NCBI GenBank assembly: GCA_029288835.1
Contig: JARIGN010000013.1
Coordinates: 1-59,707 of the forward strand
Length of the DNA: 59,707 bases
From: Candidatus Kaiserbacteria bacterium
Lineage (GTDB): Bacteria; Patescibacteriota; Minisyncoccia; Phycocordibacterales; Phycocordibacteraceae
Reading direction: 5' to 3'
In this document: in pieces, positions 1 through 59,707 of the stretch
Layout of the letters: every line of letters starts with the position of its first letter
Position numbering within the stretch: the first letter of the stretch is position 1
Position numbers and translations under genes: made by a program
The notes under the pieces: model-generated
Databases searched by the model: none
What the model was told of the DNA's origin: nothing
Seen by the model: only the letters and a program-made list of their open reading frames with translations

Positions 1-114
1 GGCCAAAGGCCTGCGGTTCACTTTTTATATACTGGACAATACCCTTCCCCCATATCCTAATTTTTAGCTGCTCGGGGAAGTGCAAAATAAAAGATAAAAA
101 TAGGGAAAAGTATT

Positions 115-279
115 ATGGAAGATGTATGTAAAAAGCCACAGGCTTTTATAAAGCATCATGCAGGGAAGTGGGGCGTTCTTAAAAGCCCAAATGCCAGGGA
201 TTGGTTAAATGTGTATTTACGGCTTGTATATAAGGCTAGTCGCAAAAGATACATTGTGCGACGCCCTTATGTTTCCTAG
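115..279 (+). CDS. possible small basic protein, 54 aa (hypothetical)
   Basis: Hand-translated (below ORF-track cutoff): ATG 115, TAG 277-279, MEDVCKKPQAFIKHHAGKWGVLKSPNARDWLNVYLRLVYKASRKRYIVRRPYVS; purine-rich GGGAAAAG upstream; no recognisable motif. Confidence 0.2.
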   Translation: MEDVCKKPQAFIKHHAGKWGVLKSPNARDWLNVYLRLVYKASRKRYIVRRPYVS

Positions 280-323
280 GCTACATTCCCTAACCCATAG
301 ATACCCCTTAAAAAGCTATCCGA

Positions 324-1154
324 TTAACTCTTCCCTTTGACGGTCTTGAGAATGTAGTCGTAGGCTTCGTCGACTGAATCAACTATATGGAAAAGATGGA
401 GGTCAGATTCGTCGATGGTGTGGTACTTTTCGTACAGATGATTTTGGAAGAGGTCGAAGATTGGCTGCCAGTAGTCTTTGCCATAAAGAAGAATTGGCAC
501 TGGCTTGATGGCGCGCGTTTGGACCAGGGTAAGGATTTCAGTGAACTCATCAAGCGTGCCGTAGCCACCTGGGAAATACACATATACCTCTGAGGCGAAG
601 GTCAACATTACTTTACGCACAAAGAAGTGGTCGAACATCATGCTGTCGGTCACGTACTGGTTGGTGGGCTGGTGATCATGGAGCTTGATGTTGAGACCGA
701 CGGAGGCACCGCCAGCTTCATACGCGCCTTTATTGCCAGCTTCCATGATGCCGGCGCTGCCGCCGGTAATGATCGCAAAGCCTGCTTTAGCAAGCCGGTT
801 GCCCAGCTCAGTTGCATCACTATAAATTTTTTCGTCAAGGGTTGTGCGAACGGAGCCAAAGAACGTTGCAGCGAGCTGGTACTTACGGATGAGGTCAAAG
901 CCTTCCACAAACTCAGACATGATCTTAAAGACTCTCCAGGACTCAAGCTGGCTTGGCTTAGTGACCAGGGGATCTGGCTGGACGGGGACCTGGTGCTTCC
1001 CTTCTTCGATGGCACCCGTGAGCATGTGGCCCATCGCTGCATGGCGCTCATGCGCTGGCACGTCGTCTTCGTGGGCGGTGTGCGGCGAAGGAAGCGCTGC
1101 TCCTGAGGCAGAGTCAACGATAGGTTCATCTACGCTTAGGGGATTGTCATGCAT
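324..1154 (-). CDS. LOG family / TIGR00730-type Rossmann protein (cytokinin riboside 5'-monophosphate phosphoribohydrolase-like)
   Basis: 276-aa ORF with ITGGSAGIMEAGN and FPGGYGTLDEFTE motifs typical of LOG proteins; about 75-aa N-terminal extension. Confidence 0.85.
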   Translation of the reverse strand: MHDNPLSVDEPIVDSASGAALPSPHTAHEDDVPAHERHAAMGHMLTGAIEEGKHQVPVQPDPLVTKPSQLESWRVFKIMSEFVEGFDLIRKYQLAATFFGSVRTTLDEKIYSDATELGNRLAKAGFAIITGGSAGIMEAGNKGAYEAGGASVGLNIKLHDHQPTNQYVTDSMMFDHFFVRKVMLTFASEVYVYFPGGYGTLDEFTEILTLVQTRAIKPVPILLYGKDYWQPIFDLFQNHLYEKYHTIDESDLHLFHIVDSVDEAYDYILKTVKGKS

Positions 1155-1188
1155 GGCAAAGGTTCAAAATAGTATACCTACTTCCCTC

Positions 1189-1845
1189 CTACTTCCCTGT
1201 TTTCTCAGCTTCAGTTTGAAGCCAGGGAATTTCATACGAAAGGTACTCGGGTAACATTTTTTTATTATACGCTATGCGTGAGAGGATTTCGGCATGAGCA
1301 AAGGCACCCGTGAGTGCATTGTGCGGTTTTTGCTCGGGCGGCAGACCGCAGTATGCGAGAGCCGCCGTGAGATTTATCCCGGAGTGGTTATGCGAGACGG
1401 GTGGTTCGATGCCGCGCTCCACCATGTGAAGCCATACAAGTGAGTGAGTATCGAGGGTACGATGCGCAAATGGAAATTCTATCTTTGCCCTTCGGCACGC
1501 CGCCTGCGCAAAGTCCTTATCAAAGGCAGAATTCTGGCTTACAAGCGTCGTGTTGCGGCTGCGAGGCACGCCATTATTAGCACCACCAGAAGCAGGCTTT
1601 TCAGCAAGCGCCCATGCCACGAAGGTAGCTATGAGTTCTGCTTCGGTTTTCTTGCTGGGATCTGTTGCTTCCTCGCGCGTGAAGCCATTTACCGCGAGCG
1701 CCTCGTCACTAATATGGGCGCCGTCCCACGCACGGCACTCGTCATAGAACTGGTCGGTAGGGTCTTCAGTATCGAGAGCGCCCAAGGAAAGAATTGAGGC
1801 ACGCTCAGGGTCAACGCCGCTCGTTTCAATATCTAGTGCAATCAT
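1189..1845 (-). CDS. DEDDh-type 3'-5' exonuclease (DnaQ-like)
   Basis: MIALDIETSG (Exo I), NSAFDKDF (Exo II), HNALTGAFAHAE (Exo III-like) motifs. Confidence 0.75.
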   Translation of the reverse strand: MIALDIETSGVDPERASILSLGALDTEDPTDQFYDECRAWDGAHISDEALAVNGFTREEATDPSKKTEAELIATFVAWALAEKPASGGANNGVPRSRNTTLVSQNSAFDKDFAQAACRRAKIEFPFAHRTLDTHSLVWLHMVERGIEPPVSHNHSGINLTAALAYCGLPPEQKPHNALTGAFAHAEILSRIAYNKKMLPEYLSYEIPWLQTEAEKTGK

Positions 1846-1872
1846 AGTTCTCCAGCAATGAGATTATTATGA

Positions 1873-2385
1873 CTACTCATTTCCCGCGCACGTAGGGTCA
1901 GCCGTGTAGCCTGCAGACTTAGCTGCTGATGCGGAAGCAAACCAGGCTTCATTAGACTGGCCGATAGCGGAGACCTGTGGCTGGCACCACGGGAGTTCAT
2001 ACTCATGAGTTGCCTTATTCCCCACTACCTCACCGCCACTGGGAATGGCGTTATTTTGCTCTCCAGTATTAGATACTTGCGCAGCATTGAGCGTAGCAGA
2101 GCTAGGATGCTCGAGCGGTACGGAGCTAATAATAAGCCCTCCTGAGCCTGCAGATTTCTCGCTAAGACCCTCTATAATGCCAAAACCGAGGCTCGCCACT
2201 GCCACTAGCACGACAATCGTACCCAGCAAATATACCCTTTCGTTTTTACCTTTTTTGATGCCATTTTTAGCCCTACCCTCCCCCTCTCTGCCCTTTTTAA
2301 TACTCTCCTGGGACATGCCTTCTAACTGCATTTCAGCCTCCATATCCTCAGGGTTGCCCCGCTCAAAGAAATTTGTTATACTCAT
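1873..2385 (-). CDS. membrane-anchored protein with C-terminal sunset/Ada-Zn-like motif
   Basis: Start moved to internal ATG (2383-2385) so it no longer overlaps rpmA; one TM helix (VYLLGTIVVLVAVASLGFGII); C-terminus HEYELPWC...NEAWFASASAAKSAGYTADPTC follows the YHxPxC...F.S...A...GY...C pattern. Confidence 0.5.
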   Translation of the reverse strand: MSITNFFERGNPEDMEAEMQLEGMSQESIKKGREGEGRAKNGIKKGKNERVYLLGTIVVLVAVASLGFGIIEGLSEKSAGSGGLIISSVPLEHPSSATLNAAQVSNTGEQNNAIPSGGEVVGNKATHEYELPWCQPQVSAIGQSNEAWFASASAAKSAGYTADPTCAGNE

Positions 2386-2404
2386 GGTACAAACAGTATA
2401 GCGT

Positions 2405-2683
2405 ATGGCACATACAAAAGCAGGTGGATCAGCAAGAAACCTTAATACTTCAAACCCGAAATACCTCGGGGTTAAGCTTTCTGATGGCCAAAAAGCAGCT
2501 CCAGGCATGGTTATTGTCCGCCAGCGCGGCACCAAGATCGATGCAGGTCAGAATGTGAAGGTGGGCAAGGACCACACTCTTTTTGCTATGGTAAACGGCG
2601 TCGTCTCCTTCCGTGAGTACCGCAAGACCAACTTTGACGGCATCTCCCGCCGCAAGAAAATCGTTGACGTGCTTCCTGCGTAA
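2405..2683 (+). CDS. rpmA: 50S ribosomal protein L27
   Basis: [12 protein letters not shown]...VRQRGTK...GKDHTLFA canonical L27 sequence. Confidence 0.95.
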
Positions 2684-2747
2684 GCAAACTTAGTAATTAA
2701 GAATAAGTGCGTTACAGTGCTCTCGAACAGTACAAGGAGTGTGCCTC

Positions 2748-3059
2748 ATGGCATACATACTAGGCTCTTTGGATCATCTGGTGCTCACTGCCATATCTAC
2801 AGAGAAAGAGGTCTCGACTCAAGAGATTATTGAATTTTGTAAGGTGATTACTAAGCGTGACTCTCACAGCTTAAATATAAGCAGCACGCTAAATCGCCAA
2901 ATTCAAAAAGGCACAATACTGAATTCCCAAAGAAGGAAATTTATTCGAAACGGAACAGAGCATTGGGTTGAATACTATACGCTAACTGAGAATGGCAAAG
3001 AGAAGCTAAGAGAAGCAATTGAGTTTTACGCCAAACTGCGGTCCCTATCACGTGTATAG
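2748..3059 (+). CDS. PadR-like winged-helix transcriptional regulator
   Basis: AAGGAG (2734-2739) 8 nt before ATG 2748; LGSLDHLVLTAI...STQEII...YYTLTENGKEKL resembles PadR family layout; locally AT-rich. Confidence 0.5.
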   Translation: MAYILGSLDHLVLTAISTEKEVSTQEIIEFCKVITKRDSHSLNISSTLNRQIQKGTILNSQRRKFIRNGTEHWVEYYTLTENGKEKLREAIEFYAKLRSLSRV

Positions 3060-3086
3060 GTTCCGCAGTTTTCTTTTATTCCCCTA

Positions 3087-3512
3087 CTATTCCGCTACAA
3101 TGCGCACCTTAATAGACCCAAAATCCTTGCCGTGTGAGACCGGCACCTCAAACTCCCCTACCTCCTTAATTGGTTTTTCGAGCTTGATAGCTTCCACCGG
3201 AAGCTGCGCTGCTGCAGCAATTTCCTCTGCGTCGACCGCATCATAGAGATGGTTCTTTTCGTTTGCCTTACGCGCTATTTCAACCGGAGACTCAGCAAGT
3301 ACCTGCATGCGTTCTGCAATGAGTTCCTCGCTTACCGCCTTCTGCTGGTCTACGCTTTTCTTTTTAAGCTCTGCTTGCTTCAGGTTTGCTGCGGTAGCAG
3401 GTACCCCTAGCTTTTGCGGAATAATAAAGTTAACCGCGTGCCCGTCTGACACTTCGATAACTGACCCTGCCTTGCCCATATTGCGCACGTCTTTAAGTAG
3501 TACCACTTTCAT
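3087..3512 (-). CDS. rplI: 50S ribosomal protein L9
   Basis: MKVVLLKDVRNMGKAGSVIEVSDGHAVNFIIPQKLG canonical L9 N-terminus. Confidence 0.92.
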   Translation of the reverse strand: MKVVLLKDVRNMGKAGSVIEVSDGHAVNFIIPQKLGVPATAANLKQAELKKKSVDQQKAVSEELIAERMQVLAESPVEIARKANEKNHLYDAVDAEEIAAAAQLPVEAIKLEKPIKEVGEFEVPVSHGKDFGSIKVRIVAE

Positions 3513-3569
3513 AGTTCCCCTATCGTACCCTAGCTTTTGTGATAGAGCAAATTGCTGAGCTTTGGGTCC

Positions 3570-4925
3570 CTATTTGCCGGTGGTGAGGAACTGCACTGCG
3601 CGATCAAGCTGAGGATCAGCCTGTGGTGTCGTAGTTGCTGGGGTAAGGACCGTCGCAGGTGAACTGCTCGATTCTACATCTATGTCAGGCGTAATGCCGT
3701 TGCCCATGATGGAGACACCTGCAGGAGTGAGCCAGCGGGCTACGGTCACTTTAAGGGAGCCGCCATCTATATTGATGAGCTGTTGTACCGAACCTTTTCC
3801 AAAGGAGCGTGTGCCGATGATGGTTGCGACGTGGTTATCCTTAAGGGCACCTGCCGTAATTTCAGAAGCCGAAGCCGAGCCCTGGTTCATAAGCACCACG
3901 ATCTTAGTGCCTGGAGGCACATCATCGGTTCCTGTACTCGTGAGCACGTCGTTTGGCTGGTGGCCTTTATAGTCTTCCGTAACGATCACCTTTCCTTTCG
4001 GCAAGAAGTGGCTCGCAATGGAGACCGCGCTATCGAGGTATCCTCCAGGGTTATCGCGCAGGTCGATGATGAGCAAATGGGAGCCAGAAGCCTTAAAGGC
4101 GGTAAAGGCTTGATTGAAGAGATCTGCGGAATTTGTCGTGAACTCATAGAGCGAGATGCGATAGACACCCGTCGCCTTATCGAGCTTGTAGTCAATTTCC
4201 GGTACCTGGATAGTTTCGCGAGTAACGCTCACTTTAATAGGCTTTCCACCACGAATGATCGTGATAGTGACCTTCGTTCCAATAGGACCGCGAATAAGGT
4301 TCACTGCCTGGTCAGAACTCATGCCTTGAGTGCTCGTTGCATTAATGGCGGCAATAATATCGTTTGGTTCAAACCCTGCAGCAGCAGCCGGTGTTCCCTT
4401 AAGCGGTGCTATCACGACAAGCTCACCCTTTGCATTTTGGTCGATCTCAAGACCAATGCCACCAAAGCTTCCTGATATGTCATCCTGGAATTCTTTTGCC
4501 TGAGTTGGTGGGAAGAAGACGGTGTATGGGTCGCCATAGGAAGCGGTGAGTCCTTCAATAGCGCCCCAGACTTTGTCCTGTGTGGTTGGCATCGTGCTTG
4601 AGGCATGCGTGATGACATACTGTGTGTTCAAAATATTCCAGACCTTCCAGAAATCGGTGAGGTTTGCCGAAGAATCGGGCGTAGCATTGAGGCCGTCGCC
4701 GAGAAGCGGGACGTTTGAAAGAGCTGCTTCACCCAAAGGAGAATGAACGCCGTACCCGAGCCCCAAGCCTATGATAAGAACGAGGAGGAGTGTTCCCCAT
4801 TTTTTGAGAAATGAATGCATGCCACCACTGGGCGAATGAGGAGCTCCAGCGTCTTCCTCGTGCTCATTTCTTTTTCCTAATCCTTCCCACCCATTCACCT
4901 CATCAAGATCTGGTTCCTCGTGCAT
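3570..4925 (-). CDS. ctpA: S41 family carboxy-terminal processing peptidase
   Basis: N-terminal TM, PDZ-like GGIGLEI segment, catalytic region NQGSASASEI and SFGKGSVQ. Confidence 0.9.
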   Translation of the reverse strand: MHEEPDLDEVNGWEGLGKRNEHEEDAGAPHSPSGGMHSFLKKWGTLLLVLIIGLGLGYGVHSPLGEAALSNVPLLGDGLNATPDSSANLTDFWKVWNILNTQYVITHASSTMPTTQDKVWGAIEGLTASYGDPYTVFFPPTQAKEFQDDISGSFGGIGLEIDQNAKGELVVIAPLKGTPAAAAGFEPNDIIAAINATSTQGMSSDQAVNLIRGPIGTKVTITIIRGGKPIKVSVTRETIQVPEIDYKLDKATGVYRISLYEFTTNSADLFNQAFTAFKASGSHLLIIDLRDNPGGYLDSAVSIASHFLPKGKVIVTEDYKGHQPNDVLTSTGTDDVPPGTKIVVLMNQGSASASEITAGALKDNHVATIIGTRSFGKGSVQQLINIDGGSLKVTVARWLTPAGVSIMGNGITPDIDVESSSSPATVLTPATTTPQADPQLDRAVQFLTTGK

Positions 4926-4944
4926 ATGTTTTCAAAAGTATAGC

Positions 4945-6534
4945 ATGCGATACTATAGGGACATGTGGCCATTTAAGAAACGCTCGCCGGCAAATGCACC
5001 AGGTACCCTTCCGCACACCTCACCTGGCACTTCCCTCTCCTCCCCTTCTTCATCGTTGTCATTACCTCTCTTTTTTACGAACACCCTTTCCGGCAGAAAG
5101 GAGCAGTTTGCTTCGCTTAAGCCTGGTATCGCGACAATGTACTCCTGCGGATTTACAGTGTATAGCCAAGCGCATATTGGAAACATTCGCCCCTATATCT
5201 TTTCGGACCTTATTGCCCGCACGCTCGAAGCAGACGGGTACCATGTGAGGCGCGTCATAAACATCACGGATGTAGGGCATCTCGTGAGTGACGCAGACGA
5301 GGGTGAGGACAAAATGGAAATGGGCGCAAAGCGCGAAGGTACGACCGCGGAAGAAATAGCGAGCCGCTATACAAACCTTTTCCTCCAAGACTTGAAGCAG
5401 ATGAACATGAATCTCGACGAGATTCTTTTTCCCCGTGCGACGCACTATATTCAGGAACAAATCGCGATGGCAAAGACGCTCGAGCAGAAAGGCTACACCT
5501 ATCGCACTAGCGACGGTATTTATTTTGATACCAGCAAGTTCCCCGACTATGGCAAGCTTGGCGGCATTTCAGATGAAGCCCTAAAGCAGGGCTCGGCCGA
5601 AACAATTCACGACCAAATTGCGCTTGCAGGCCGCACGCGCCTCAAGGAGCACACCAGCGAGAAGCGAAATCCTGCGGATTTCGCTCTGTGGAAATTCTCT
5701 CCACGCACCACAAAACGCCAACAGGAATGGAGCTCGCCCTGGGGTCTCGGCTTTCCGGGTTGGCATCTTGAGTGTTCTGCGATGGTGCGAGCGCTCCTTG
5801 GCGACACCATAGACATCCACACTGGCGGCATCGACCACATTCCGGTCCACCATAACAACGAGATTGCACAGTCTGAAGGTGTGCTTGGTCATCCTTTCGT
5901 CCACTATTGGATGCACTGCGCCTTTCTCACTATAGATGGCCAAAAGATTTCTAAATCTATCGGCAATACTATTTACCTTTCCGATATCACCGAGCGTGGA
6001 TATCACCCCCTCGCGCTGCGCTATTTCTTCCTGCAGGCACACTACTCCTCTTCCCTTTCTTTCACCTGGGAGGCGTTCGCGGGTGCGAGCGAAGCACTCC
6101 AGCGCCTTTGGAGACTTGCAGCAAACGTGCAGCATGAGTCAAAGGGCGAAGCTAAGCAGAGTGGAAAGATTCTTGAATGCCAAAAGAAGTTTATTCGTCT
6201 GATGCATGACGACCTTGCGACACCGCAAGGCGTCGCCTATCTTTGGGAAATACTTCGCGATGAGGATCTTTCGCCAAAAGAAAAGAATGCCTTTCTCCAG
6301 ACTGCTGAAGCGCACCTTGGACTTTCTCTTCTCGCCCCACCCGAGTCTGCACGAAAGCGAAAGCCGGAAGAATTGCCGGACGATATCCAAGACCTCGTGC
6401 GAGACCGTGAGAAAGCGCGCCGTGTCCAGGACTATGCAAAATCTGATACGCTCCGCGAGAAGCTCAAAAACCGTGGATATCTTGTGGAAGACTCCCCTAC
6501 CGGCCCCCTTTTGACGCTTATTTCCAAGAACTAG
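4945..6534 (+). CDS. cysS: cysteine--tRNA ligase
   Basis: HIGN (HIGH) and KISKS (KMSKS) motifs, CysRS-like core. Start uncertain: ATG 4945/4963 gives an S/P-rich extension; TTG at 5056 would give the canonical M-LPLFFTNTLSGRKEQF N-terminus. Confidence 0.92.
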   Translation: MRYYRDMWPFKKRSPANAPGTLPHTSPGTSLSSPSSSLSLPLFFTNTLSGRKEQFASLKPGIATMYSCGFTVYSQAHIGNIRPYIFSDLIARTLEADGYHVRRVINITDVGHLVSDADEGEDKMEMGAKREGTTAEEIASRYTNLFLQDLKQMNMNLDEILFPRATHYIQEQIAMAKTLEQKGYTYRTSDGIYFDTSKFPDYGKLGGISDEALKQGSAETIHDQIALAGRTRLKEHTSEKRNPADFALWKFSPRTTKRQQEWSSPWGLGFPGWHLECSAMVRALLGDTIDIHTGGIDHIPVHHNNEIAQSEGVLGHPFVHYWMHCAFLTIDGQKISKSIGNTIYLSDITERGYHPLALRYFFLQAHYSSSLSFTWEAFAGASEALQRLWRLAANVQHESKGEAKQSGKILECQKKFIRLMHDDLATPQGVAYLWEILRDEDLSPKEKNAFLQTAEAHLGLSLLAPPESARKRKPEELPDDIQDLVRDREKARRVQDYAKSDTLREKLKNRGYLVEDSPTGPLLTLISKN

Positions 6535-6587
6535 CACAAGCCTTCGTCAAGCTCCGCAAAAGTGCGCTGGCTGGTATACTTGAGTGA

Positions 6588-7946
6588 ATGGCAGATTCCT
6601 TTACCCGTGTGCCACCGCAAAGTCTCGAGTCAGAGCGAGGTCTGCTTGGCGCACTACTTCTAAAGCCTGAGGCTATTCACGACGTAGGCGATATTATTCG
6701 TCCCGATTCTTTTTATGCGGAAAAGCACCGCCTTATTTATGAAGGCATGCGTGAGCTTGTGGAGCGTGCCGAGCCGATCGACCTTCTTTCGCTGAGCGAG
6801 CACCTCTCCGGAAAAAGCCAGCTTGAGCGCATTGGAGGCCGGGCCTATATTGCGGAGCTCGTGAATAGCGCCCCTTCTCCCGGAAACTATCAGCACTATG
6901 CCGAGCTCGTGGCGCGCAAGCACTTGATGCGCTCGCTCATTGACACAGCCTATGAAATAACCGAGGCTGCCTATGACGAAAGCCGCGACACCACCGAGGT
7001 GCTCGACACGGCTGAAAAATCTATCTATGCGGTGAGCAACGCGTACGGCACCCACAAGTTCATCCCTATTTCTGAAAAGCTTGAGGCTGCGTGGGAGCGC
7101 ATGGAATCGAAGGGTAATGATAAAGAGATTCGCGGTACGCCGACTGGCTTTTCAGAGCTCGATGGCCTCCTTTCCGGTTTTCATTCATCAGACCTCATTA
7201 TTCTTGCCGCACGCCCTTCCGTGGGAAAGACGTCTTTTGCACTCGATATCGCGCGAAACGCGGCAGTGCGTCATAACGTGCCTGTCGGTATCTTTTCCCT
7301 TGAAATGAGCTCTGAGCAGATTATTGACCGCATGATCTCAGCAGAGTCCTATGTTAACTCCTGGAAGATCCGCACCAATACCGTGAGCGCACAGGAAGAT
7401 TTTGACCGTATCCGTGATGCCATTGAAAACCTTTCGAAAGCCCCTATTTATATTGATGACCATCCAGGAAATAATATCCTTGCGATGCGTGCGGTGGCGC
7501 GCCGATTGAAGCGTGAGCGTGGTATTGGTCTCATCATCGTGGACTATCTCCAGCTCATGGCGCCCACCAACACCAAAAACTCCGACTCCATGGTGCAGCA
7601 GGTTACGGAAATCTCTCGCTCGCTTAAGTCACTCGCGCGCGAGCTTGAGGTGCCGGTACTTGCCCTATCGCAGCTCTCCCGTGCCGTGGAGCAGCGCGGT
7701 GGCAAGCCACGCCTTTCTGACCTTCGTGATTCGGGATCGATCGAGCAGGATGCGGACGTGGTGATGTTCATCCATCGTGAGGATAAAAATAATCCTGACA
7801 GCGAACGCCAGAATATTGCGGAGATCCTCATTGAGAAGCACCGTAACGGACCAACGGGCCGTGTCGAGCTCATCTTTGACGACAAGCGTACTAGCTTCCT
7901 TTCAATGGATAAGTCTGGCTATGGAGAGCTCGCTGCAGAATTTTAG
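6588..7946 (+). CDS. dnaB: replicative DNA helicase DnaB
   Basis: PPQSLESERGLLGALL N-terminus, Walker A ARPSVGKTSF, Walker B IIVDYLQLM, SQLSRAVEQR. Confidence 0.95.
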   Translation: MADSFTRVPPQSLESERGLLGALLLKPEAIHDVGDIIRPDSFYAEKHRLIYEGMRELVERAEPIDLLSLSEHLSGKSQLERIGGRAYIAELVNSAPSPGNYQHYAELVARKHLMRSLIDTAYEITEAAYDESRDTTEVLDTAEKSIYAVSNAYGTHKFIPISEKLEAAWERMESKGNDKEIRGTPTGFSELDGLLSGFHSSDLIILAARPSVGKTSFALDIARNAAVRHNVPVGIFSLEMSSEQIIDRMISAESYVNSWKIRTNTVSAQEDFDRIRDAIENLSKAPIYIDDHPGNNILAMRAVARRLKRERGIGLIIVDYLQLMAPTNTKNSDSMVQQVTEISRSLKSLARELEVPVLALSQLSRAVEQRGGKPRLSDLRDSGSIEQDADVVMFIHREDKNNPDSERQNIAEILIEKHRNGPTGRVELIFDDKRTSFLSMDKSGYGELAAEF

Positions 7947-7962
7947 TTTTTAGATACCCTTT

Positions 7963-8595
7963 ATGAGAGACCGAGTTGAAGAACTATCACGTGCCTTTGA
8001 GCGCTTCCCAGGAATTGGACCTCGCCAGGCCCGCCGTTTTGTGTATCATTTACTCGCTGTTTCTGAAGGCGACCGATCTCGTCTTGCAGACCTGATTAAA
8101 AATATTGGCCTCGATGTGAAGCAGTGCATAGAATGCTTGCGCTTCTGGAGCGGTTCGGGAACCCTTTGCAACTACTGTGCTGATGCAAGCCGGGACGACA
8201 GTCTTCTCATGGTGGTGGAAAAGGACCAGGACCTGCTTGCCGTTGAGCGTGCCAATACCTACCGCGGTCGTTACTTTGTCCTTGGCGGTGTGCTCACCCT
8301 TTCCGGTAAAGGCCAGATACGTGAGAAGGAGCTCGTGGATAGGATTAACGCCCGCCTAAGGGAAAGGCTTCAGGATGGCTCCCCTACAAACGCGCCGCTT
8401 CGCGAAGTGGTGCTCGCGCTTTCCGCAACCAACGAAGGCGAGCACACCGCTGACCGCATCCGCGAAATCCTCACTCCGCTGCGCGAGCACCTCAAGCTCA
8501 CCATCCTTGGCCGAGGCCTTTCAACTGGTACTGAGCTAGAATACACTGACGCCGAGACGCTTTCAGGGGCATTGCAAAACAGGAAGGAAACGTAA
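7963..8595 (+). CDS. recR: recombination protein RecR
   Basis: FPGIGPRQARRFVYHLL HhH, C4 zinc finger CIECLRF...CNYC, Toprim VVEKDQDLLAVE. Confidence 0.95.
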   Translation: MRDRVEELSRAFERFPGIGPRQARRFVYHLLAVSEGDRSRLADLIKNIGLDVKQCIECLRFWSGSGTLCNYCADASRDDSLLMVVEKDQDLLAVERANTYRGRYFVLGGVLTLSGKGQIREKELVDRINARLRERLQDGSPTNAPLREVVLALSATNEGEHTADRIREILTPLREHLKLTILGRGLSTGTELEYTDAETLSGALQNRKET

Positions 8596-8630
8596 AGGCG
8601 ACCGAGTTGCTATTTCGGCCGCCTTATTTT
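8595..8630 (+). terminator. intrinsic terminator after recR
   Basis: AAGGCGACCGA / TCGGCCGCCTT stem (one mismatch) followed by ATTTT. Confidence 0.5.
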
Positions 8631-8642
8631 CTACACATTACG

Positions 8643-8879
8643 TTACCGCTCCCGTGCCTGATTTAAATCGACTTCAGGCAAAACCTCGAGAAAAATTGGA
8701 CACTCGTCGCACCAGGCCTGTGGCCCTTGAAATTCGTGTATTTCCCTTTCTCGTTTGTAAGGGCAATAAAAGCCATTGCATCGGGCAGCAAGAAACTCTT
8801 TTATGTACGTAACGCTTCCCATTTTGCTTCCCCAATTCTGAAAGACCTTTTTAGTTAGTATAACCATATGCCGTCCCAT
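8643..8879 (-). CDS. small Cys4 hypothetical protein
   Basis: 78-aa ORF with CNGFYC...CDEC spacing (possible zinc ribbon); start could be the ATG at 8867. Confidence 0.35.
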   Translation of the reverse strand: MGRHMVILTKKVFQNWGSKMGSVTYIKEFLAARCNGFYCPYKREREIHEFQGPQAWCDECPIFLEVLPEVDLNQARER

Positions 8880-8907
8880 TTGTCATTGTAAGAGCCGGGT
8901 AATTAGT

Positions 8908-8934
8908 AAAAAGAGCCGTTTTCGGCTCTTTTCT
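8908..8934. terminator. bidirectional intrinsic terminator (downstream of rplU)
   Basis: AAAAAGAGCCG-TTTT-CGGCTCTTTT hairpin flanked by A-run and T-run. Confidence 0.6.
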
Positions 8935-8949
8935 TTCTAGTTTATTTCT

Positions 8950-9279
8950 TTACGCAATCTCCTCAATCTTTACCTTTACGAATGGCTGGCGATGGCCACG
9001 GCGCTTCAAGTAGCGACTCTTTGCCTTATACTTAACGACTTCAACCTTCTTTGCGCGGCCAACGGTAGAGACCGTACCGGTTACGCTTGCCCCAGAGATG
9101 AAAGGAGCGCCAAGGGTAGCTGCCTTGCCATCGTCGGTCAAAAGGACCTCTGAAAAGGTTACGGCATCGCCCTTCTTTACATCCTCACCATTTGGGCTCT
9201 GGAACTTCTCAATAGTGACCAGATCCCCTGGCTTTACCACATATTGCTTCCCTCCGGCCTTTATCACTGCATAATTCAT
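8950..9279 (-). CDS. rplU: 50S ribosomal protein L21
   Basis: MNYAVIKAGGKQYVVKPGD...RRGHRQPFVKVKIEEI canonical L21; start set to ATG 9277-9279, the upstream 93 codons of the track ORF are not L21-like. Confidence 0.93.
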   Translation of the reverse strand: MNYAVIKAGGKQYVVKPGDLVTIEKFQSPNGEDVKKGDAVTFSEVLLTDDGKAATLGAPFISGASVTGTVSTVGRAKKVEVVKYKAKSRYLKRRGHRQPFVKVKIEEIA

Positions 9280-9308
9280 AGTGGGAATATAGTACCGTTT
9301 TGGCGGGT

Positions 9309-9339
9309 AAAAAGCAAGCCGGCGCGCAAGCGCGCCGGC
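9309..9339 (-). terminator. intrinsic terminator after 9368..9745 ORF
   Basis: GCCGGCGCGC/GCGCGCCGGC GC hairpin (9318-9339) followed on the minus strand by TTGCTTTTT. Confidence 0.6.
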
Positions 9340-9367
9340 TAAAGTCCAGTACTGGACGAAAACGGTC

Positions 9368-9745
9368 TCAGTCCCGGAAGAAAAGCTCTCCGTAGAGAGA
9401 GTCGTTCGGTTTGCGGAGGACTCCGCACAGAATCTCTGACGGCCCAGCGATAGCTTCCGCAGCCTGCTCATCGAGGAGAAGGACGCGACAGCAGTCTTTA
9501 AGCTCAGGCACCGATTCTGTAGGCTCGCGGATAGCGCTGAGTTCATCAAGGAACTCACTCAGCTCACCTGGCGTGGCAGTTTGTGCCACCACAAGGACGG
9601 TATCCCCTGCGCCGAGTGTCGGAGCCGCGCTTCTCGTAAGCCTGGCTTGATGCCAGATCTCATAGTCTTTTTGGCCACGAGTTCGAAAGTACTGTTCAAG
9701 TGTTTGTTCGCAGACAGCTCCAATGCATACACCATACGCACACAT
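9368..9745 (-). CDS. hypothetical protein, 125 aa
   Basis: Uninterrupted ORF with its own terminator; no motif recognised. Confidence 0.5.
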   Translation of the reverse strand: MCAYGVCIGAVCEQTLEQYFRTRGQKDYEIWHQARLTRSAAPTLGAGDTVLVVAQTATPGELSEFLDELSAIREPTESVPELKDCCRVLLLDEQAAEAIAGPSEILCGVLRKPNDSLYGELFFRD

Positions 9746-9869
9746 ATCCCACCTTTTTTCTCAGCCCGCTCTGGTGCGAACCTCCCTATTATCAATAGTA
9801 CGCCTAAAATTTAAATGAAGAGCTTATTCTGAGCCGGACGGTGCATAACGCTATAAGCGTCTGGTGCTG

Positions 9870-10973
9870 CTAGAGCTCCAAGCTCGGCTTATCGAGTGCC
9901 TCCATTTCTATACCGATACGTGACTCTGCAATGCGGTACACATCCTTATCAATCTTTCCGAGCTCCTTGTAGCCGCTGTTGTAGTGAGAGACCGCAACGC
10001 CGAGCGCACCACCAAGCTTCTTATAATATTCCTCATAGGTGCTGATGTGCTTCCCAAGCTCCCCCACACGCTTTTGGATCTCGACGGCTTTCTGCTCAAT
10101 CTCGAGGGCCTTGAGCCCCTGCAGCACGGTTTGAAGGTATGCCAAGAATGAAGTCGGCGAAACAATTATCACTTTATATTTTGAAGCCGCTCGATGAATG
10201 AGGTTTTCCTCTTCATCAGCCCCCACACTATTTACGAGCAGGTCATAATAAATACCTTCCGAAGGAATAAACATAAAAGCAAAATCCATGGTTCCCTCTT
10301 CAGGGCGAATGTATTTTGCCGTCTCGGAAATGCGCATTTTGAGGTCTGCAACAAATGCCTTTTCATGCTGCGCTCGCTCAACGGCATCATGAGTACCGAC
10401 AAAGCGGTTGTAGTTATCAAGGGAAAACTTTGAGTCGATCGGCACGATCTTATCATTCACATACACCGCTGCGTCTACAATTTCGCCATTTAAGAAAGGG
10501 TGCTGCATCTTGTACATGCCCGGCGGGAGAACATTTTTAAGCACCGTCTCGAGATAATATTCACCGAGAATACCGCGCTGCTTAGGGTTGCGAAGCACGT
10601 CCTGCAGGCTTTGGAGCTGCTCGGCAAAGCCCTGGGTCTGGCGGCCTATCTCCTTCACTGAAGTGATCTCCTGCGTGATCTCGCGGATGAGTCGTGCTGA
10701 CTCTCCGAGCTGGTTCTTAACCGTCTCATTTACATTTCTCGATGACTCAGACATACGGGCGTCGAGCGAACGCTCGAGCTGCTCCATTTGCTTTTGCAGA
10801 AGTATGAGACCTTGCTGCATTTGCGCGCTTGCCTGCTCTTCTTGCTGGAGAGCGAGTTCATCACGCAGCTCAGTCTCCTTGCTTCGAGGGTTTCTTTTCA
10901 GTATTACATAAAGCATCACGCCCTGCCCAAAAAACATAAGAATAATGATTGCTGCGATGATTCCAAGGGTCAT
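9870..10973 (-). CDS. rmuC: DNA recombination protein RmuC
   Basis: N-terminal TM + long coiled coil + DFAFMFIPSEGIYYD nuclease-like core typical of RmuC; start set to ATG 10971-10973 to avoid overlap with the divergent gene. Confidence 0.9.
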   Translation of the reverse strand: MTLGIIAAIIILMFFGQGVMLYVILKRNPRSKETELRDELALQQEEQASAQMQQGLILLQKQMEQLERSLDARMSESSRNVNETVKNQLGESARLIREITQEITSVKEIGRQTQGFAEQLQSLQDVLRNPKQRGILGEYYLETVLKNVLPPGMYKMQHPFLNGEIVDAAVYVNDKIVPIDSKFSLDNYNRFVGTHDAVERAQHEKAFVADLKMRISETAKYIRPEEGTMDFAFMFIPSEGIYYDLLVNSVGADEEENLIHRAASKYKVIIVSPTSFLAYLQTVLQGLKALEIEQKAVEIQKRVGELGKHISTYEEYYKKLGGALGVAVSHYNSGYKELGKIDKDVYRIAESRIGIEMEALDKPSLEL

Positions 10974-11032
10974 AGCATCAGTATAGCAAAAGCCCGTAGC
11001 ACTGTCTGTTTTTGGTGGTAAAATGCGAATAT

Positions 11033-11488
11033 ATGGCACTACACGAATCAATCAAAGCAGGTATTCCCGAAGCAATGAAGGCACACGACGAGGCACGGCT
11101 GCGCACCCTTCGTTCCCTCACCACCGCAATGACCAATGAAGCAGTCGCAAAGAAACGGAAGCCAAATGAGTTTCTCACTGATGAAGAAGCACTTGTGGTC
11201 TTAAAACGCGCTGCAAACCAGCGCAAAGATTCCATTACCCAGTTTGAGCAGGCGGGCCGTAACGAGCTCGCAAAGCCTGAATACGAGGAACTGAATATTA
11301 TTGAGTCATACCTCCCTGCACAGATGTCGCGCGAAGAGATTGAAAAGGCTGCAAAAGAAAAAGCTGCGGAAATAGGCGCGAGCGGCAAAGGCGACGCTGG
11401 CAAGCTCACAGGCTTTCTTATGAAGGAGTTTAAGGGTAACGCGGACGGGGCCGTAGTGAAGGAAGTCGTGGATTCACTTCTCTCTTAA
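11033..11488 (+). CDS. GatB/YqeY domain-containing protein
   Basis: MALHESIKAGIPEAMKAHDEARLRTLRSL...ELNIIESYLP characteristic YqeY sequence. Confidence 0.88.
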   Translation: MALHESIKAGIPEAMKAHDEARLRTLRSLTTAMTNEAVAKKRKPNEFLTDEEALVVLKRAANQRKDSITQFEQAGRNELAKPEYEELNIIESYLPAQMSREEIEKAAKEKAAEIGASGKGDAGKLTGFLMKEFKGNADGAVVKEVVDSLLS

Positions 11489-11534
11489 GAGAGTTTACTT
11501 TAAACACACATTTATTATTTTATTCTACACACCT

Positions 11535-12140
11535 ATGACTGAGCCTGAAGTATTCGTGCTGGCCGATGAGGCAATGGTAACGGTGGTGAACCAGATCAAG
11601 GATGACCAGTGGCAGATGGAAATGGGGCCGGAGTTTGCGGTGCGACACGACCACTCCCGCGCTTGGACCCTTCGCGACGTGATTAATTATCATGCCTATG
11701 ACGATGCGTGGGTGCCCGACATGCTTGCGGGAAAGACTATGGAAGAGGCGGGCAAAGACAAGTACGACGGTGACCTTCTTAAAGATGACCCGAAGGGAAA
11801 CTTTTCAGCGATTGCGCAAAGCGCAATCGCTGCCGCTCGTGCGGTGACCAACCTCGACCAAATAGTCCACTGCTCATTCGGTGACTATAAGGTGCGTGAA
11901 TATTTCTGGCAGATCAACATGTTCCGCGCCATTCGCGCGCATGAGCTCGCAACCGTTCTCGGCATTCCTTCTCCCCTTTCTGCAGAACTAGCCCAGGGTC
12001 TCTATGACGAGATGCTTCCAATTGCTGAAGAGTGGCGAAAGATCGGTGTCTTTAAGCCTGAGGTGCAGGTGCCGCCCGATGCAAGTATTCAAAATAAGTT
12101 CCTAGCGCTCACTGGCCGTCAGTCAAATTTTCCTAATTAG
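11535..12140 (+). CDS. DinB-like / TIGR03086-like hypothetical protein
   Basis: 201-aa ORF; W..RDVINYH..DDAWVPDML pattern resembles the DinB_2/maleylpyruvate-isomerase N-terminal fold; weak call. Confidence 0.4.
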   Translation: MTEPEVFVLADEAMVTVVNQIKDDQWQMEMGPEFAVRHDHSRAWTLRDVINYHAYDDAWVPDMLAGKTMEEAGKDKYDGDLLKDDPKGNFSAIAQSAIAAARAVTNLDQIVHCSFGDYKVREYFWQINMFRAIRAHELATVLGIPSPLSAELAQGLYDEMLPIAEEWRKIGVFKPEVQVPPDASIQNKFLALTGRQSNFPN

Positions 12141-12149
12141 AGATTAGTG

Positions 12150-12186
12150 CATAAAAAGAAACCCGCTCGCGTAAACGCGGCGGGTG
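12150..12186. terminator. bidirectional intrinsic terminator
   Basis: ACCCGC-T-CGCG-TAAA-CGCG-GCGGGT hairpin with A-run upstream (T-run on minus strand). Confidence 0.6.
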
Positions 12187-12202
12187 AAAAGACTCAATAA
12201 CA

Positions 12203-12586
12203 TTAGAAGTCGTTTGCAGCTCTTTCAAGAACCACACCTTCTTCGCAAAAGATTTCTTCAAGCGGATATTTTTTTCTTTGTGAAAAGTGTGCGTGCTTCG
12301 GGAAAAGAAAGTATCCTGGGAAGAACGTACGTCGTGGAAGCCGCGTCTCAGGCTTATGCTGCCAGAAAAACCTTGCATTTTGCGGCCCAGGATCTAAACC
12401 GAGCAGATTTTCCGTGACAGGTGGCATATTAAGGATGCACACGGTCTCACCATGTCCAATTTGTACTCGTTGCTCCTGACGATCAAAGTCAACGAGCCAG
12501 AGATCACCTTCTACGTATTTCGTAACGACCAGCCTTCCCCGAGCAATATGACGGGGATACACAGACGATGGATTAAAGAAAATCAT
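12203..12586 (-). CDS. hypothetical protein, 127 aa
   Basis: ORF followed by terminator at 12150-12186; no motif recognised. Confidence 0.5.
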   Translation of the reverse strand: MIFFNPSSVYPRHIARGRLVVTKYVEGDLWLVDFDRQEQRVQIGHGETVCILNMPPVTENLLGLDPGPQNARFFWQHKPETRLPRRTFFPGYFLFPKHAHFSQRKKYPLEEIFCEEGVVLERAANDF

Positions 12587-12805
12587 CTTTCTCCCCTCTT
12601 TGCTTGCGCGGCTACCTCAGCCAAACCCAGAACATAGTACCACACTGTTGAGTAAAAGGAAGAAATTCCGCCTTGATTTTCTTACATAATTCACGCCCTG
12701 TTAATATGCTCCGCTGTATGATGCGTCTAATGCTCGCACGACGCCATTAGTAGTAAACATTACTAATTAATTTGAATCACTTTATAAAGTAACGCACTGT
12801 ATCGT

Positions 12806-14272
12806 ATGAATAAACTTATCACCGCAGCAGGTTCGCTGTTGGTCGCTGGAGCATTTCTTGCAGCTACCGCAAGTGCCCAGACCGTCAGTGAACCACAATT
12901 TTCAGGAATAACAGTAACGCCAACCAATACGGGTGGAAGCGCTATGTGGAATACCGATGAGCCAACAAACGCCCAAGTGCTCTATGGCACGAGCATGGGA
13001 AACTATACCGGCTCTACCACGCTTGATACCACCACGAGCACCAGTCACACCGAAGCTTTGACAGGTCTTAACCCTGGTACAACCTATTATTACGTCGTAA
13101 CAGGTACGGATTCTTCGAGCAACATGAACCGCTCCGCCGAAGGCACCTTCATGACTACCGCAAGCACCTCAACCAATGGTGAACCGATGCTTTCAGGGGT
13201 TGGCCTCACGGCATCTGACACAGAGGCAACCATTACCTGGACGAGCGATGAACCGTCATCCTCAAATGTAGCCTATGGCACCACTACCCCGCTCACAATG
13301 TATTCCGGATGGAACATGAGCCAGGTGACAAATCACTCGGTCATGCTTACCAACCTATTGCCAAGCACAACCTATTACTTCCAGGTGCTCTCCAATGACG
13401 CATCCAATAACCTGAATGCTTCGGGACTCTATAGCTTCACCACAACGCAGAGCATGAATACTGGAAGCACGACGGGGACCACCACGGGATCAACAACCGG
13501 CTCAACAGCAACGTCAACCGCTAGCACCACTGAGCCTATGTTCTCTATGATCATGGCAAACCCAACTGACACTGGAGCAACTATCACCTGGAACACTGAT
13601 GTGAATGCCAATGCGCAGGTCTGGTATGGTACGAGCTCGGGCATGTATACCGGCTCTACCACGCTTGATACGGGCTCGATGATGAACCATTCAGAAATGC
13701 TCACAGGCCTCATGCCTAATACCACCTACTACTATGTAGTTAAGGGTACTGACGGCTCAGGCAACATGAACATGTCAGCTGAAGGTACCTTCATGACGCT
13801 TTCTAGCTCGACAAATACGGGCACTGGTTCTACTTCTACCACCGGAACAGGAACGACCACCACTGGCACAGTGACCCTTGATCAGTTACAGAGCGAACTC
13901 ACTGCACTTGAAGCAGAGCTCGCTGCCCTCTTCTCGCACTTTGGCCTTAGCTGGAATGGCACAACTATCGGAGGAGGAAGTGGTTCGGGTAATACCGGTG
14001 GTGCAGGTACAAGTGGAGCGGCAATGATTGAGCAAAATGGTGAGTCTGTGCGCGCGGGCACTTCACTTGATTTCTCAGGACGCAACTTCAACCATGAAGA
14101 GCAGGTCACCGTATTGATGAATGGAACGACCGTAGCGACTGCTCATGCAGATGGTGGCGGTAACTTCTCAACCGGCTCGTTCTCTGCTCCTACTACACCC
14201 GGCACCTACACCTATACTTTCTCCGGACAGAACGGAGATAGCGCAAGTGCGAGTGTGACGGTGACTCCGTAG
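12806..14272 (+). CDS. secreted protein with three FN3-like repeats, Thr/Gly/Ser linkers, coiled coil and C-terminal Ig-like domain
   Basis: Signal peptide MNKLITAAGSLLVAGAFLAATASA|QT; three copies of W.(T/S)DEP..(A/S)(Q/N)V.YGT...Y......(H)S..LT.L.P.TTYY..V. Confidence 0.8.
   Translation: MNKLITAAGSLLVAGAFLAATASAQTVSEPQFSGITVTPTNTGGSAMWNTDEPTNAQVLYGTSMGNYTGSTTLDTTTSTSHTEALTGLNPGTTYYYVVTGTDSSSNMNRSAEGTFMTTASTSTNGEPMLSGVGLTASDTEATITWTSDEPSSSNVAYGTTTPLTMYSGWNMSQVTNHSVMLTNLLPSTTYYFQVLSNDASNNLNASGLYSFTTTQSMNTGSTTGTTTGSTTGSTATSTASTTEPMFSMIMANPTDTGATITWNTDVNANAQVWYGTSSGMYTGSTTLDTGSMMNHSEMLTGLMPNTTYYYVVKGTDGSGNMNMSAEGTFMTLSSSTNTGTGSTSTTGTGTTTTGTVTLDQLQSELTALEAELAALFSHFGLSWNGTTIGGGSGSGNTGGAGTSGAAMIEQNGESVRAGTSLDFSGRNFNHEEQVTVLMNGTTVATAHADGGGNFSTGSFSAPTTPGTYTYTFSGQNGDSASASVTVTP
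12890..13798 (+). repeat. three tandem intragenic domain repeats (12890-13156, 13181-13444, 13532-13798)
   Basis: Repeats 1 and 3 are the closest pair (e.g. shared ATACCGGCTCTACCACGCTTGATA at DNA level; YTGSTTLDT / TTYYYVV / SAEGTFMT at protein level). Confidence 0.8.
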
Positions 14273-14322
14273 TAAATGGGAAAAGGGATAAAAGTTACAC
14301 TAAATAAGACTACATAACTGTA

Positions 14323-14359
14323 AAAGAAATCGCCGGCTTGACCGGCGATTTCTTTTATC
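14323..14359 (+). terminator. intrinsic terminator after the FN3-repeat gene
   Basis: AAAGAAATCGCCGG-CTTGA-CCGGCGATTTCTTT hairpin + T-run. Confidence 0.75.
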
Positions 14360-14363
14360 ATGC

Positions 14364-14408
14364 GTTGGTGACTCCACGGAATCGCTCCTTACAGGAGCAG
14401 TACACCTT
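14364..14408. repeat. direct repeat X (left), tRNA-Glu 3'-end-like
   Basis: GTTGGTGACTCCACGGAATCGCTCCTTACAGGAGCAGTACACCTT; first 15 nt (TTGGTGACTCCACGG) identical to the complement of the tRNA-Glu 3' end at 15589-15603. Confidence 0.85.
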
Positions 14409-14455
14409 TCGGCGGTATGCATTGGTGAGCCCATTGTTTCTGGAATCGAACACAT
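14407..14455 (-). pseudogene. degenerate tRNA 3'-half fragment (repeat Y, left copy)
   Basis: TTTCGGCGGTATGCATTGGTGAG matches 15574-15596 at 21/23; continues as the complement of GTGTTCGATTCCAGAAACAATGGGCTCACCA (T-loop-like GTTCGATTC ... CACCA) but no pairable T stem or 5' half. Confidence 0.5.
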
Positions 14456-14608
14456 GGCAAACATTATTTTAAAATGGAACAGAGTTTTTGAAGGATTTTT
14501 AAAGCAGAAATTAGTGTTGAAAATCCTTAATTTTTGGCTGATTTATCACTATAACTTTTACCCGAATAGATATAGAACTCACGTATTCACGCTATGTCTA
14601 GGCGAGCA

Positions 14609-14645
14609 ACAAAAAAGCCCCCTTATTTATACTCGCGGGGCTTGT
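14609..14645 (-). terminator. intrinsic terminator after the GC-rich ORF
   Basis: Minus strand AAGCCCC-(14 nt)-GGGGCTT followed by TTTTTTG. Confidence 0.5.
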
Positions 14646-14657
14646 ACGAGTTTGAAA

Positions 14658-15236
14658 TCAGTTGGCCGACCGGGGCTCCTCGCTGTCTTCGCCCACCATG
14701 CGCGGGTCGACGGTTTCGAGGATCGGGTCGAAGTGGGTGCCGGCTTCTTCGTGCGCGGCTTCAATTTCCTCGTCGGAGAAGATCGGTTCGCCGAGATCCA
14801 CGAAGGATGGCCGGGAACGACGGTCGTCGAAGCCGAAATCGTCGTCCATGTCCATGTCGCGGTAGAGGTGTCGAGTGTCGTCGTTCCCCACCACGACCTG
14901 ATCGCGCTTGTCGCCGAAGCAGTCCTTGAGTGCCTCGATTACGTCGTCGGCGATGCCGTCCCTGTCGAGGTCGAAGGCCTTGCCGACGATCACCTGCACC
15001 GAGTATTGCTGGAGCGAAATGCTCTCGCAGCCCAGGATGCCGCTGATCTTGCGGACGAGCGCCGCGCCGACCTCGCCGACCTTCTCGATGTACTTCTCAG
15101 AGCTCTCGCGGAGAGGAAGGTGGAAGGTCTCGATGTAGTCAGTCGAGATGGGCGTGTTCACGTTCAGGTTCAGGCAGTGCGGGTTCGGAACGATGTCCCG
15201 GATGATCCGCGGGGTCAGTTGTTTCGTCATCATCAT
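14658..15236 (-). CDS. acidic hypothetical protein, 192 aa, compositionally foreign (GC-rich)
   Basis: Strong GC third-position bias in this frame only (ATC/GAC/CTC/GGC codons); C-terminal half very acidic (DMDMDDDFGFDD, SDEEIEAAHEE); flanks are AT-rich. Confidence 0.65.
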   Translation of the reverse strand: MMMTKQLTPRIIRDIVPNPHCLNLNVNTPISTDYIETFHLPLRESSEKYIEKVGEVGAALVRKISGILGCESISLQQYSVQVIVGKAFDLDRDGIADDVIEALKDCFGDKRDQVVVGNDDTRHLYRDMDMDDDFGFDDRRSRPSFVDLGEPIFSDEEIEAAHEEAGTHFDPILETVDPRMVGEDSEEPRSAN

Positions 15237-15290
15237 CTTCCCATTGGAGCTTCAGGAATGGCCAAGATGTGTAAGATCAAAGCCAGTATT

Positions 15291-15319
15291 ATTATGTACC
15301 ATATAAATTATAATGTCAA
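15291..15319 (-). promoter_or_regulatory. sigma70-type promoter for the GC-rich ORF
   Basis: Minus strand TTGACA-N17-CATAAT (complement of 15314-15319 and 15291-15296) about 55 nt upstream of the ATG cluster. Confidence 0.55.
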
Positions 15320-15420
15320 GTATTATCTACCTATATAGCTAGTGCAATTTATACATGAATGATTGCCAGGAAAAATTAGAGGGGGCAAACATTTCATTAG
15401 TTTAAGGGAAATAAATCCCA

Positions 15421-15465
15421 GTTTGTGACTCCACGGAATCGCTCCTTACAGGAGCAGTACACCTT
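15421..15465. repeat. direct repeat X' (right)
   Basis: GTTTGTGACTCCACGGAATCGCTCCTTACAGGAGCAGTACACCTT, 44/45 identical to 14364-14408. Confidence 0.85.
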
Positions 15466-15514
15466 GCGGATGATTTCTTCGCATAGGAATGCTCGAACTC
15501 ATGCTCGCAAGGTC

Positions 15515-15559
15515 TTCGATTCCCCGCCGCAAGCGTCCCACGCTTGCTTGGAGTCACCA
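15515..15559 (+). pseudogene. inverted, interrupted tRNA-Glu 3' fragment
   Basis: TTCGATTCCCCG (T-loop + T-stem) ... 22-nt hairpin insert ... TGGAGTCACCA (acceptor + CCA) in the orientation opposite to the real tRNA-Glu; with 15578-15600 it forms a long inverted repeat (GGAGTCACCAATGCAAA / TTTGCATTGGTGACTCC). Confidence 0.6.
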
Positions 15560-15561
15560 AT

Positions 15562-15589
15562 GCAAAAGCCGCCTTTCGGCGGTTTGCAT
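15562..15589 (-). terminator. intrinsic terminator after tRNA-Glu
   Basis: Minus strand CCGCC-GAAA-GGCGG followed by CTTTTG directly after the CCA end. Confidence 0.6.
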
Positions 15590-15664
15590 TGGTGACTCCA
15601 CGGGGAATCGAACCCCGATTTGATCCGTGAGAGGGATCTGTCCTAACCGTTAGACGATGGAGCC
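15590..15664 (-). tRNA. tRNA-Glu (anticodon CUC), CCA encoded
   Basis: Reverse complement GGCTCCA-TC-GTCT-AACGGTTA-GGAC-A-GATCC-CTCTCAC-GGATC-AAAT-CGGGG-TTCGATT-CCCCG-TGGAGTC-A-CCA folds as a 75-nt cloverleaf. Confidence 0.92.
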
Positions 15665-15774
15665 TTATTTATTTGTTTTCCACGACTCTCTGGAAGTGGC
15701 AACGCCGTTCCGATGAGCCGTCTTTCTTGTTACATATTTATACCAGAAAAAAGAGAAAAAAGAAGCCTCTTTTC

Positions 15775-17169
15775 CTAGCGCTTTTGCCACTCTTCGTCCT
15801 GGCGTACCAGCCCGGAAATATCTTCATAGTGCGCGAGGAGAGGCCGCACAATGCGCTCCATGCGCACGCCCTGCGATCCTTTTACAAGCACCACATCCCC
15901 TTCCTCAAGAATCTGCTCAAGATGGGCGGCTGCCTTAAGAGCTGCGTCTCCAGGTTTTTCACCTTCTTCAACACCGAAATGCCACACCTTTTCTACAGGC
16001 ATGCCATCGGCTAGCGCGGCGTCGCTAATGCCTTTCGCACGGTTGCCAAGGGTGATGAGAACGTCTGCCACACCTTTAACCATATGCCCCACTCGAGCAT
16101 GCTCTGCCTCGGAATATACGCCGAGCTCCAGCATGTCACCCAGCACCACCACTTTTCTTTTTGCATACTCCTGAGGTATGAGAGATAGCGAAGCAAGAAT
16201 TTCTTCCACCGCTGCAGGCGAAGAATTGTAGGTGTCATCAATTAAAAGCGTTCCCTTCTTCCCTTCAAATACCCGGCCGCGGCCAGGAGGAGTTGTGTAT
16301 TCTTCAAGGCCTTCGAGTGCTTCCGAAGCAATCATGCCAAACGCAAGACCTGTAGCAATGGCTGCGGCCGGTGCAAAAAGCTGGGACCGGCCAAGGGCAC
16401 CAGGAACGGTAAGTGGGTATGGCCTCCCTTCCACCACAAGCTTTGCCTGCATGCCGAGTATTTGCTTTTCTTGTTGATTCCTTTGTTCATTTCCCTGCAC
16501 ATTTCCATTTACCATTCCCTCCATATCAGCAAGCCATACGGAAATATCCTCAATACGCGCAGTCGCATCTTCTGCCGTGCCATAGGTGGTAACTGTTGCC
16601 CACTCACCCTTTTCTTCCTTCGTCTTTTCTGCAAGGTCGCTCGCAAAAGAATCGTCAGCACTAATAATAAGCGGAGCGCCAGCCTGAAGCGCACGTGCCG
16701 GGGAAAATTCCTCCTCGCGCACCTGCTCCGGCCCAGTATAAAACTCCACGTGCACGGGCACGCTTGGCAGCAGTGTCACCACTACTGCATCAGGCTTTAC
16801 AATGCGCAGTATCTTTTGTAAATCTCCTGGCTGGTCGGCACCCACCTCGAGCACAAGCATCTGAGGATAGTCGTTTGGCAAAAAAAGAAGCACGAGAGCT
16901 TTTCCAAAAAGCGAAAGCCACGCAAGGGGGTTCGACCATGGGTTCTTCGAACCAATGATGGTGAGCGGTACGCCAATTTCGCTATTAAAACTTTTCTCGC
17001 TTTTTCGCAAATAAAACTTCTCTGCTAGAACGGCAGCTACTGCGTCTTTTGTGGAGGTCTTCCCCACACTACCCGTCACCATTACCACCTTTGGCGTATA
17101 TTTACGCACAATACTCCTCGAGAGTGAGGCGAGGAGTGCGGTGAGCATTGATTTCAGAAGTTTTCGCAT
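15775..17169 (-). CDS. murF: UDP-N-acetylmuramoyl-tripeptide--D-alanyl-D-alanine ligase
   Basis: VTGSVGKTSTKD P-loop, DDTYNSSPAAV, Mur ligase layout. Confidence 0.92.
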   Translation of the reverse strand: MRKLLKSMLTALLASLSRSIVRKYTPKVVMVTGSVGKTSTKDAVAAVLAEKFYLRKSEKSFNSEIGVPLTIIGSKNPWSNPLAWLSLFGKALVLLFLPNDYPQMLVLEVGADQPGDLQKILRIVKPDAVVVTLLPSVPVHVEFYTGPEQVREEEFSPARALQAGAPLIISADDSFASDLAEKTKEEKGEWATVTTYGTAEDATARIEDISVWLADMEGMVNGNVQGNEQRNQQEKQILGMQAKLVVEGRPYPLTVPGALGRSQLFAPAAAIATGLAFGMIASEALEGLEEYTTPPGRGRVFEGKKGTLLIDDTYNSSPAAVEEILASLSLIPQEYAKRKVVVLGDMLELGVYSEAEHARVGHMVKGVADVLITLGNRAKGISDAALADGMPVEKVWHFGVEEGEKPGDAALKAAAHLEQILEEGDVVLVKGSQGVRMERIVRPLLAHYEDISGLVRQDEEWQKR

Positions 17170-17201
17170 AGGTGTGATGCACGGTGGCCGGGCTTTGCAC
17201 T

Positions 17202-18926
17202 CTAACTCCCTGGCGGAAGCACGTAGTAATTAATGAGGAAGTTCGTGAGGTCCATGAAGGTGCCTGTGAGCGTTCCTGAGGCATACTCTACACCTTGCGG
17301 CCTATTCGTATAGAGGAGTATCGCAAACTGCGGGTTATCGGCCGGGAAATAGCCCCAAAACGAGTGGAAAAACGTGTTGTGATAGTAGCCGCCCTGCGGG
17401 TTCACGATCTGCGCAGTACCCGTCTTTGCCGCAACCGGCACGATAGGCATCTGGAGACTCGGATCTGCAGCCATAGCTATCTTTGCATCCGGAGGAAATA
17501 CCGTCACAAGCATTTTGGTTACGGCTGCTGCCGTAGAAGGCTTGAAGACCTGCACCGGCGAGCCATAGGAAATCTTTCGCGTCGTACCATCTTCATACTG
17601 AATAGCCGTGCCCACGTGCGGCGTGACGATGGCACCATTATTGGCGTTTGCCGCAAGCGCGCGAATCATCTCCACGGGCGTCACCGCGATACCTTGTCCA
17701 AAGGCAGCCGTATCATAGTTAACCTCTTCTGCAGTATTCAAGTTTCGGATATTTCCGGCTACTTCTCCCGGGAGGTCAATGCCCGTCTTTTCCCCAAGCC
17801 CGAGCTGCGTGTCATATTTTCGCTGCGTCGCGTGACCCATCTGAATGGCAATATACGCCGCACCCACGTTGAGTGACTGGTCGAGAATCTGAATCATCGG
17901 AATGACACCGCGCGCCTTAAGGTCGAAGTTACACACCGTTGCGCCATTAGGGTGGATACAGCCGGTGTCGTTATAGGTTTCGTCCGGCGTGACCGCACCG
18001 GAATCAATACCTGAGGACATAGTCAGCGACTTCACGATAGAGCCGAACTCATACTCATGCTGTACGATAGGATCCCCGAGGTATTCAGGATTTGCCTGCG
18101 CGACGTTGTTGGGATCAAAGCTCGGGTAGCTTCCCATGGCGATGATCTCGCCCGTCTTAGGGTTCATGATAATGCCGCCCGACTCGGTACTGCCATATTT
18201 CTTAGTGACGGCTGCAAGGTCCTGGTCGAGCCGCTCCTGCACGATTGGTTCGATAGAAGTAACCACATCGCCGTCTTCAGTATTTTGTGCACTGCCAAGA
18301 CTGCTGCCGAGACCGCCAAATATCTGCGCAAAGAAGTTTCCAAAAAGACCTTCGGGCGAACGGTTCAGCACGGTGTTGTAGTACTTTTCAAGACCAGCCT
18401 GCCCAGAAAGCGTACTGCCGCTTCCATAGCCCACGAAGCCAAGCGCCTGCGCTGCTTCGCTTCCGCCAGGATATATACGCCAGCGCTCGGTCTCCACGAG
18501 CACGCCCGGAATATTCATCGCATTAATAGCCTGCCCTACTGGCTGCGAAACATGGTGTGCAAGCACTTCATACGGGTCATTCTTTTTCGCCGCTGACGTA
18601 TAAAAAGTATTGGCATCAAGAGGCATCTGCGAGGAGAGCGCCGCATACACCGTGCTTGGGTCCTTTATCTCTTCCGGGTCGATAGCAATGGTATAGCCTG
18701 TCGCAAGCGTTGCGGCTGAAATCAGCGTGCCGTCCTTAAGTGTGAAATATATCGTGCCGCGGTCATAGAGCTGCTGGCTCGAGCTCACATACTGCTGGTT
18801 TGCCCGGAGCGCATAGCTCGAGCCATGGATGATCTGCACATAGTACAAACGCGCTACGAGAAAGAGTGCGACAAAGACGATGACTCCGGCAATGATCCGT
18901 AACCGTAACCGGAATGAACGTCGCAT
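17202..18926 (-). CDS. ftsI: penicillin-binding protein (FtsI-type transpeptidase)
   Basis: N-terminal TM, SIVK (SxxK), SLN (SxN), KTGTA motifs; position in dcw cluster. Confidence 0.9.
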   Translation of the reverse strand: MRRSFRLRLRIIAGVIVFVALFLVARLYYVQIIHGSSYALRANQQYVSSSQQLYDRGTIYFTLKDGTLISAATLATGYTIAIDPEEIKDPSTVYAALSSQMPLDANTFYTSAAKKNDPYEVLAHHVSQPVGQAINAMNIPGVLVETERWRIYPGGSEAAQALGFVGYGSGSTLSGQAGLEKYYNTVLNRSPEGLFGNFFAQIFGGLGSSLGSAQNTEDGDVVTSIEPIVQERLDQDLAAVTKKYGSTESGGIIMNPKTGEIIAMGSYPSFDPNNVAQANPEYLGDPIVQHEYEFGSIVKSLTMSSGIDSGAVTPDETYNDTGCIHPNGATVCNFDLKARGVIPMIQILDQSLNVGAAYIAIQMGHATQRKYDTQLGLGEKTGIDLPGEVAGNIRNLNTAEEVNYDTAAFGQGIAVTPVEMIRALAANANNGAIVTPHVGTAIQYEDGTTRKISYGSPVQVFKPSTAAAVTKMLVTVFPPDAKIAMAADPSLQMPIVPVAAKTGTAQIVNPQGGYYHNTFFHSFWGYFPADNPQFAILLYTNRPQGVEYASGTLTGTFMDLTNFLINYYVLPPGS

Positions 18927-18956
18927 AACCTCTATACAGTAGCACGAACAGAGGTG

Positions 18957-19259
18957 TTAATTTCGAGCAAAGGTAAGCGTTGCACCAACGTTCTGTGCTG
19001 CAGGAACAAACTGCACGCTTTTTGGTGTGACATAGCCAAGCTGCGTAGGGTTAAGGGTGCTTGCGTGATCCATAGCGCTATAGTATTTCGCCTCGAGGCT
19101 GCCGAGCTGCCCTTCGCTTGCACGTAGTGACTGAGTTGCGGTGGTTTGCCATGACGCAAAGAAAATAGTGAAGCCCACCAAAGCAATGTATGAAAGGGTT
19201 AAGGCACCGCATGAAAAACTAAGGATTGAGACAAGATGGTCACGCATACAAAGGTACAT
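18957..19259 (-). CDS. FtsL-like small membrane protein
   Basis: Single TM (ALTLSYIALVGFTIFFA) then extracytoplasmic tail; located between rsmH and ftsI; start chosen at the ATG at 19259 (the longer track ORF overlaps rsmH). Confidence 0.5.
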   Translation of the reverse strand: MYLCMRDHLVSILSFSCGALTLSYIALVGFTIFFASWQTTATQSLRASEGQLGSLEAKYYSAMDHASTLNPTQLGYVTPKSVQFVPAAQNVGATLTFARN

Positions 19260-20187
19260 TATTGCTAAGGTTCTTAAAGGGCTTGCACTTGAGCGGGCAA
19301 ACTTCGTATACGCGGAGCTTGGCGCTGCGGGCACGAGGGTTTTGGGACACTTCCTGGGCACTCGGCACTATCGGCTTCTTGGTAATAAGGCTTCCATTTC
19401 CCTTCGCTACCTCGTCGCGGAAATGGAGCTTCACGATACGGTCTTCAACACTGTGGAAGGTAATGACGGCAATGCGGCCTCCGGGTGACGTTTTCTTGCA
19501 TGCTGCGGTAAGACCATCGCGAAGTGCACCAAATTCATCATTTACGTAGATGCGGAGCGCTTGGAAGGTCTTGGTCGCAGGGTGCAAGCGGCGATGATGG
19601 TACCAGAACGGGGTTGAAGCTTTAATGACATCGACGAGCTCAAAGGTGGTCTTGATCGGTTGTTTCTTACGCGCTTCGACGATACCGCGCGCAATCTGGC
19701 GCGAAAACTGTTCCTCACCAAGGCCATAGAGCACGTCTGCGAGCTCGGCTTCCGGAAGCGTGTTCACCACTTCTTCTGCGGTCCTGGTAGAGTCGCCATA
19801 GGTCATGATGAGCGGCTCATCGGTCTGGAAGGAAAAGCCTTTGCCACGCGTGAGCTGGTAGCCACTCCAACCAAGGTCGAAAAGCACTTTCGTCACCTTT
19901 TCAATACCACGCATCTCAAGAATCTCTTCAAGATTGCGGAAGTTATCGTGTGCGAGAAACATCGTGGGTGCCTCTTCGGCTGCTTCATAGGCTGCCTGGG
20001 CTCGTGCGATCGCTTCTTCGTCTGCATCTATACCCAGAATCGTTCCGTCATACCCGAGCTTTGCCATGAGAAGGGCGAAGTGCCCTGCCCCGCCGATGGT
20101 GGCATCAACAACCACATCATTTGGAGCGATTTCAAGCGCTTCGATAGCTTCGTGGAGGAGAACTGTCTCGTGGCCGCCGTTTTGCAT
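19240..20187 (-). CDS. rsmH: 16S rRNA (cytosine1402-N4)-methyltransferase
   Basis: HETVLLHEAIEAL...DATIGGAGH...ITFHSVEDRIVK canonical RsmH motifs. Confidence 0.95.
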   Translation of the reverse strand: MQNGGHETVLLHEAIEALEIAPNDVVVDATIGGAGHFALLMAKLGYDGTILGIDADEEAIARAQAAYEAAEEAPTMFLAHDNFRNLEEILEMRGIEKVTKVLFDLGWSGYQLTRGKGFSFQTDEPLIMTYGDSTRTAEEVVNTLPEAELADVLYGLGEEQFSRQIARGIVEARKKQPIKTTFELVDVIKASTPFWYHHRRLHPATKTFQALRIYVNDEFGALRDGLTAACKKTSPGGRIAVITFHSVEDRIVKLHFRDEVAKGNGSLITKKPIVPSAQEVSQNPRARSAKLRVYEVCPLKCKPFKNLSNNVPLYA

Positions 20188-20190
20188 AGG

Positions 20191-20631
20191 CTATGAAGCG
20201 GCTTCCTGTGCTGTACCAAGCTTCTCTGCGAACTCGTCTGCGTCACGCTCGATGTTTTTGGTGTAGGTCTCCCACGCAGCTTCGTCCCAAATCTCAACAC
20301 GTTCTGACACGCCGGCGATAACTGACTTCACCGACAAGTTTGCGAACGTGCGAAGGTAGTCTGGCACGAGGATGCGGCCTGCACTATCAACATCTGCCTC
20401 GGAAGCTCCGGCAAGCATGAGGCGCGCAAGACCTCGGCCTGCTGCGCTCCCGCTCGAGTGCGCCGAAATGCGCACTGCTTCCTTCTTCCACGCCGTCTTC
20501 GGATACACGTACAAGCAGTGGTCGAGGCCGCGTGTGACGATGACCGACGCACCTAATTCCTTGCGAAATTTTGCAGGGAGCGAAATTCGATTTTTCGCAT
20601 CAAAGGTGTGGCGGTATTCTCCGATAAACAT
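20191..20631 (-). CDS. mraZ: transcriptional regulator MraZ
   Basis: MFIGEYRHTFDAKNRISLPAKFR and second SpoVT/AbrB-like half (DSAGRILVPDYLR); start at the internal ATG at 20631. Confidence 0.93.
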   Translation of the reverse strand: MFIGEYRHTFDAKNRISLPAKFRKELGASVIVTRGLDHCLYVYPKTAWKKEAVRISAHSSGSAAGRGLARLMLAGASEADVDSAGRILVPDYLRTFANLSVKSVIAGVSERVEIWDEAAWETYTKNIERDADEFAEKLGTAQEAAS

Positions 20632-20642
20632 TGTAGGTAAGC

Positions 20643-20707
20643 GGTGGGAAGAAGTTCTATGACACTCCATCCCACCTACTCATCAGTATATGACACTTTC
20701 ACCCACC
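20643..20707 (-). promoter_or_regulatory. candidate MraZ operator: repeated GTGGG / AAGTGTCATA boxes
   Basis: Minus strand GGGTGGGTGAAAGTGTCATA (20688-20707) and AGGTGGGATGGAGTGTCATA (20658-20677), 30-nt period, plus an inverted GGTGGG at 20643-20648, all within 80 nt upstream of the mraZ ATG. Confidence 0.45.
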
Positions 20708-20877
20708 CCGGTATGTTATCCCCAGTTTTAACGGCTCAGCTTGTGGCTCTTTTGGTTCATGCTATACTCATTTTTATGAAAGCATTTACCCAGCGCATTT
20801 CTTACGTCATCTTTACAAAGCTGCTCCGTCTCGTCGGGGTTTCCCTTCAGCTTTCTCCAGTCTACGTAAAGAACTAA
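20644..20877 (+). CDS. possible small hydrophobic protein (real start probably internal)
   Basis: ORF divergent from mraZ, followed by a strong + strand terminator (20893-20930); hydrophobic segment LTAQLVALLVHAILIF; TGCTATACT extended -10 inside at ~20761. Confidence 0.25.
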   Translation: MGRSSMTLHPTYSSVYDTFTHPGMLSPVLTAQLVALLVHAILIFMKAFTQRISYVIFTKLLRLVGVSLQLSPVYVKN

Positions 20878-20892
20878 GGAAGAAGAAAATTG

Positions 20893-20930
20893 AAGGAAGG
20901 CCCTGACAAAGTCAGGGCCTTCCTTTTTGC
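20893..20930 (+). terminator. intrinsic terminator
   Basis: GAAGGAAGGCCCTGAC-AAA-GTCAGGGCCTTCCTT + TTTT. Confidence 0.7.
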
Positions 20931-20968
20931 CATGGGGGCAGGAAGAACAGATCTTTAGGGGTAAGGAA

Positions 20969-21412
20969 ATGGATACCCGTGTGCACTATATGATTCTGGA
21001 GCCGAATGGCTTGCAGACTACGCTTCTCACCCTAGCACTTGCAGAAAAGCTTGACGCTGAAGCGGTGGTCTTTGAAGGCCCCGCGGCTCGTGCCCAGCCT
21101 GCGACATTCGCAATTATCTGGGTGGATCGAGAACTCAAGCGGTCACAACGGAAGTATTGTCGGCGCAGGCCGAACTCGCTCTACCGAATTGCCTATGCGC
21201 CCGAGCACCTCGAGAATGCAGGCGGACCCTTGGTGGTTCCTGAGAGCGCACGGCTTGCAATCGCGATCTTTGTGCGATCTCTTTCGCCCATTGAGCTTTC
21301 GACCCGGAAGCAGGAATTTCAGAAGGCAGTAGACCACATGCATCGACGGTGCATTTCGGTCGCTCGACGTCAGATCGTTTCCTGCTTCGTACCTCAATCA
21401 TTAGCGGCCTAA
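20969..21412 (+). CDS. hypothetical protein, 147 aa
   Basis: ATG at 20969 preceded by GGTAAGGAA; followed by terminator; no motif recognised. Confidence 0.5.
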   Translation: MDTRVHYMILEPNGLQTTLLTLALAEKLDAEAVVFEGPAARAQPATFAIIWVDRELKRSQRKYCRRRPNSLYRIAYAPEHLENAGGPLVVPESARLAIAIFVRSLSPIELSTRKQEFQKAVDHMHRRCISVARRQIVSCFVPQSLAA

Positions 21413-21428
21413 CGGCAACACGTACTTA

Positions 21429-21460
21429 GTTCCTCCTGCAAGGGAGGAACTTTTCTTATT
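21429..21460 (+). terminator. intrinsic terminator
   Basis: GTTCCTCC-TGCAAG-GGAGGAAC + TTTTCTT. Confidence 0.65.
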
Positions 21461-21476
21461 TCCGGTATTGCGTATC

Positions 21477-23117
21477 TTACGTACTCGCCTCCACGAGTCT
21501 TTGGTGCACAAACTCTCGTGGCAGCACCGAAATGAACCAGCCTGCTTTTGGTCCTGAGTCACGGTTAAGGAAAATTTTATAGAGCGCAGCGAAAAGCTCT
21601 TTTGGCTGGATTGGCACTTCGGTCTTCATCTCGTGGAGTCTCGTGTGAATCTCTTCACCGGTGTGCTCGGTCTCCATGTACTGCGCGAGCGAAGCGAGCG
21701 CAGTCTTTTGCACTTCTGAAAGCATCATCTCCGGCATCGTCTCCTGCAGCTCATAGCGGAACTGCTCCGGCGCATACGTGCCGAGCCAGAACTTTGCATA
21801 TGCGGCACGTTCCTCAAGAATCGCCACCTCGTCTTCCGTGAGCGACGAACCTTTCGCTGCAGCAGCTTCCTGGATGAGGTCGAGGTGCGGCATCTGCACG
21901 ATGATAGCTACCTGTGAAAAACGAAACTCCCAGGTGTTCGCGCTTCCGGCAGCACTTCGGGTGGCATCATCAAGCACATTCCCTTCTTCATCCTGGGGCT
22001 TCACCGCGCACAAGCTAAAGAGCCGGGCATAGTCATCTTCTGACGTCTCGCTGCGCACATGCTCACCAAGCTCGTCATACCAGTCATAGGTACGCGGCAC
22101 CGAGTCTCCTTCCGGGTCCACGTCAATCTGCTGGTTGATATCCTTTCCGAGCAACACAAGCCGCAGCACTTCGGGCGGGAAAAGCTCCCCCATATCTTTT
22201 GCGCTTGAGCCCTTCCCTTTTGAGGAAGACATTTTCTTGCCGCCGACAAGGAAGAATTCATACGGCACATCATAGGGAGACTCGCGGCTATAGAGCTCTT
22301 TCGCAATATGGTTTGCCACATCGCGGGCACCACCTTTCGTTGAGTGATCTTTTCCAGCGCCTTCGACATCAACACCGAGCGCTGTCCACTTTGCCCCCCA
22401 CTCCACTTTCCAGGTGAGCTTTGCCGTTCCGCCAAATGGTTCAATACGACCCGTATGCCCACAAGGCTGCGTCCCATCAGGAGCGATATCACATGCATAG
22501 GCAACCGTCTGCCCATCCCAGTCGCTTGCGCGCACCGTCATCATCTTGTTGCAATTCTCACATAGCACAGAAATTGGAAGCCACTTTTCATTCTTAACCG
22601 AACCCGACACTTCCTTATAGATGCGGCGCACCTCATCGCTATGGTTAAGCGCAATGCGAATGTAGTCGTCCATCTTTCCAGAACGATAGAGCTCGGTGGA
22701 GCGATAGTATTCAGGATAAAAGCCTGCCTTCTTATGCACGGAAACAAACTCCGCACCAAAGTATTCTGCAAAGTTTGCATACCCTTCAACCGGCGAAGGC
22801 ACGTCGCATACCACCTTCCCGAGATGCTGTTCAAACTCTTCTTTTGGAAGATAGGGTGGCACTGAATCAAACACATCGAAGTCATTCAGCTCAAAAAGGT
22901 AGCGGTTTGGAATACCTTCCTGGGCGAGTACTTCTGAAATAAGCCCGTGGATAGCAACACCACGCATGGAGCCAATGTGTACGCGGCCCGTGAGGCTTTT
23001 TTCGTCACGCACAATAAGCGGCTTTTCAGAAGCCGTCCCTTTGCTCGCTACCGCGCGCTGTGCCGCCTCGGTCTCTTTAATTTCCCGCACAATGCGGTCT
23101 GCCCAAAACATAGGCAA
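21477..23117 (-). CDS. lysK: lysine--tRNA ligase, class I
   Basis: Class I architecture: HIGSMRG (HIGH-like) and KMSSSKG (KMSKS); no class II motifs. Confidence 0.88.
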   Translation of the reverse strand: MPMFWADRIVREIKETEAAQRAVASKGTASEKPLIVRDEKSLTGRVHIGSMRGVAIHGLISEVLAQEGIPNRYLFELNDFDVFDSVPPYLPKEEFEQHLGKVVCDVPSPVEGYANFAEYFGAEFVSVHKKAGFYPEYYRSTELYRSGKMDDYIRIALNHSDEVRRIYKEVSGSVKNEKWLPISVLCENCNKMMTVRASDWDGQTVAYACDIAPDGTQPCGHTGRIEPFGGTAKLTWKVEWGAKWTALGVDVEGAGKDHSTKGGARDVANHIAKELYSRESPYDVPYEFFLVGGKKMSSSKGKGSSAKDMGELFPPEVLRLVLLGKDINQQIDVDPEGDSVPRTYDWYDELGEHVRSETSEDDYARLFSLCAVKPQDEEGNVLDDATRSAAGSANTWEFRFSQVAIIVQMPHLDLIQEAAAAKGSSLTEDEVAILEERAAYAKFWLGTYAPEQFRYELQETMPEMMLSEVQKTALASLAQYMETEHTGEEIHTRLHEMKTEVPIQPKELFAALYKIFLNRDSGPKAGWFISVLPREFVHQRLVEAST

Positions 23118-23131
23118 ATAGTATCACACCC

Positions 23132-23602
23132 CTAGCTCACCTTCTCAATTGTGTAGGTCTGCTTTCCGTTTGGGGTTTCGAACGTGAAGACCTCCCCCTT
23201 CTTCTTGCCCATCAGTGCAGCACCAAGCGGTGAAAGGTGCGAGAGCTTTCGTGCGCGCATGTCTGCCTCTTCAGAACCGACTATCGTGTACTCATGCAAA
23301 TCAGGACTGGAGTCTTTCTTAATGCAAACAACGGAACCGAAACCAACCACATCCTTTTTCTTTCCATCAGTGACAATCTTTGCACGCTTTACGAGCTCTT
23401 CAAGCTTTCGAATGCGCTCTTCCGTAGCTGCCTGGAGCTCACGTGCTTCTTGGTATTCAGCATTTTCAGAAAGGTCGCCGAGCGAGCGGGCATATTCAAG
23501 ATTCTTCGCAATTTCAGTGCGACGTACGGTCTTCAAGTTCTCGAGCTCTTTGACCATCTCATCAAATTTCTCCTGGCTGACGACAGTCTCTTGTTCAAGC
23601 AT
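23132..23602 (-). CDS. greA: transcription elongation factor GreA
   Basis: Coiled-coil N-domain with EYARSLGDLSENAEYQEA and C-terminal FKBP-like domain. Confidence 0.95.
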   Translation of the reverse strand: MLEQETVVSQEKFDEMVKELENLKTVRRTEIAKNLEYARSLGDLSENAEYQEARELQAATEERIRKLEELVKRAKIVTDGKKKDVVGFGSVVCIKKDSSPDLHEYTIVGSEEADMRARKLSHLSPLGAALMGKKKGEVFTFETPNGKQTYTIEKVS

Positions 23603-23659
23603 TTCTAAAATACTACTTATAAGTTAGAAGTATTGTACGTGCCCACATTTTCCCGTCAA

Positions 23660-25351
23660 CTACTTGAAATAATCCGGTGCAGTTTGGTGTAGCGCTTCGA
23701 GGAACTGGTGCACCACATAGATACCGCCATAAATGTCGCCGGTTGGTCCTTGGTCCATCATCACCACATAGACATACTTCGGATGCTCATAGGGGAAGAA
23801 ACCGACGGCCCATGCATTGAAATACTGGTTGTTGGTTCCTGTTTGTGCAGTACCTGTCTTTCCAGCTACATCCACGAATGAGGAAAGATCGTTGAGGCCC
23901 TGCGACGTTCCGCCGCCAGCAACACCCTCACGCATACCTTCACGCACTACTTCAAGTGCTTGCGGGCTCACATCGAGACTTTCTCCCTGGAGAGGCTGGT
24001 CTTTCAAAAGCGTTGGGGTCACGAGCATGCCACCATTTGCGATTGCAGAGACAGCACGCGCCTCTTCTATTGGCGTGATCTGCGTTGCATATTGGCCGAT
24101 GGCGGTATGGTATGTGTCGCCGAGCGTCCAGGCTTCCTTAAAAGTCTTTTCTTTCCACGCAGGAGTAGGCACAAAGCCGGTTGCTTCGCCCGGAAGCTGG
24201 ATGCCGGTCGGCGAGGTAAGACCATAATTTTTATACCACTGCGCAAGGCGCGTGATGCCCAGACCCTTTTGGTTTCCGTAGCCGCCACCAACCATGTAAA
24301 AGTACACGTCTGAGGAGAATGCAATTGCTTTTCGGAGGTCTTCCACACCAATAGGTTCCCAGTCGACGAATTTTGTTGGGTGCGCAGGATCATAGGGGTT
24401 TGGCACGGTGAGATAGCCCGGGTCATCGATGGTGACGTTTGGCTGGATAGTGCCGTCGGTGAGTGCCCCGCTCGCTTCCAGGGGCTTCACAACCGACCCT
24501 GGCGTGTAGAGGCCTTGGATAGGACGGTTGAGGTACGGCGAGCGGGGGCTGGTCGAGTAGCTGGCAATCACGTCGGCCGGTTGTCCGCTCGCCATAACGT
24601 TTGAGTCAAAAGTGGGATACGAAACAAGCGCAAGCACTTCACCCGTCTGCGCATTCATAAGTATGCCGGCTCCTCCCTTAAACGGCACGCGGTCTGCAAG
24701 CTGCTGCACTGCGGTATAGAGTGCATTCTGCGCACGAGCATCAATAGAGAGCGTAAGGTTAGTACCATTCACCGGCGGCACGCTGCTTCCTTGTGAGAGA
24801 ATTTTTCCACGCGCATTCTGCTCCACGAGAAGCGTGCCGTTTTGGCCGGAGAGTTGCGTGTTAAATGATTTTTCAATACCGGCGAGACCGGTGATGGTTG
24901 TGTCATAGTATTCACCCGAGCTGTCCTTTTTTGGATAGGACACATAGCCAAGCACATTAGAAAGGCTTGGGTAGGTATAGATGCGCTTCACGAAGCCGTC
25001 GAGAGAGGTTTGGTTTGAAACAAGAGCGATACCATTACGGTCCATGATGATGCCGCGCTGCGCAAAGATGACATTGGGGCGAAGAAGGTTTTGCTCACTG
25101 CGCTCCGCATACTGGGTACCCTTCAGTATTTCCAAATGCCCTGCCTGCATCACGAGCATGAATAGGATCAGTGCTGCGACAATACCAAAGCCATAGTAGG
25201 TGCGGCCTGAAAGCGGTTTTTCCAGGCGGCCCTCCAGACTGTTCTGGTTAAAATTAGGAAGGTTTGAGGAATCCAGAAAAATCTCATCGGGAGAGATTTC
25301 ATAGTCACGCACGCGTTTCCTTCGTGAAGAGCCAAACCCAAACAATGCCAT
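23660..25351 (-). CDS. mrdA: penicillin-binding protein 2 (elongasome transpeptidase)
   Basis: SVVK, SSD, KTGTA motifs; follows mreBCD; start ATG 25349-25351 overlaps the mreD stop as TAATG. Confidence 0.9.
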   Translation of the reverse strand: MALFGFGSSRRKRVRDYEISPDEIFLDSSNLPNFNQNSLEGRLEKPLSGRTYYGFGIVAALILFMLVMQAGHLEILKGTQYAERSEQNLLRPNVIFAQRGIIMDRNGIALVSNQTSLDGFVKRIYTYPSLSNVLGYVSYPKKDSSGEYYDTTITGLAGIEKSFNTQLSGQNGTLLVEQNARGKILSQGSSVPPVNGTNLTLSIDARAQNALYTAVQQLADRVPFKGGAGILMNAQTGEVLALVSYPTFDSNVMASGQPADVIASYSTSPRSPYLNRPIQGLYTPGSVVKPLEASGALTDGTIQPNVTIDDPGYLTVPNPYDPAHPTKFVDWEPIGVEDLRKAIAFSSDVYFYMVGGGYGNQKGLGITRLAQWYKNYGLTSPTGIQLPGEATGFVPTPAWKEKTFKEAWTLGDTYHTAIGQYATQITPIEEARAVSAIANGGMLVTPTLLKDQPLQGESLDVSPQALEVVREGMREGVAGGGTSQGLNDLSSFVDVAGKTGTAQTGTNNQYFNAWAVGFFPYEHPKYVYVVMMDQGPTGDIYGGIYVVHQFLEALHQTAPDYFK

Positions 25352-25611
25352 TACGACATAATACGTGTTTTCAGGAATTGATGCACGAATGCTCCTGCTA
25401 CCGCAATGCCACAGCCGAGTATCGTGAAATAGGGAATTCCCGCGTGTCCTGCATAGGAGAGATCGAGGAGGAGACCCGTGAATATGGCGATGGGCGGAAA
25501 GAATACCGCAGCAAGAATACTTAGCATGAGCGTGTATGGCCAAGAGAAAAATAAGGGCGCAATGGATGCGGCGATAGAAAGGAAAATGCTGAGGTATGGG
25601 TTTTTAAACAT
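25351..25611 (-). CDS. mreD: rod shape-determining protein MreD
   Basis: 86-aa polytopic membrane protein between mreC and mrdA; TAATG coupling at both ends. Confidence 0.7.
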   Translation of the reverse strand: MFKNPYLSIFLSIAASIAPLFFSWPYTLMLSILAAVFFPPIAIFTGLLLDLSYAGHAGIPYFTILGCGIAVAGAFVHQFLKTRIMS

Positions 25612-26393
25612 TATGAAGCAATGGTTACCCAGGTGAGCGAAAAGATATTGACGAGCGGCTGGATGTGCAGTGTGTCATTGGGCGAGGAAGGGTCACTATC
25701 TACGCGGGTGACAGTGCCCATAGGAATGGCCCCTGGGCCAGGAATATACACGGTGTCTCCGACGGAAATCGGCGTGTTTTTTGGCAAGGAGGAGGAGAAG
25801 GTTCCTGAGCCAGTGCCAGTGAGTGTGAGGGCGAGACGGTCATTCCCTATCCATCCATTGGTCGTGGTGTTTGGCGTCGAAAGAAGATGAATGGTAGCAG
25901 AATGCGCGGAGGTACTTTCCACGGTGCCAATGGGGACGCCGCCTTGCGCAAACACTTCCGCCCCTTTGCTGATACCGTCCTGCGCGCCCGCTGCCACTAC
26001 GAGCGTGTCATACGGCGAGAGCGGCGGGCGCGCAAGGATACCTGCCACAATTGCACCGCCTGTCTGCGCGGGCTGGCTTCCGAGGAGTTTCGTGAGGTCC
26101 TGCGTACGTGCGGTGAGCACGGCGTTTTCGTTTTCAAGCGTCGTCACCTCGCTGCTCAGCATTTGATTTTGCGCTGCAAGGCTTGAGCCGTGGGTGAGGC
26201 CAGTAAACCAATTTCCCGTTCCGACATCCATAGCAGTACCCGCTTTCCAAAAAGGCGCCGCAAGGGAAATGAACGCATCAGGAAGAAAAATCCTCAAAAG
26301 GAGAAGGATAAAACCAACAGCCAGCACCACCACGACGCCGGCAACATACCCTACCGAGCTCCTATTATGCTTGGGCGAGAATGGCCTCTTCAT
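25611..26393 (-). CDS. mreC: rod shape-determining protein MreC
   Basis: N-terminal TM, coiled coil (LSSEVTTLENENAVLTARTQDL), beta-rich C-domain; start at the internal ATG at 26393. Confidence 0.85.
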   Translation of the reverse strand: MKRPFSPKHNRSSVGYVAGVVVVLAVGFILLLLRIFLPDAFISLAAPFWKAGTAMDVGTGNWFTGLTHGSSLAAQNQMLSSEVTTLENENAVLTARTQDLTKLLGSQPAQTGGAIVAGILARPPLSPYDTLVVAAGAQDGISKGAEVFAQGGVPIGTVESTSAHSATIHLLSTPNTTTNGWIGNDRLALTLTGTGSGTFSSSLPKNTPISVGDTVYIPGPGAIPMGTVTRVDSDPSSPNDTLHIQPLVNIFSLTWVTIAS

Positions 26394-27420
26394 GCAAGAA
26401 TGAGTCCTGCCAGTGGCGAGGATCTTCGACAACAATACCCGTGCCGCGTACCACAGCAGTGAGCGGGTCGGCGGTCACATGCACCGGTACCCCGAGCATC
26501 TTTGCGAGGAGTTCCGGAAGACCGCGCAAAAGCGCACCGCCGCCAAACACTGTCACGCCTTGCTCAAGCACATCAGAAAGGAGCTCGGGCGGCGTGTGCT
26601 CGATAACCTCTTTCATTGCTTCCATAAGGCTGTCGAGCGAAGGAGAGATTGCTTCCCGTACGTGTGAATCAGTCAAGAGAATTTCTCGCGGAAGACCCGT
26701 TGCAAGATCGCGGCCGCGCACCGCTTTCTCGAGCTCAGTCTCAAGCGGCATCACTGCACCAATGTCGATCTTCACCTCCTCTGCCGTGCGCTCCCCAATT
26801 GCAAGCTGGAATTCGCTGCGCACGTAGTCAATAATATTTTCATTAAAACGGTCTCCGGCGACCTGTGAGCTCTTTGAAGATACCGTGCCGCCAAGCGAAA
26901 GCACGGCAATGTCAGTGGTGCCGGCGCCAATATCGAGTACCATCGTACCGTTTGCTTCGATAATAGGGAGCTTTGCACCGATGGCGCCGGCTGTCGGTTC
27001 CTCAATAATGAATACTTCCCGCGCGCCGGAAGTCATCGCGGCATCACGTACCGCACGGCTTTCCACGTTCGTCACCCCGGTTGGCACGCCCACCACAACA
27101 CGCGGCCCCAGTAAGCGCGAGCGACCGTTCTGTGCCTTCTGCACGAAGTATGCAAGAAGCTCCTGCGTCACTTCAAAATCAGAGATAACTCCATGCGAAA
27201 GCGGCCGCACCGCACGAATATGTGGCGGTGTCTTTCCAAGCATCACCTTTGCCTCCTTCCCCACCGCTACCACCTGCCCGGTCTTGTCATTCACGGCCAC
27301 CACGGATGGCTCGTTCATCACGATGCCGCGCCCGCGTACATAGACGAGCGTATTTCCGGTGCCGAGGTCAATACCAATGTCGCTCGAGAAAAATGAGCTG
27401 CGAGAAATCTTAAGTGCCAT
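26365..27420 (-). CDS. mreB: rod shape-determining protein MreB
   Basis: IGIDLGTGNTLVY, DIGAGTTDIAV, GGGALLRGL actin-fold motifs. Confidence 0.95.
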   Translation of the reverse strand: MALKISRSSFFSSDIGIDLGTGNTLVYVRGRGIVMNEPSVVAVNDKTGQVVAVGKEAKVMLGKTPPHIRAVRPLSHGVISDFEVTQELLAYFVQKAQNGRSRLLGPRVVVGVPTGVTNVESRAVRDAAMTSGAREVFIIEEPTAGAIGAKLPIIEANGTMVLDIGAGTTDIAVLSLGGTVSSKSSQVAGDRFNENIIDYVRSEFQLAIGERTAEEVKIDIGAVMPLETELEKAVRGRDLATGLPREILLTDSHVREAISPSLDSLMEAMKEVIEHTPPELLSDVLEQGVTVFGGGALLRGLPELLAKMLGVPVHVTADPLTAVVRGTGIVVEDPRHWQDSFLHEEAILAQA

Positions 27421-28672
27421 ACCGTTGAAAAAGTTCCTCCCGAGTATACCGCTCTACCTCCCCGGTTGCACGATTCACCAGCTCAAGCGAGTTTCCGGCG
27501 AGCGCCTCCTTCCCTACCACAAGCCTGTTTGGAATACCGAGCAGGTCGCTATCAGCGAATTTCTCCCCAGCGCGCACGTCACGGTCATCGTAGAGCACCG
27601 CGGTACCGCGTGCGGTGAGATAGTCATAGAGCTCGTCGGCATATTGCACCGCCTCAGAATCGTTGGGCATGGCGTTCACGAGATGCAGCGCAAACGGTGC
27701 AATGCTCTCCGGCCATACGATGCCTTTCTCATCAGCAAGCGCTTCCACAACCACACCCATGAGGCGCGTGATGCCCATGCCATAGCAGCCCATGATTGGG
27801 TACTGATCATTACCCTCTTCGTCCTTATAGGTAAAACCGAGTGCCTTTGGATACTTTTGGCCGAGGTCAAACACATTGCCGACTTCTGAAGCAATACCTT
27901 GCTTGAGAGCGCTTCCATCTTTTGGACACGGATCACCCTCTTTTGCATTAGTTACTTCAACATTTGAGCAATAATTACAGGTTTCGCAATAGACTATCGT
28001 GTCTTCGCCTGCGTCCGTGAGCACCATAAATTCATAAGAGATCTTTTCACTAAAGCTCCCGCCAGACGCTTCCGTTACTTTTGCCACGAGGCCACACTCA
28101 GCAAATATTTTTATGTAGGCCTCCTTAACGACTTCATAGTACGCATCAAAATCTTCTTGAGACGTATGAAAGCTATACATGTCTTTCATGGTGAACTCAC
28201 GCCCGCGAAGCACGCCAGACTTTGCGCGAAGCTCATCGCGATACTTCTGCCCTATCTGGTAGAGCGCGAGCGGAAGGTCTTTATAGGATGGCGCATATTC
28301 TCCTGCTATAGGCGTGACGATTTCTTCCTCGCTTTGCCCAAGGGCATACTCTTTTTCGGTGCGGCTTTCAATCTTAAAAAGCACGTCCACGTTGTCCCAG
28401 CCGCCGCTTTGCTTCCATGGTTCTGAAGGGTGCAGCGTCGCCATGCGAATTTCTTGACCACTAATGGCATCCATTTCGCGACGAATTACCTTCTCAATGT
28501 TTTCAAGTACACGCCTGCCGAGCGGCAGATAGGAATACACACCAGCCATCTCCTTGTGCACATACCCTGCGCGAATCAGGAGCTGGGCGTTTTTCGCGAG
28601 CTCGTCACGCGGCGCTTCGCGCCGCGTCTTCGTAAATAGCCTGCTTTGTCGCATGTATCTAGTATACGACAT
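27410..28672 (-). CDS. proS: proline--tRNA ligase
   Basis: Class II motifs plus ProRS-typical N-terminus (RLFTKTRREAP..E...AQLLIRAGY). Confidence 0.92.
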   Translation of the reverse strand: MSYTRYMRQSRLFTKTRREAPRDELAKNAQLLIRAGYVHKEMAGVYSYLPLGRRVLENIEKVIRREMDAISGQEIRMATLHPSEPWKQSGGWDNVDVLFKIESRTEKEYALGQSEEEIVTPIAGEYAPSYKDLPLALYQIGQKYRDELRAKSGVLRGREFTMKDMYSFHTSQEDFDAYYEVVKEAYIKIFAECGLVAKVTEASGGSFSEKISYEFMVLTDAGEDTIVYCETCNYCSNVEVTNAKEGDPCPKDGSALKQGIASEVGNVFDLGQKYPKALGFTYKDEEGNDQYPIMGCYGMGITRLMGVVVEALADEKGIVWPESIAPFALHLVNAMPNDSEAVQYADELYDYLTARGTAVLYDDRDVRAGEKFADSDLLGIPNRLVVGKEALAGNSLELVNRATGEVERYTREELFQRYGT

Positions 28673-28740
28673 TACTTTGTTAGGAGCGACTGCGACTTAG
28701 AAAGTAAGGAGTGCCGCGGCAGCGACCGACGAGACGGGGC

Positions 28741-29907
28741 CTAATGCACCAATTTAAAGATATCGTGTACGGACACAATGATAATCAGTGCTATAAGAAG
28801 CACGAAACCAACCATATTCACGCGGTCCGCAATCTTAGGATTTAGTTTCTTTCGTCGTATTGCTTCAATGATCACAAAGAGGAGACGTCCTCCATCAAGT
28901 GCAGGAATCGGAATAAGATTAACAAAAGCCAAATTAATGGATATGAGCGCCGTATACCAAAGCAAGACACCGAAACCATTTGCCGCAGCATTTCCTACGA
29001 TGGGTGCAATGCCAATAGGGCCAGCAATTTCCGATAGGTTTGGCTTAAACGTGACGACCCCCTTAAGAAGCGAATAAAGACCAACGCCTGTTTGTGTCAC
29101 CATGGTCCAGAATATTTTTGCACTTAATACTGGGGCATCTTTTAAGGGAGTTTTCGTTATGCCAATCTCTTGAATAGCAACTCCAATAGCGGGTCGCGAA
29201 GGCTCATTGGTAACAATGTGCTGCTGAGGTATTGCCGTGAGCGTAAGAATTTTCGAATTGCGGTCAACGGTGAATTCAATCGGCGCGAGTGCCGTATCGC
29301 TTCCAATGAGCGAGATTACCGCTGCGGAGTTTGTGCCGTTATAGCTTATTCCTTCGGTAGGATAACGAATCATCGTGTTTTTAATCAGATCTCCTGTCTC
29401 AAATCCCGCTTTTGCAGCAGGAGAATTAGGAAGCACATCGGTAAAGATAACGGAAACATTTTTAGCAGCGCCTTCCTGCCCAGGCTCGAGAAGCTGCTGG
29501 CTACCAATGAGCTGTGAAGCAAATATCAACGCATAGGCTATAAGCAAATTCATAACTACACCGGCCACTAAGACGAGGGCCTGAATAATGCGCGGTTTAC
29601 TCGTAAATGCACGCGGGTCTGCAATTTCTTCACCCGTGTCGCTGACGACCGCTTGTTCACCAAAAATCCGCACAAACCCGCCAAACGGTAGCCAGTTCAG
29701 GGTATATTCTGTATCCCCTTTTTTCCAAAAGGTTAAGGCTCTGGGAGGAAAACCAAATCCAAACTCATCCACGCGCATTCCGGAAAGTTTCGCAACGATG
29801 AAATGCCCAAACTCATGCACGGCGACGAGCACCGCAATGACCGCCACAAGGAGGAGCGCCTCAAGCACACCCCCCTTTATGACGCTAAGATAGTGGAGCG
29901 CGTTCAT
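28741..29907 (-). CDS. rseP: RIP metalloprotease RseP (site-2 protease, M50)
   Basis: HEFGHF zinc motif, PDZ segment, NLIPIPALDGG. Confidence 0.9.
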   Translation of the reverse strand: MNALHYLSVIKGGVLEALLLVAVIAVLVAVHEFGHFIVAKLSGMRVDEFGFGFPPRALTFWKKGDTEYTLNWLPFGGFVRIFGEQAVVSDTGEEIADPRAFTSKPRIIQALVLVAGVVMNLLIAYALIFASQLIGSQQLLEPGQEGAAKNVSVIFTDVLPNSPAAKAGFETGDLIKNTMIRYPTEGISYNGTNSAAVISLIGSDTALAPIEFTVDRNSKILTLTAIPQQHIVTNEPSRPAIGVAIQEIGITKTPLKDAPVLSAKIFWTMVTQTGVGLYSLLKGVVTFKPNLSEIAGPIGIAPIVGNAAANGFGVLLWYTALISINLAFVNLIPIPALDGGRLLFVIIEAIRRKKLNPKIADRVNMVGFVLLIALIIIVSVHDIFKLVH

Positions 29908-29909
29908 GG

Positions 29910-30476
29910 CTAGAGCGAAATCTCTTCCTGCTTTCGCTTATAGTGGTCTTCAAGGGACGCATTGCCTGCGTCAATCTTTTTCTGGATCTCTTCCTTGTAG
30001 CGCGTGACGTCGTCCTTGCCCATACCCCCTTCCTTTTCATCAGCCTCGAGCTTTTTTATAGCTTCCCCACGATGGCCGCGCAGCGTCACGCGGGCATGCT
30101 CGAGCTTTTCGTTGGCGAGCTTGAGGAGCATGGTGCGGCGCTCTGCGGTAAGTTCAGGGAAAATAACACGGAGACCTTGGTCATCTACGGAGACTGAGAC
30201 GCCGAGGTCAGCATCCTGTATTGCCTTTTCGCATTCCTTTTGGAGACTTTTATCCCACGGCACGAAACGGAGCGTGCGGGCGTCTTCAACGGTGAGAGAG
30301 CCGATTTGATTGAGTGGCGTGCGTGAGCCGTATGCGTCTACCTTAATAGTATCGAGAAGGGCTGGGGTCGCGCGACCAGTACGGATGCCGGTGAACTCGC
30401 GGGTGAGCCATTCTTCAGTCTCTTTTATATGTGCATCAAGTGCAGAAAAATCGTATGCCATAGGAAGAGTATACAC
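29910..30476 (-). CDS. frr: ribosome recycling factor
   Basis: GIRTGRATPALLD...DLGVSVSVDDQGLRVIFPELTAERR canonical RRF. Confidence 0.95.
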   Translation of the reverse strand: MYTLPMAYDFSALDAHIKETEEWLTREFTGIRTGRATPALLDTIKVDAYGSRTPLNQIGSLTVEDARTLRFVPWDKSLQKECEKAIQDADLGVSVSVDDQGLRVIFPELTAERRTMLLKLANEKLEHARVTLRGHRGEAIKKLEADEKEGGMGKDDVTRYKEEIQKKIDAGNASLEDHYKRKQEEISL

Positions 30477-31210
30477 TACGGCATGACGAGCAGGAGGTGT
30501 TCAAAGATGAGCTTTAGGGGTGCTGAACGTTCGTGGAGGATGGGAAGGAATGACTGGAGATCGGAAAGAAGATCGACCGAGCCGGAATTGGCCGCGTTGG
30601 TGCCCAGGCGAGAACTCTTTTTGGTACCCTCGGTTTTTGTCCACTCTGAGTAGACAAATTCCGTGAGTCCCTCAACGAGCTGTATCGCTTCAAGGCGTGC
30701 AGCCTGCTTTTCATCGTCATTGTCAGATTTAGCTCTGTCTAAGATTTTTTCGATTATCTTCTCACGCCCCGTTTCGTTTGCCTTCATAAATTCTTGAGCA
30801 ATTCCACCTGCTTCACTTTTTGTATTGCTTGTCTTCTTTTCGCTTCTTTGCGCAGCAGGAAGCATGGCAAGACGGGAACGAAGGGTCGGCAAAAGCATTC
30901 CTTCTGAAGGAAGTATGAGAAAAAGAATGGTGCCTTCTGGCGGTTCTTCAAAAAGTTTTAATAACGCGTTTTGCGCTTCGTGGAAAAGGCGCGCGGCAGA
31001 GAGGACGATTGCCTTTTGGGTGCCGCTGGTTGTGGCAAAGTCAGCGAGTCCGCGCACCTTGCGCGCATCGTCTACCGAAAAAAGCCCATGCCGAAGCGTG
31101 ATGAGGTTTGGATTATTTGCCGGCTCGAGGCCGTAGGTTTCCAAAAGAAAGGCGTGGGCCTTCTGGATACCTTCCTCCAAATCCCCCGCTATGAAATATG
31201 CATGCGGCAT
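30476..31210 (-). CDS. holB: DNA polymerase III delta' subunit-like clamp-loader protein
   Basis: AQNALLKLFEEPPEGTILFLI sensor/box motif; start at the ATG at 31210 just below the upstream mreB stop. Confidence 0.75.
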   Translation of the reverse strand: MPHAYFIAGDLEEGIQKAHAFLLETYGLEPANNPNLITLRHGLFSVDDARKVRGLADFATTSGTQKAIVLSAARLFHEAQNALLKLFEEPPEGTILFLILPSEGMLLPTLRSRLAMLPAAQRSEKKTSNTKSEAGGIAQEFMKANETGREKIIEKILDRAKSDNDDEKQAARLEAIQLVEGLTEFVYSEWTKTEGTKKSSRLGTNAANSGSVDLLSDLQSFLPILHERSAPLKLIFEHLLLVMP

Positions 31211-31217
31211 AGGTGTG

Positions 31218-32231
31218 CTAATGCTTTGAGATAATGCTCTTTTTGTAGGTGTCGAGGTGGCGAAGGGCGACGCCAGTACCGCGGGCGACACAAAAATAGG
31301 CATCCTGGGCGAGGTTTGAGCTCACGCCCGTGCGGCGAAGCACGAGTTCAGGCAGGTTGCGAAGCTGTGAGGTGCCGCCGGTGAGAATGATGCCGTTATC
31401 AATAATATCTGAAGCGAGCTCGGGCGGCGTCTCCTGAAGCACTTTGCGAATGGCGCCCATCATTTCCCGAAGTTCGCGGTGCATTGCTTCTACAATTTCA
31501 TTTGATTTCAGCTCAACGGTGCGCGGAAGACCCGAGACCAGGTCACGCCCTTTCACGGCCATGGTGAGCTCTTCGTTGATGGGTACTGCGGTGCCTATCG
31601 CAATTTTAATTTCTTCTGCAGTCTTGTCCCCTATCGCGAGGTTGTATTGCTTCTTTACGTGGTCGATGATGGCGCGGTCGAGCTTATTGCCTGCACACTT
31701 CACGGAAGTGGAAGCGACTATACCGCCGAGGGAGATCACGGCAACGTCGGTCGTACCGCCGCCCATGTCCACGACCATGCGACCCATTGGCTCATGAATG
31801 GGAATGCCTGCACCTATAGCGGCTAGGATTGGCTCCTTCACCACAAACGCATCGCGCGCGCCTGCTTTCGCGGCCGCTTCAATGACGGCACGCTTTTCCG
31901 TGGAAGTAACGCCGGCTGGTACGGAAATGAGCACCGTTGGCTTGAAAAGGTTCATGCGGCCGAGTGCCTTGCGCATAAAATAACGAAGCATGGCCTCGGT
32001 CACGCGATAGTCAGCAATGACGCCGTCTTTCATCGGCCGGTATGCGGTGATGGAGTCGGGCGTGCGGCCGATCATTTGCTTTGCTTCCACGCCGATAGCT
32101 ACTACTTTGTTATTTTCTGTTGAAACCGCCACCACTGAAGGTTCATTGAGCACTACACCACGGCCCGGCACAAAAACGAGTACGTTTGTCGTGCCCAGGT
32201 CGATACCTAGTTTTGGCGACAGCATTGCCAT
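31218..32231 (-). CDS. mreB: MreB paralogue (actin-like rod-shape protein)
   Basis: LGIDLGTTNVLVF, DMGGGTTDVAV, GGTSQLRNL; start at the ATG at 32231 (the track ORF extends into the murA promoter region). Confidence 0.9.
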   Translation of the reverse strand: MAMLSPKLGIDLGTTNVLVFVPGRGVVLNEPSVVAVSTENNKVVAIGVEAKQMIGRTPDSITAYRPMKDGVIADYRVTEAMLRYFMRKALGRMNLFKPTVLISVPAGVTSTEKRAVIEAAAKAGARDAFVVKEPILAAIGAGIPIHEPMGRMVVDMGGGTTDVAVISLGGIVASTSVKCAGNKLDRAIIDHVKKQYNLAIGDKTAEEIKIAIGTAVPINEELTMAVKGRDLVSGLPRTVELKSNEIVEAMHRELREMMGAIRKVLQETPPELASDIIDNGIILTGGTSQLRNLPELVLRRTGVSSNLAQDAYFCVARGTGVALRHLDTYKKSIISKH

Positions 32232-32290
32232 TTGCCTAGAGTATACAACGCTTTCTCGCGACCACCAAAAACTCCTGCTATACTGGAGCC

Positions 32291-33601
32291 ATGCCGAGCG
32301 AATCTCAGAATTTTGTCGTCGAAGGAAAAAAGGTGCTTTCAGGTTCCATACTGACAAATCGCTCAAAAAATGGTGCCGTCGCGCTTCTTGCCGCTTCGCT
32401 CATTAATAAAGGGCGCACCACGCTTCATAAAGTACCTAAAATTGAAGAAGTGAACCGCCTGCTCGAAGTGCTTGAGTCTATAGGTGTAAAAATTCAGCGA
32501 GAAGACCATACTATTATCCTCACGCCGCCTGAGACGATCGATCTCTCCACCATTAACAAGGCAGCCGCCTCGAAAACCCGCAGCATTCTGATGTTCATCG
32601 GACCGCTCCTGCACCATTTTGCTTCCTTCGACCTTCCCCAATCCGGCGGCTGCAATTTCGGCACCCGCACGGTGCGCCCCCACCTCTGGGCACTCGAGCG
32701 CTTCGGCGTTACTATCGAAGCACTTTCCGACCGCTTTGCTATTTCCCATGCAGGCCTCTCTCCTGCTACGATAGTCCTTCTCGAATCAAGTGACACCGCC
32801 ACTGAGAATGCACTCTTTGCAGCAGCAGGAATTCCCGGTACTTCCGTCATTAAATACGCTTCCGCAAATTATCAAGTGCAGGAAGTGTGCGGATTCCTCA
32901 AAGCTCTTGGCGTGCAGGTTGAAGGAATTGGCACGAGCACGCTTACGGTCACCGGCCTCGCTTCAATTAATAAAGACGTGGCGTATACCGTCGCAGAAGA
33001 CCCAACCGATGCTATGTTCTTTCTCGCAGCGGGTATTGTTACGCAGTCTGCCCTCACTATTGTGAAGGCACCAATTGATTTCCTTGAGATCGAACTTTCC
33101 ATTCTCGAGAAGATGGGTTTGAATTATAGCCTCACTGATGCAGGCATTTCAGAAAACGGTATTACGAAGCTCGCCGACATTCATATAAACCCTTCCAAGC
33201 TTGTCGCCTTTCCTGAAAAAATTCATGCCCGCCCGTACCCAGGCCTTAACATCGACAATCTTCCTTTCTTCGCCGTCATCGCTACCCAAGCAGAAGGCAC
33301 CACGCTCATCCACGACTGGACCTTTGAGAAGCGCGCCATCTACTACACGGAGCTCGACCGTCTCGGTGCCGAAACGGTGCTCATGGACCCGCATCGCATC
33401 CAGATTCATGGCCCGACCCACCTCCGCGGCGCTGAGCTCGTCTGCCCGCCGGCGTTACGTCCTGCGACCATCCTCCTCATTGGTATGCTTGCTGCAGAAG
33501 GCCGCTCGATCCTGCGCAATATTTACAGCATTAACCGCGGCTATGAAGATTTAGTGACCCGTCTCCAGACCATTGGCGCCCAAGTGGAAGGTGTAGCATA
33601 A
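32291..33601 (+). CDS. murA: UDP-N-acetylglucosamine 1-carboxyvinyltransferase
   Basis: EPSP-synthase-fold MurA layout: KNGAVALLAASL, RTVRPH, full length. Confidence 0.93.
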   Translation: MPSESQNFVVEGKKVLSGSILTNRSKNGAVALLAASLINKGRTTLHKVPKIEEVNRLLEVLESIGVKIQREDHTIILTPPETIDLSTINKAAASKTRSILMFIGPLLHHFASFDLPQSGGCNFGTRTVRPHLWALERFGVTIEALSDRFAISHAGLSPATIVLLESSDTATENALFAAAGIPGTSVIKYASANYQVQEVCGFLKALGVQVEGIGTSTLTVTGLASINKDVAYTVAEDPTDAMFFLAAGIVTQSALTIVKAPIDFLEIELSILEKMGLNYSLTDAGISENGITKLADIHINPSKLVAFPEKIHARPYPGLNIDNLPFFAVIATQAEGTTLIHDWTFEKRAIYYTELDRLGAETVLMDPHRIQIHGPTHLRGAELVCPPALRPATILLIGMLAAEGRSILRNIYSINRGYEDLVTRLQTIGAQVEGVA

Positions 33602-33608
33602 TAGGGTC

Positions 33609-34397
33609 ATGAACGACGTGAAGCGCTATAGCCGCAAATACTTTGTGCTCTTGGTTTTTGTCATAATCGTGCTTTTGTTTGCAATTCCCTATATGCTCGG
33701 GTTTCGCCTTGGACCCGGCCTTCATATAGAACGGGTTGGAACACTCACCTTTAGTACCCTTCCAGCGAATACGTCTATCTATATTGACAGTACGCTTTAT
33801 AAAACGGTGACCAGCACGAGCACCGTAAGCGCCGAGCTCGTGGGCGGAAGCCATTCGATTATTGTATCTGTTCCGGGTGATTATCCCTGGGCGTCGCTCA
33901 CCCTCGTGACTTCCGGAAAGAGCACAACCGTCTCTCCGCTGCTCGTACACATGCGTCCCGACGTGACTCCCCTCACGGGCACCGCACAGTCAGAAGCGCT
34001 TACTGCACTAGCATCGAGCACCCTTCCGACTGAAGCTAAGCCAATGGTCATGGCAAACGGATGTGAAGACGTATATGTTGCGAACAATCAGATTATTGCT
34101 TCTGCCGTACAGGCGCCCGGCTGCACCCCGCCGCCGTATCTCTGTGAAGACGCGACCTGCTCCCCAACTATCGTCTACGCACCACTTGCCCCGCTCAAGG
34201 CCGTGCTCCCGTATCCACATCGGCAGGACGCCGTCGTGCTCCAGTTTGGCTCAACGCTCTTCGCGCTTTCTCTTGATCCGCGCAGCCCGCAGTTCTTCGC
34301 TCCTCTTCTTATTGGTTCAAACCCACGCATTGGTGAGCTTTCTGACGGCACTATCGTGGTACAGAACGGCACACCGGTCTTTAGCCTCAAGCTCTAA
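33609..34397 (+). CDS. membrane-anchored PEGA-domain-like protein
   Basis: N-terminal TM; LPANTSIYIDSTLYK...LVGGSHSIIVSVPGDYPW resembles the PEGA motif. Confidence 0.55.
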   Translation: MNDVKRYSRKYFVLLVFVIIVLLFAIPYMLGFRLGPGLHIERVGTLTFSTLPANTSIYIDSTLYKTVTSTSTVSAELVGGSHSIIVSVPGDYPWASLTLVTSGKSTTVSPLLVHMRPDVTPLTGTAQSEALTALASSTLPTEAKPMVMANGCEDVYVANNQIIASAVQAPGCTPPPYLCEDATCSPTIVYAPLAPLKAVLPYPHRQDAVVLQFGSTLFALSLDPRSPQFFAPLLIGSNPRIGELSDGTIVVQNGTPVFSLKL

Positions 34398-34430
34398 GCG
34401 CCCATTTCTCCTCTGGGATACAATAGAGGA

Positions 34431-36320
34431 ATGTACGTCCTCGAGGTTATTCCTTTTTCTCGCACTGCACCGGCTTCGTCGCTTTCGTACCGAAGTAGTA
34501 CCCGTCACCCTATTGGCACACTTCTTTCTGTACCCCTTCGCAGGAAGCAGGTGGTTGGGCTCGTGGTGGGAAGCGCGAGCGTGCAGGAGTCTAAGGCAGA
34601 ATTGAAGTCTGCACACTTTTCACTTTCCGCTGCCTCAGGAAAAGTAGTCGGCAAGCTTTCTCCTGCACTTCTTTTGGCGGCAAAGGAGACTGCTGAACAA
34701 CATGCGACTTCGCTCGGTGCGGTACTCTCTTCGCTTGTGCTCCCAGTACTTCCGGAAGATGCAGATGTCGGCGAGCTGCTGCAAAACGTGACGGTGCGGC
34801 GTGCTTCTGAAAAAAAATCTCGAGATTCACGCTTGCAAAACCTCACTCTGCAGCCACTTGAAATACCCTTTCTAGAGCGCGCTAATGCCTATCGGGAAAT
34901 TATTGAAAAAGAGAACGGTACCGTGCTACTGGTGGTGCCCACGCAGGCGGAAATTGATGAGTGGAGCTCATTGCTTTCAGCCTATAAACCGCTCGTGCTT
35001 TCGGGAAAGGTCACGGGCAAGCGCCGAGAACAGGCGCTCACCAAAGCCGTAACCACCTCGCCACGACTTGTTCTCTGCACCCCAACCTTTGCCTGGCTTC
35101 CCCTTCCACATCTTTCCCACATACTCGTGGAGCGTGTTTCAAGCGGCACCTATTCTCTCCCAAAGCGGCCGTATCTCGACATTCGCTTCGCGCTTCATGC
35201 GTTGGCTTCTGCACGAAAAATTCCTCTTATGTTTGGCGACTATCCGCTGCCGCTTGAGTACCGCGCGAAGCCTGATGCCGCGCTCAATTTTCCGAACGAA
35301 ACTATGCATGTGCTTGATACGCGCAGAAAAAAGGAAGCTGCAGCACAAGCGCCCTGGCAAGCAGTACCTGAACCAGTGCGAAAACAAATTGCGAAAGCAC
35401 TTGAGTGCACGAGCCCTGCATCATCACTCGCAGATAATGGACTCGCAGACAAAGGAATGGCCCCGAATAAAGTAGCGGTGCTGGCGGTGCGCCGCGGGTA
35501 CGCGCCAACGGTGGTGTGTGGTGACTGCGGCACTACCCTAAAAGATGAGCTTGGCCGGACCCTTTCCCTTGCAACTCTCGATGGAAAACGCGTCTTTCGT
35601 ACCAGCGACGGCGCGCTCACTCCCGCCGACCAAGCTTTTTGCAAAAACTGTGGAAGCTGGAACTTGATGCCACTCGGCATTGGTATTGAGCGCGTTGAAG
35701 AAGAGCTACGGCAAACTTTTCCCGAAGCCCGTCTCCTCCGTATCGACCAGGACTCTCAAAAAAACCCTTCCCTCAAGAAAATCCGCGCTGCCATTGCTGA
35801 AGCAGACCTCATCCTCGGGACTGAATTTATGTTGCCGTATCTTTCCCCGAGCGACAAAGTGTCGCTCGGGGTGATTGCTTCTGCTGACTCCTTGCTCGCG
35901 CTACCGTTTTGGCGCGCTCGCGAGCGATTCGTGCGCGTCTGCCTTATGCTCAGCGAGCGCGCCGAAAAGACCATTATAGCCACGCGCCAGCCGGAAGACT
36001 CCGCGCTTCAGCGGGGCTTTTGGAAAGAAGAAACAGGGCTGCGCGCCATGCTCAAGTATCCACCTTTTGGTACGCTCCTTGTTTTTCATATGGAAGGTAC
36101 CCAGGAGCGCATCGCCGAGTATCGCGCCGCTATTCGCGAAGCGTGTGTTCCCTTTGTGCCTTTTGAAATACCCGAGAAAATGATTTCTTCCACAAAATTT
36201 CATGCCTCCAGCGTCTTGCAACTTCCAAAAGAAGAGTGGCCGAACGAAAAGCTCATCAGGAACATCGCCCGGCTTTCCCCGGCAATACGCCATACTATTG
36301 ACTCAGAGAATCTTTGGTGA
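34431..36320 (+). CDS. priA: PriA-like primosomal protein N' with degenerate helicase motifs
   Basis: PriA N-terminal 3'-DNA-binding style (YVLEVIPFS...VPLRRKQVVGLVV), Cys-rich region CGDCG...CKNCGS; no GxGKT Walker A seen and DEEH position reads VERV. Confidence 0.75.
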   Translation: MYVLEVIPFSRTAPASSLSYRSSTRHPIGTLLSVPLRRKQVVGLVVGSASVQESKAELKSAHFSLSAASGKVVGKLSPALLLAAKETAEQHATSLGAVLSSLVLPVLPEDADVGELLQNVTVRRASEKKSRDSRLQNLTLQPLEIPFLERANAYREIIEKENGTVLLVVPTQAEIDEWSSLLSAYKPLVLSGKVTGKRREQALTKAVTTSPRLVLCTPTFAWLPLPHLSHILVERVSSGTYSLPKRPYLDIRFALHALASARKIPLMFGDYPLPLEYRAKPDAALNFPNETMHVLDTRRKKEAAAQAPWQAVPEPVRKQIAKALECTSPASSLADNGLADKGMAPNKVAVLAVRRGYAPTVVCGDCGTTLKDELGRTLSLATLDGKRVFRTSDGALTPADQAFCKNCGSWNLMPLGIGIERVEEELRQTFPEARLLRIDQDSQKNPSLKKIRAAIAEADLILGTEFMLPYLSPSDKVSLGVIASADSLLALPFWRARERFVRVCLMLSERAEKTIIATRQPEDSALQRGFWKEETGLRAMLKYPPFGTLLVFHMEGTQERIAEYRAAIREACVPFVPFEIPEKMISSTKFHASSVLQLPKEEWPNEKLIRNIARLSPAIRHTIDSENLW

Positions 36321-36563
36321 CATAATATACAAGCTAGGCTATAAGGCTGGTCCCTGGGAAGGACATTCCTGAAAAGGAAAGGTATTGCAGCTGAAATGCA
36401 GCGAAAGCAACTAGCAAACGGGTGCGCTAAGGAATACAGAAGTTCTGCTGACAGGAAAGGTTTTTCCCCGACCCGCCCACTGGCGCAGAATTTGTTCTTT
36501 GGTGCACCCGCCCCACCCTTTATGTTTTCTCTAGATTTTTATTCAGACGTTGCTCTTTCACCG

Positions 36564-36586
36564 GCGCCCCACCAGGCGCTTTTTTC
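36564..36586 (+). terminator. possible intrinsic terminator inside the priA-def spacer
   Basis: GCGCC-CCACCA-GGCGC followed by TTTTTT, 245 nt after the priA stop and 19 nt before the def ATG. Confidence 0.45.
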
Positions 36587-36604
36587 ATATGAGTTTGCTA
36601 TAGT

Positions 36605-37207
36605 TTGGCCATGGCCATACAACCCATACTCCAGAACGGCGCTCCGCTCCTTCGCGAGATAGCAAAGCCGGTCCCGCAAGAACTCTTTGGCAGCAAGGAG
36701 CTTTCAACCATGCTGAAGGATATGGCGGATACGCTAGACCGAGAGGCAGACGGGGTAGCGCTCGCGGCACCCCAGATTGGCCTTCCCTACCGCATGTTTA
36801 TCGTGCGCTATGACCGCACGGTTGCCCCAGAAGTAGTTGACGCTAGCGATGAAGGATCTAAGACGCAGCCGAAAAGCGTAAAAGAAACTGAGCCGTCAAT
36901 TGGTGTCTTTATTAATCCTCACTTTGTGAAGTCATCACGACGCCGAACCGAAATGTGGGAAGGCTGCCTTTCCGTGCGAGGCTTCTATGGCTATGCACTT
37001 CGGAACGAGCGCGCGACCGTGCGAGCCCAGGACGAACACGGCACGTGGTTTGAGCGCGGCGGCGGCGGCCTCATCGCAGAAATATACCAGCATGAAATTG
37101 ACCACCTCGAGGGCATCCTTTTTATTGATCACGCAGAAGGAGTCGTGGCAGTGAAGGATGACGGCACAAAGGAAGATATCAGGGAAGCACAAGAAACCGC
37201 CGCATGA
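36605..37207 (+). CDS. def: peptide deformylase
   Basis: GVALAAPQIG, EGCLS, QHEIDHLEG motifs. Confidence 0.93.
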   Translation: MAMAIQPILQNGAPLLREIAKPVPQELFGSKELSTMLKDMADTLDREADGVALAAPQIGLPYRMFIVRYDRTVAPEVVDASDEGSKTQPKSVKETEPSIGVFINPHFVKSSRRRTEMWEGCLSVRGFYGYALRNERATVRAQDEHGTWFERGGGGLIAEIYQHEIDHLEGILFIDHAEGVVAVKDDGTKEDIREAQETAA

Positions 37208-38094
37208 AGCACCTTCCCTTTATCTTTTTTGGCACGCCGTATGTCGCTCGCGATACGCTCGAGATCCTTACGCAGCGCGGCTATGTGCCGAGCCTTGTGG
37301 TGACCTCGCCTGATAGCCCGCGCGGCCGTGGGCTTGTGCTTACTCCCTCAGAAACAAAGGCCTGGGCACAAGAGCATGATATTCCGGTCATTACTCCTGA
37401 AAAAATTACACCCGAAGTCATCGCTGAGCTACGCACACAAAACGCTTCTTATGGCGTCGTCGCAGCCTATGGAAAGATTTTACCGAAAGACCTCATCGAT
37501 TCCTTCCCACTTGGCATTATTAACATCCACTATTCCCTGCTGCCAAAATATCGCGGCGCCTCGCCGGTGGAAACTGCACTTCTACATGGTGACACAGAAA
37601 CAGGCGTGGCGATCCAGCAGATGGTACCGCAGCTTGACGCAGGCGATGTGTTGGCATTGCAGCGTGTGGCGATTGAGCCTAATGAAACGACACGTGAGCT
37701 CCGTCCACGGCTTGTCGCAATTGGGGCTAATCTCCTTGCAGACATTCTGCCAAGCTTTGAAGCAGGGGTATTGAAGGGCACGCCGCAAGACCCAGCCCTT
37801 GCGACTAAATGCACTAAAATCCAAAAAGAAGATGGCGAGCTGCACCTTTCAAAAGATGCTTCGGAAACCGCAACCCAGCAGCTAAACTGGAACAAATATC
37901 GCGCCTATGCCGAGTCTCCTGGCACCTATTTCTTTGTACAAAAACCCGGAAGCGAGAAACCAGTTCGCGTAAAGATAGTGTCTGCCACGTTACGTGATGG
38001 CGTATTCACTCCACTTCGCATTATTCCCGAAGGAAAATCAGAACAAGATTACTCTACCTATCTCCAGAACAATCCCAGCTTTATTTTGCTCTAG
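37204..38094 (+). CDS. fmt: methionyl-tRNA formyltransferase
   Basis: IFFGTP..A, HYSLLPKYRGASP; ATGA overlap with def. Confidence 0.93.
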   Translation: MKHLPFIFFGTPYVARDTLEILTQRGYVPSLVVTSPDSPRGRGLVLTPSETKAWAQEHDIPVITPEKITPEVIAELRTQNASYGVVAAYGKILPKDLIDSFPLGIINIHYSLLPKYRGASPVETALLHGDTETGVAIQQMVPQLDAGDVLALQRVAIEPNETTRELRPRLVAIGANLLADILPSFEAGVLKGTPQDPALATKCTKIQKEDGELHLSKDASETATQQLNWNKYRAYAESPGTYFFVQKPGSEKPVRVKIVSATLRDGVFTPLRIIPEGKSEQDYSTYLQNNPSFILL

Positions 38095-38475
38095 CTATTC
38101 TGCTTTAAATCCGCGCATTAAGGCCTTGAGCGCAATGCCGCCTTTATGCAAAAGGCTGCGGTCGCGCTTTTTTGATTCCCGTACTTCCTTTTTGATGTCT
38201 GCAATTGCGCCATCTATCGCGTGCTGCGGCTCTTCCCCACGCGCTTCTGCGTTATAGCGCTTGCCATGCGCGTGCAGCTCAATGTGCGCACGCCAGGTTT
38301 CGCCATGCTGGTGTGCGGCGCTTATCTTTCCTAGCTCCACATACACCTGTGCGTCTTCTGCATGCTTTCCTAGATAGCGCTTAAGTGTGGTGAGCTTCCG
38401 AATCGCTTTTTCCGATACTGCGGTTGATACGTCTGCTGAAAGATCCTTGTGGGCATTCTTGAAATGTATCTCCAT
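38095..38475 (-). CDS. hpf: ribosome hibernation promoting factor / RaiA family
   Basis: 126 aa, beta-alpha-beta-beta-beta-alpha style sequence (L..A....KL..L.RY......A.V.L......H......AHIEL...G....AEA......AIDGA.ADIKKE). Confidence 0.75.
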   Translation of the reverse strand: MEIHFKNAHKDLSADVSTAVSEKAIRKLTTLKRYLGKHAEDAQVYVELGKISAAHQHGETWRAHIELHAHGKRYNAEARGEEPQHAIDGAIADIKKEVRESKKRDRSLLHKGGIALKALMRGFKAE

Positions 38476-38485
38476 ACGCGTAGTG

Positions 38486-38725
38486 TTAGGCTGGTACTGC
38501 TGCGGCCTTCTTTTGGAGATAGTCTATGATTGCGTCCGACTCATACATTTCCACCTCCCCGTCAACCAGGTATGGCACCTGCCGCTTACCGCCCCGCCTG
38601 ATGAGTTCTTCGGCCACGGCAGGGTCTGCAATATTTTTTTCTTCAAAGGTGATGCCGAGGGCTGCCGCATTGACGAGCACTTTTGCACAAAAGGGGCATC
38701 CGGTCTTTACATAGAGTGCCTGCAT
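38486..38725 (-). CDS. glutaredoxin-like small thioredoxin-fold protein
   Basis: 79 aa from the ATG at 38725; CPFC active site, RQVPYL, ESDAIIDYL. Confidence 0.8.
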   Translation of the reverse strand: MQALYVKTGCPFCAKVLVNAAALGITFEEKNIADPAVAEELIRRGGKRQVPYLVDGEVEMYESDAIIDYLQKKAAAVPA

Positions 38726-38889
38726 AGCGATGGTGTTAGGGATAATAGGCTTAGTATACCAAGGGGAGATGAGGAACGTATAAAGGGGAAAAGCAGGCGG
38801 AAGCAACGGAGGAAGCAAACTGCTCGGGTTTGCCCAGAAACGGACTTTCCGCTACAATAAACCCTGTTACAAATATGTTGGTAACGCAT

Positions 38890-38961
38890 TCCGCGGTAGC
38901 TCAGAGGTAGAGCGGCTCGCTGTTAACGAGTTGGTCGTAGGTTCGATCCCTACCCGCGGAG
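38890..38961 (+). tRNA. tRNA-Asn (anticodon GUU), CCA not encoded
   Basis: TCCGCGG-TA-GCTC-AGAGGTA-GAGC-G-GCTCG-CTGTTAA-CGAGT-TGGTC-GTAGG-TTCGATC-CCTAC-CCGCGGA-G cloverleaf. Confidence 0.92.
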
Positions 38962-38966
38962 CCGAG

Positions 38967-38995
38967 TTGACAGATGCTAGGTATTGTGCTATATA
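38967..38995 (+). promoter_or_regulatory. consensus sigma70 promoter directly after tRNA-Asn
   Basis: TTGACA (38967-38972)-N17-TATATA (38990-38995), with TGC extended -10. Confidence 0.65.
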
Positions 38996-39003
38996 AAAGA
39001 CAG

Positions 39004-39029
39004 GATCTACGGACTTCCGTCCGTAGATC
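39004..39029 (+). other. 5'-terminal RNA hairpin of the first cassette transcript
   Basis: GATCTACGGA-CTTCCG-TCCGTAGATC, 10-bp perfect stem starting about 8 nt after the -10. Confidence 0.55.
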
Positions 39030-39066
39030 ATGAACATTATATGGCGCCCAAAGGACGCTAGAACGA

Positions 39067-39210
39067 ATGAAGACTACTCTGACGCTCACCGCGTGGCAAG
39101 CAATCTGTGTAGGTGGCTACCGAGAAGCTGAATACGCCTGCGATTACTATTACGTGGACGGCGTCTGCATCGGCAACAGTGGCTGCTATTACACTGGCCA
39201 TTATCGTTAA
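39067..39210 (+). CDS. candidate 47-aa Tyr/Cys-rich peptide with Gly-Gly-type leader
   Basis: Hand-translated: MKTTLTLTAWQAICVGG-YREAEYACDYYYVDGVCIGNSGCYYTGHYR, TAA 39208-39210; AAGGA 11 nt upstream (long spacing); below ORF-track cutoff. Confidence 0.35.
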   Translation: MKTTLTLTAWQAICVGGYREAEYACDYYYVDGVCIGNSGCYYTGHYR

Positions 39211-39354
39211 AGTCCAACACCCCTTTCAGGGGCATCCTTGAAGCGCAGCAAGAAGTTCATCGGCGGGTATCATCACTGCGAAGTGGTGAGGTGCTGCAGA
39301 CCTTTCAGGTCGGCACCAGAATCTGAATCCAGGTCTGAGCACACCTGTCTGCTC

Positions 39355-39389
39355 CCCCACTTGTCGCAAGATGAGTGGGGTTTTGTTTT
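39355..39389 (+). terminator. intrinsic terminator (end of cassette 1)
   Basis: CCCCACT-(12 nt)-AGTGGGG + TTTTGTTTT. Confidence 0.65.
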
Positions 39390-39434
39390 ATTTATACGTT
39401 CTTATCTCCTCCACCAGACGGAGCAGAGTTGACA
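39390..39434 (+). repeat. junction repeat R1 (decayed tRNA-Asn 3' half + flank)
   Basis: ATTTATACGTTCTTATCTCCTCCACCAGACGGAGCAGAGTTGACA; last 16 nt match 38957-38972 at 15/16. Confidence 0.7.
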
Positions 39435-39457
39435 TACGTTCTTTTGTACTAGAACAT
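39429..39457 (+). promoter_or_regulatory. promoter of cassette 2
   Basis: TTGACA-N17-GAACAT (weak -10). Confidence 0.4.
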
Positions 39458-39484
39458 GCAGACAGAGAAACAGGAGCAACCCAA

Positions 39485-39775
39485 ATGACCCTTATAGACT
39501 GGCTAATCATCGGCCTCTGCGTAGTTCTTACTTCGGGCGAAATATGGTTAACCATGCGGCGCAATCGACACTGGATATACGAGAGCGTTCGGGAGTTTCC
39601 ATTTGAGATACCGTTATTGATCATCCTAATGCTCTTGGCACCCATGGGCTGGGTGCTAGATATACTCTATGAAATGACCGCTTATGATCTGTCTGATCAT
39701 CGATACATATGGCTTACTGTGGGCGCCCTTATTTCAGGCTATTTTACGTACAGAAACATTGTTGCCGGAAGTTGA
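39485..39775 (+). CDS. island ORF, 96-aa three-TM membrane protein
   Basis: ACAGGAGC SD 8 nt before ATG 39485; three hydrophobic helices; followed by terminator. Confidence 0.6.
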   Translation: MTLIDWLIIGLCVVLTSGEIWLTMRRNRHWIYESVREFPFEIPLLIILMLLAPMGWVLDILYEMTAYDLSDHRYIWLTVGALISGYFTYRNIVAGS

Positions 39776-39793
39776 GCACAGACACCTCTGATC

Positions 39794-39848
39794 AGCCCAT
39801 CGCAGAAGTTGTCCATTGAGACGCTTCTCGGTGGGCTTCTTCATTTTC
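39794..39848 (+). terminator. intrinsic terminator (cassette 2)
   Basis: AGCCCATCGCAGAAG / CTTCTCGGTGGGCT long imperfect stem + TCTTCATTTT. Confidence 0.6.
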
Positions 39849-39899
39849 ATCCCACCCACGTTCTAACCTCGTGCAACAGGCGGAGCAGACAAATTGATT
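39849..39899 (+). repeat. junction repeat R2
   Basis: ATCCCACCCACGTTCTAACCTCGTGCAACAGGCGGAGCAGACAAATTGATT; shares ACGTTCTAACCTC with R3 and GCGGAGC-GA with the tRNA junction. Confidence 0.55.
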
Positions 39900-39904
39900 T
39901 TATA

Positions 39905-39913
39905 TGCTATAGT
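39905..39913 (+). promoter_or_regulatory. extended -10 promoter of cassette 3
   Basis: TGCTATAGT. Confidence 0.45.
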
Positions 39914-39946
39914 TCGTGGAAACGTTCATTTACAAAGGTTTGAACG

Positions 39947-40438
39947 ATGCATGGTCTCGCGCGTGCCTTCACTGATCCCGACCGAAGCGCCGCACTTGAA
40001 CATGCGGTCGCCAACATCATCAAGTACTTCTCCCGTAACTCTGAGAGTTTGCATTGGGAGAACTGGGAGAGGAGTAATGTAAGCGGCTTTCGGAGTATTA
40101 CACCGGACGGATTCCTCATTGAGATCCGTAAGTTCTATTGGGCCCGATATGGTTCTCACAACATGCGATGGTCGATGTATGGGTTTAACCCTGGCTCTGT
40201 CGATCATTGGTACTACGTGATTATCAAGAATACTCGTTCCCCACGGAATGGCCAGAAACTGGTTGTTGACGTTGCTCTGCTTCAAGGTGATACATGTTAC
40301 ATCCAAGTACGGAATTTCCACCAACGACTACAGCAGACCTGGCGACAAGGGCCAACGAGACCATATCCGGTTTTTTCGCGACCCTTCCGACTACAACTTG
40401 TTCAAGCTTGCCAGGTGGCTACACAACATGCAGGCTGA
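39947..40438 (+). CDS. island ORF, 163-aa hypothetical protein
   Basis: AAAGG 8 nt before the ATG; Trp/Arg-rich, no motif recognised; terminator follows. Confidence 0.6.
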   Translation: MHGLARAFTDPDRSAALEHAVANIIKYFSRNSESLHWENWERSNVSGFRSITPDGFLIEIRKFYWARYGSHNMRWSMYGFNPGSVDHWYYVIIKNTRSPRNGQKLVVDVALLQGDTCYIQVRNFHQRLQQTWRQGPTRPYPVFSRPFRLQLVQACQVATQHAG

Positions 40439-40450
40439 CTAGAACACTGT

Positions 40451-40479
40451 CGCCCGACTTCGGTCGGGTGGCTTCTTTT
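40451..40479 (+). terminator. intrinsic terminator (cassette 3)
   Basis: CGCCCGAC-TTCG-GTCGGGTG + GCTTCTTTT. Confidence 0.7.
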
Positions 40480-40522
40480 ATATATACGTTCTAACCTCCT
40501 CAACCAAACAGAGCCGAGTGAG
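40476..40522 (+). repeat. junction repeat R3
   Basis: CTTTTATATATACGTTCTAACCTCCTCAACCAAACAGAGCCGAGTGAG; GAGCCGAGT identical to the tRNA flank 38960-38968. Confidence 0.6.
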
Positions 40523-40523
40523 C

Positions 40524-40558
40524 GAAATGAAAAGACCCTTCAAGGGTCTTTTCATTTC
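40524..40558. other. 15-bp perfect hairpin (possible bidirectional terminator / empty cassette)
   Basis: GAAATGAAAAGACCC-TTCAA-GGGTCTTTTCATTTC. Confidence 0.6.
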
Positions 40559-40570
40559 CGAGCGAGGCAA

Positions 40571-40610
40571 CCGCGGGGAAGCTTTGCTTACCCGCGGAGT
40601 AAACTTGACA
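40571..40610 (+). repeat. tRNA-Asn acceptor-stem remnant with exact 11-nt direct repeat, followed by -35
   Basis: CCGCGGG-(13 nt)-CCCGCGG hairpin mimics the acceptor stem; TACCCGCGGAG (40589-40599) = 38951-38961; then TAAAC + TTGACA, same 5-nt spacing as at the tRNA. Confidence 0.75.
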
Positions 40611-40633
40611 TATATTAAATATTATATTATATA
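40605..40633 (+). promoter_or_regulatory. promoter of cassette 4
   Basis: TTGACA-N17-TATATA. Confidence 0.6.
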
Positions 40634-40725
40634 TCTAATTCCCGTTCGTATGAACTGGTCGTTCCGCAAGGAATAAGAGGGTTCGTTTCCGCCCTGGATT
40701 GGAAGCATCTATTGGGAGATACCCA

Positions 40726-41013
40726 ATGTCCGACGTTTTTTCTATCACCAATGGTCCTGACCGTATGTTGCTGGTCATTTCGCTTGTTGAAGGAAATCCA
40801 ACCCCACGAAAGACGGTGACCTTCGAGACTGAGTCGCCAACCGGTCATCTAGAAGTCGCCATTACTGCCCTGGAGCAGGAAGACGGCTCTGGTCATTGCT
40901 GGAACTTCAAGGGTTACGGTAAAGCGGGCCAGATGCGAAGCCAAGTCCACGGCTTCTATCGCACAAACACCCGCAAGGGGTGGTTTGCTTGGGGACCACA
41001 ACGCCCTCACTAA
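40726..41013 (+). CDS. island ORF, 95-aa hypothetical protein
   Basis: GGGAG 7 nt before ATG 40726; MSDVFSITNGPDRML...; ~85-nt 5' UTR; terminator follows. Confidence 0.55.
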   Translation: MSDVFSITNGPDRMLLVISLVEGNPTPRKTVTFETESPTGHLEVAITALEQEDGSGHCWNFKGYGKAGQMRSQVHGFYRTNTRKGWFAWGPQRPH

Positions 41014-41047
41014 CCAATAGGCTCACCCGAACAGCCTCTCAAACGGG

Positions 41048-41080
41048 AACCCTCATGCAATTTTGCATGAGGGTTTTTAT
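41048..41080 (+). terminator. intrinsic terminator (cassette 4)
   Basis: AACCCTCATGCAA / TTGCATGAGGGTT + TTT. Confidence 0.75.
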
Positions 41081-41219
41081 ATAAAGGAATTAAGTTTCTT
41101 TAGAATAGCTATAAATAAAACGCCGAAGGATTTCTCCCCCAGCGTTTGGTATAGGTGCACAGATTTAGAAAAGCCAATTCCAAAGAGGAACGAACCACGG
41201 TGGCTGCTGTGGCGCTTTA

Positions 41220-41228
41220 TGCTAGAGT
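41220..41228 (+). promoter_or_regulatory. extended -10 promoter of cassette 5
   Basis: TGCTAGAGT about 22 nt before the ATG. Confidence 0.35.
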
Positions 41229-41250
41229 TGAAAGTAGACAAGGAGGCACT

Positions 41251-41460
41251 ATGTGCGAAGCATGCGGACCCGATAATCCTGAACGGGTGAAGCCCGAATT
41301 AATGAGTCAGCTAAGGAGCCGACTCGAGCGAAGGATGTCCCAACAAGGCATGAGTGTTGATGAGATGCTTCACTCAGGTGAGCAGCAACCCCATCGCACA
41401 TTTCTTGCGAGGCTTCGCCTCCCTCTCCTCAAGAAACGCCGTCCATTCAGCTGCACCTAA
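41251..41460 (+). CDS. island ORF, 69-aa basic protein
   Basis: Strong AAGGAGG 4 nt before ATG 41251; MCEACGPDNPERV...; terminator follows. Confidence 0.55.
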   Translation: MCEACGPDNPERVKPELMSQLRSRLERRMSQQGMSVDEMLHSGEQQPHRTFLARLRLPLLKKRRPFSCT

Positions 41461-41473
41461 ACTCATATAGTCG

Positions 41474-41497
41474 CCGCCCCTAAAGGGGCGGTTTTTC
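41474..41497 (+). terminator. intrinsic terminator (cassette 5)
   Basis: CCGCCCC-TAAA-GGGGCGG + TTTTT. Confidence 0.8.
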
Positions 41498-41542
41498 TTC
41501 ATTACTATCTCCTTACATGACCTAAGCATAGGAGAGCTGACA
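41497..41542 (+). repeat. junction repeat R4 (weaker)
   Basis: CTTCATTACTATCTCCTTACATGACCTAAGCATAGGAGAGCTGACA; shares TATCTCCT with R1 and GGAG..-TGACA. Confidence 0.4.
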
Positions 41543-41565
41543 AATAGCTGGTCCTACTATATACT
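41537..41565 (+). promoter_or_regulatory. promoter of cassette 6
   Basis: CTGACA-N17-TATACT. Confidence 0.5.
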
Positions 41566-41602
41566 CGCAAGCGGAATAAACCTCAGAAACGGAGATTTCT
41601 TC

Positions 41603-41974
41603 GTGGAAAGCACTGGATTACTTCTCCAAAAGGTAGAGACCTGCACTCTCGCAGAATTTACCCGGTCATTGTACCGACGTGTGGAAAGGGTTGAAATACG
41701 CAACGATTTACCACCCGCGAGCGGAGCACTCCGCCCTGCCGAAGGCACCATGAAGTTTGTTCTGGGAGTTCAAGGAAGGGATGAGCGTGAACGACTCTTG
41801 GTGTTCGCGCACATTGTGCTCTATAGCATATTTGTCGTGCATGGACATCTCGATATTGAAGAGGAAGAACTTCCTTTTTTCGTACCATATGCACAAGACG
41901 GAGCAGCGGGAAGGTTTCTGAACCTCCATTACACCGCGGTCAAGAAACTCTTCGAATCTCGCTATACCGCATAG
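41603..41974 (+). CDS. island ORF, 123-aa hypothetical protein (GTG start)
   Basis: GTG at 41603 with ACGGAG upstream; no motif recognised; terminator follows. Confidence 0.45.
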   Translation: MESTGLLLQKVETCTLAEFTRSLYRRVERVEIRNDLPPASGALRPAEGTMKFVLGVQGRDERERLLVFAHIVLYSIFVVHGHLDIEEEELPFFVPYAQDGAAGRFLNLHYTAVKKLFESRYTA

Positions 41975-41990
41975 TCTCTGGTTCAACGAC

Positions 41991-42021
41991 ATAGCACCAA
42001 TGCCAAAGGTGCTATTTTTTA
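41991..42021 (+). terminator. intrinsic terminator (cassette 6)
   Basis: ATAGCACC-(9 nt)-GGTGCTAT + TTTTTT. Confidence 0.75.
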
Positions 42022-42043
42022 TTGGCGTGTCATACTCACGAGC

Positions 42044-42658
42044 ATGAAGAGGTACGCCGTATGGGGAGGAATTATCCTGCTAATTATTTTCGTACTATTC
42101 TTTCTTAATGAAATCGGCACTCGCTCGGGAGTAACTCGTGAGCAAGTATCAGAAACCTTGCCGGGAGATTCTGTCATACCTGACCCTTGGATTTCTATAG
42201 ATCGCGCAGGTACCCTACCCGCATCAAACCAAACCGCGTGGCCGTGGGTTGAGCAGCTCGGGAAGGATCGGGGTGGCTGGTATGCGCCCCTCTGGCTTGA
42301 AAATATGCTTCACGAGCACAGCGCCTCTACGACCTTACCCCAGTATCAAAATTTGAAGGTCGGGGATGTGGTTCACGACTGGGGAGGAGGCACCCTCATC
42401 GTGCTTGCCCTCTCTCCTACGCACTATGTGGTATATGGCTCGCACCCAGCAAACGCTGCCACCTCCTCTCCTTATGCTTTTACCTGGGCATTGGTTCTTG
42501 AAGATAATACCCCTTCGAGCACCAGCTTCCATCTTCGGCTTCGTATGCAAAAACCAACCCACGGATTCGCGCGCTATGTTCCTCCTTCCCTCCCAGGTCT
42601 CATAGACTACGCAACCGATGTGGTGATGTTTACGGGTCTGCGAGAGAAGCTGAAATGA
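42044..42658 (+). CDS. island ORF, membrane-anchored SRPBCC-like protein, 204 aa
   Basis: N-terminal TM; LPGD...W.W..QLG.DRGGWY...WLEN pattern as in actinobacterial-type SRPBCC/START-like proteins; CATACT -10 only 7 nt before the ATG. Confidence 0.55.
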   Translation: MKRYAVWGGIILLIIFVLFFLNEIGTRSGVTREQVSETLPGDSVIPDPWISIDRAGTLPASNQTAWPWVEQLGKDRGGWYAPLWLENMLHEHSASTTLPQYQNLKVGDVVHDWGGGTLIVLALSPTHYVVYGSHPANAATSSPYAFTWALVLEDNTPSSTSFHLRLRMQKPTHGFARYVPPSLPGLIDYATDVVMFTGLREKLK

Positions 42659-42703
42659 GTTTATTTTGCGAAGAACACGTACCTGACACAACTTCCCCGT
42701 AAG

Positions 42704-42732
42704 TTGACATATTCGAAACTTAACTATTTAAT
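42704..42732 (+). promoter_or_regulatory. promoter of cassette 8
   Basis: TTGACA-N17-TTTAAT (the track ORF 'start' at 42704 is this -35). Confidence 0.55.
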
Positions 42733-42754
42733 TCAAACTAGATATACGGACACT

Positions 42755-42952
42755 ATGGTGGTGACCGCTGTAACAAGAGTAGAGGACGACATGTCAAAAG
42801 AAAGGGCCTTGGAAGCTCAGGAGGAAGCTCAGCTTCATGAGCTTCCTGAAGAAGATGAGAAGTTTGCGCGCGGACTGATTGAAAAGGGCTACACATTTAA
42901 GGCTGCAATGCTTGCGGTCGAACATAGCAAAGACCCTCATGCCCCACCCTAG
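42755..42952 (+). CDS. island ORF, small acidic protein (65 aa, or 53 aa from the ATG at 42791)
   Basis: ATG 42755 is the first after the predicted TSS; ATG 42791 has the better SD (AGAGGA); EEAQLHELPEEDE acidic helix. Confidence 0.45.
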   Translation: MVVTAVTRVEDDMSKERALEAQEEAQLHELPEEDEKFARGLIEKGYTFKAAMLAVEHSKDPHAPP

Positions 42953-42968
42953 GGGCATTACTTTTATT
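42939..42968 (+). terminator. intrinsic terminator (cassette 8)
   Basis: ATGCCCC-ACCCTA-GGGGCAT + TACTTTTATT, overlaps the stop codon. Confidence 0.6.
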
Positions 42969-42994
42969 GTTAATTTTTATATTTATGGTATAGT
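42967..42994 (+). promoter_or_regulatory. promoter of cassette 9
   Basis: TTGTTA-N16-TATAGT with TGG extended -10; followed by 5' hairpin AGGTAGGA-ATTG-TCCTACCT (43002-43021). Confidence 0.55.
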
Positions 42995-43043
42995 TCTCAT
43001 GAGGTAGGAATTGTCCTACCTAAGATGTTTCTGGGGACAATAC

Positions 43044-43346
43044 ATGGAAATGTTCAATGCCGTAATCTCTGCGCCCACGTCCAAGTTCAACAAGGCCGGG
43101 GCGGAGGTAGAAGTCGTCGGCCATATTCTCAAGGATGATCGTGGAGCTGATCTTGCGGCAAAGAGTTATGGCCTGCTCAATGCTGCTTACCGGCATGAGC
43201 TGGAGATCTGCCGCTCCACGGACTCGTCGGGAGTAATCGTAATTCGACGCTTCAGAGCCTTCTCGATGGAGCGTGTGCGTTACGAGGCCCGGGCGCTTGC
43301 ACGCGCCTTTTCCAAGCATCTCGGCGTGGAAGCCGTCGTTCAGTAG
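43044..43346 (+). CDS. island ORF, 100-aa hypothetical protein
   Basis: ATG 43044 after GGGGAC; + strand preferred over the overlapping 155-aa minus ORF because promoter, 5' hairpin and terminator are all on the + strand. Confidence 0.5.
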   Translation: MEMFNAVISAPTSKFNKAGAEVEVVGHILKDDRGADLAAKSYGLLNAAYRHELEICRSTDSSGVIVIRRFRAFSMERVRYEARALARAFSKHLGVEAVVQ

Positions 43347-43377
43347 ATCGGCAGCCTGCGACCCAACTCGATCATCT

Positions 43378-43419
43378 AATCGCAGTGCGAAGGTTTCATT
43401 CCTTCCGCTGCGATTTTTT
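43378..43419 (+). terminator. intrinsic terminator (cassette 9)
   Basis: AATCGCAG...CTGCGATT outer stem with inner GCGAAGG/CCTTCCGC + TTTTTT. Confidence 0.7.
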
Positions 43420-43445
43420 CTTAATGAAGTGTTAGCGCATAAATT

Positions 43446-43474
43446 TTGACTTATTAAGAGAATAAGGTATAAAT
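43446..43474 (+). promoter_or_regulatory. promoter of cassette 10
   Basis: TTGACT-N16-TATAAAT. Confidence 0.55.
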
Positions 43475-43501
43475 ACAACTCATCCAACCAGGAGCGTACT
43501 G

Positions 43502-44146
43502 ATGGTCGAGTGCCTCATCCGACCCCTCCGTGGTTGGATATTTACGTGCTGGCGAAAAGCGCTGCGCGTATGCCGAAATGTAATTTGGTTTGGGCTGTAC
43601 GTAAACATGATTCTCCACTGGACCACGATGCGAAAGCTTCGGGACTACGTGGAGGCAGAGATATGTTCGAAGGGACGTGTCTATAAGGTTACTGCCCACC
43701 TAATGCCCAGACAGGGATGGAGTTCTCAGCAAAAGAATAAGATCCATTGGGATGGTCCTTTGGGTATCACCGTGTGGAGTCCTGAAGGCGATCCACTCCT
43801 GGGTTTAGCACTCGAGTTTTGGGGAAACACCCTTTTTATCCGAGAGATGATTGGGGTGCAGGGCATAAAACCTCCGAAGGACCTGCGGAATGTATGGCCG
43901 CACCTTTTTGTTGCGGCATGCAAGAGGTTCGTCGAGGAAAAGGGATTGCGGGCGCTTACGATAACGCGTGCACGTCCAATCTTCTACCATGACGTAGTGC
44001 CTCCCACCGAGGAGGAGCTAAGACGCCGTGACGCTGAATTTGCTCGGAAAGTGTTGCGCTATGATGGCACGGCAAAACAGAACGGCTTTGTCCTAACCAC
44101 CACCGGCCGATGGCACCGCTGGATACCAAATCAAAATGATCTCTAA
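43502..44146 (+). CDS. island ORF, 214-aa hypothetical protein (weak GNAT-like core)
   Basis: CAGGAGC SD 7 nt before the ATG; LFIREMIGVQG...W..LFVAACKRFVEEKGLRALTI loosely resembles acetyltransferase motif A; largest island ORF. Confidence 0.6.
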   Translation: MVECLIRPLRGWIFTCWRKALRVCRNVIWFGLYVNMILHWTTMRKLRDYVEAEICSKGRVYKVTAHLMPRQGWSSQQKNKIHWDGPLGITVWSPEGDPLLGLALEFWGNTLFIREMIGVQGIKPPKDLRNVWPHLFVAACKRFVEEKGLRALTITRARPIFYHDVVPPTEEELRRRDAEFARKVLRYDGTAKQNGFVLTTTGRWHRWIPNQNDL

Positions 44147-44150
44147 TGCA

Positions 44151-44180
44151 GTCCCGGCATGAAAGCCGGGACTTTTCTTT
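44151..44180 (+). terminator. intrinsic terminator (cassette 10)
   Basis: AGTCCCGGC-ATGAAA-GCCGGGACT + TTTCTTT. Confidence 0.8.
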
Positions 44181-44200
44181 ATGGCACACCTCCTTCGCCT

Positions 44201-44209
44201 GCTATACTA
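44201..44209 (+). promoter_or_regulatory. extended -10 promoter, probably leaderless transcript
   Basis: TGCTATACT ending 5 nt before ATG 44215. Confidence 0.4.
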
Positions 44210-44214
44210 CGGGT

Positions 44215-44367
44215 ATGAAAATTCAATGGACAAAAGTTACCTGGTATTCACAAATAATAGCCATCATTCTTTTTGTGGGTATTTTTTTCCTAGGCATGTG
44301 GATCGGAGAAAAATCCGGAGCAAGCATATGCCAGGCCTTAGGCATTCATACTGCGCAAACGAAGTAG
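44215..44367 (+). CDS. island ORF, 50-aa single-TM peptide
   Basis: MKIQWTKVTWYSQIIAIILFVGIFFLGMWIGEK...; no SD, start sits at the expected TSS. Confidence 0.4.
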   Translation: MKIQWTKVTWYSQIIAIILFVGIFFLGMWIGEKSGASICQALGIHTAQTK

Positions 44368-44417
44368 CCATCTAAAAGAGGTGTATCCTATCTATACACC
44401 CAACACAGGAGCGTGGC

Positions 44418-44651
44418 ATGCAGGCGCAAAACGAAAGCAATACTGCCCAATGCCCCGATAAAGTCTGGTTGGGTCATTGGGAAATATACGCAGCGGGTAG
44501 TCAGTTTCATGGGCGGAAAGGCACGCGACTTGTCTCTGCTCCCGACGAGTTATCAGCGCGATGGAACATAAGAAAAGAAGTGTCTTTCGAGTTTTGTCGC
44601 TCGGACTTTTTGATTGAGTATGTTTCGATCTACTCAATCCATGAGGATTAA
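44418..44651 (+). CDS. island ORF, 77-aa hypothetical protein
   Basis: ACAGGAGCGTGGC-ATG, nearly the same SD context as 43502 (CCAGGAGCGTACTG-ATG); terminator follows. Confidence 0.55.
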   Translation: MQAQNESNTAQCPDKVWLGHWEIYAAGSQFHGRKGTRLVSAPDELSARWNIRKEVSFEFCRSDFLIEYVSIYSIHED

Positions 44652-44671
44652 CCTCTCTCTGTTTTTTATGC

Positions 44672-44703
44672 AACGTCTAGGACCCCACCCTAGACGTTTT
44701 CTT
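44672..44703 (+). terminator. intrinsic terminator (last cassette)
   Basis: AACGTCTAG-(9 nt)-CTAGACGTT + TTCTT. Confidence 0.75.
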
Positions 44704-44730
44704 ATATAACCTCATCTTAATGCAGTATTA

Positions 44731-45282
44731 ATGCTCAACTATATAGACTTTTGGGTAATGAAATCTAAAAAGACCTCCGCTCCAAAAAATGGGACTATCC
44801 AGGACATAACGCGAAAGAACATCGACACTATCGCGCGCGTAGAAGAGATTGCCCAAAAAGAGCGAACTTTTGGTGAGCGAGTCGCGGATAAAGTTGCGGC
44901 CGTGATCGGTAGCTGGACCTTTATCATCACACAAAGCGCGATCCTTGCGTGCTGGGTAGCACTGAATATCGTGGGGTGGGTGCAGCACTGGGACCCTTAC
45001 CCCTTCATTCTTCTTAACCTTGCCCTTTCCTTCCAGGCCGCCTATGCCAGCCCCATTATTATGATGAGCCAAAACCGACAGGCGCGCTTATTTGAGCGCA
45101 GGAATCACCTCGACCTTCAGATTAATCTCCTTTCCGAACAAGAAAATACTGAGATGCTTCGTCTCCTGCGAAAGCTCTGCGAGCATGCAAATATCAGCAT
45201 TGATGACGAGGTGGAGAAGGTGCTTGAAGAGCAAACTAAACCTGACCGCATTCTTAAGGACATTGCGGAGACCGTAACGTAG
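44731..45282 (+). CDS. DUF1003 domain-containing membrane protein
   Basis: GSWTFII...W...N......WDPYPFILLNLALSFQAAYASPIIMMSQNRQ signature; start may be the ATG at 44758. Confidence 0.8.
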   Translation: MLNYIDFWVMKSKKTSAPKNGTIQDITRKNIDTIARVEEIAQKERTFGERVADKVAAVIGSWTFIITQSAILACWVALNIVGWVQHWDPYPFILLNLALSFQAAYASPIIMMSQNRQARLFERRNHLDLQINLLSEQENTEMLRLLRKLCEHANISIDDEVEKVLEEQTKPDRILKDIAETVT

Positions 45283-45287
45283 GCAAC

Positions 45288-45911
45288 CTATCTTCTTGAA
45301 CGAGCCTTGCTCAGCTTGCGATACACAAAATAGCCTAGCGCGAGCACAAAGAGCGCAATGATTGCATATTGGAACTTTGCAAATAGTGGGCCAAGGGTAT
45401 CCCACCGTTCTCCAAGGTACATTCCTATATAGGTGAGAAAAGCAGACCATAGCAAAGATCCGACAAAGGTATACAAAATGAATTTCCAAATGTTAGACCG
45501 GAACACTCCTGCAGGAAGGGAGATGTAGGTGCGTACCGCGGGAAGCAAGCGAGAAAAGAACACTACCCCATTGCCGTATTTTTTAAACCAGGCGGAAGCA
45601 AGCTCGTAATCTTCCGGGGAAACCAATACATACGTGCCATAACGGCGAATAAAACGCAGGACGACACTTTCCCCAAGTGCATACCCGAGATAATACCCGA
45701 CTAAGGAACCGGCGAGATTACCTAATGCGCCTGCGAGCACGACGAGCCAGAAGACAAAAGTGCCTTTACTAATGAGAAAACCCGCAAAAGGCATCACCAC
45801 CTCAGAAGGAACAGGTAACAAGGCGCTCTCCAAAGTCATAAGCCAAAAGATGGCGAAATAACCGCCCGACTGGATATATTGGAGGATAAGAGTTGAGAAG
45901 TGCGCGAGCAT
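45288..45911 (-). CDS. DedA family (VTT domain) membrane protein
   Basis: ESALLPVPSEVVMPFAGFL and FFSRLLPAVRTYISLPAG motifs. Confidence 0.85.
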   Translation of the reverse strand: MLAHFSTLILQYIQSGGYFAIFWLMTLESALLPVPSEVVMPFAGFLISKGTFVFWLVVLAGALGNLAGSLVGYYLGYALGESVVLRFIRRYGTYVLVSPEDYELASAWFKKYGNGVVFFSRLLPAVRTYISLPAGVFRSNIWKFILYTFVGSLLWSAFLTYIGMYLGERWDTLGPLFAKFQYAIIALFVLALGYFVYRKLSKARSRR

Positions 45912-45949
45912 GAGGTGTCAGTATACCGTAGAGTAGAATGTGTTACGCA

Positions 45950-46285
45950 TTAAGAATAGAGAAGGGTAAGAAAAAGAATAGCGAGGTTCCCCATGAGCCA
46001 GAGGGTATACGTAGTGGTAATGGCGCGATCCCTATGGACGATCCCGTAGCATAAAAAAGGAATATCGAAAAACGCAGCCCCTCCCCACGCAAGGGCAGAG
46101 ACTCCTGCAGCGCTGTGGGCACTCAAAATTTTGACTATTTGAGGAAGATCAGTAAGGGGACCCAGGATACCAACAAGAAGTGTGAGACGGTCGAGCACCG
46201 TCACCCAAAAGGTTTTTTCAAGTGAGGATCGTGAAAATTCTTCCGTTGTCCTCTTCTTTGTGTGCTTATGGACGAGCAAGTGCAT
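45950..46285 (-). CDS. PQ-loop / SemiSWEET-like small membrane protein
   Basis: Three TM helices, LTDLPQIVKI PQ motif. Confidence 0.5.
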   Translation of the reverse strand: MHLLVHKHTKKRTTEEFSRSSLEKTFWVTVLDRLTLLVGILGPLTDLPQIVKILSAHSAAGVSALAWGGAAFFDIPFLCYGIVHRDRAITTTYTLWLMGNLAILFLTLLYS

Positions 46286-46318
46286 ACGGAAAGTATAGCA
46301 GACGCGCGGCGACTCGAT

Positions 46319-46348
46319 GAAAGCACCCTCGATAACTCGAGGGTGCTT
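46319..46348 (-). terminator. possible terminator hairpin
   Basis: AAAGCACCCTCG-ATAACT-CGAGGGTGCTTT; weak T-run. Confidence 0.4.
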
Positions 46349-46396
46349 TGCGCGAGCGTTATAACGCTCTTTGATGAGTCTTGGTCTTAGTGAGGG

Positions 46397-46720
46397 CTAA
46401 TACGAGACTGATGTTGTAGAGGTGGTAGTAGTACCGAGACCGTTCCCCACCGTCGTGCTCGTATGGCTTACAACTGGAGCGGTACCGGGATTGGTTGCCG
46501 TGGTGTTTGTATCACCTGATCCTCCAGTGCCACCCGAGACTGAACCGGTCGTATTTACCCCATTTGTTGCGGTCGTAGCAGGAGTGGTAAGTCGTGGGAA
46601 GAAATAGAGTGCAGCGAGCACAAGTAGGATGATAACGATAATTGCGACTACCCATCCTGCAGCGCCATTGTCGGATGGAGCAGAATTGTTAGGACCTGGA
46701 TTATTGATGACTGTTGCCAT
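46397..46720 (-). CDS. small membrane-anchored Thr/Gly-rich protein
   Basis: TM WVVAIIVIILLVLAALYFF then low-complexity T/G/S tail. Confidence 0.55.
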   Translation of the reverse strand: MATVINNPGPNNSAPSDNGAAGWVVAIIVIILLVLAALYFFPRLTTPATTATNGVNTTGSVSGGTGGSGDTNTTATNPGTAPVVSHTSTTVGNGLGTTTTSTTSVSY

Positions 46721-46782
46721 AGGTAATGCTAATTAATGATGAGTAACACTCGTAGTGTAGAACTCTATTGATGAGGTTTACA

Positions 46783-46812
46783 TGAAAAACCTGCCGCTCC
46801 TGCGGCAGGTTT
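46783..46812 (-). terminator. intrinsic terminator
   Basis: Minus strand AAACCTGCCGC-AGGA-GCGGCAGGTTT + TTTC. Confidence 0.7.
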
Positions 46813-46815
46813 GGT

Positions 46816-47118
46816 TTAAAAGACCTTTTCCCATACGGCTTCCGGACCAAGCACTTCTGGTACAAAGAAATGTTGACCCCAAATGCACGGCACAAGAACT
46901 CCTGCGCATAGAGGCGAGGTTTTTGACATAACGCACTGCACAAGGATTCTTCGATCAGGTATGCCTAAGACATGCCTCACTTCTTCCGTGAGCGAAAGCA
47001 TATACTGCGCCCCGACTTCAAGCGGAAAACTGCACGTCGCGACCATGAATACACCTTTTTGGTTTTGTGTGGAGACGCTCGAGGCGTTCAATATGGGTAG
47101 TATAGCGAGCTCAACCAT
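46816..47118 (-). CDS. hypothetical protein, up to 100 aa
   Basis: ORF with terminator; no motif; start uncertain (internal ATG at residue 25). Confidence 0.4.
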   Translation of the reverse strand: MVELAILPILNASSVSTQNQKGVFMVATCSFPLEVGAQYMLSLTEEVRHVLGIPDRRILVQCVMSKTSPLCAGVLVPCIWGQHFFVPEVLGPEAVWEKVF

Positions 47119-47194
47119 TCGCGCAACCTGTTCAGAAATTCTTAATCTCCACAGTGCTATATCTTAGGCATTACTCACTAGCAATAAGTAACCT

Positions 47195-47692
47195 ATGGAC
47201 GAACTTCGCACTGCATTCATTGAAAAACTGCACAAAGTGGCAAGCATTGAAGATCAGATAATTGAAGCACTACCAAAACTCGCGAGCCAGGCAACCATGC
47301 CTGACCTCAAACAGGGCCTCACTACCCATCTTGAAGAAACCAAAAACCAGCGCCAACGCTTGAGCCAGATCTTTGCGGCGCACGGTGAACCTGATGAAGC
47401 GACGGAAGATGTGGCCTTCTCAACCCTCCTTCAGGAGTCTGATAAGGAGCTTGGGCAGATAACTGACCCTAACCTTAAAGATGCGATGATCATTGCCTCC
47501 TGCCAGGTCGTTGAGCACATCGAGATGGCAAAATATGGCACGCTCGTGGAGTGGGCAAAAACGCTCGACGATAGTGACAGTGAAAAGCTTCTCAAAGACA
47601 CCCTCGATGAGGAAGGTAATGCAGACAAGACCTTAAGCAAGGCTGCGACTGGTGGCATGTTTAAGGATGGGGCAAACGATATGGCGGCATAA
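47195..47692 (+). CDS. DUF892 (YciE/YciF-type) ferritin-like protein
   Basis: F...L..V...E.QI..ALPK.A........L...L..HL.ET..Q..RL..IF pattern. Confidence 0.8.
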   Translation: MDELRTAFIEKLHKVASIEDQIIEALPKLASQATMPDLKQGLTTHLEETKNQRQRLSQIFAAHGEPDEATEDVAFSTLLQESDKELGQITDPNLKDAMIIASCQVVEHIEMAKYGTLVEWAKTLDDSDSEKLLKDTLDEEGNADKTLSKAATGGMFKDGANDMAA

Positions 47693-47723
47693 GTTCCCCA
47701 CTCTTCGCCCAATAAAACTACTA

Positions 47724-47760
47724 GGGAAAACCGGCCTCTACGCCGGTTTTCCCATTATTT
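47724..47760 (+). terminator. intrinsic terminator
   Basis: GGGAAAACCGGC-CTCTAC-GCCGGTTTTCCC + ATTATTT. Confidence 0.75.
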
Positions 47761-47793
47761 ATTCGGCTTATTTAGCCATTTCACCGGCTCTTA

Positions 47794-49908
47794 ATGAATT
47801 ACTCATGTTTATACCCGCATGATATAGTCAACCCAACTATGGAGACCGAAACGCAGGGCACGCATTTGCCGAGATTCCTTCGCTATTCCCGCCGCCAATG
47901 GATGGTCTCTGTCTACGGAGGTGTACTTTTTGTAGTGCTCATGTGGCTCTCGGAGCGGTACATTCCCCACCCTTCTACGCTGTTTCCTGCCTCAGCTGTG
48001 GCATTAAGTCTCCTCTTCCTTGAAGGGCTTGAGCTCTGGCCGATCATCTTCCTTGCCTCGTTAGTAGGTGGCATCCTTTCCGGGCTTCCGTTAATGTTTA
48101 TAGGTATACAAGTGGTGAGTCAAACTTCCCTTGCTCTCCTTGGCGCCTGGGTATTGCGAAAGGCGAAAGTCGACCCCATTTTCCGGCGCATGCGAGACAT
48201 GCTGCTCACCATTATGACCTTGGTAGCGGTTTCGCTTATCCCACCCACGCTGACCTCACTCGGGAACATCATAAGTGCGGAGTATCTCCACACGGTATAC
48301 AGCACGGCATCATGGGGTTTGCGCTACACCGGCACCTTGCTTTGCCTTCTCATCATCACGCCATTCCTCCTCAGATGGTGGGCTAAGCCTCGCTTTAGCC
48401 GTACCTTTTTGGAATGGGTTGAGCTTGTTATAGTCTTCGGTCTTCTTGCCGGGATTAGTTTTGTTATCTTTGTGCTTGGTATTGATTCAGTCTCTGCAAT
48501 CCCTACCATCTACTTCCTGCTCCTGCCACTCTTCTGGATTGCCCTTCGTTTGCGCCCACGCTTCGTGACCCTTGCGATGCTGGTAATCCTTTTATTTGCC
48601 TTCAGTGGCATTTATTACAACGTAGGGCTAGCCGCGAGTGCGAATTTCAGTGCAGAACTCTTCCAGGTAGACGAACTCCTCATCGTGTTAAGCATGATCT
48701 TTTATATTATGGTGGCAATTGAAGAAAATCGCCGACTTTCCACCAACCTGATGCGCTCCCACTTGGGCATGCTTGAAAACGCGCTCGCCCGCATTTCATC
48801 AGAATCAAATGCAAAGAATGACTTTATCGCCATTCTTGCCCATGAGCTTCGCAACCCGCTCGCACCTATCATGAGCTCCATCGATCTTTTAAAGCTTAAA
48901 GAAAGCCATGACCCCGAGGAACTCGAAATGCTTACCATGATGGAAAGCATGATGCAGACTGTCCGACGCCTTCTCGATGACCTGCTCGATATTTCGCGTA
49001 TTTCTGAAGGCAAGGTTGAGATCAAGCGTGAGCGCATAGATCTGAGCGAAGTGGTGAGACGCTCAATTATTGCGACCGCACACCACCGCCAAGAGCGCCA
49101 TCAGTCACTTTCTATTCGTACCACGGAAGAGCCACTTTGTGTGCTCGGCGATGCCGTTCGCTTGGAGCAAGTATTTTCGAATCTCCTCACAAATGCTTCA
49201 AAATATTCCAATTCCGGCGACCAAATAACCGTGTCTCTAGAGAAGCATGGAAACTCGGCACAAGTGACGGTCTCTGATAATGGTATTGGCATAGAGCCTT
49301 CTTCCTTGGAAAATATCTTTGTGGCTTTTCACCAGGTAGAGCATGGCGAGCGCAGCAAGAAAGGACTCGGCATTGGCCTAGCGCTCGTGCGAAGCTTCGT
49401 GGAAATGCACCATGGCAGTGTTGTGGCCATGAGTGACGGCATTGGCAAAGGCAGCAAATTTGTCGTACTCCTCCCCCTCTTGCCTCCCCGCTCTTCAGCT
49501 AACCAAAGCCAAAGCACGGAAAATAATGAGGGAGAACTCGATGCTCCTGCAGTAACGCTTAAGGTACTTGTGGTAGATGATAATGATGCGGCAGCCTGGA
49601 GCATTGGTAGACTTCTCGAGCTTCGAGGATGTCGTGTGGAATACGCGTATGATGGTCGTAAAGCAATAGATACCGTCTTCAGCTTCAAGCCGGATGTCAT
49701 TCTGCTCGACCTAGGCCTTCCAGACATGGAAGGCACTCGGGTGGCAAAGACGGTGCGCGCCCGCGGTTATCGGGGCAAAATTATTGCCCTCACCGGCTAC
49801 AGTGGTGAAGGAATCCGCCTCCGTGGCAGCGAGGTAGGTATTGAGCAATATATGGTGAAGCCAGCGAGCCTGGATGACCTTAAAAAGGCCATTCCGGAGA
49901 TTGCCTAA
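47794..49908 (+). CDS. hybrid sensor histidine kinase/response regulator with polytopic (MASE1-like) N-terminal sensor
   Basis: About 8 TM helices, H-box AHELRNPL, N/G boxes (LLTNASKY, DNGIGI, GLGIGLALV), C-terminal receiver VLVVDDN...LLDLGLPDMEG...KP. Confidence 0.9.
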   Translation: MNYSCLYPHDIVNPTMETETQGTHLPRFLRYSRRQWMVSVYGGVLFVVLMWLSERYIPHPSTLFPASAVALSLLFLEGLELWPIIFLASLVGGILSGLPLMFIGIQVVSQTSLALLGAWVLRKAKVDPIFRRMRDMLLTIMTLVAVSLIPPTLTSLGNIISAEYLHTVYSTASWGLRYTGTLLCLLIITPFLLRWWAKPRFSRTFLEWVELVIVFGLLAGISFVIFVLGIDSVSAIPTIYFLLLPLFWIALRLRPRFVTLAMLVILLFAFSGIYYNVGLAASANFSAELFQVDELLIVLSMIFYIMVAIEENRRLSTNLMRSHLGMLENALARISSESNAKNDFIAILAHELRNPLAPIMSSIDLLKLKESHDPEELEMLTMMESMMQTVRRLLDDLLDISRISEGKVEIKRERIDLSEVVRRSIIATAHHRQERHQSLSIRTTEEPLCVLGDAVRLEQVFSNLLTNASKYSNSGDQITVSLEKHGNSAQVTVSDNGIGIEPSSLENIFVAFHQVEHGERSKKGLGIGLALVRSFVEMHHGSVVAMSDGIGKGSKFVVLLPLLPPRSSANQSQSTENNEGELDAPAVTLKVLVVDDNDAAAWSIGRLLELRGCRVEYAYDGRKAIDTVFSFKPDVILLDLGLPDMEGTRVAKTVRARGYRGKIIALTGYSGEGIRLRGSEVGIEQYMVKPASLDDLKKAIPEIA

Positions 49909-49992
49909 AGGCAGATTTTGTAGTCTATTGCAAAAAATATACCTTAAGATAGGATGAAAACAGGTCACCAGTAAAAGTCTAGGAGTACCCAG

Positions 49993-50670
49993 GTGAAGGA
50001 CCATCGTGAAGAACGGGTCCTCTTTAGAGAAGGGACCCTACAAGCTTTAGCTGAGCTTAATGCTCTTTATAATTGCGACTTGCAAACATTTAACGCAAAG
50101 GGATTTAAGTCTCTTTTCGACCTTTGGAAGGAGATATCGCGGCAAGAAGTTATTGCAAAATTTGAATTGGGGAAAAGACCTGTTCGCATTGCTCGAAGCA
50201 CGCGAACACTCTTCCTCGACAAGCACAGAGAATGGTGCTTGCTTGAGATGAGGCGTAGGTACGAGAAGAAATATCTCGAACCAACCCTTACAACCCCCAA
50301 GTTACAAAAGCAAAAATTTATTGACTCGAAAAATAAAGATTGGACATTCAGCGAGACCTGCCTAAAGGGTGAAGATGCATACGACACTGTAATTCGTGGG
50401 GCGAAAGAGGAACTGAAAATAGACATACCTCGGGATGAGCTCAAAAAGATATCCATAAACGAAATGAGCTCTCTTCGGGAATCGCGAGTGTATTACGGCT
50501 GGGATAGTCTTGTGTTTACTCAAAATTTCATTTGGGAGACTGATCGGTATTTCCCCAATAGACTCCCGGTGGTAAAAGACGAGAGTACTTACATCTACAT
50601 TGATAAGATCTCCCCGATACCTAAGAGGGTCGAGGATTGGATGAGAAACTCTTTTTCGCAGATGGCTTAA
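49993..50670 (+). CDS. hypothetical protein, 225 aa (GTG start)
   Basis: TAGGAG 7 nt before the GTG; lower GC than neighbours; GEDAYDTVIRGAKEELKI is only a degenerate Nudix-box resemblance. Confidence 0.55.
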   Translation: MKDHREERVLFREGTLQALAELNALYNCDLQTFNAKGFKSLFDLWKEISRQEVIAKFELGKRPVRIARSTRTLFLDKHREWCLLEMRRRYEKKYLEPTLTTPKLQKQKFIDSKNKDWTFSETCLKGEDAYDTVIRGAKEELKIDIPRDELKKISINEMSSLRESRVYYGWDSLVFTQNFIWETDRYFPNRLPVVKDESTYIYIDKISPIPKRVEDWMRNSFSQMA

Positions 50671-50709
50671 AACACCATCTGCTTTTCTTTTATACGCTAT
50701 ACTAGTTGC

Positions 50710-51246
50710 ATGGCAGCAGCCAAGATCATCTCTTTCGAAGAGTTTGATGCTATTCGCGACAGCCTGGGAAAAATCGTCTGCACCTCCGGCGGATTTGACC
50801 CTATTCACCCAGGCCACACCTCCTGCATCCATGACTCGCGCCAGTATGGTGACACCGTCGTGGTTATCGTAAATGGCGATGACTTCCTTCGCCGCAAGAA
50901 GGGCCGCGCCTTTATGGACCTTCAGACGCGCTGCCAAATTCTGTCTTTTGTGCGCGAGGTGGATTATGTGATTCCTTTTGAAATTGAAAATGACGCGACC
51001 GTGTGTGTGGCCCTGCAGCGCCTTAAGCCCCATGTCTTTACGAAAGGCGGCGACCGCATTGATGAAAAAAGCATTCCTGAATGGAAGATTTGTGAAGAAA
51101 ACGGTATTGAGGTGATTTCAGGCGTTGGCTTTCGTAAAGAGTGGAGTAGCTCAAATTTTCTCCAAGACTGGGGCTCCTATGTTTCTGCCCTTTCTCCTCA
51201 TGCTTCTACTTCTACGCAAATGCCGAAGACTCCTGAGGTGCCGTAA
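50710..51246 (+). CDS. cytidylyltransferase-fold nucleotidyltransferase (RfaE domain II / TagD-like)
   Basis: SGGFDPIHPGH (HxGH) motif, about 140-aa core + Ser/Thr/Pro tail. Confidence 0.8.
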   Translation: MAAAKIISFEEFDAIRDSLGKIVCTSGGFDPIHPGHTSCIHDSRQYGDTVVVIVNGDDFLRRKKGRAFMDLQTRCQILSFVREVDYVIPFEIENDATVCVALQRLKPHVFTKGGDRIDEKSIPEWKICEENGIEVISGVGFRKEWSSSNFLQDWGSYVSALSPHASTSTQMPKTPEVP

Positions 51247-51625
51247 CCTTTGCAGAAGGTTCCAGAAGACGCATCAATGTATCTTGAAGGTCTTTCATAC
51301 CAACTGGCTTTGTGAGATGCGCAGTGAAGCCGGCATCAAGGGCACGCTGGCGATCTTCTCCCAGACCATAGCCGGTGAGTGCAATGATGGGCACGGTGAT
51401 CTGATGCTCGCTACGCAAAATACCTACGAGCGTGTAGCCGTCCATTTCAGGCATTCCAATGTCGAGGATGATGGCATCAGGAATTTCTTGCGAAAGATAT
51501 TCGCGGGCTTCGGTCGCGGAATAGCGGCTTTCCGCGTTCCAACCAAGTGCTTTAAGGAGGCGGACGAGGGCGTCTGCGGCGAGAGCGTTGTCGTCGATAA
51601 TGAGCACTTTCTTAGTGTTCTCCAT
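51212..51625 (-). CDS. stand-alone response regulator receiver protein
   Basis: VLIIDDN, ILDIGMPEMDG, LTKP; 35-nt convergent overlap with 50710..51246. Confidence 0.9.
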   Translation of the reverse strand: MENTKKVLIIDDNALAADALVRLLKALGWNAESRYSATEAREYLSQEIPDAIILDIGMPEMDGYTLVGILRSEHQITVPIIALTGYGLGEDRQRALDAGFTAHLTKPVGMKDLQDTLMRLLEPSAKVTAPQESSAFA

Positions 51626-51660
51626 TTGCGTTATTATTAAATAGTATAGATGAACATCTC

Positions 51661-52236
51661 ATGAATCAAGTCCCTATAAACGATTCAGCGTTATCTTTTG
51701 AGGAGGCAATTGCCGGCCTTGAAATTCCCCAAAATATAGTATCTACGCTGTGTTTGCTTACCGTTCAGTATGTCTCTTTTGATGAAAAAGTTCATGAAGG
51801 CCAGCTGATTGTGCATAAAAATGTCGCTCACGAGCTTGAGCTCATCTTTCAAGAAATTTTGGAGCTCCGCTTCCCTATCCAGAGTGTTATTCCCATGGCG
51901 GTGTATGGCGCTGACCCTATTAACGGCGGCTGGGATGACGAAGCGTCTATGTCGATGAATAACACCTCTGCCTTTAACTATCGGCCAATTTTTGGAACTG
52001 ACCAGCTTTCAAACCATGCGCGTGGCCTCGCCGTGGACATAAACCCTCAGCTTAATCCAGCAGTAGCTATAGATGGCACCCTCCAGCCCGCAAATGGAAT
52101 CTATGATCCCACGAAGCCCGGCACACTCACGCCCAACAGCCCTGTGGTGCAGATATTTGAAAGCCGCGGCTGGCGATGGCTCGGCCGCCGAGAACGAAAA
52201 GATTGGCAGCATTTTGATAAGGCAGACGCGGCCTAA
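51661..52236 (+). CDS. M15 family metallopeptidase (VanX/VanY-like D-Ala-D-Ala peptidase fold)
   Basis: HARGLAVDIN (H-x6-D) and WQHFD motifs. Confidence 0.8.
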   Translation: MNQVPINDSALSFEEAIAGLEIPQNIVSTLCLLTVQYVSFDEKVHEGQLIVHKNVAHELELIFQEILELRFPIQSVIPMAVYGADPINGGWDDEASMSMNNTSAFNYRPIFGTDQLSNHARGLAVDINPQLNPAVAIDGTLQPANGIYDPTKPGTLTPNSPVVQIFESRGWRWLGRRERKDWQHFDKADAA

Positions 52237-52670
52237 TGAAGAGAAATTCGATTCTTTCTTAAGAAGGTCATTATTCTCTTTCTTACTTTTTCATGATCTG
52301 CTGAGTTACTAGCAGCCACAGAAGTAGCAAATTCATATAGTTTATCGTTGCTTACATTAATCCAGGCGTCATATTTATAGAAAAAATAGAGTAGCGTCAT
52401 AACTGCAATTCTTTTATTTCCATTCTGAAAAGGATGATTCTTAATTATGAGGTAAAATAAAATACTACCTTTTCCCGTTAACCCTCGGTATAAAGAATGC
52501 CCACCAAATTTTTGAAATGGGGTTCGTAAGCAGCTCTCTAATTTACCAGGATAGCGAGTGCTAAATTCTGGTATAGGCTCATCATAATTCATCAATTGTC
52601 TTGCAAGACTATGAGCGACTTCTTCTATCTCATTCACTCTAAGCGGTGAGATTCTTGAAGTAAGTCTCAT
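52233..52670 (-). CDS. doc: Fic/Doc family toxin (death-on-curing type)
   Basis: HPFQNGNKRIAV Fic motif; AT-rich; 2-nt gap to the upstream HTH gene. Confidence 0.85.
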   Translation of the reverse strand: MRLTSRISPLRVNEIEEVAHSLARQLMNYDEPIPEFSTRYPGKLESCLRTPFQKFGGHSLYRGLTGKGSILFYLIIKNHPFQNGNKRIAVMTLLYFFYKYDAWINVSNDKLYEFATSVAASNSADHEKVRKRIMTFLRKNRISLH

Positions 52671-52672
52671 GT

Positions 52673-52939
52673 TTATTCTTTAGCAAGCCGATCAAACGTT
52701 ACTTTATATTCTTTAACCGCTTTTGTTACTGCATCATTAATTTTTTTCTTTTGAATAGAGGAAATAGTAACACCAGGAAATTCTTGAAGATCATGTAGGG
52801 CAATAATGTAATTTCTTCCGATTTTTCGGGCTCGTAATTTCCCCATAGTAATCTTTTTATGCACCGCAATTCTACTTATACCCAACATCTGTGCAACTTC
52901 TGAGGTTGAAAAATATGCTTTATTTCCTTTGTGTTCCAT
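52673..52939 (-). CDS. excisionase-type helix-turn-helix DNA-binding protein, presumed antitoxin
   Basis: FSTSEVAQMLGISRIAVHKKITMGKLRARKIGRNYII matches the HTH_17/excisionase pattern; operonic with doc. Confidence 0.7.
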   Translation of the reverse strand: MEHKGNKAYFSTSEVAQMLGISRIAVHKKITMGKLRARKIGRNYIIALHDLQEFPGVTISSIQKKKINDAVTKAVKEYKVTFDRLAKE

Positions 52940-53021
52940 GTTACCAAGTTAACATATGTTAACTTGGGTGACAAGTATAAACCTTTACATCTCATCTTTC
53001 AGCAGTATAGTGGGCGGCAAG

Positions 53022-54164
53022 ATGATCAAGGAACGCTTTATACAGATTCTGAAAGAAGCGGACATTCAGGTGAACGGTTCTCGCCCGTGGGACATCCAGG
53101 TGCATGATGAGCGCATATACCGCCGCATTTTTCTCCATGGCACCCTTGGACTTGGTGAGTCCTATATGGACGGGTGGTGGGACTGTGAAGATCTGGCCGG
53201 CTGCATTACACGCCTTCTCAGCATCGGAGCGGACCAGACGGCACCAAATTTCCCCCAGAAGCTCCTCTCCTTTTCGCAAAAGATCTTTAACCTGCAAAAT
53301 CCGGTGAAGGCATGGCGCGTCGGCAAAGAGCATTATGACCTCGGCAATGACCTGTATGAAGCTATGCTGGACAAACGCCTTGTGTATACCTGCGCATATT
53401 GGAAGGATGTGCCGGTCACCACGGCAGCGGGTCTCGACCAAGCACAAGAGAATAAACTTCGCCTCATCTGTGAAAAGCTTCGCCTAAAGCCTGGCCAGCG
53501 CGTGCTCGATATTGGATGTGGATGGGGTTCGTTTGCGAAGTTCGCGGCTGAAGAGTATGGGGTTTCCGTTGTCGGCATAACCGTATCAAAAGAACAGGTA
53601 GCGCTCGGCATGGAGCTCTGTAAAGGCCTCCCGGTTGAGCTCAAGCTTATGGACTACCGTGACCTTCCGAAGCACTATGCGGAGGGAAAGAACGGCGGCA
53701 AGTTTGACCACATCGTCTCCATTGGCATGTTTGAGCACGTTGGCCCAAAGAACTATCAGGTATATATGGAAACGGCTCGAAAAGTTTTAAAACCGGAAGG
53801 ACTCTTCCTTTTACACACTATTGGCGGTGGGGGTGCCGACCCCTGGCTAAACAAATATATTTTCCCGGGCGGGTACTTGCCGCGTGTCGAGGAAATCTCC
53901 ACAGCCGCAAAGTTTAGCTTCATCATGGAAGACTGGCATAATTTCGGCGCATACTATGACCTCACGCTTTGCGCGTGGTATGAAAATTTTGAAAAGGCGT
54001 GGCCGCAGCTTAAAGCCTCAGGAAAATATACCGACCGCTTCTATCGTATGTGGCGGTACTATTTGCTCCTCTGTGCTGCAGCCTTCCGCGTGCGTAACAC
54101 GCAGCTCTGGCAGATCGTGCTTTCTCCAAACGGCGTTCCGGGCGGGTACCAATCGGTGCGCTAA
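53022..54164 (+). CDS. cfa: cyclopropane-fatty-acyl-phospholipid synthase
   Basis: YDLGNDLYEAMLD, VLDIGCGWG SAM motif, GMFEHVG, full-length CFA synthase layout; start at ATG 53022. Confidence 0.9.
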   Translation: MIKERFIQILKEADIQVNGSRPWDIQVHDERIYRRIFLHGTLGLGESYMDGWWDCEDLAGCITRLLSIGADQTAPNFPQKLLSFSQKIFNLQNPVKAWRVGKEHYDLGNDLYEAMLDKRLVYTCAYWKDVPVTTAAGLDQAQENKLRLICEKLRLKPGQRVLDIGCGWGSFAKFAAEEYGVSVVGITVSKEQVALGMELCKGLPVELKLMDYRDLPKHYAEGKNGGKFDHIVSIGMFEHVGPKNYQVYMETARKVLKPEGLFLLHTIGGGGADPWLNKYIFPGGYLPRVEEISTAAKFSFIMEDWHNFGAYYDLTLCAWYENFEKAWPQLKASGKYTDRFYRMWRYYLLLCAAAFRVRNTQLWQIVLSPNGVPGGYQSVR

Positions 54165-54165
54165 A

Positions 54166-54190
54166 AATAAAACCGCCTTGGCGGTTTTAT
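54166..54190. terminator. bidirectional intrinsic terminator
   Basis: AAAATAAAACCGCC-TTG-GCGGTTTTATT. Confidence 0.7.
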
Positions 54191-54191
54191 T

Positions 54192-54695
54192 CTAATTATT
54201 TTCTTTATTTTTTCCTGCTTTTGCCAAACAGCGGGGGCATTTGCAGCCCTTTGGCTTGATATGTTCTTCGTAAAAATCCTTGCCGTAGTCATAGGAAAGC
54301 TCCTCGCCGGCCTTAATGTTCTTTATAGAAAAGATAAACACGCGGCCTTTATGGATTTCTGGCTCGCAGTTTGGCACATGGGAAAAATTAATATAGCGGG
54401 CAGTGTTTGAGCGCGCACTGCCATCGATAGTTTTGTTCTTATTTATTTCAAAAAGGTATTGGCTCTTGCTGCTATACTCTTCTTCCTTTGAAATCTGACG
54501 GCCGGTGTATTCAATGACGCACTTCCCTTTTGGGATCGGCTCGCCCGCAAAGAGTCCAAGACCCGCCGTTGAGCGCTTCACTTTTAAAATAAAATTACCC
54601 GGCTCATATTTGCCTGGCTTTTTGGTTTTAGCTATTGCTTTCTTCCCTTTTTTCTCGGCCACGTCAGCTAATGATAGCGCATGGCCTATCGGCAC
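54192..54695 (-). CDS. SET domain protein-lysine methyltransferase
   Basis: ARYINFSHVPNCE (cf. RFINHSCxPN), GEELSYDYG (ELxYDY), post-SET-like CKCPRC; basic N-terminus. Confidence 0.8.
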   Translation of the reverse strand: MPIGHALSLADVAEKKGKKAIAKTKKPGKYEPGNFILKVKRSTAGLGLFAGEPIPKGKCVIEYTGRQISKEEEYSSKSQYLFEINKNKTIDGSARSNTARYINFSHVPNCEPEIHKGRVFIFSIKNIKAGEELSYDYGKDFYEEHIKPKGCKCPRCLAKAGKNKENN

Positions 54696-54718
54696 GCAAT
54701 TATTTTGCCTCTAAAGAA

Positions 54719-55426
54719 CTAGAACTTTGCGTAGGCAAGGTTCTGGCTGTTGTGGACGAGCGCAGCAAGACCAGCCTGGGTCTGAGGAATATGGGCAGGG
54801 TCAACATATCCCACCACCTTGATCTGCACGCCGGTACAGGCACCAAGCGCAACGCTCGGGTTAATGTAGCGGCCACCAAAGTTCACCTTGTCGTTCTGGT
54901 CAAGCTGAATGTCGATGCGCGGCGCGATAAAGCGTGCGTTCGTCGTATCCGCAATCACTCGGTAACCGATAAGGTGTGACACTGAATCATAGCCACAGTA
55001 TGGCCCATCATTCGCAGACGTTGGACCGTCCACCTCAATAATGGTTCCGAAAGGTAGCTGCTTTGCAAGACCCCATGAGCGGGCAGCAATAACTTCAGGG
55101 TTGGTATGCGCACCGCTGGCGGTGAGCCATGGTGTAGCACTGGTTTGTGACGGGACCGCGTTATAGGAGGTAAGCGTCACCTTGTAGGTGGCGAGGGATG
55201 CTACTTCGCTATCTGAAGAGTTCGATAGTGAAGGTGAGAGCAAGCTAGGCGTTGTCGCTGAAGCTGCTCCCTGAACCGAAGAAACCGGTGCGGTCGTCAT
55301 GCTTTCGATGTTCGCTGAAGTCGTTGATAGCGGCTCCTGAACAGTCTGGGCATTGGCCACGAGGGGCACTAAGACACTATTGGACAAAATGGTTGAGGCC
55401 AAAATAAGGCCTGCGGTTTTGTGCAT
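54719..55426 (-). CDS. secreted 3D-domain (RlpA/MltA-like double-psi beta-barrel) protein
   Basis: Signal peptide; TSYNAVPSQT...TASG...IAA...LPFGTIIEVDG...ADTTNARFIAPRIDI follows the 3D-domain pattern. Confidence 0.6.
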   Translation of the reverse strand: MHKTAGLILASTILSNSVLVPLVANAQTVQEPLSTTSANIESMTTAPVSSVQGAASATTPSLLSPSLSNSSDSEVASLATYKVTLTSYNAVPSQTSATPWLTASGAHTNPEVIAARSWGLAKQLPFGTIIEVDGPTSANDGPYCGYDSVSHLIGYRVIADTTNARFIAPRIDIQLDQNDKVNFGGRYINPSVALGACTGVQIKVVGYVDPAHIPQTQAGLAALVHNSQNLAYAKF

Positions 55427-55706
55427 AAGTGAATCAGGAAGGAAATCCGCCAGAAATCAACAAGTGACCCTGAAACGAGGAATGACTACTTGCGTAGTCA
55501 TTAATTTCTCCCCTGATCCTTACGACTATCCTATCACCAAGAGGGGTCTTTTGTCAAGCCTTTTGGAGGATTTTTGGACACGATACGGGTGAGAAAAGCA
55601 AGTAAATAGGCCATATTTTGGCGAAACTCAGCAGATCCTTTAAATTGAATGATGTGAAGGTTTAATGGACAAAATCCCCCAAACTTCTATTTTGATAAGT
55701 AGTTGA

Positions 55707-55814
55707 TTAATACATTATTTTCATAATGTAATTACCAATGAAAGGAATACTTAATACCATTCCTATACAAATAATTGTTGCAAATACGTAAACAAATATA
55801 TCTTTAGATTTCAT
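55707..55814 (-). CDS. possible 35-aa hydrophobic peptide
   Basis: Hand-translated MKSKDIFVYVFATIICIGMVLSIPFIGNYIMKIMY in a very AT-rich spacer; no clear SD. Confidence 0.15.
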   Translation of the reverse strand: MKSKDIFVYVFATIICIGMVLSIPFIGNYIMKIMY

Positions 55815-55933
55815 CTTAATATATATTATAGCTTTATTTTTCATTCATGAGCGCTTCATAAGTACTTCATGTAGAATAGCGTTATATTAAGCTATTACTG
55901 ATGTGCTCTAACCCAGCTTGATAAGCATTTCCT

Positions 55934-56611
55934 ATGCGAATACTGATTGTTGAAGATGAAGAAAAACTGGCGCAGGCGGTCAAAAAAGGCCTTGAACTTA
56001 AGGGGTTCAGCGTCGACTGGCTTTCTGATAGCGAAAAAGCCCGCACCCGCATCCTGCTCTATAAGGAAGAATATGACCTCGTCCTTTTGGACCTCATGCT
56101 TCCGGGCATTAGCGGAGACCAGATCTGCCGGGATGTACGTGAGGCCGGTATCACCACCCCGATCATCATGCTTACCGCACGCGACGAGACAGAATACAAG
56201 GTAGACCTCCTGAATAGCGGCGCTGACGACTATATCACGAAGCCCTTTGCCTTTGACGAATTAGTGGCCCGCATCAACGCGATCCTCCGCCGTCCCGAGC
56301 AGTCACACAGCGCAAACCTCAAGGTGCGCGATATTGAGCTGAATCCCGGCAAGCATGTCGTGACCAAGAATGGAAAAGAGGTATCACTTACCCTCAAGGA
56401 ATTCTCGCTCCTCGAACTCTTCATGCGCCACCCTGACGAAGCATTGCCGCGCGAGACGATTCTTGACCATGTATGGAACTTTGACTTCCCTGGTTTTAGC
56501 AATGTGCTCGATGTGCATATGAAAAACCTTCGTAAAAAATTAGACACCTATGCAGAATCAGACCCCCTCTTTGAAACCATCCGTGGCGTGGGTTACCGAC
56601 TTAACGCATAA
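55934..56611 (+). CDS. OmpR/PhoB family response regulator
   Basis: MRILIVEDE, LLDLMLPG, winged-helix C-domain (TLKEFSLLELF...ETIRGVGYRL). Confidence 0.93.
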   Translation: MRILIVEDEEKLAQAVKKGLELKGFSVDWLSDSEKARTRILLYKEEYDLVLLDLMLPGISGDQICRDVREAGITTPIIMLTARDETEYKVDLLNSGADDYITKPFAFDELVARINAILRRPEQSHSANLKVRDIELNPGKHVVTKNGKEVSLTLKEFSLLELFMRHPDEALPRETILDHVWNFDFPGFSNVLDVHMKNLRKKLDTYAESDPLFETIRGVGYRLNA

Positions 56612-57596
56612 GTATCGGTCCAACCAGATTTTCAAGGCCACGGTTAATATCGTGACCCTGAAGGTGATATTTGGTCTGCTTATTCTTGCGGTAATGACGC
56701 TTGCCATAGTGAATGCGCAGCAGCATCCGCTTACGGCGCTTCCCGGAGCGTGGCTCTGCATCATTTTACTGACGGCCATATTTGGCTTCTTCCAGGTGCG
56801 CTACGCCATTACGCCGGCACGAGATTCCCTAAAGTTCCAGAAGCGCTTCATCGGAAATATTGCGCACGAGCTTCGTACCCCGCTCGCCATCATTAAAACC
56901 ACGACCGAGGTCGCGCTCATTGATACACGTCTTTCTCCTGAGCTGCACGAAGCCTTTGATGATATTCTCCTCGAGCTCGATAGGATATCGGAAACGATTA
57001 ATAACCTGCTTTCATTTGATACGCTCTCCCAGCCAAACCGAATGCGCATGGAGCCAGTTAACATTTCAAAGATTGCGGAAAGTGTCCTTGAGCGTAATGC
57101 GGCTCTCGCAAAATCTCGTGGCATTTCCCTCTCGCTCCTTTCAAGCCCTACCAAAATGGTGCTGGGTAACATGACGGCCCTTGAGCAGGTGGTGAGTAAC
57201 CTCGTCAAGAATGCTATCAACTACACTCCCGCAAATAGCGACGGCTCGGTTCGTATTTCTATTGAAAATGATTACCGGAACTGGGTAGTGCTTGCGGTTA
57301 TAGATACCGGCATTGGTATTGGCCCCAAAGACCTATACCACATTTTTGAGCCATACTATCGCGGAGATACTTCTCGAGCGCGTAATGTGGGTACCGGAAG
57401 CAGCGGTCTCGGCCTTGCCATCGTTAATGAGATTGTACGTATGCATAAAGGGACTATTTCCGTTAAAAGCGCGGTTGGAAATGGCACAACAATAGCGGTA
57501 ACCCTTCCGCCTGCACCAGCTGATGCAAAGACTAACGAGCCTGAGCTCGATACTTCAGCAGAAGGAATTCATGAAGTATTGGTGGATTTCACCTAA
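56550..57596 (+). CDS. sensor histidine kinase
   Basis: Two TMs, H-box AHELRTPLA, N/G boxes; ATG 56550 overlaps the regulator by 62 nt, so the true start may be a downstream GTG. Confidence 0.88.
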   Translation: MQNQTPSLKPSVAWVTDLTHKYRSNQIFKATVNIVTLKVIFGLLILAVMTLAIVNAQQHPLTALPGAWLCIILLTAIFGFFQVRYAITPARDSLKFQKRFIGNIAHELRTPLAIIKTTTEVALIDTRLSPELHEAFDDILLELDRISETINNLLSFDTLSQPNRMRMEPVNISKIAESVLERNAALAKSRGISLSLLSSPTKMVLGNMTALEQVVSNLVKNAINYTPANSDGSVRISIENDYRNWVVLAVIDTGIGIGPKDLYHIFEPYYRGDTSRARNVGTGSSGLGLAIVNEIVRMHKGTISVKSAVGNGTTIAVTLPPAPADAKTNEPELDTSAEGIHEVLVDFT

Positions 57597-57721
57597 TTTC
57601 ATTTTTACTTCATATACAGTTTCGTACACTGCACCTACATCGGAAAGATCCTGTGTACGCGAGAATTGTTTTGAGATTAGCAGATAGCAGTCTCTTCTAT
57701 GGTAAAAATACGAGGATAGTT

Positions 57722-57770
57722 GCCGGGGAAGGTCGCAATACACTTGCTACCTTCCCCGGCGCCTTTTCAT
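57722..57770. terminator. bidirectional terminator between the kinase gene and uppP
   Basis: GCCGGGGAAGGT-(15 nt)-ACCTTCCCCGGC + GCCTTTTC. Confidence 0.65.
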
Positions 57771-57776
57771 ACTGAG

Positions 57777-58643
57777 CTAATGCGTAAGCAGGAAGAACGA
57801 GAGCGCTCCAAAAATAATGCAGTACCACGCAAACGGAATGAGGGTATTTGTTTTGAAATAACGAACGAGGAACGTAACTGAACAGAACGCTGCCACGGCC
57901 GCAACAACTGAGCCAAAGAGAATCGGTGCTACCGGAAAGGTTGCGTGTAAAAGCGCAGGAAGCTTCAGGAGTGCCGCAGCAAAGATGATAGGCGTTGCCA
58001 TGAGGAACGAAAAACGAGCGGCACTTTCGTGGTCAAGGCCGGCAAGAAGGCTTCCGGCAAGAGACGAGCCAGTGCGCGAAAACCCTGGAATGAGGGCGAG
58101 CGCCTGCATAAGACCTGCGCCAAACGCCTGCGGCCAAGAGAGTTTCGCAATGGCAGCGTCGCCGGCATTACGCAGATTTTCGAGACGAAGCCGGTTCCGC
58201 TTCACAAGCTCGATACCATACAGGAGAGCACCATTTAATACGAGAACAAGCGAGACCAGCATTGGCGCAGCAAAAAGCCCTTCAATCTTTTTTTGTAAGG
58301 CGAGACCCAGTATGCCGGCAGGAATAGTGGCCACGATGAGGAGCCACGCAAGCTTTGCATAGGTATCTTGAGCATCAAGCGCGCGGCGCGCGGAAAACTG
58401 CCCCACCATGCGAAAGAATCCCTGGATGATCTGGAGCCATTCGCGCCAGAAATAGAGGAGGAGCGCGCAGGCGGTCGCGAAGTGAGTGGCGACCAGGAAA
58501 AGAACAAACGCCTGCGCGCTTTGGTCTACCTGCCAGTGCAAGAGCGCCGGAATCAAAACGCTGTGGCCAAGGCTCGAAATAGGAAAAAGCTCTGTAACTC
58601 CTTGGAGGAGACCAAGAAAACCTGCCTGGGCAAACGTCAACAT
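57777..58643 (-). CDS. uppP: undecaprenyl-diphosphate phosphatase
   Basis: GLLQGVTELFPISSLGH and PGFSRTGSS BacA/UppP motifs. Confidence 0.93.
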   Translation of the reverse strand: MLTFAQAGFLGLLQGVTELFPISSLGHSVLIPALLHWQVDQSAQAFVLFLVATHFATACALLLYFWREWLQIIQGFFRMVGQFSARRALDAQDTYAKLAWLLIVATIPAGILGLALQKKIEGLFAAPMLVSLVLVLNGALLYGIELVKRNRLRLENLRNAGDAAIAKLSWPQAFGAGLMQALALIPGFSRTGSSLAGSLLAGLDHESAARFSFLMATPIIFAAALLKLPALLHATFPVAPILFGSVVAAVAAFCSVTFLVRYFKTNTLIPFAWYCIIFGALSFFLLTH

Positions 58644-58682
58644 AGAGAAAAGTGTACCATTATTCCACGAAAAAAGCGCCTA

Positions 58683-59324
58683 TTATTTGTGTATTTTACT
58701 TGTTACGCGAGATATGTGCTTCAGTAGTTTCCTCCAGACCCCAATCTTTTTGAGATACAAGTAGCCTAAAACTGCAGCTACTCCAAAAAGCACGATGATG
58801 AGCGTGTATCGTTCGATGATCCAAAGCATTAATTGGTAGCGGTTTCCAAAGAAATAGCCTGCAACAATGAATTCTCCGCAGCCAACAATCACGCCGGGGA
58901 TGTTATAGAGAAGGAACTTTGAAAAAGGAATTTCAAAAATACCTGCCGTGACTGGCGCTAATTTTGAGAAAGGCCCGACGAGACGTGCGAGGAAGATTCC
59001 GGGTAAGCCATATTTGTCTATAAGTTTTTCAATGCGGTGATAATTTTTTTCGTTAAAAAATTTACCATCCTTGGTAAAGATTGACGTGCCAATGAAGCGG
59101 CCAATCCAGTAGCTTGAGGTATCTCCAAGAATTGCGCCGCCATACAGCACCAGCATCACGAGCCAGATATTGAGCACGTGGGTACCAGCAAGAATAGAGC
59201 CGCTGAGGAGAAAAAGCTCGCCAGGAATGAAAAGTGAGGGGCCAATAAGTGCTTCAAAATAGGCACCGAGAAAGAGCACAAGGTAGGCGAGGCTTGTATG
59301 AGCCGCAAGCCACGCCATGAACAT
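58683..59324 (-). CDS. DedA family (VTT domain) membrane protein
   Basis: FEALIGPSLFIPGE, FLARLVGPFSKLAPVTAG; start set to the ATG at 59324 (the track start 59471 would overlap the upstream gene). Confidence 0.8.
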   Translation of the reverse strand: MFMAWLAAHTSLAYLVLFLGAYFEALIGPSLFIPGELFLLSGSILAGTHVLNIWLVMLVLYGGAILGDTSSYWIGRFIGTSIFTKDGKFFNEKNYHRIEKLIDKYGLPGIFLARLVGPFSKLAPVTAGIFEIPFSKFLLYNIPGVIVGCGEFIVAGYFFGNRYQLMLWIIERYTLIIVLFGVAAVLGYLYLKKIGVWRKLLKHISRVTSKIHK

Positions 59325-59415
59325 GCCCAGTGGCGTGGTGATGTAATGCGAGGAAAACTGGTGGAGGCGCGTGCGTGCGACCGCTCGGGAGGAACTCGCA
59401 ATAGCCTTCGTCGTG

Positions 59416-59707
59416 CTAGCGAACGACTTTGTACTTGAGGCGACGCTGGATAGAGGCAAGGTAGTCGGCATGGTGTGGAATCATAATAGCAAATATCCAC
59501 ATTCCTACCCACACCGGAATTTGCTTCCAGCCGCCGTTCTGGTAGCGGCGGGTTGAAGTATGGACGAGCGGGGTGGAAAAGAAGAAAAATGGCCCATGTT
59601 TGCGGACGCGCTTGGCAAAGGTCTCGTCTTCCCCCACTGCTAAGTCTTCATCAAACTTTTCAAGCGCAAGGAGCGAGCGACGCACGAGCATGGCGCCGCC
59701 GTAGGCG
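59416..59707 (-). CDS. glycosyltransferase family 2, C-terminal part (gene runs off the window)
   Basis: FDEDLAVGEDETFAKRVRK (ED motif region) and C-terminal TM; no start within the window. Confidence 0.55.
   Translation of the reverse strand, partial: AYGGAMLVRRSLLALEKFDEDLAVGEDETFAKRVRKHGPFFFFSTPLVHTSTRRYQNGGWKQIPVWVGMWIFAIMIPHHADYLASIQRRLKYKVVR

Follow-up and report, generated by a model that had tools for sequence, protein, structure and literature searches.

A covarying structured element matched to tRNA gene ends lies behind tRNA-Glu in a Patescibacteria contig, with a foreign gene between two copies of its unit

The tRNA-Glu locus and its two unit copies

The locus lies in a stretch of 59,707 nucleotides from a Candidatus Kaiserbacteria bacterium (contig JARIGN010000013.1), which was analyzed as a whole and is referred to here as the window. 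It starts from a complete tRNA-Glu(CUC) gene with an encoded CCA (15590-15664, minus strand), called by ARAGORN and matched by the Rfam tRNA model with 59 bits. The conserved upstream neighbor of this tRNA, as judged by synteny, is the gene for a MurF-type Mur ligase (15775-17169, minus), assigned from Pfam, homologues, and synteny. This is the last gene of the dcw block and adjoins ftsI (17202-18926). A preliminary description of this DNA had remarked that no murE lies between ftsI and murF. That is correct, and since the order mraZ-rsmH-ftsL-ftsI-murF-tRNA-Glu is also present in four relatives, it is typical of the lineage and no anomaly. On the other side, upstream of the locus, an fn3/purple-acid-phosphatase-N gene (12806-14272, plus; Pfam) ends in a perfect 16-bp hairpin found by the inverted-repeat search (14321-14357), which forms the outer boundary. 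Read along the minus strand, the order is tRNA-Glu(CUC), a terminator, an intact element of ∼135 nt, a foreign gene of 1 kb, and a decayed second unit, itself a copy of the tRNA T-loop-to-3' end, the terminator, and the element. The 26 window ORFs tested against Pfam contained no recombinase domain, in line with the earlier remark that no recombinase gene is present.

The T-loop-to-3'-end segment of tRNA-Glu (S1, TTCGATTCCCCGTGGAGTCACCA) occupies 15590-15612 and is followed on the same strand by a spacer (15560-15589, containing repeat Y') that the terminator scan and the fold identify as the intrinsic terminator of the tRNA gene, CCGCC-GAAA-GGCGG and then CUUUUGC. In the fold, the flanks of this spacer lengthen the pairing between the tRNA-Glu 3' end and the 5' arm of the element. 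The intact tRNA-end-matched element, which we call type A, covers 15424-15559 (minus) and matches our covariance model with 118 bits (E = 1e-21). Read from 5' to 3' on the minus strand, it opens with the 5' arm (15549-15559), which is antisense to the acceptor 3' strand and CCA. Hairpin P2, whose loop is GGG, follows at 15529-15547; then come 15515-15526, where the T-stem and T-loop are copied in antisense (CGGGGAATCGAA), and the long hairpin P3 (15461-15514). The junction UGUAC links P3 to hairpin P4 (15441-15455), whose loop is GUA, and the 3' arm at 15425-15440 (GATTCC--GTGGAGTCAC) repeats the tRNA end in sense orientation. The window element is conserved in two other loci, L010 and L008.

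The preliminary description had read the region as a mosaic of at least four partial tRNA 3' ends in both orientations. The inverted, interrupted tRNA copy at 15515-15559 is indeed present, and the repeat search returned perfect inverted-repeat arms of 18 nt (15549-15566/15583-15600) and further arms of 12 nt (15515-15526/15601-15612). This copy is the 5' third of the element, however, and the repeat X' (15421-15465) is its 3' third, so that the two are arms of one covarying, conserved element rather than independent tRNA ends. The inverted repeat of the window is built into the element design, and there is no sign of inversion. The direct repeats were found as described: X (14364-14408) and X' are identical at 44 of 45 positions, or at 96% over the 49 nt to which the repeat finder lengthens the match. 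Their 41-nt core is present exactly two times in the window, whereas 100 shuffles gave an expectation of 0, and 108 nt separate X' from Y'. At the start of X the tRNA-Glu 3' end appears in complement (TTGGTGACTCCACGG), whereas X', for which the same had been stated, has one mismatch there.

The left-hand repeats make up the distal unit. X is the 3' 45 nt of a truncated second element (minus strand), retaining the base of P3, UGUAC, P4, and the 3' arm. It overlaps by 4 nt a second terminator spacer (14405-14422, minus), of which the 5' half is present and which forms part of Y. The pair formed by Y and Y' (14405-14433 and 15572-15600) is genuine, with 90% identity over 29 nt in the repeat finder, and the left copy runs, as had been observed, into the complement of GTTCGATTCCAGAAACAATGGGCTCACCA at 14423-14451 (minus), a displaced and diverged T-loop-to-CCA copy that we identify as a pseudo-tRNA 3' end from its collinear alignment with the intact unit. 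A pseudo-tRNA end likewise precedes the displaced elements of L008, L102, and L115. The alignment of the left and right repeat regions, which had been suggested as a check, shows the left copy (X, Y, and the pseudo-tRNA end; 14368-14451) to be collinear with the right one apart from a single 110-nt gap. The missing 110 nt follow 14405-14422 and were deleted from the distal copy at microhomologies, with end points in CCGAAAGG/CCGCAAGG. X, X', and the L010 orthologue have all lost the same 2 nt (CC) from the 3' arm, which indicates that this arm descends with the element rather than being a tRNA end displaced anew.

Between the two units lies the foreign gene cassette (14452-15423, minus). It has an AT-rich leader with a promoter-like site (TTGACA, 17-nt spacer, CATAAT; 15319-15291), an ORF of 192 amino acids (15236-14658), and a terminator-like hairpin with T6 (14641-14611) followed by an AT-rich tail. 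The GC content of the ORF is 61%, against 51% for the window, while the cassette flanks are AT rich. The protein has 16 homologues with 62 to 85% amino acid identity, and those whose contigs were fetched are in unrelated Parcubacteria contexts. Nucleotide homology of 77 to 84% covers the CDS, passing upstream of the start codon in L006 and L007 and beyond the stop codon in L007. Around the homologues in L005 to L007, no terminal repeats in common and no match to the element covariance model were found. The 1-kb cassette is a self-contained foreign gene between two unit copies, and to that extent the earlier claim of insertion at tRNA-Glu stands, while its suggestion of inversion has no support. 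The protein has no family match in Pfam, PHROG, or NCBIfam. Its AlphaFold model is mediocre (pLDDT of 62, with core residues 20 to 115 at 73 to 86), and the sole fold matches are weak ones to Nfu_N/SAV1430-like α/β domains (E = 6e-3), which is insufficient for naming a function.

The GC content of the cassette, 10 points off its surroundings, could also suit an assembly artefact in which a GC-rich cassette was wrongly joined to metagenomic sequence through the 45-nt repeats, the more so as the window apparently comprises an entire contig (59.7 kb) and the relatives come from metagenome assemblies. We find this hardly credible, since the tRNA-element-cargo-element layout occurs in the independent assemblies L100 and L108, homologues of the cassette are on Parcubacteria contigs, and a repeat-mediated misjoin would not create the diverged pseudo-tRNA end and the half terminator at the junctions.

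A covarying element family behind tRNA genes

The covariance model gave 135 matches in about 120 loci of Patescibacteria (CPR). For 92 of the 135, a same-strand tRNA ends 14 to 56 nt upstream (median, 35 nt), and the tRNAs behind which the element sits belong to 18 species. Scanning with an exact pattern gave 54 loci in genomes and 64 in metagenomes; of those with a label, nearly all are from Patescibacteria. Neither the full element pattern, searched in 2.9 million viral contigs, nor part of X in viral contigs gave a match, and an exact 21-nt 3'-arm pattern had none in metagenome contigs.

The architecture runs from an antisense tRNA 3' end (the last ∼21 nt, split by a hairpin) through a conserved hairpin core to a sense tRNA end from the T-loop onward. 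In the folded single strand the two arms are predicted to pair, rebuilding a duplex copy of the tRNA gene end. The 5' arm matches the reverse complement of the tRNA end exactly over a median of 12 nt (at least 9 nt in 91 of 92) and the 3' arm matches the tRNA end over a median of 15 nt (at least 10 nt in 72 of 92), whereas the shuffled control reached a median of 5 and a maximum of 9. The arms are re-matched to each of the 18 tRNA species, and the duplicated segment is about 8 to 50 nt long depending on the copy. The identical arm design also occurs with a second core, type B, which is unrelated to the first. Copies in the same genome share P2/P3 variants across different tRNAs; homogenization within genomes is only suggestive, with 4 of 8 same-genome pairs above the 90th percentile of between-genome similarity.

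Compensatory changes were seen in 33 of 45 pairs among 20 sequences in a structure-blind MAFFT alignment and in 44 of 45 pairs among 83 sequences, where none of 500 shuffles reached the observed values. Among the same 83 sequences, 94% of cells were paired, compared to 68% after shuffling and at most 52% when slid by 1 to 3 columns, and the covariation score was 0.496 against at most 0.131 in controls. The topology is that of two nested three-way junctions, with invariant unpaired nucleotides in UGUAC and in the GUA and GGG loops and with hairpins capped by UUCG or GNRA. By its helix covariation, the element is a structured single strand, RNA or DNA, under selection.

These results bear directly on the possibility that the repeats are passive, functionless attL/attR scars of repeated integrase-mediated insertion, excision, or inversion at tRNA-Glu. 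Direct repeats of the tRNA T-loop-to-3' end are the classic footprint of tRNA-targeting integrases, and both a foreign gene and a distal copy in decay are seen in the window. In Prochlorococcus, the tycheposons (bioRxiv 10.1101/2020.12.28.424599) are islands at tRNA genes in which successive integrations have left partial tRNAs. Scars, however, would not retain 44 of 45 covarying pairs, invariant loops, and a ∼135-nt architecture over about 120 loci and 18 tRNA species, and there is no reason for an attP remnant to hold an antisense copy of its target. No integrase, intact or fragmentary, recurs beside the elements, and there is no copy in the 2.9 million viral contigs. The covariation contradicts such an origin for the proximal copy, and overall we consider it highly improbable.

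Rfam 15 returned no family match over the element in the window or in L038, L029, and L018, where only the tRNA itself scored; its mascRNA model likewise matched only the tRNA. The element was called as a tRNA or pseudo-tRNA cloverleaf by neither ARAGORN nor the Rfam tRNA model, and our literature search found no account of such an element. The family, which is large and Patescibacteria-specific, is apparently undescribed. Several other identities were considered and rejected: a second tRNA or tmRNA-like gene on the plus strand, which has no ARAGORN or Rfam call and is disfavored by G·U counts that point to the minus strand; a retroviral-type primer-binding site, as the antisense arm matches the gene and its flank rather than the mature CCA end; and a group I or II intron, retron, or TnpB/IscB guide RNA, for which the size is wrong and conserved cores and neighboring genes are absent.

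Possible insertion at tRNA ends or a possible tRNA trailer

Occupied and empty sites could be compared between distant relatives, the closest MurF in the protein collection being 62% identical and a search with MurF peptides for close relatives in species-representative genomes having found none. On this scale, L009 and L011 have murF-tRNA-Glu but no element, and of the adjacent genes tRNA-Arg(GCG) and tRNA-Arg(CCG), the former is followed by the element in L036 and the latter in L042, with TGTAGTAT..GGTAT common to the flank past the L036 3' arm and the flank past the empty L042 tRNA. Relative to an empty tRNA site, the element would be an insertion duplicating the T-loop-to-3'-end segment and 0 to 30 nt of flank. 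The preliminary description had set recombination at empty sites against a conserved structured RNA with the same arrangement in all relatives; here the repeats do form a conserved structured element, yet element-free sites exist (L009 and L011, and L042 against L036). A search for sequencing runs containing the window returned none, and circular or excised forms were not seen.

The unit also occurs in arrays. L100 reads tRNA-element-2 kb-element, L108 has three elements and one ORF, and tandem copies are present in L039, L054, L094, and L104. The layout in L008, L102, and L115 is tRNA-cargo-pseudo tRNA end-spacer-element, and about 500 nt separate the tRNA from the element in L058. Cargo genes are orphans plus one MazF-like toxin, and the commonest state of the unit is without cargo. 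The cargo of L008 is on the opposite strand.

We propose, with a probability of about one half, that the element is a small, non-autonomous structured unit that inserts at tRNA ends, is under selection, and is probably also transcribed. A unit would insert at a tRNA end, with recombination at the repeats formed by the tRNA copy and the element 3' arm, for which either a trans-acting enzyme or short-homology recombination would be responsible. Older units would be displaced outward by each newcomer, whether or not it brings cargo, and would decay there. In the window, a unit with the 192-amino-acid gene would have inserted at the tRNA-end repeats, duplicating the 190-nt unit, and the outer copy would afterwards have lost its 5' two-thirds. 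The element probably also acts as a transcript through read-through from the tRNA. That the family is under selection is indicated by its deep conservation in core-genome contexts: the recurrent neighbors in ∼57 clustered loci are housekeeping genes (SpoU, TsaD, S20, RuvA, MurF, and FtsI), with no recombinase or IS110-type gene among them. Against insertion, we know of no mechanism that rewrites an antisense arm for each new target. The murF-tRNA-Glu position is moreover kept in genomes whose MurF proteins are only 52 to 62% identical, a pattern that a functional RNA gene passed on vertically would explain at least as well as a mobile element would.

It is possible, although we would not favor it, that the element is purely an RNA, a conserved trailer co-transcribed with or processed from the tRNA precursor, in which case the cargo and duplications would be accidents arising from three nearby copies of a ∼20-nt sequence. 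Its 5' arm would pair alternatively with the tRNA 3' end or the element 3' arm, and it might control or report tRNA 3'-end maturation or form a stable tRNA-like minihelix that binds a genome-specific protein. The fixed strand and distance behind tRNAs and the deep synteny among housekeeping genes agree with this, as does the complementarity of the 5' arm to the tRNA end and trailer, which is the best-kept feature (91 of 92). The invariant unpaired UGUAC, GUA, and GGG and the UUCG/GNRA caps point the same way, although GCGNAGC mini-hairpin loops are better known from DNA. The P2/P3 variants common to same-genome copies would be expected under co-evolution with a trans factor, but the unrelated type B core with the same arm design suggests a shared mechanism rather than the function of one RNA. 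Elements that cargo has placed 1 to 2 kb from the tRNA nevertheless stay intact (L008, L102, and L115), which also speaks against a trailer.

Evidence on transcription is similarly divided. In an alignment fitted to the covariance model, element pairs included 68 G·U against 29 A·C, which favors the tRNA-sense strand as the folded strand, but G·U makes up only 2.6% of pairs, so that this choice rests on modest numbers. The fold of the tRNA-element co-transcript has a z score of -11.4, with the tRNA 5' acceptor strand pairing with the element 3' arm. The spacers have no terminator in 35 of 92 cases, and many copies must therefore be co-transcribed with the tRNA, whereas the other 57 contain a terminator-like hairpin and a T-run between tRNA and element. 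One low-depth metatranscriptome contig overlaps an element core, at a depth of 2 against 86 for the tRNA, and in a second RNA run coverage was on the tRNA only and none was on the element, an almost nil signal.

Going further than the insertion reading, the elements might constitute a Patescibacteria superfamily of "programmable" units built on two or more unrelated cores (A and B), whose arms are rewritten for each tRNA and whose folded strand, RNA or DNA, would serve as recombination partner or guide for integron-like insertion of cassettes with no integrase in cis; this is speculative, and we think it rather unlikely.

Comparison with known systems

Patescibacteria form a large part of bacterial diversity and have tiny genomes, and little is understood of how they exchange genes. 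As a recombination site or guide, the element would represent a new way of capturing genes at tRNA loci and a natural target-matched, re-programmable nucleic acid element; as an RNA that acts on its tRNA, it would add a new layer of tRNA maturation or control specific to Patescibacteria. Either way, it is a widespread and strongly covarying family (135 copies in the loci fetched) that is absent from Rfam, and "partial tRNAs" in CPR genomes should not be annotated as integrase scars by default.

Cis-mobilizable elements (CIMEs) keep their att sites and lack an integrase. The locus resembles tRNA islands and CIMEs in having the intact tRNA first and flanking direct repeats of the tRNA 3' part, in the proposed outward displacement of older units by newer ones, with distal decay, and in cargo of unknown or toxin-type function. 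Set against what marks an integrative element, the tRNA is intact and its 3' part is directly repeated, but no recombinase was found in the window ORFs tested or among the recurrent neighbors of the ∼57 clustered loci. Unlike in tRNA islands, no integrase was found in about 120 element loci, what is repeated is a structured module of ∼135 nt that contains both antisense and sense copies of its target, and this module stands in core-genome synteny across deep lineages, mostly without cargo. From MITEs the element differs in that its inverted arms vary by copy with the local tRNA end and the length of the duplication is not fixed.

Integron attC sites are defined by structure, with paired inverted arms, protruding elements, and variable arm sequence, and the present locus is similar in its arrays and in carrying ∼1-kb single-gene cargo of unknown function at a recombination-prone structured site. 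IntI, attI, and Pc are missing, however, with no recombinase in the tested ORFs of the window or in the recurrent neighbors, and the element arms are copies of the neighboring tRNA end instead of R/L boxes (RYYYAAC ... GTTRRRY). The element core is also strongly conserved in sequence and has no Rfam attC match; furthermore, unlike integron cassettes, the window cassette has its own promoter-like site and terminator, and empty units dominate.

Functional tRNA 3' trailers, such as 3'ETS-leuZ of Escherichia coli, and tRNA-like processing mimics of the mascRNA type share with the element a place directly behind the tRNA, possible release by tRNA enzymes, and an acceptor-like closing helix. Neither matches it in sequence or structure, and to our knowledge no known trailer has antisense and sense copies of the tRNA end or brackets cargo genes.

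The attP(+) site of CTXphi is a folded single-stranded DNA that mimics the chromosomal dif target for XerCD. Here too, two inverted segments of one strand pair to give a duplex copy of the target, but the target is a tRNA gene end and not dif, no phage genome is attached, and an active DNA form is putative. The bridge (seek) RNAs of IS110/IS1111 elements are structured non-coding RNAs of ∼150 nt whose variable segments match a DNA target, with two loops that pair with target and donor. The element has instead one target-matched helix, whose matching segments pair with each other, and no IS110/IS1111 recombinase was found beside its copies; what it has in common with bridge RNA is a structured nucleic acid with variable segments that match the target.

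Repeats and layout at tRNA-Glu

The preliminary description of this DNA had reported two direct repeat pairs (X/X' and Y/Y') and an inverted, interrupted tRNA copy beside tRNA-Glu, and had read the fragments as insertion scars. All of these features, and the tRNA-Glu(CUC) gene itself (15590-15664, minus strand), are present with the positions and identities described. X and X' (14364-14408 and 15421-15465) agree at 44 of 45 positions, Y and Y' (14405-14433 and 15572-15600) are 90% identical across 29 nt, and the inverted copy has perfect 18-nt arms (15549-15566/15583-15600) and further 12-nt arms (15515-15526/15601-15612). Along the minus strand, the tRNA gene is followed by a terminator (15589-15560), an intact element (15559-15424), and a cassette of about 1 kb (15423-14452) containing a promoter-like site (15319-15291), an ORF of 192 aa with AT-rich flanks (14658-15236; 61% GC against a window mean of 51%), and a terminator hairpin (14641-14611). 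Beyond the cassette, still on the minus strand, lie a pseudo tRNA end (14451-14423), a second terminator reduced to its first half (14422-14405), and a second element of which the last 45 nt are present (14408-14364). This left block is collinear with the right block except for a 110-nt gap that ends in CCGAAAGG and CCGCAAGG.

The fragments are arms of a conserved structured element. In the relatives L010 and L008, the tRNA-Glu strand bears the same ∼135-nt sequence as window positions 15559-15424 (minus strand), of the form GTGACTCCAAG-(hairpin)-CGGGGAATCGAAGACCTTG…CAAGGTGTAC-(hairpin)-CGATTCC..GTGGAGTCAC, with compensatory changes in the first hairpin relative to the window. Given this conservation, the inverted, interrupted tRNA copy corresponds to the 5' portion of the element and X' to its 3' portion. 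We give almost no credence to an assembly artefact. X, X', and the L010 orthologue all lack the same CC dinucleotide in the arm, so the arm moves together with the element rather than being a tRNA end that was displaced recently. We infer that a cassette-bearing unit recombined at repeated tRNA-end segments, either the tRNA T-loop or the 3' arm of a resident element; this duplicated a unit of ∼190 nt, the outer copy of which decayed afterwards.

A structured element family that follows its tRNA

An exact pattern taken from the center of the element (type A) matched 54 loci in species-representative genomes, labelled Patescibacteria nearly throughout and with two to three copies in several genomes, as well as 64 metagenome loci, and none in viral contigs. 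Scanning the loci from these searches with a covariance model built on 20 intact copies (cutoff of at least 40 bits) yielded 135 copies. A same-strand tRNA ends 14 to 56 nt upstream (median, 35) in 92 of them, with Glu-CUC (24), Glu-UUC (15), and four Arg isoacceptors (32) joined by Trp, Gln, Ser, Met, Gly, Pro, and Leu; contig ends account for roughly a dozen of the other copies.

The element opens with a 5' arm antisense to the acceptor 3' strand of the tRNA and a few nucleotides of flank, followed by a GC hairpin (P2), whose loop is usually GGG, and by a segment antisense to the T-loop and to the 3' strand of the T-stem (e.g., CGGGGAATCGAA), which becomes GGGACTTGAA or GGATTCGAA behind tRNAs with different T-loops. 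Next come P3, a long hairpin with an invariant CCUUG/CAAGG base, a UGUAC junction, the hairpin P4 with a GUA loop, an optional small hairpin, P5, and a 3' arm that repeats the tRNA in the sense orientation, T-loop through 3' end. The median exact match was 12 nt between the 5' arm and the reverse complement of the tRNA end (at least 9 nt in 91/92) and 15 nt between the 3' arm and the tRNA end (at least 10 nt in 72/92), against a median of 5 nt and a maximum of 9 nt for shuffled tRNA ends. As judged from these matches, the arms follow the neighboring tRNA.

Some elements (L115:5540-5768, L083:5058-5266, L032:4571-4786, and L039:6995-7194) carry insertions of 60 to 90 nt, located within P4 or close to the segment antisense to the T-loop, and still score well; the scaffold thus tolerates nested insertions. 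The spacer between tRNA and element holds a terminator-like hairpin and T-run in 57 of 92 cases; the remaining 35 are for the most part short hairpins whose loop has the form GA(G/A)CGNAG(C/T)GA, which also caps P3 in many copies. This loop includes the GCGNAGC mini-hairpin (spacer and P3 examples in L049, L065, L076, and L029) and may be bound by a protein or be a single-stranded-DNA feature.

In a structure-blind MAFFT alignment, 33 of 45 predicted pairs showed compensatory changes. Among 83 model-aligned copies, 44/45 pairs had changed on both sides and 94% of cells were paired; shuffling lowered this share to 68%, and sliding the partners by one to three columns lowered it to 52% or less. 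None of 500 shuffles reached the observed values. On this covariation, the element is structured as a single strand. G·U outnumbers A·C (68 versus 29; binomial P, ∼1e-4, for related copies and an alignment leaning towards the model), which favors the tRNA-sense strand; G·U makes up only 2.6% of pairs. A purely RNA element is a possible but less probable explanation. The tRNA-element cotranscript has a very stable predicted fold (z = -11.4), in which the 5' arm is paired to the tRNA 3' end and the element 3' arm to the tRNA 5' acceptor strand, so that an RNA switch acting on tRNA maturation is a serious rival.

Insertion-like behavior, arrays, and selection

The preliminary proposal of insertion at tRNA-Glu is borne out, and empty sites do exist, the element being absent from murF-tRNA-Glu in L009 and L011. 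No sign of inversion at tRNA-Glu was found, and the fragments belong to a structured element, leaving the preliminary interpretation partly right and partly wrong. In L036, tRNA-Arg(GCG) is followed by an element, and in L042 it is the adjacent tRNA-Arg(CCG); TGTAGTAT..GGTAT is common to the flank after the L036 3' arm and the flank right after the empty L042 tRNA. A filled site thus reads as tRNA end, spacer plus antisense arm plus core, copy of the tRNA end, and original flank, and in these comparisons the element behaves like an insertion that duplicates the tRNA end. The duplicated segment at times reaches 9 to 30 nt past the tRNA (L042, L018, and L057).

Arrays also occur. Tandem copies sharing the same arms are found in L039, L054, L094, and L104, one tRNA-Glu is followed by three elements and one ORF in L108, L100 has two elements separated by 2 kb (two ORFs) behind a tRNA, and the tRNA-to-element gap is ∼500 nt in L058. 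In L008, L102, and L115, cargo and a diverged pseudo tRNA end stand between the tRNA and the spacer and element. Pfam searches of cargo proteins gave no family except one MazF-like toxin. The displaced elements are intact and the pseudo tRNA ends ahead of them strongly diverged, so the element is under selection of its own. Passive scars are a very doubtful explanation. We favor an insertion or recombination element under selection, possibly also transcribed, at a probability of about 0.5. In line with the preliminary description, no recombinase was found among the 26 window ORFs tested; the genes recurring beside elements are housekeeping genes, with no recombinase among them.

In sequencing run X1, one metagenome contig links the element core at L061 (3073-3257) to a point ∼180 nt further on, at a depth of 8 versus 35 and with 12 unmatched letters at the join. 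This junction may be a population variant from tandem-unit recombination or may come from a related strain.

Genomic setting and a second element type

Homologues of MurF and of the cassette protein belong to Parcubacteria/Paceibacterota (Patescibacteria, CPR). The closest MurF homologue is only 62% identical, the genome collection yielded no close relative, and none of the sequencing runs searched contains the window. The reported lack of murE between ftsI and murF is real, and it is not anomalous because four relatives have the same ftsI-murF-tRNA-Glu order. tRNA-Glu(CUC) and its element lie downstream of murF and share its strand in the window, L008, L010, L051, L054, and L061, and they are convergent with murF in L019, L032, L034, L048, and L115; in some lineages, the tRNA-element block has been flipped with respect to the dcw genes. 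Downstream of the tRNA, the interval between tRNA-Glu and the YqeY/RmuC genes (window 9870-14272) is variable, with a gene content that differs in each relative: an fn3/purple-acid-phosphatase-N protein in the window, and DKNYY and DM13, glutamate dehydrogenase, or an HD-domain protein in L008-L011.

The cassette protein has 16 homologues with 62 to 85% identity over the first ∼125 aa and variable acidic tails, and the homologue contigs fetched show unrelated Parcubacteria contexts. The gene and its homologues (window 14612-15324; L001, L005, L006, and L007) keep ∼60% GC despite a host-locus GC of 41 to 56%. Nucleotide identity is 77 to 84% across the coding sequence, and homology passes upstream of the start codon in L006 and L007 and beyond the stop codon in L007, where the homologue adjoins a weak SMODS-domain gene. 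A protein family search gave no match; the predicted core is β-β-α-β-β-α, with only weak, Nfu_N/SAV1430-like fold matches. The cassette gene resembles a wandering accessory gene.

Beside the cassette-gene homologue of L001, 35 nt of the tRNA-Gln interior is repeated just past the tRNA 3' end (1641-1675 and 1738-1775); this partial-tRNA repeat differs in kind from that of the window. Behind tRNA-Asn, the other locus named in the preliminary description (window 38890-39900), CGGAGC(C/A)GAGTTGACA, which comprises the 3' end of the tRNA and some flank, appears again near 39421, with a weaker copy near 39881; the type A model found no element there, and the copies may form an ordinary array of partial-tRNA repeats.

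Neither type A nor a second type, B, matched a family in Rfam 15, and literature searches returned no description of such an element; judged by Rfam 15 and the searchable literature, the family is undescribed. The type B core, which begins …AATCGAA(A/C/T)GNCGGAGC…, is unrelated to that of type A and was seen at L018 (1032-1180 and 2040-2260), at L061 (3060-3230, minus strand), and in L108, L065, L037, L044, L059, and L094, frequently directly behind a type A element. It shares with type A the antisense arm, inserted hairpin, sense tRNA-end copy, and loop motif, and this common design suggests that both types rely on one mechanism linked to the arms.

Follow-up and report, generated by a model that had tools for sequence, protein, structure and literature searches.

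We propose, with a probability of about 0.55, that the genes lying 3' of tRNA-Asn in the window (the whole 59.7-kb stretch of DNA analysed) make up an accessory island in the chromosome of an uncultured member of the Paceibacterota (CPR), where tRNA-Asn serves as an integration hotspot, and that the repeats separating the first of these genes are att-type junctions produced by site-specific insertion, the recombinase having been lost or acting in trans. At the level of sequence comparison, 1,552 nt holding three one-gene modules (38968-40519) are shown to separate, as inserted DNA, the tRNA from its ancestral flank.

The tRNA-Asn Anchor and Its Displaced Flank

The anchor is the 3' end of tRNA-Asn(GTT), encoded on the + strand at 38890-38963 (ARAGORN) or 38890-38961 (Rfam, 69 bits) without CCA, and this end would be the attB-like side. 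The gene is identical in sequence to the tRNA-Asn of the related locus L103, and among the 134 tRNAs in the loci the terminus GCGGAG occurs in tRNA-Asn only. The insertion is flanked by an exact 9-nt repeat, GAGCCGAGT, at 38959-38967 and 40511-40519; the left copy (+) straddles the end of the tRNA, with 3 nt inside the gene and 6 nt in the flank, just 3 of the 9 positions thus being tRNA bases, and TTGACA follows at 38967-38972.

We read 38968-40519 as inserted because the sequence at its far end, 40510-40585 (+), is homologous to the sequence found directly 3' of tRNA-Asn in relatives. This displaced flank comprises CCGAGT, a terminator hairpin with perfect 17-bp arms (40524-40558), GAGCGAGG and AACCGCGGGG; in L081 (tRNA 95% identical) and L010 it can be aligned with the stretch that comes immediately after tRNA-Asn, and in L072 and L020 with the flank, the alignments scoring 30-47 where shuffles reach maxima of 22-26.

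At 40573-40633 (+) come a hairpin (CCGCGGG-N13-CCCGCGG), the 11-mer TACCCGCGGAG (40589-40599, with its other exact copy starting at 38951), N5-TTGACA and an AT-rich -10 region. This segment aligns with L043 (score 35, shuffle maximum 25) and is the vestige of a structured tRNA-like element plus its downstream promoter, an element that is conserved and normally found 3' of tRNA-Asn in the clade. An earlier reading made from the letters alone (hereafter, the sequence-only reading) had taken the 11-mer in its hairpin for a copy of the tRNA end left by integration; the copy does exist, but as part of this conserved-element vestige and not as an att scar.

Three Modules of One Gene Each

The three units measure 462, 462 and 628 bp and share a common layout of core, promoter, ORF, terminator and J arm, each of them terminating in a terminator and one member of a repeat family that we call J. 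Module 1 (38968-39382, +) carries the promoter-like site TTGACA-N17-TATATA, an inverted repeat of 27 nt (38988-39045) and ORF1 (39067-39210, +), which codes for a Cys-rich peptide of 47 aa; to these are added a non-coding tail of 145 nt and, at 39355-39380, a terminator. Module 2 (39435-39844, +) carries ORF2 (39485-39775, +; 96 aa), its hydrophobic product being read as a membrane protein, with a terminator at 39811-39836; module 3 (39892-40472, +) holds ORF3 (39947-40438, +; 163 aa; homolog P0086, 36%) and a terminator (40449-40472).

Equal J0-J1 and J1-J2 spacings (462 nt), together with the 83% identity of J1 and J3, are what one would expect if a gene and its intergenic region had been duplicated locally in tandem, with the coding parts diverging fast and the intergenic part being conserved. 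We consider such an origin very improbable: in register, units 1 and 2 are 30% identical, which is the background level; the module interiors show no mutual similarity, no local alignment between them leaving its shuffle range; neither paralogy nor protein similarity was found among the array ORFs of the window, L092, L093 and L103; and the same J stands beside unrelated genes in different genomes.

The J Repeat Family

Five junction copies of the tRNA end had been listed in the sequence-only reading, and each was found where it had been placed; the 15/16 copy at 39419-39434 is the sole further match in the window at up to 3 mismatches (0.44 expected). Compared with the island by Smith-Waterman alignment, the tRNA and its flank score 30 at 40589-40633 and 28 at 39395-39434, above the mean of 200 dinucleotide shuffles (20.4, sd 1.8, max 28), and the repeats exceed chance as had been supposed. 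They are, however, longer than described, forming a family of about 47 nt with aligned 47-nt copies at 39383-39429, 39845-39891 (62%) and 40473-40519 (83%). J1 (ACGTTCTTATCTCCTCCACCAGACGGAGCAGAGT; 39388-39432, +) overlaps TTGACA (39429-39434) at its right end and is 83% identical to J3 and 62% to J2; J2 (39846-39891, +) overlaps CAGACA-N16-TGnTATAGT, the promoter-like site of ORF3; and J3 (40474-40521, +) ends in the right GAGCCGAGT copy, forming an attR-like junction. GCGGAGCAGAC and CAGAGCCGAGTG, previously listed as junction copies in their own right, each form the right-hand end of a complete J copy.

J can be described as a look-alike of the tRNA-Asn 3' end plus exactly 5 bases. Its arm resembles the T-loop and acceptor end, yet the distance from GTTCTAAC to GCGGAGC is 20 nt, against 15 nt in the tRNA, and this 20-nt spacing recurs in the three window copies, in L002, in L027 and in several L093 copies; the GCGGAGC block itself matches tRNA-Asn only. 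The idea that the repeats decayed independently from the window's tRNA end had to be abandoned in favour of a distinct family whose fixed 5-nt expansion is common to several genomes. J is asymmetric: none of 20 copies has an inverted partner of GTTCTAAC within 75 nt to the right, and no symmetric right half was detected of the kind that serine-recombinase inverted half-sites would give. A dispersed palindrome of the REP/MITE type was considered and rejected, J being non-palindromic and clustered both in the window and in L093.

Within the window, J is confined to the island, with three copies in 1.2 kb and none found in the remaining 58 kb. The cassettes had been described as separated by junction copies; such copies occupy the first 1.7 kb of the island (38957-40599), and no J repeat lies between ORF4 and ORF12 (40726-44651). 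The nhmmer E-values for J reach 1e-9 with a model trained in part on the same copies that it scores, and in 816 kb matches outside the first model were obtained in L027 (4e-5), L092c (9e-4), L002 (3e-3) and L093 (4e-3). Chance resemblance within AT-rich promoter and terminator sequence can account for weak, non-significant matches such as 41494-41513, and a 28-nt, 75% J match inside ORF6 is explained by protein conservation; as an account of the junctions themselves it has a practically negligible probability, being contradicted by the shuffle controls, by the nhmmer E-values and by a spacing that stays constant across genomes.

Genes, Promoters and Terminators of the Island

As had been read from the letters, tRNA-Asn is followed by a dozen small ORFs (47-214 aa), all on the + strand. 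Beyond the three modules these are ORF4 (40726-41013), ORF5 (41251-41460), ORF6 (41603-41974), ORF7 (42044-42658, SRPBCC-like), ORF8 (42791-42952), ORF9 (43044-43346), ORF10 (43502-44146, GNAT-like fold), ORF11 (44215-44367) and ORF12 (44418-44651). They are co-oriented, variable and, by sequence, mostly monocistronic, and they are ordinary lineage-specific genes located 3' of the vestigial tRNA-like element, outside the repeat-bounded array. Of the row for which serial capture was originally proposed, ORF1-3 are repeat-bounded and inserted at the tRNA, the remaining nine ORFs being simply variable genes. Likewise, ORF7 was rightly singled out as SRPBCC-like, but it is not alone in being recognisable, since ORF3, ORF6, ORF7, ORF9 and ORF10 all have homologs (36-65% identity for the best ones).

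Under strict rules, a sigma-70-like site is predicted upstream of 7/12 ORFs (300 shuffles: 1.68 +/- 1.19, max 6), and a + strand hairpin with a T-run is read after 10/12; terminator-like sites number 17, against 8.6 +/- 3.1 expected. The TTGACA-N17-TATATA sites of ORF1 and ORF4 are plainly promoter-like although they fail the T6 rule. That every junction copy supplies the -35 of the next unit is true of J0, J1 and J4, which provide TTGACA, but not of the remaining copies.

J-Bounded Islands and Arrays in Relatives

J was found in at least six related genomes. Islands at tRNA-Asn with lengths of 0.3, 3.4 and 11 kb end in it. In L002, a single 69-aa ORF lies between tRNA-Asn and J, 296 nt away; L103 (fmt, 70.6%) has a different, 3.4-kb island; and the 11-kb island of L027 includes a DNA methylase, a ResIII helicase, an HNH endonuclease and a SocA antitoxin. 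Elsewhere, J forms arrays, with 11 copies in 12 kb (and 0 in the next 8 kb) in L093 and three copies in 2.4 kb in L092, following almost every small gene in both; these genes are unrelated and co-oriented. None of L103, L002, L033 and L077 carries the window's ORFs 3' of tRNA-Asn, in keeping with the variable content that had been suspected for this locus.

Such arrays, the shared layout of the three modules, the lone ORF of L002 and the ORF6 homolog of L092, which is also preceded by J and has other neighbours, would all suit an active, integron-like platform, in which single-gene circles with J and a promoter as att site are inserted and excised one at a time at tRNA-Asn by a recombinase encoded elsewhere. 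We regard this as rather unlikely, and the same doubt attaches to its corollary that cassette number and order would vary between strains. No cassette recurred in near-identical form in a second context, and neither empty nor circular forms were observed; the ORF3 homolog lies by itself, without any repeat, between the core genes PBP2 and greA; all 22 contigs bearing an ORF9 homolog have the same gene order; J has no linked recombinase; the islands of L103 and L027 are multi-gene with a single J; and the junctions seem to be old and fixed, given that J2 shares only 62% identity with J1.

J could also be a cis-acting boundary element of transcription units (a protein site or an insulator) that spread with small genes by "promoter propagation", its likeness to the tRNA being limited and incidental. 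The position of J, always directly after a terminator T-run, agrees with this, as do the TTGACA often present 4-5 nt past GAGC (J0, J1, L092a, L092c, L002) and a conservation across genomes exceeding that due from a neutral scar. We nonetheless judge it improbable: what comes after J3, the L103 and L027 copies and L093_597 is a terminator or else a convergent gene, not a promoter, GCGGAGC matches tRNA-Asn alone, and a direct repeat bounds the insertion. Moreover, the single J at the far end of the multi-gene L103 and L027 islands fits a boundary scar and not a per-gene regulator.

Recombinases at the Hotspot

The absence of a recombinase from the 59.7 kb, already remarked upon, was borne out: ORFs of at least 150 aa gave no integrase, transposase or resolvase family match, nor any match to PF00589 (IntI-type tyrosine integrase), and tblastn revealed no recombinase relic in the window. 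No recombinase or relic was found in any J-bearing locus fetched, and J is absent from viral contigs. The tRNA-Asn end is in use in the clade, however: in 19 related loci, a large serine recombinase gene (498-570 aa) reads into it, 18 of the 19 products ending in LRG*; L033 and L077 have recombinase elements at tRNA-Asn, and a tyrosine-integrase fragment adjoins it in L106.

Core sites of serine and tyrosine recombinases are normally imperfect palindromes. Canonical serine integrases are not known to recombine attL or attR, and tandem accretion would therefore need an atypical enzyme. Where large serine recombinases act, the outer motif, that of the zinc-ribbon domain, stands 5 bp farther from the centre of attP than from that of attB (PMC3783163); the 5-nt shift of J relative to the tRNA would fit this difference. 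In the attR arms of bona fide recombinase elements, for their part, the shift amounts to 6 nt in L023 and to 0 nt in L024, and not invariably to 5.

If the junctions are indeed att-type, J would be an attR-type or attP-type junction, made up of the element-borne arm of an attachment site and its core. The modules, each reading core / promoter, ORF, terminator and J arm / core, would have been acquired at the tRNA end through one, two or three events of site-specific recombination. The enzyme, now lost or encoded elsewhere, would most likely be one of the clade's large serine recombinases using the tRNA-Asn end.

One has to keep in mind what weighs on the other side, namely the lack of a recombinase beside J, the asymmetry of J, the atypical enzyme that tandem accretion would call for, a tRNA overlap of 3 nt, the variable attR shifts, the lack of near-identical cassettes in two contexts and of empty or circular forms, the absence of J from viral contigs and the partial training of the J model on the copies that it scores.

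Comparison with Known Systems

Integrons are defined by IntI, attI and Pc (not required for CALINs), by attC sites of the form R''-L''...L'-R' ending in GTTRRRY and by mostly promoterless cassettes. In the array, as in integrons, units that are mostly single genes, unrelated to one another, stand in one orientation with a recurring site between them; with CALINs, which are attC clusters lacking an integrase, it also shares the absence of an integrase nearby. It differs in that J is tRNA-like, is not an imperfect palindrome and lacks R/L boxes, and in that the units carry their own predicted promoters and terminators, without intI or attI. Neither an integrase, nor an attC structure, nor mostly promoterless cassettes being present, we rejected an integron or CALIN identity.

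In staphylococcal SCC, the large serine recombinases CcrAB/CcrC target orfX/rlmH at its 3' end. Composite SCC islands and pseudo-SCC elements without ccr (e.g. PMC9430635, PMC3900703) resemble the locus in that a conserved gene offers, at its 3' end, a target of the serine-recombinase type, and in their tandem elements, bounded by short direct repeats, some of which have no recombinase of their own and are mobilised in trans; SCC units, however, span kilobases to tens of kilobases, whereas the target here is a tRNA and no Ccr-like gene is linked to J. The arrays of acquired interbacterial defence associated with a recombinase (rAID) in Bacteroidales, the formation of which is described as not yet clear, are defined by an adjacent tyrosine recombinase and orphan immunity genes, neither found here, and have no tRNA anchor (PMC12247911). 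IMEX, which host XerCD integrates at dif, likewise stack as recombinase-less elements at one chromosomal site with the enzyme encoded elsewhere, but the site here is the tRNA-Asn end, and J lacks the dif-like 11-6-11 architecture.

Tandem tRNA islands differ in that our units are of 0.46-0.63 kb with one gene and without the integrase gene that would lie inside the element beside its att site (absent in the window, present at tRNA-Asn in the 19 loci above), and in that the distal repeat, instead of simply copying the tRNA end, is a conserved look-alike expanded by 5 nt. Yet, as in tRNA-associated elements, the inserted DNA lies between an intact tRNA-Asn and its former 3' flank, with a distal repeat and junctions in series, at a target that is a proven hotspot in relatives; the J-bounded islands and small-gene arrays suggest a compact, recombinase-less form of gene capture.

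Genomic Context of the tRNA-Asn Locus

CPR bacteria have tiny genomes and depend on a host; to our knowledge, they are thought to be poor in classical mobile elements, and we know of little that explains how accessory genes enter and are reshuffled in these genomes. Sequence relatives place the host of our contig in Candidatus Paceibacterota (Patescibacteria/CPR). The fmt gene of the nearest species representative is 64% identical to that of the window, and L103, the nearest contig found, matches it in fmt at 70.6% and shares its tRNA-Asn sequence exactly; exact look-ups of window proteins found none on record.

The tRNA-Asn(GTT) gene (38890–38961/63, + strand; ARAGORN and Rfam) is preceded by def, fmt, hpf, and a small glutaredoxin-like gene and followed by 12 co-oriented ORFs (47–214 aa), a DUF1003 gene, and a VTT/DedA gene. 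Core chromosomal genes make up the rest of the window (cysS, dnaB, recR, mur ligase, PBPs, mraZ/W, lysS, greA, mreBC, frr, murA-like, priA), and family searches there found none encoding a recombinase, transposase, or relaxase. For the glutaredoxin-like gene, the closest homologs, in contigs L101 and L102, have no adjacent tRNA-Asn (contig L105 is too short to judge); for the DUF1003 gene (44731–45282), they are 60–68% identical and extend to Verrucomicrobia, Planctomycetes, and other bacteria outside the CPR. In the related locus L002, a histidine kinase gene 48% identical to window 47794–49908 abuts tRNA-Asn; the variable region therefore probably runs from 38964 to about 47.8 kb, past the DUF1003 gene. 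Downstream of tRNA-Asn in relatives, we found 0 recurrences of the island ORFs.

Junction Repeats and an Insertion Next to the tRNA

A sequence-only reading of this locus had proposed an array of self-contained one-gene units separated by decayed copies of the tRNA 3′ end. All five junction copies that it listed are present in their places, and two of them, a 15/16 copy at 39419 and an exact 11-mer at 40589, exceed chance. Local alignment of the tRNA and its flank against the island gave scores of 30 and 28, versus a mean of 20.4 ± 1.8 (maximum 28) in 200 dinucleotide shuffles; chance was rejected as the source of the junction similarity. The repeats are longer than first described and form in the window a 47-nt family, J, with copies J1–J3 at 39383–39429, 39845–39891 (62%), and 40473–40519 (83%). 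The description of self-contained units with no recombinase in view holds, but the repeats do not extend across the whole array, being restricted to 38957–40599. Terminator-like hairpins are enriched (17 versus 8.6 expected), a sigma-70-like site lies upstream of 7 of the 12 ORFs under strict rules (1.7 in shuffles), and a clear Shine-Dalgarno motif can be read in the sequence for nine. The interiors of the repeat-bounded units share no similarity, and no paralogy was found among the array ORFs; tandem duplication was rejected on both counts.

Measured start to start (38958, 39420, 39882), the spacing from J0, the tRNA-end junction, to J1 equals that from J1 to J2, at 462 nt; the two units are unrelated in sequence, and the equality may reflect coincidence or a size constraint. 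Two other J-like matches were discarded, one (41494–41513) as not significant and the other (41879–41906) as coding conservation, and an apparent palindrome around J1 was dropped since it fails at J2.

The stretch 40510–40585, made up of CCGAGT, a terminator hairpin with perfect 17-bp arms, GAGCGAGG, and AACCGCGGGG, aligns to the sequence directly after tRNA-Asn in loci L081 (tRNA 95% identical) and L010, and to the equivalent flank of L072 and L020, with scores of 30–47 against shuffle maxima of 22–26. This homology to the post-tRNA flank of relatives puts 38968–40519 between the tRNA and the ancestral flank; judging from these alignments, this stretch of 1,552 nt, which holds modules 1–3 (the one-gene units of ORF1–ORF3), is an insertion at that point. 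An exact GAGCCGAGT repeat (38959–38967 and 40511–40519) bounds this stretch on both sides, and each module runs in the order core, promoter, ORF, terminator, J arm, core. We give slightly better than even odds (about 0.55) to modules 1–3 having arrived by site-specific recombination at the tRNA-Asn end, with J as the element-side att arm and a recombinase either lost or acting in trans. The stronger claim of the sequence-only reading, that one-gene units were captured as such, seems to us rather unlikely.

The J Family in Other Genomes

The J profile, trained on six copies and later refined, recovered members outside its training set: the J of L027 (E = 4e-5), that of L002 (E = 3e-3), the third copy of L092, and those of L093. 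In L092, a contig with an ORF6 homolog, three copies lie between small co-oriented ORFs; in L093, J occurs 11 times across 12 kb of small unannotated genes and is absent from the adjoining 8 kb of ordinary genes. No match to J patterns was found in viral contigs.

J is also found where islands end. In L002, tRNA-Asn is followed by one 69-aa ORF and then by J, 296 nt away; in L103, with the same left synteny and tRNA as the window, it is followed by 3.4 kb with six to seven different co-oriented ORFs and then one J; in L027, 11 kb encoding a DNA methylase, a ResIII helicase, an HNH endonuclease, and a SocA antitoxin separate it from a J that adjoins a core gene. A single J at the far end of multi-gene islands does not fit a regulatory element, nor do J copies followed by terminators; although the position of J after terminators would suit such a role, we regard it as quite improbable.

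The J consensus is CAGGTTCTAAC-N12-GCGGAGCAGAGT, its first block being similar to the T-loop (GGTTCGATC) and its second corresponding to the acceptor 3′ strand plus discriminator of tRNA-Asn, the sole tRNA with that 3′ end among the 134 of the fetched loci. In all three window copies, L002, L027, and several L093 copies, GTTCTAAC starts exactly 20 nt before GCGGAGC; by direct count, this distance is 15 nt in the tRNA. A fixed 5-nt expansion common to J copies shows that they are not independently decayed tRNA ends, as which the repeats had been read, and makes J a separate sequence class.

Candidate Enzymes at tRNA-Asn

In 19 related loci, an ORF of 498–570 aa on the opposite strand reads into the tRNA 3′ end; the overlap is 11 nt in 18 loci and 31 nt in L084, and 18 of the 19 serine recombinases end in LRG followed by the stop. 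The 11-nt overlaps are those of L009, L012, L023, L024, L031, L033, L039, L042, L044, L045, L049, L076, L077, L079, L080, L082, L083, and L087; the stop codon that follows LRG is supplied by the T-stem and acceptor sequence of the tRNA itself. Domain matches in the L033 protein are to Resolvase, Recombinase, and Zn_ribbon_recom, and L023 and L083 each hold a 6.7-kb element of the serine-recombinase kind with a distal CCTACCCGCGGAG repeat. Searched against the window with tblastn, the 19 proteins and a tyrosine-integrase fragment gave noise only. That C-terminal fragment adjoins tRNA-Asn in L106, direct evidence of integration followed by decay; the one-gene units of the window may themselves be stumps of larger decayed elements.

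The attP sites of large serine integrases have their zinc-ribbon-domain motif 5 bp further away from the crossover than attB sites do (PMC3783163). We infer that the geometry of J relative to the tRNA fits this attP/attB rule. No inverted right half-site of J was visible in the search of J copies, and in real attR arms the shift is 6 nt or 0 nt.

Group I introns split the tRNA-Asn anticodon loop in L020 (674–948), L029 (7433–7709), and L063 (687–1060), matching Rfam RF00028 at 70–87 bits; an intron of about 0.8 kb, read from the sequence, is present in L106, with a 131-aa ORF that has a sub-threshold HNH match. "Partial tRNA" matches from a metagenome scan were rejected as att sites, being intron-containing tRNA-Asn genes. 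L016 and L032, included solely through a shared 24-nt 3′ end, carry arrays of about 20 tRNA genes around a tRNA-Asn-like gene with a long extra arm, in a phage-like layout.

A Structured tRNA-Like Element

About 20 of 85 tRNA-Asn loci carry, 3′ of the tRNA and its terminator, an element of 106–150 nt that begins with CTCCGCGG(G), includes GT(G)TAGGGATCGAA, and terminates in CCCTACCCGCGGAG, often followed by N5-TTGACA. The consensus fold comprises a closing helix (CTCCGCGG/CCGCGGAG), a TAGGG/CCCTA helix, inner hairpins, and a conserved TGACGA loop, and 10 pairs show compensatory changes. No Rfam family matches the element, which may represent a kind of RNA or DNA element not described before. 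It lies directly downstream of tRNA-Asn in L029, L070, L063, L041, L054, L071, L020, L072, L043, L010, and L089, sometimes in tandem, and L029 has two identical 190-nt repeats.

Window 40589–40633 aligns with the end of the L043 element and its promoter, which makes the CCGCGGG-N13-CCCGCGG hairpin an internally shortened copy of this element. The exact 11-mer and the hairpin, previously taken for a copy of the tRNA junction, are what is left of it; by this alignment, the vestige (40573–40599) is ancestral to the locus and no integration scar. Overall, what the sequence-only reading observed is confirmed, and its interpretation, serial capture, is supported in part.

Genes of the Island

An exhaustive protein search found homologs for five ORFs; their earlier absence from a word-index search with the 12 ORFs concatenated was an artefact of candidate selection. 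ORF7, rightly read as SRPBCC-like, is part of a very large family, in which the longer proteins match Polyketide_cyc2 (SRPBCC). ORF10 (43502–44146) belongs to a mid-sized family with no Pfam model, and its confidently predicted structure (pLDDT 90.6) combines an N-terminal helical hairpin of two long helices with a GNAT/p300-like acetyltransferase fold, at a weak TM-score of 0.3–0.47. ORF3, ORF6, and ORF9 have one or two distant relatives each, and the other ORFs have no homologs found. These homologs lie in unrelated contexts, that of ORF3 standing alone between PBP2 and greA, without J. The island ORFs have no matches in Pfam or PHROGs, which leaves a phage origin unsupported.

ORF1 (39067–39210) encodes a 47-aa Cys-rich peptide whose first 17 residues end in GG, resembling a double-glycine leader; its leader region has an inverted repeat with 27-nt arms, and 145 nt of non-coding sequence lie 3′ of it before the terminator (window 38988–39354). 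The unit may encode a bacteriocin-like peptide or a small RNA. The promoter-like −10 of ORF7 and ORF11 ends 6–7 nt before the start codon (42027–42044 and 44203–44215), which suggests leaderless mRNAs.

Possible Gene Flux at tRNA-Asn

A conserved, tRNA-mimicking J that bounds variable islands and splits arrays of unrelated small genes would be a concrete, searchable marker of gene flux for the CPR radiation and would make the mechanism testable as J × tRNA-Asn recombination by the clade's serine recombinases. Conservatively read, integration and decay at one tRNA yield a patchwork of orphan genes. A bolder proposal, which we consider unlikely, is that Paceibacterota have a gene-cassette system of their own. 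Circles of about 0.3–0.6 kb, each with one gene, its own promoter, and a terminator, would carry an attachment site that mimics the tRNA-Asn 3′ end in attP-type (+5 bp) geometry; they would insert serially at tRNA-Asn or at earlier junctions, through large serine recombinases that co-resident tRNA-Asn elements provide in trans, and the resulting arrays would be integron-like, without an integron integrase or attC hairpins. Our literature search on CPR integrons or cassettes found nothing relevant. If single-gene capture were true, the integron problem would have been solved a second time, independently, with cassettes that are expression-ready. Among known systems, the locus is akin to tandem tRNA islands, SCC composite islands, and integron-like or rAID-like arrays.
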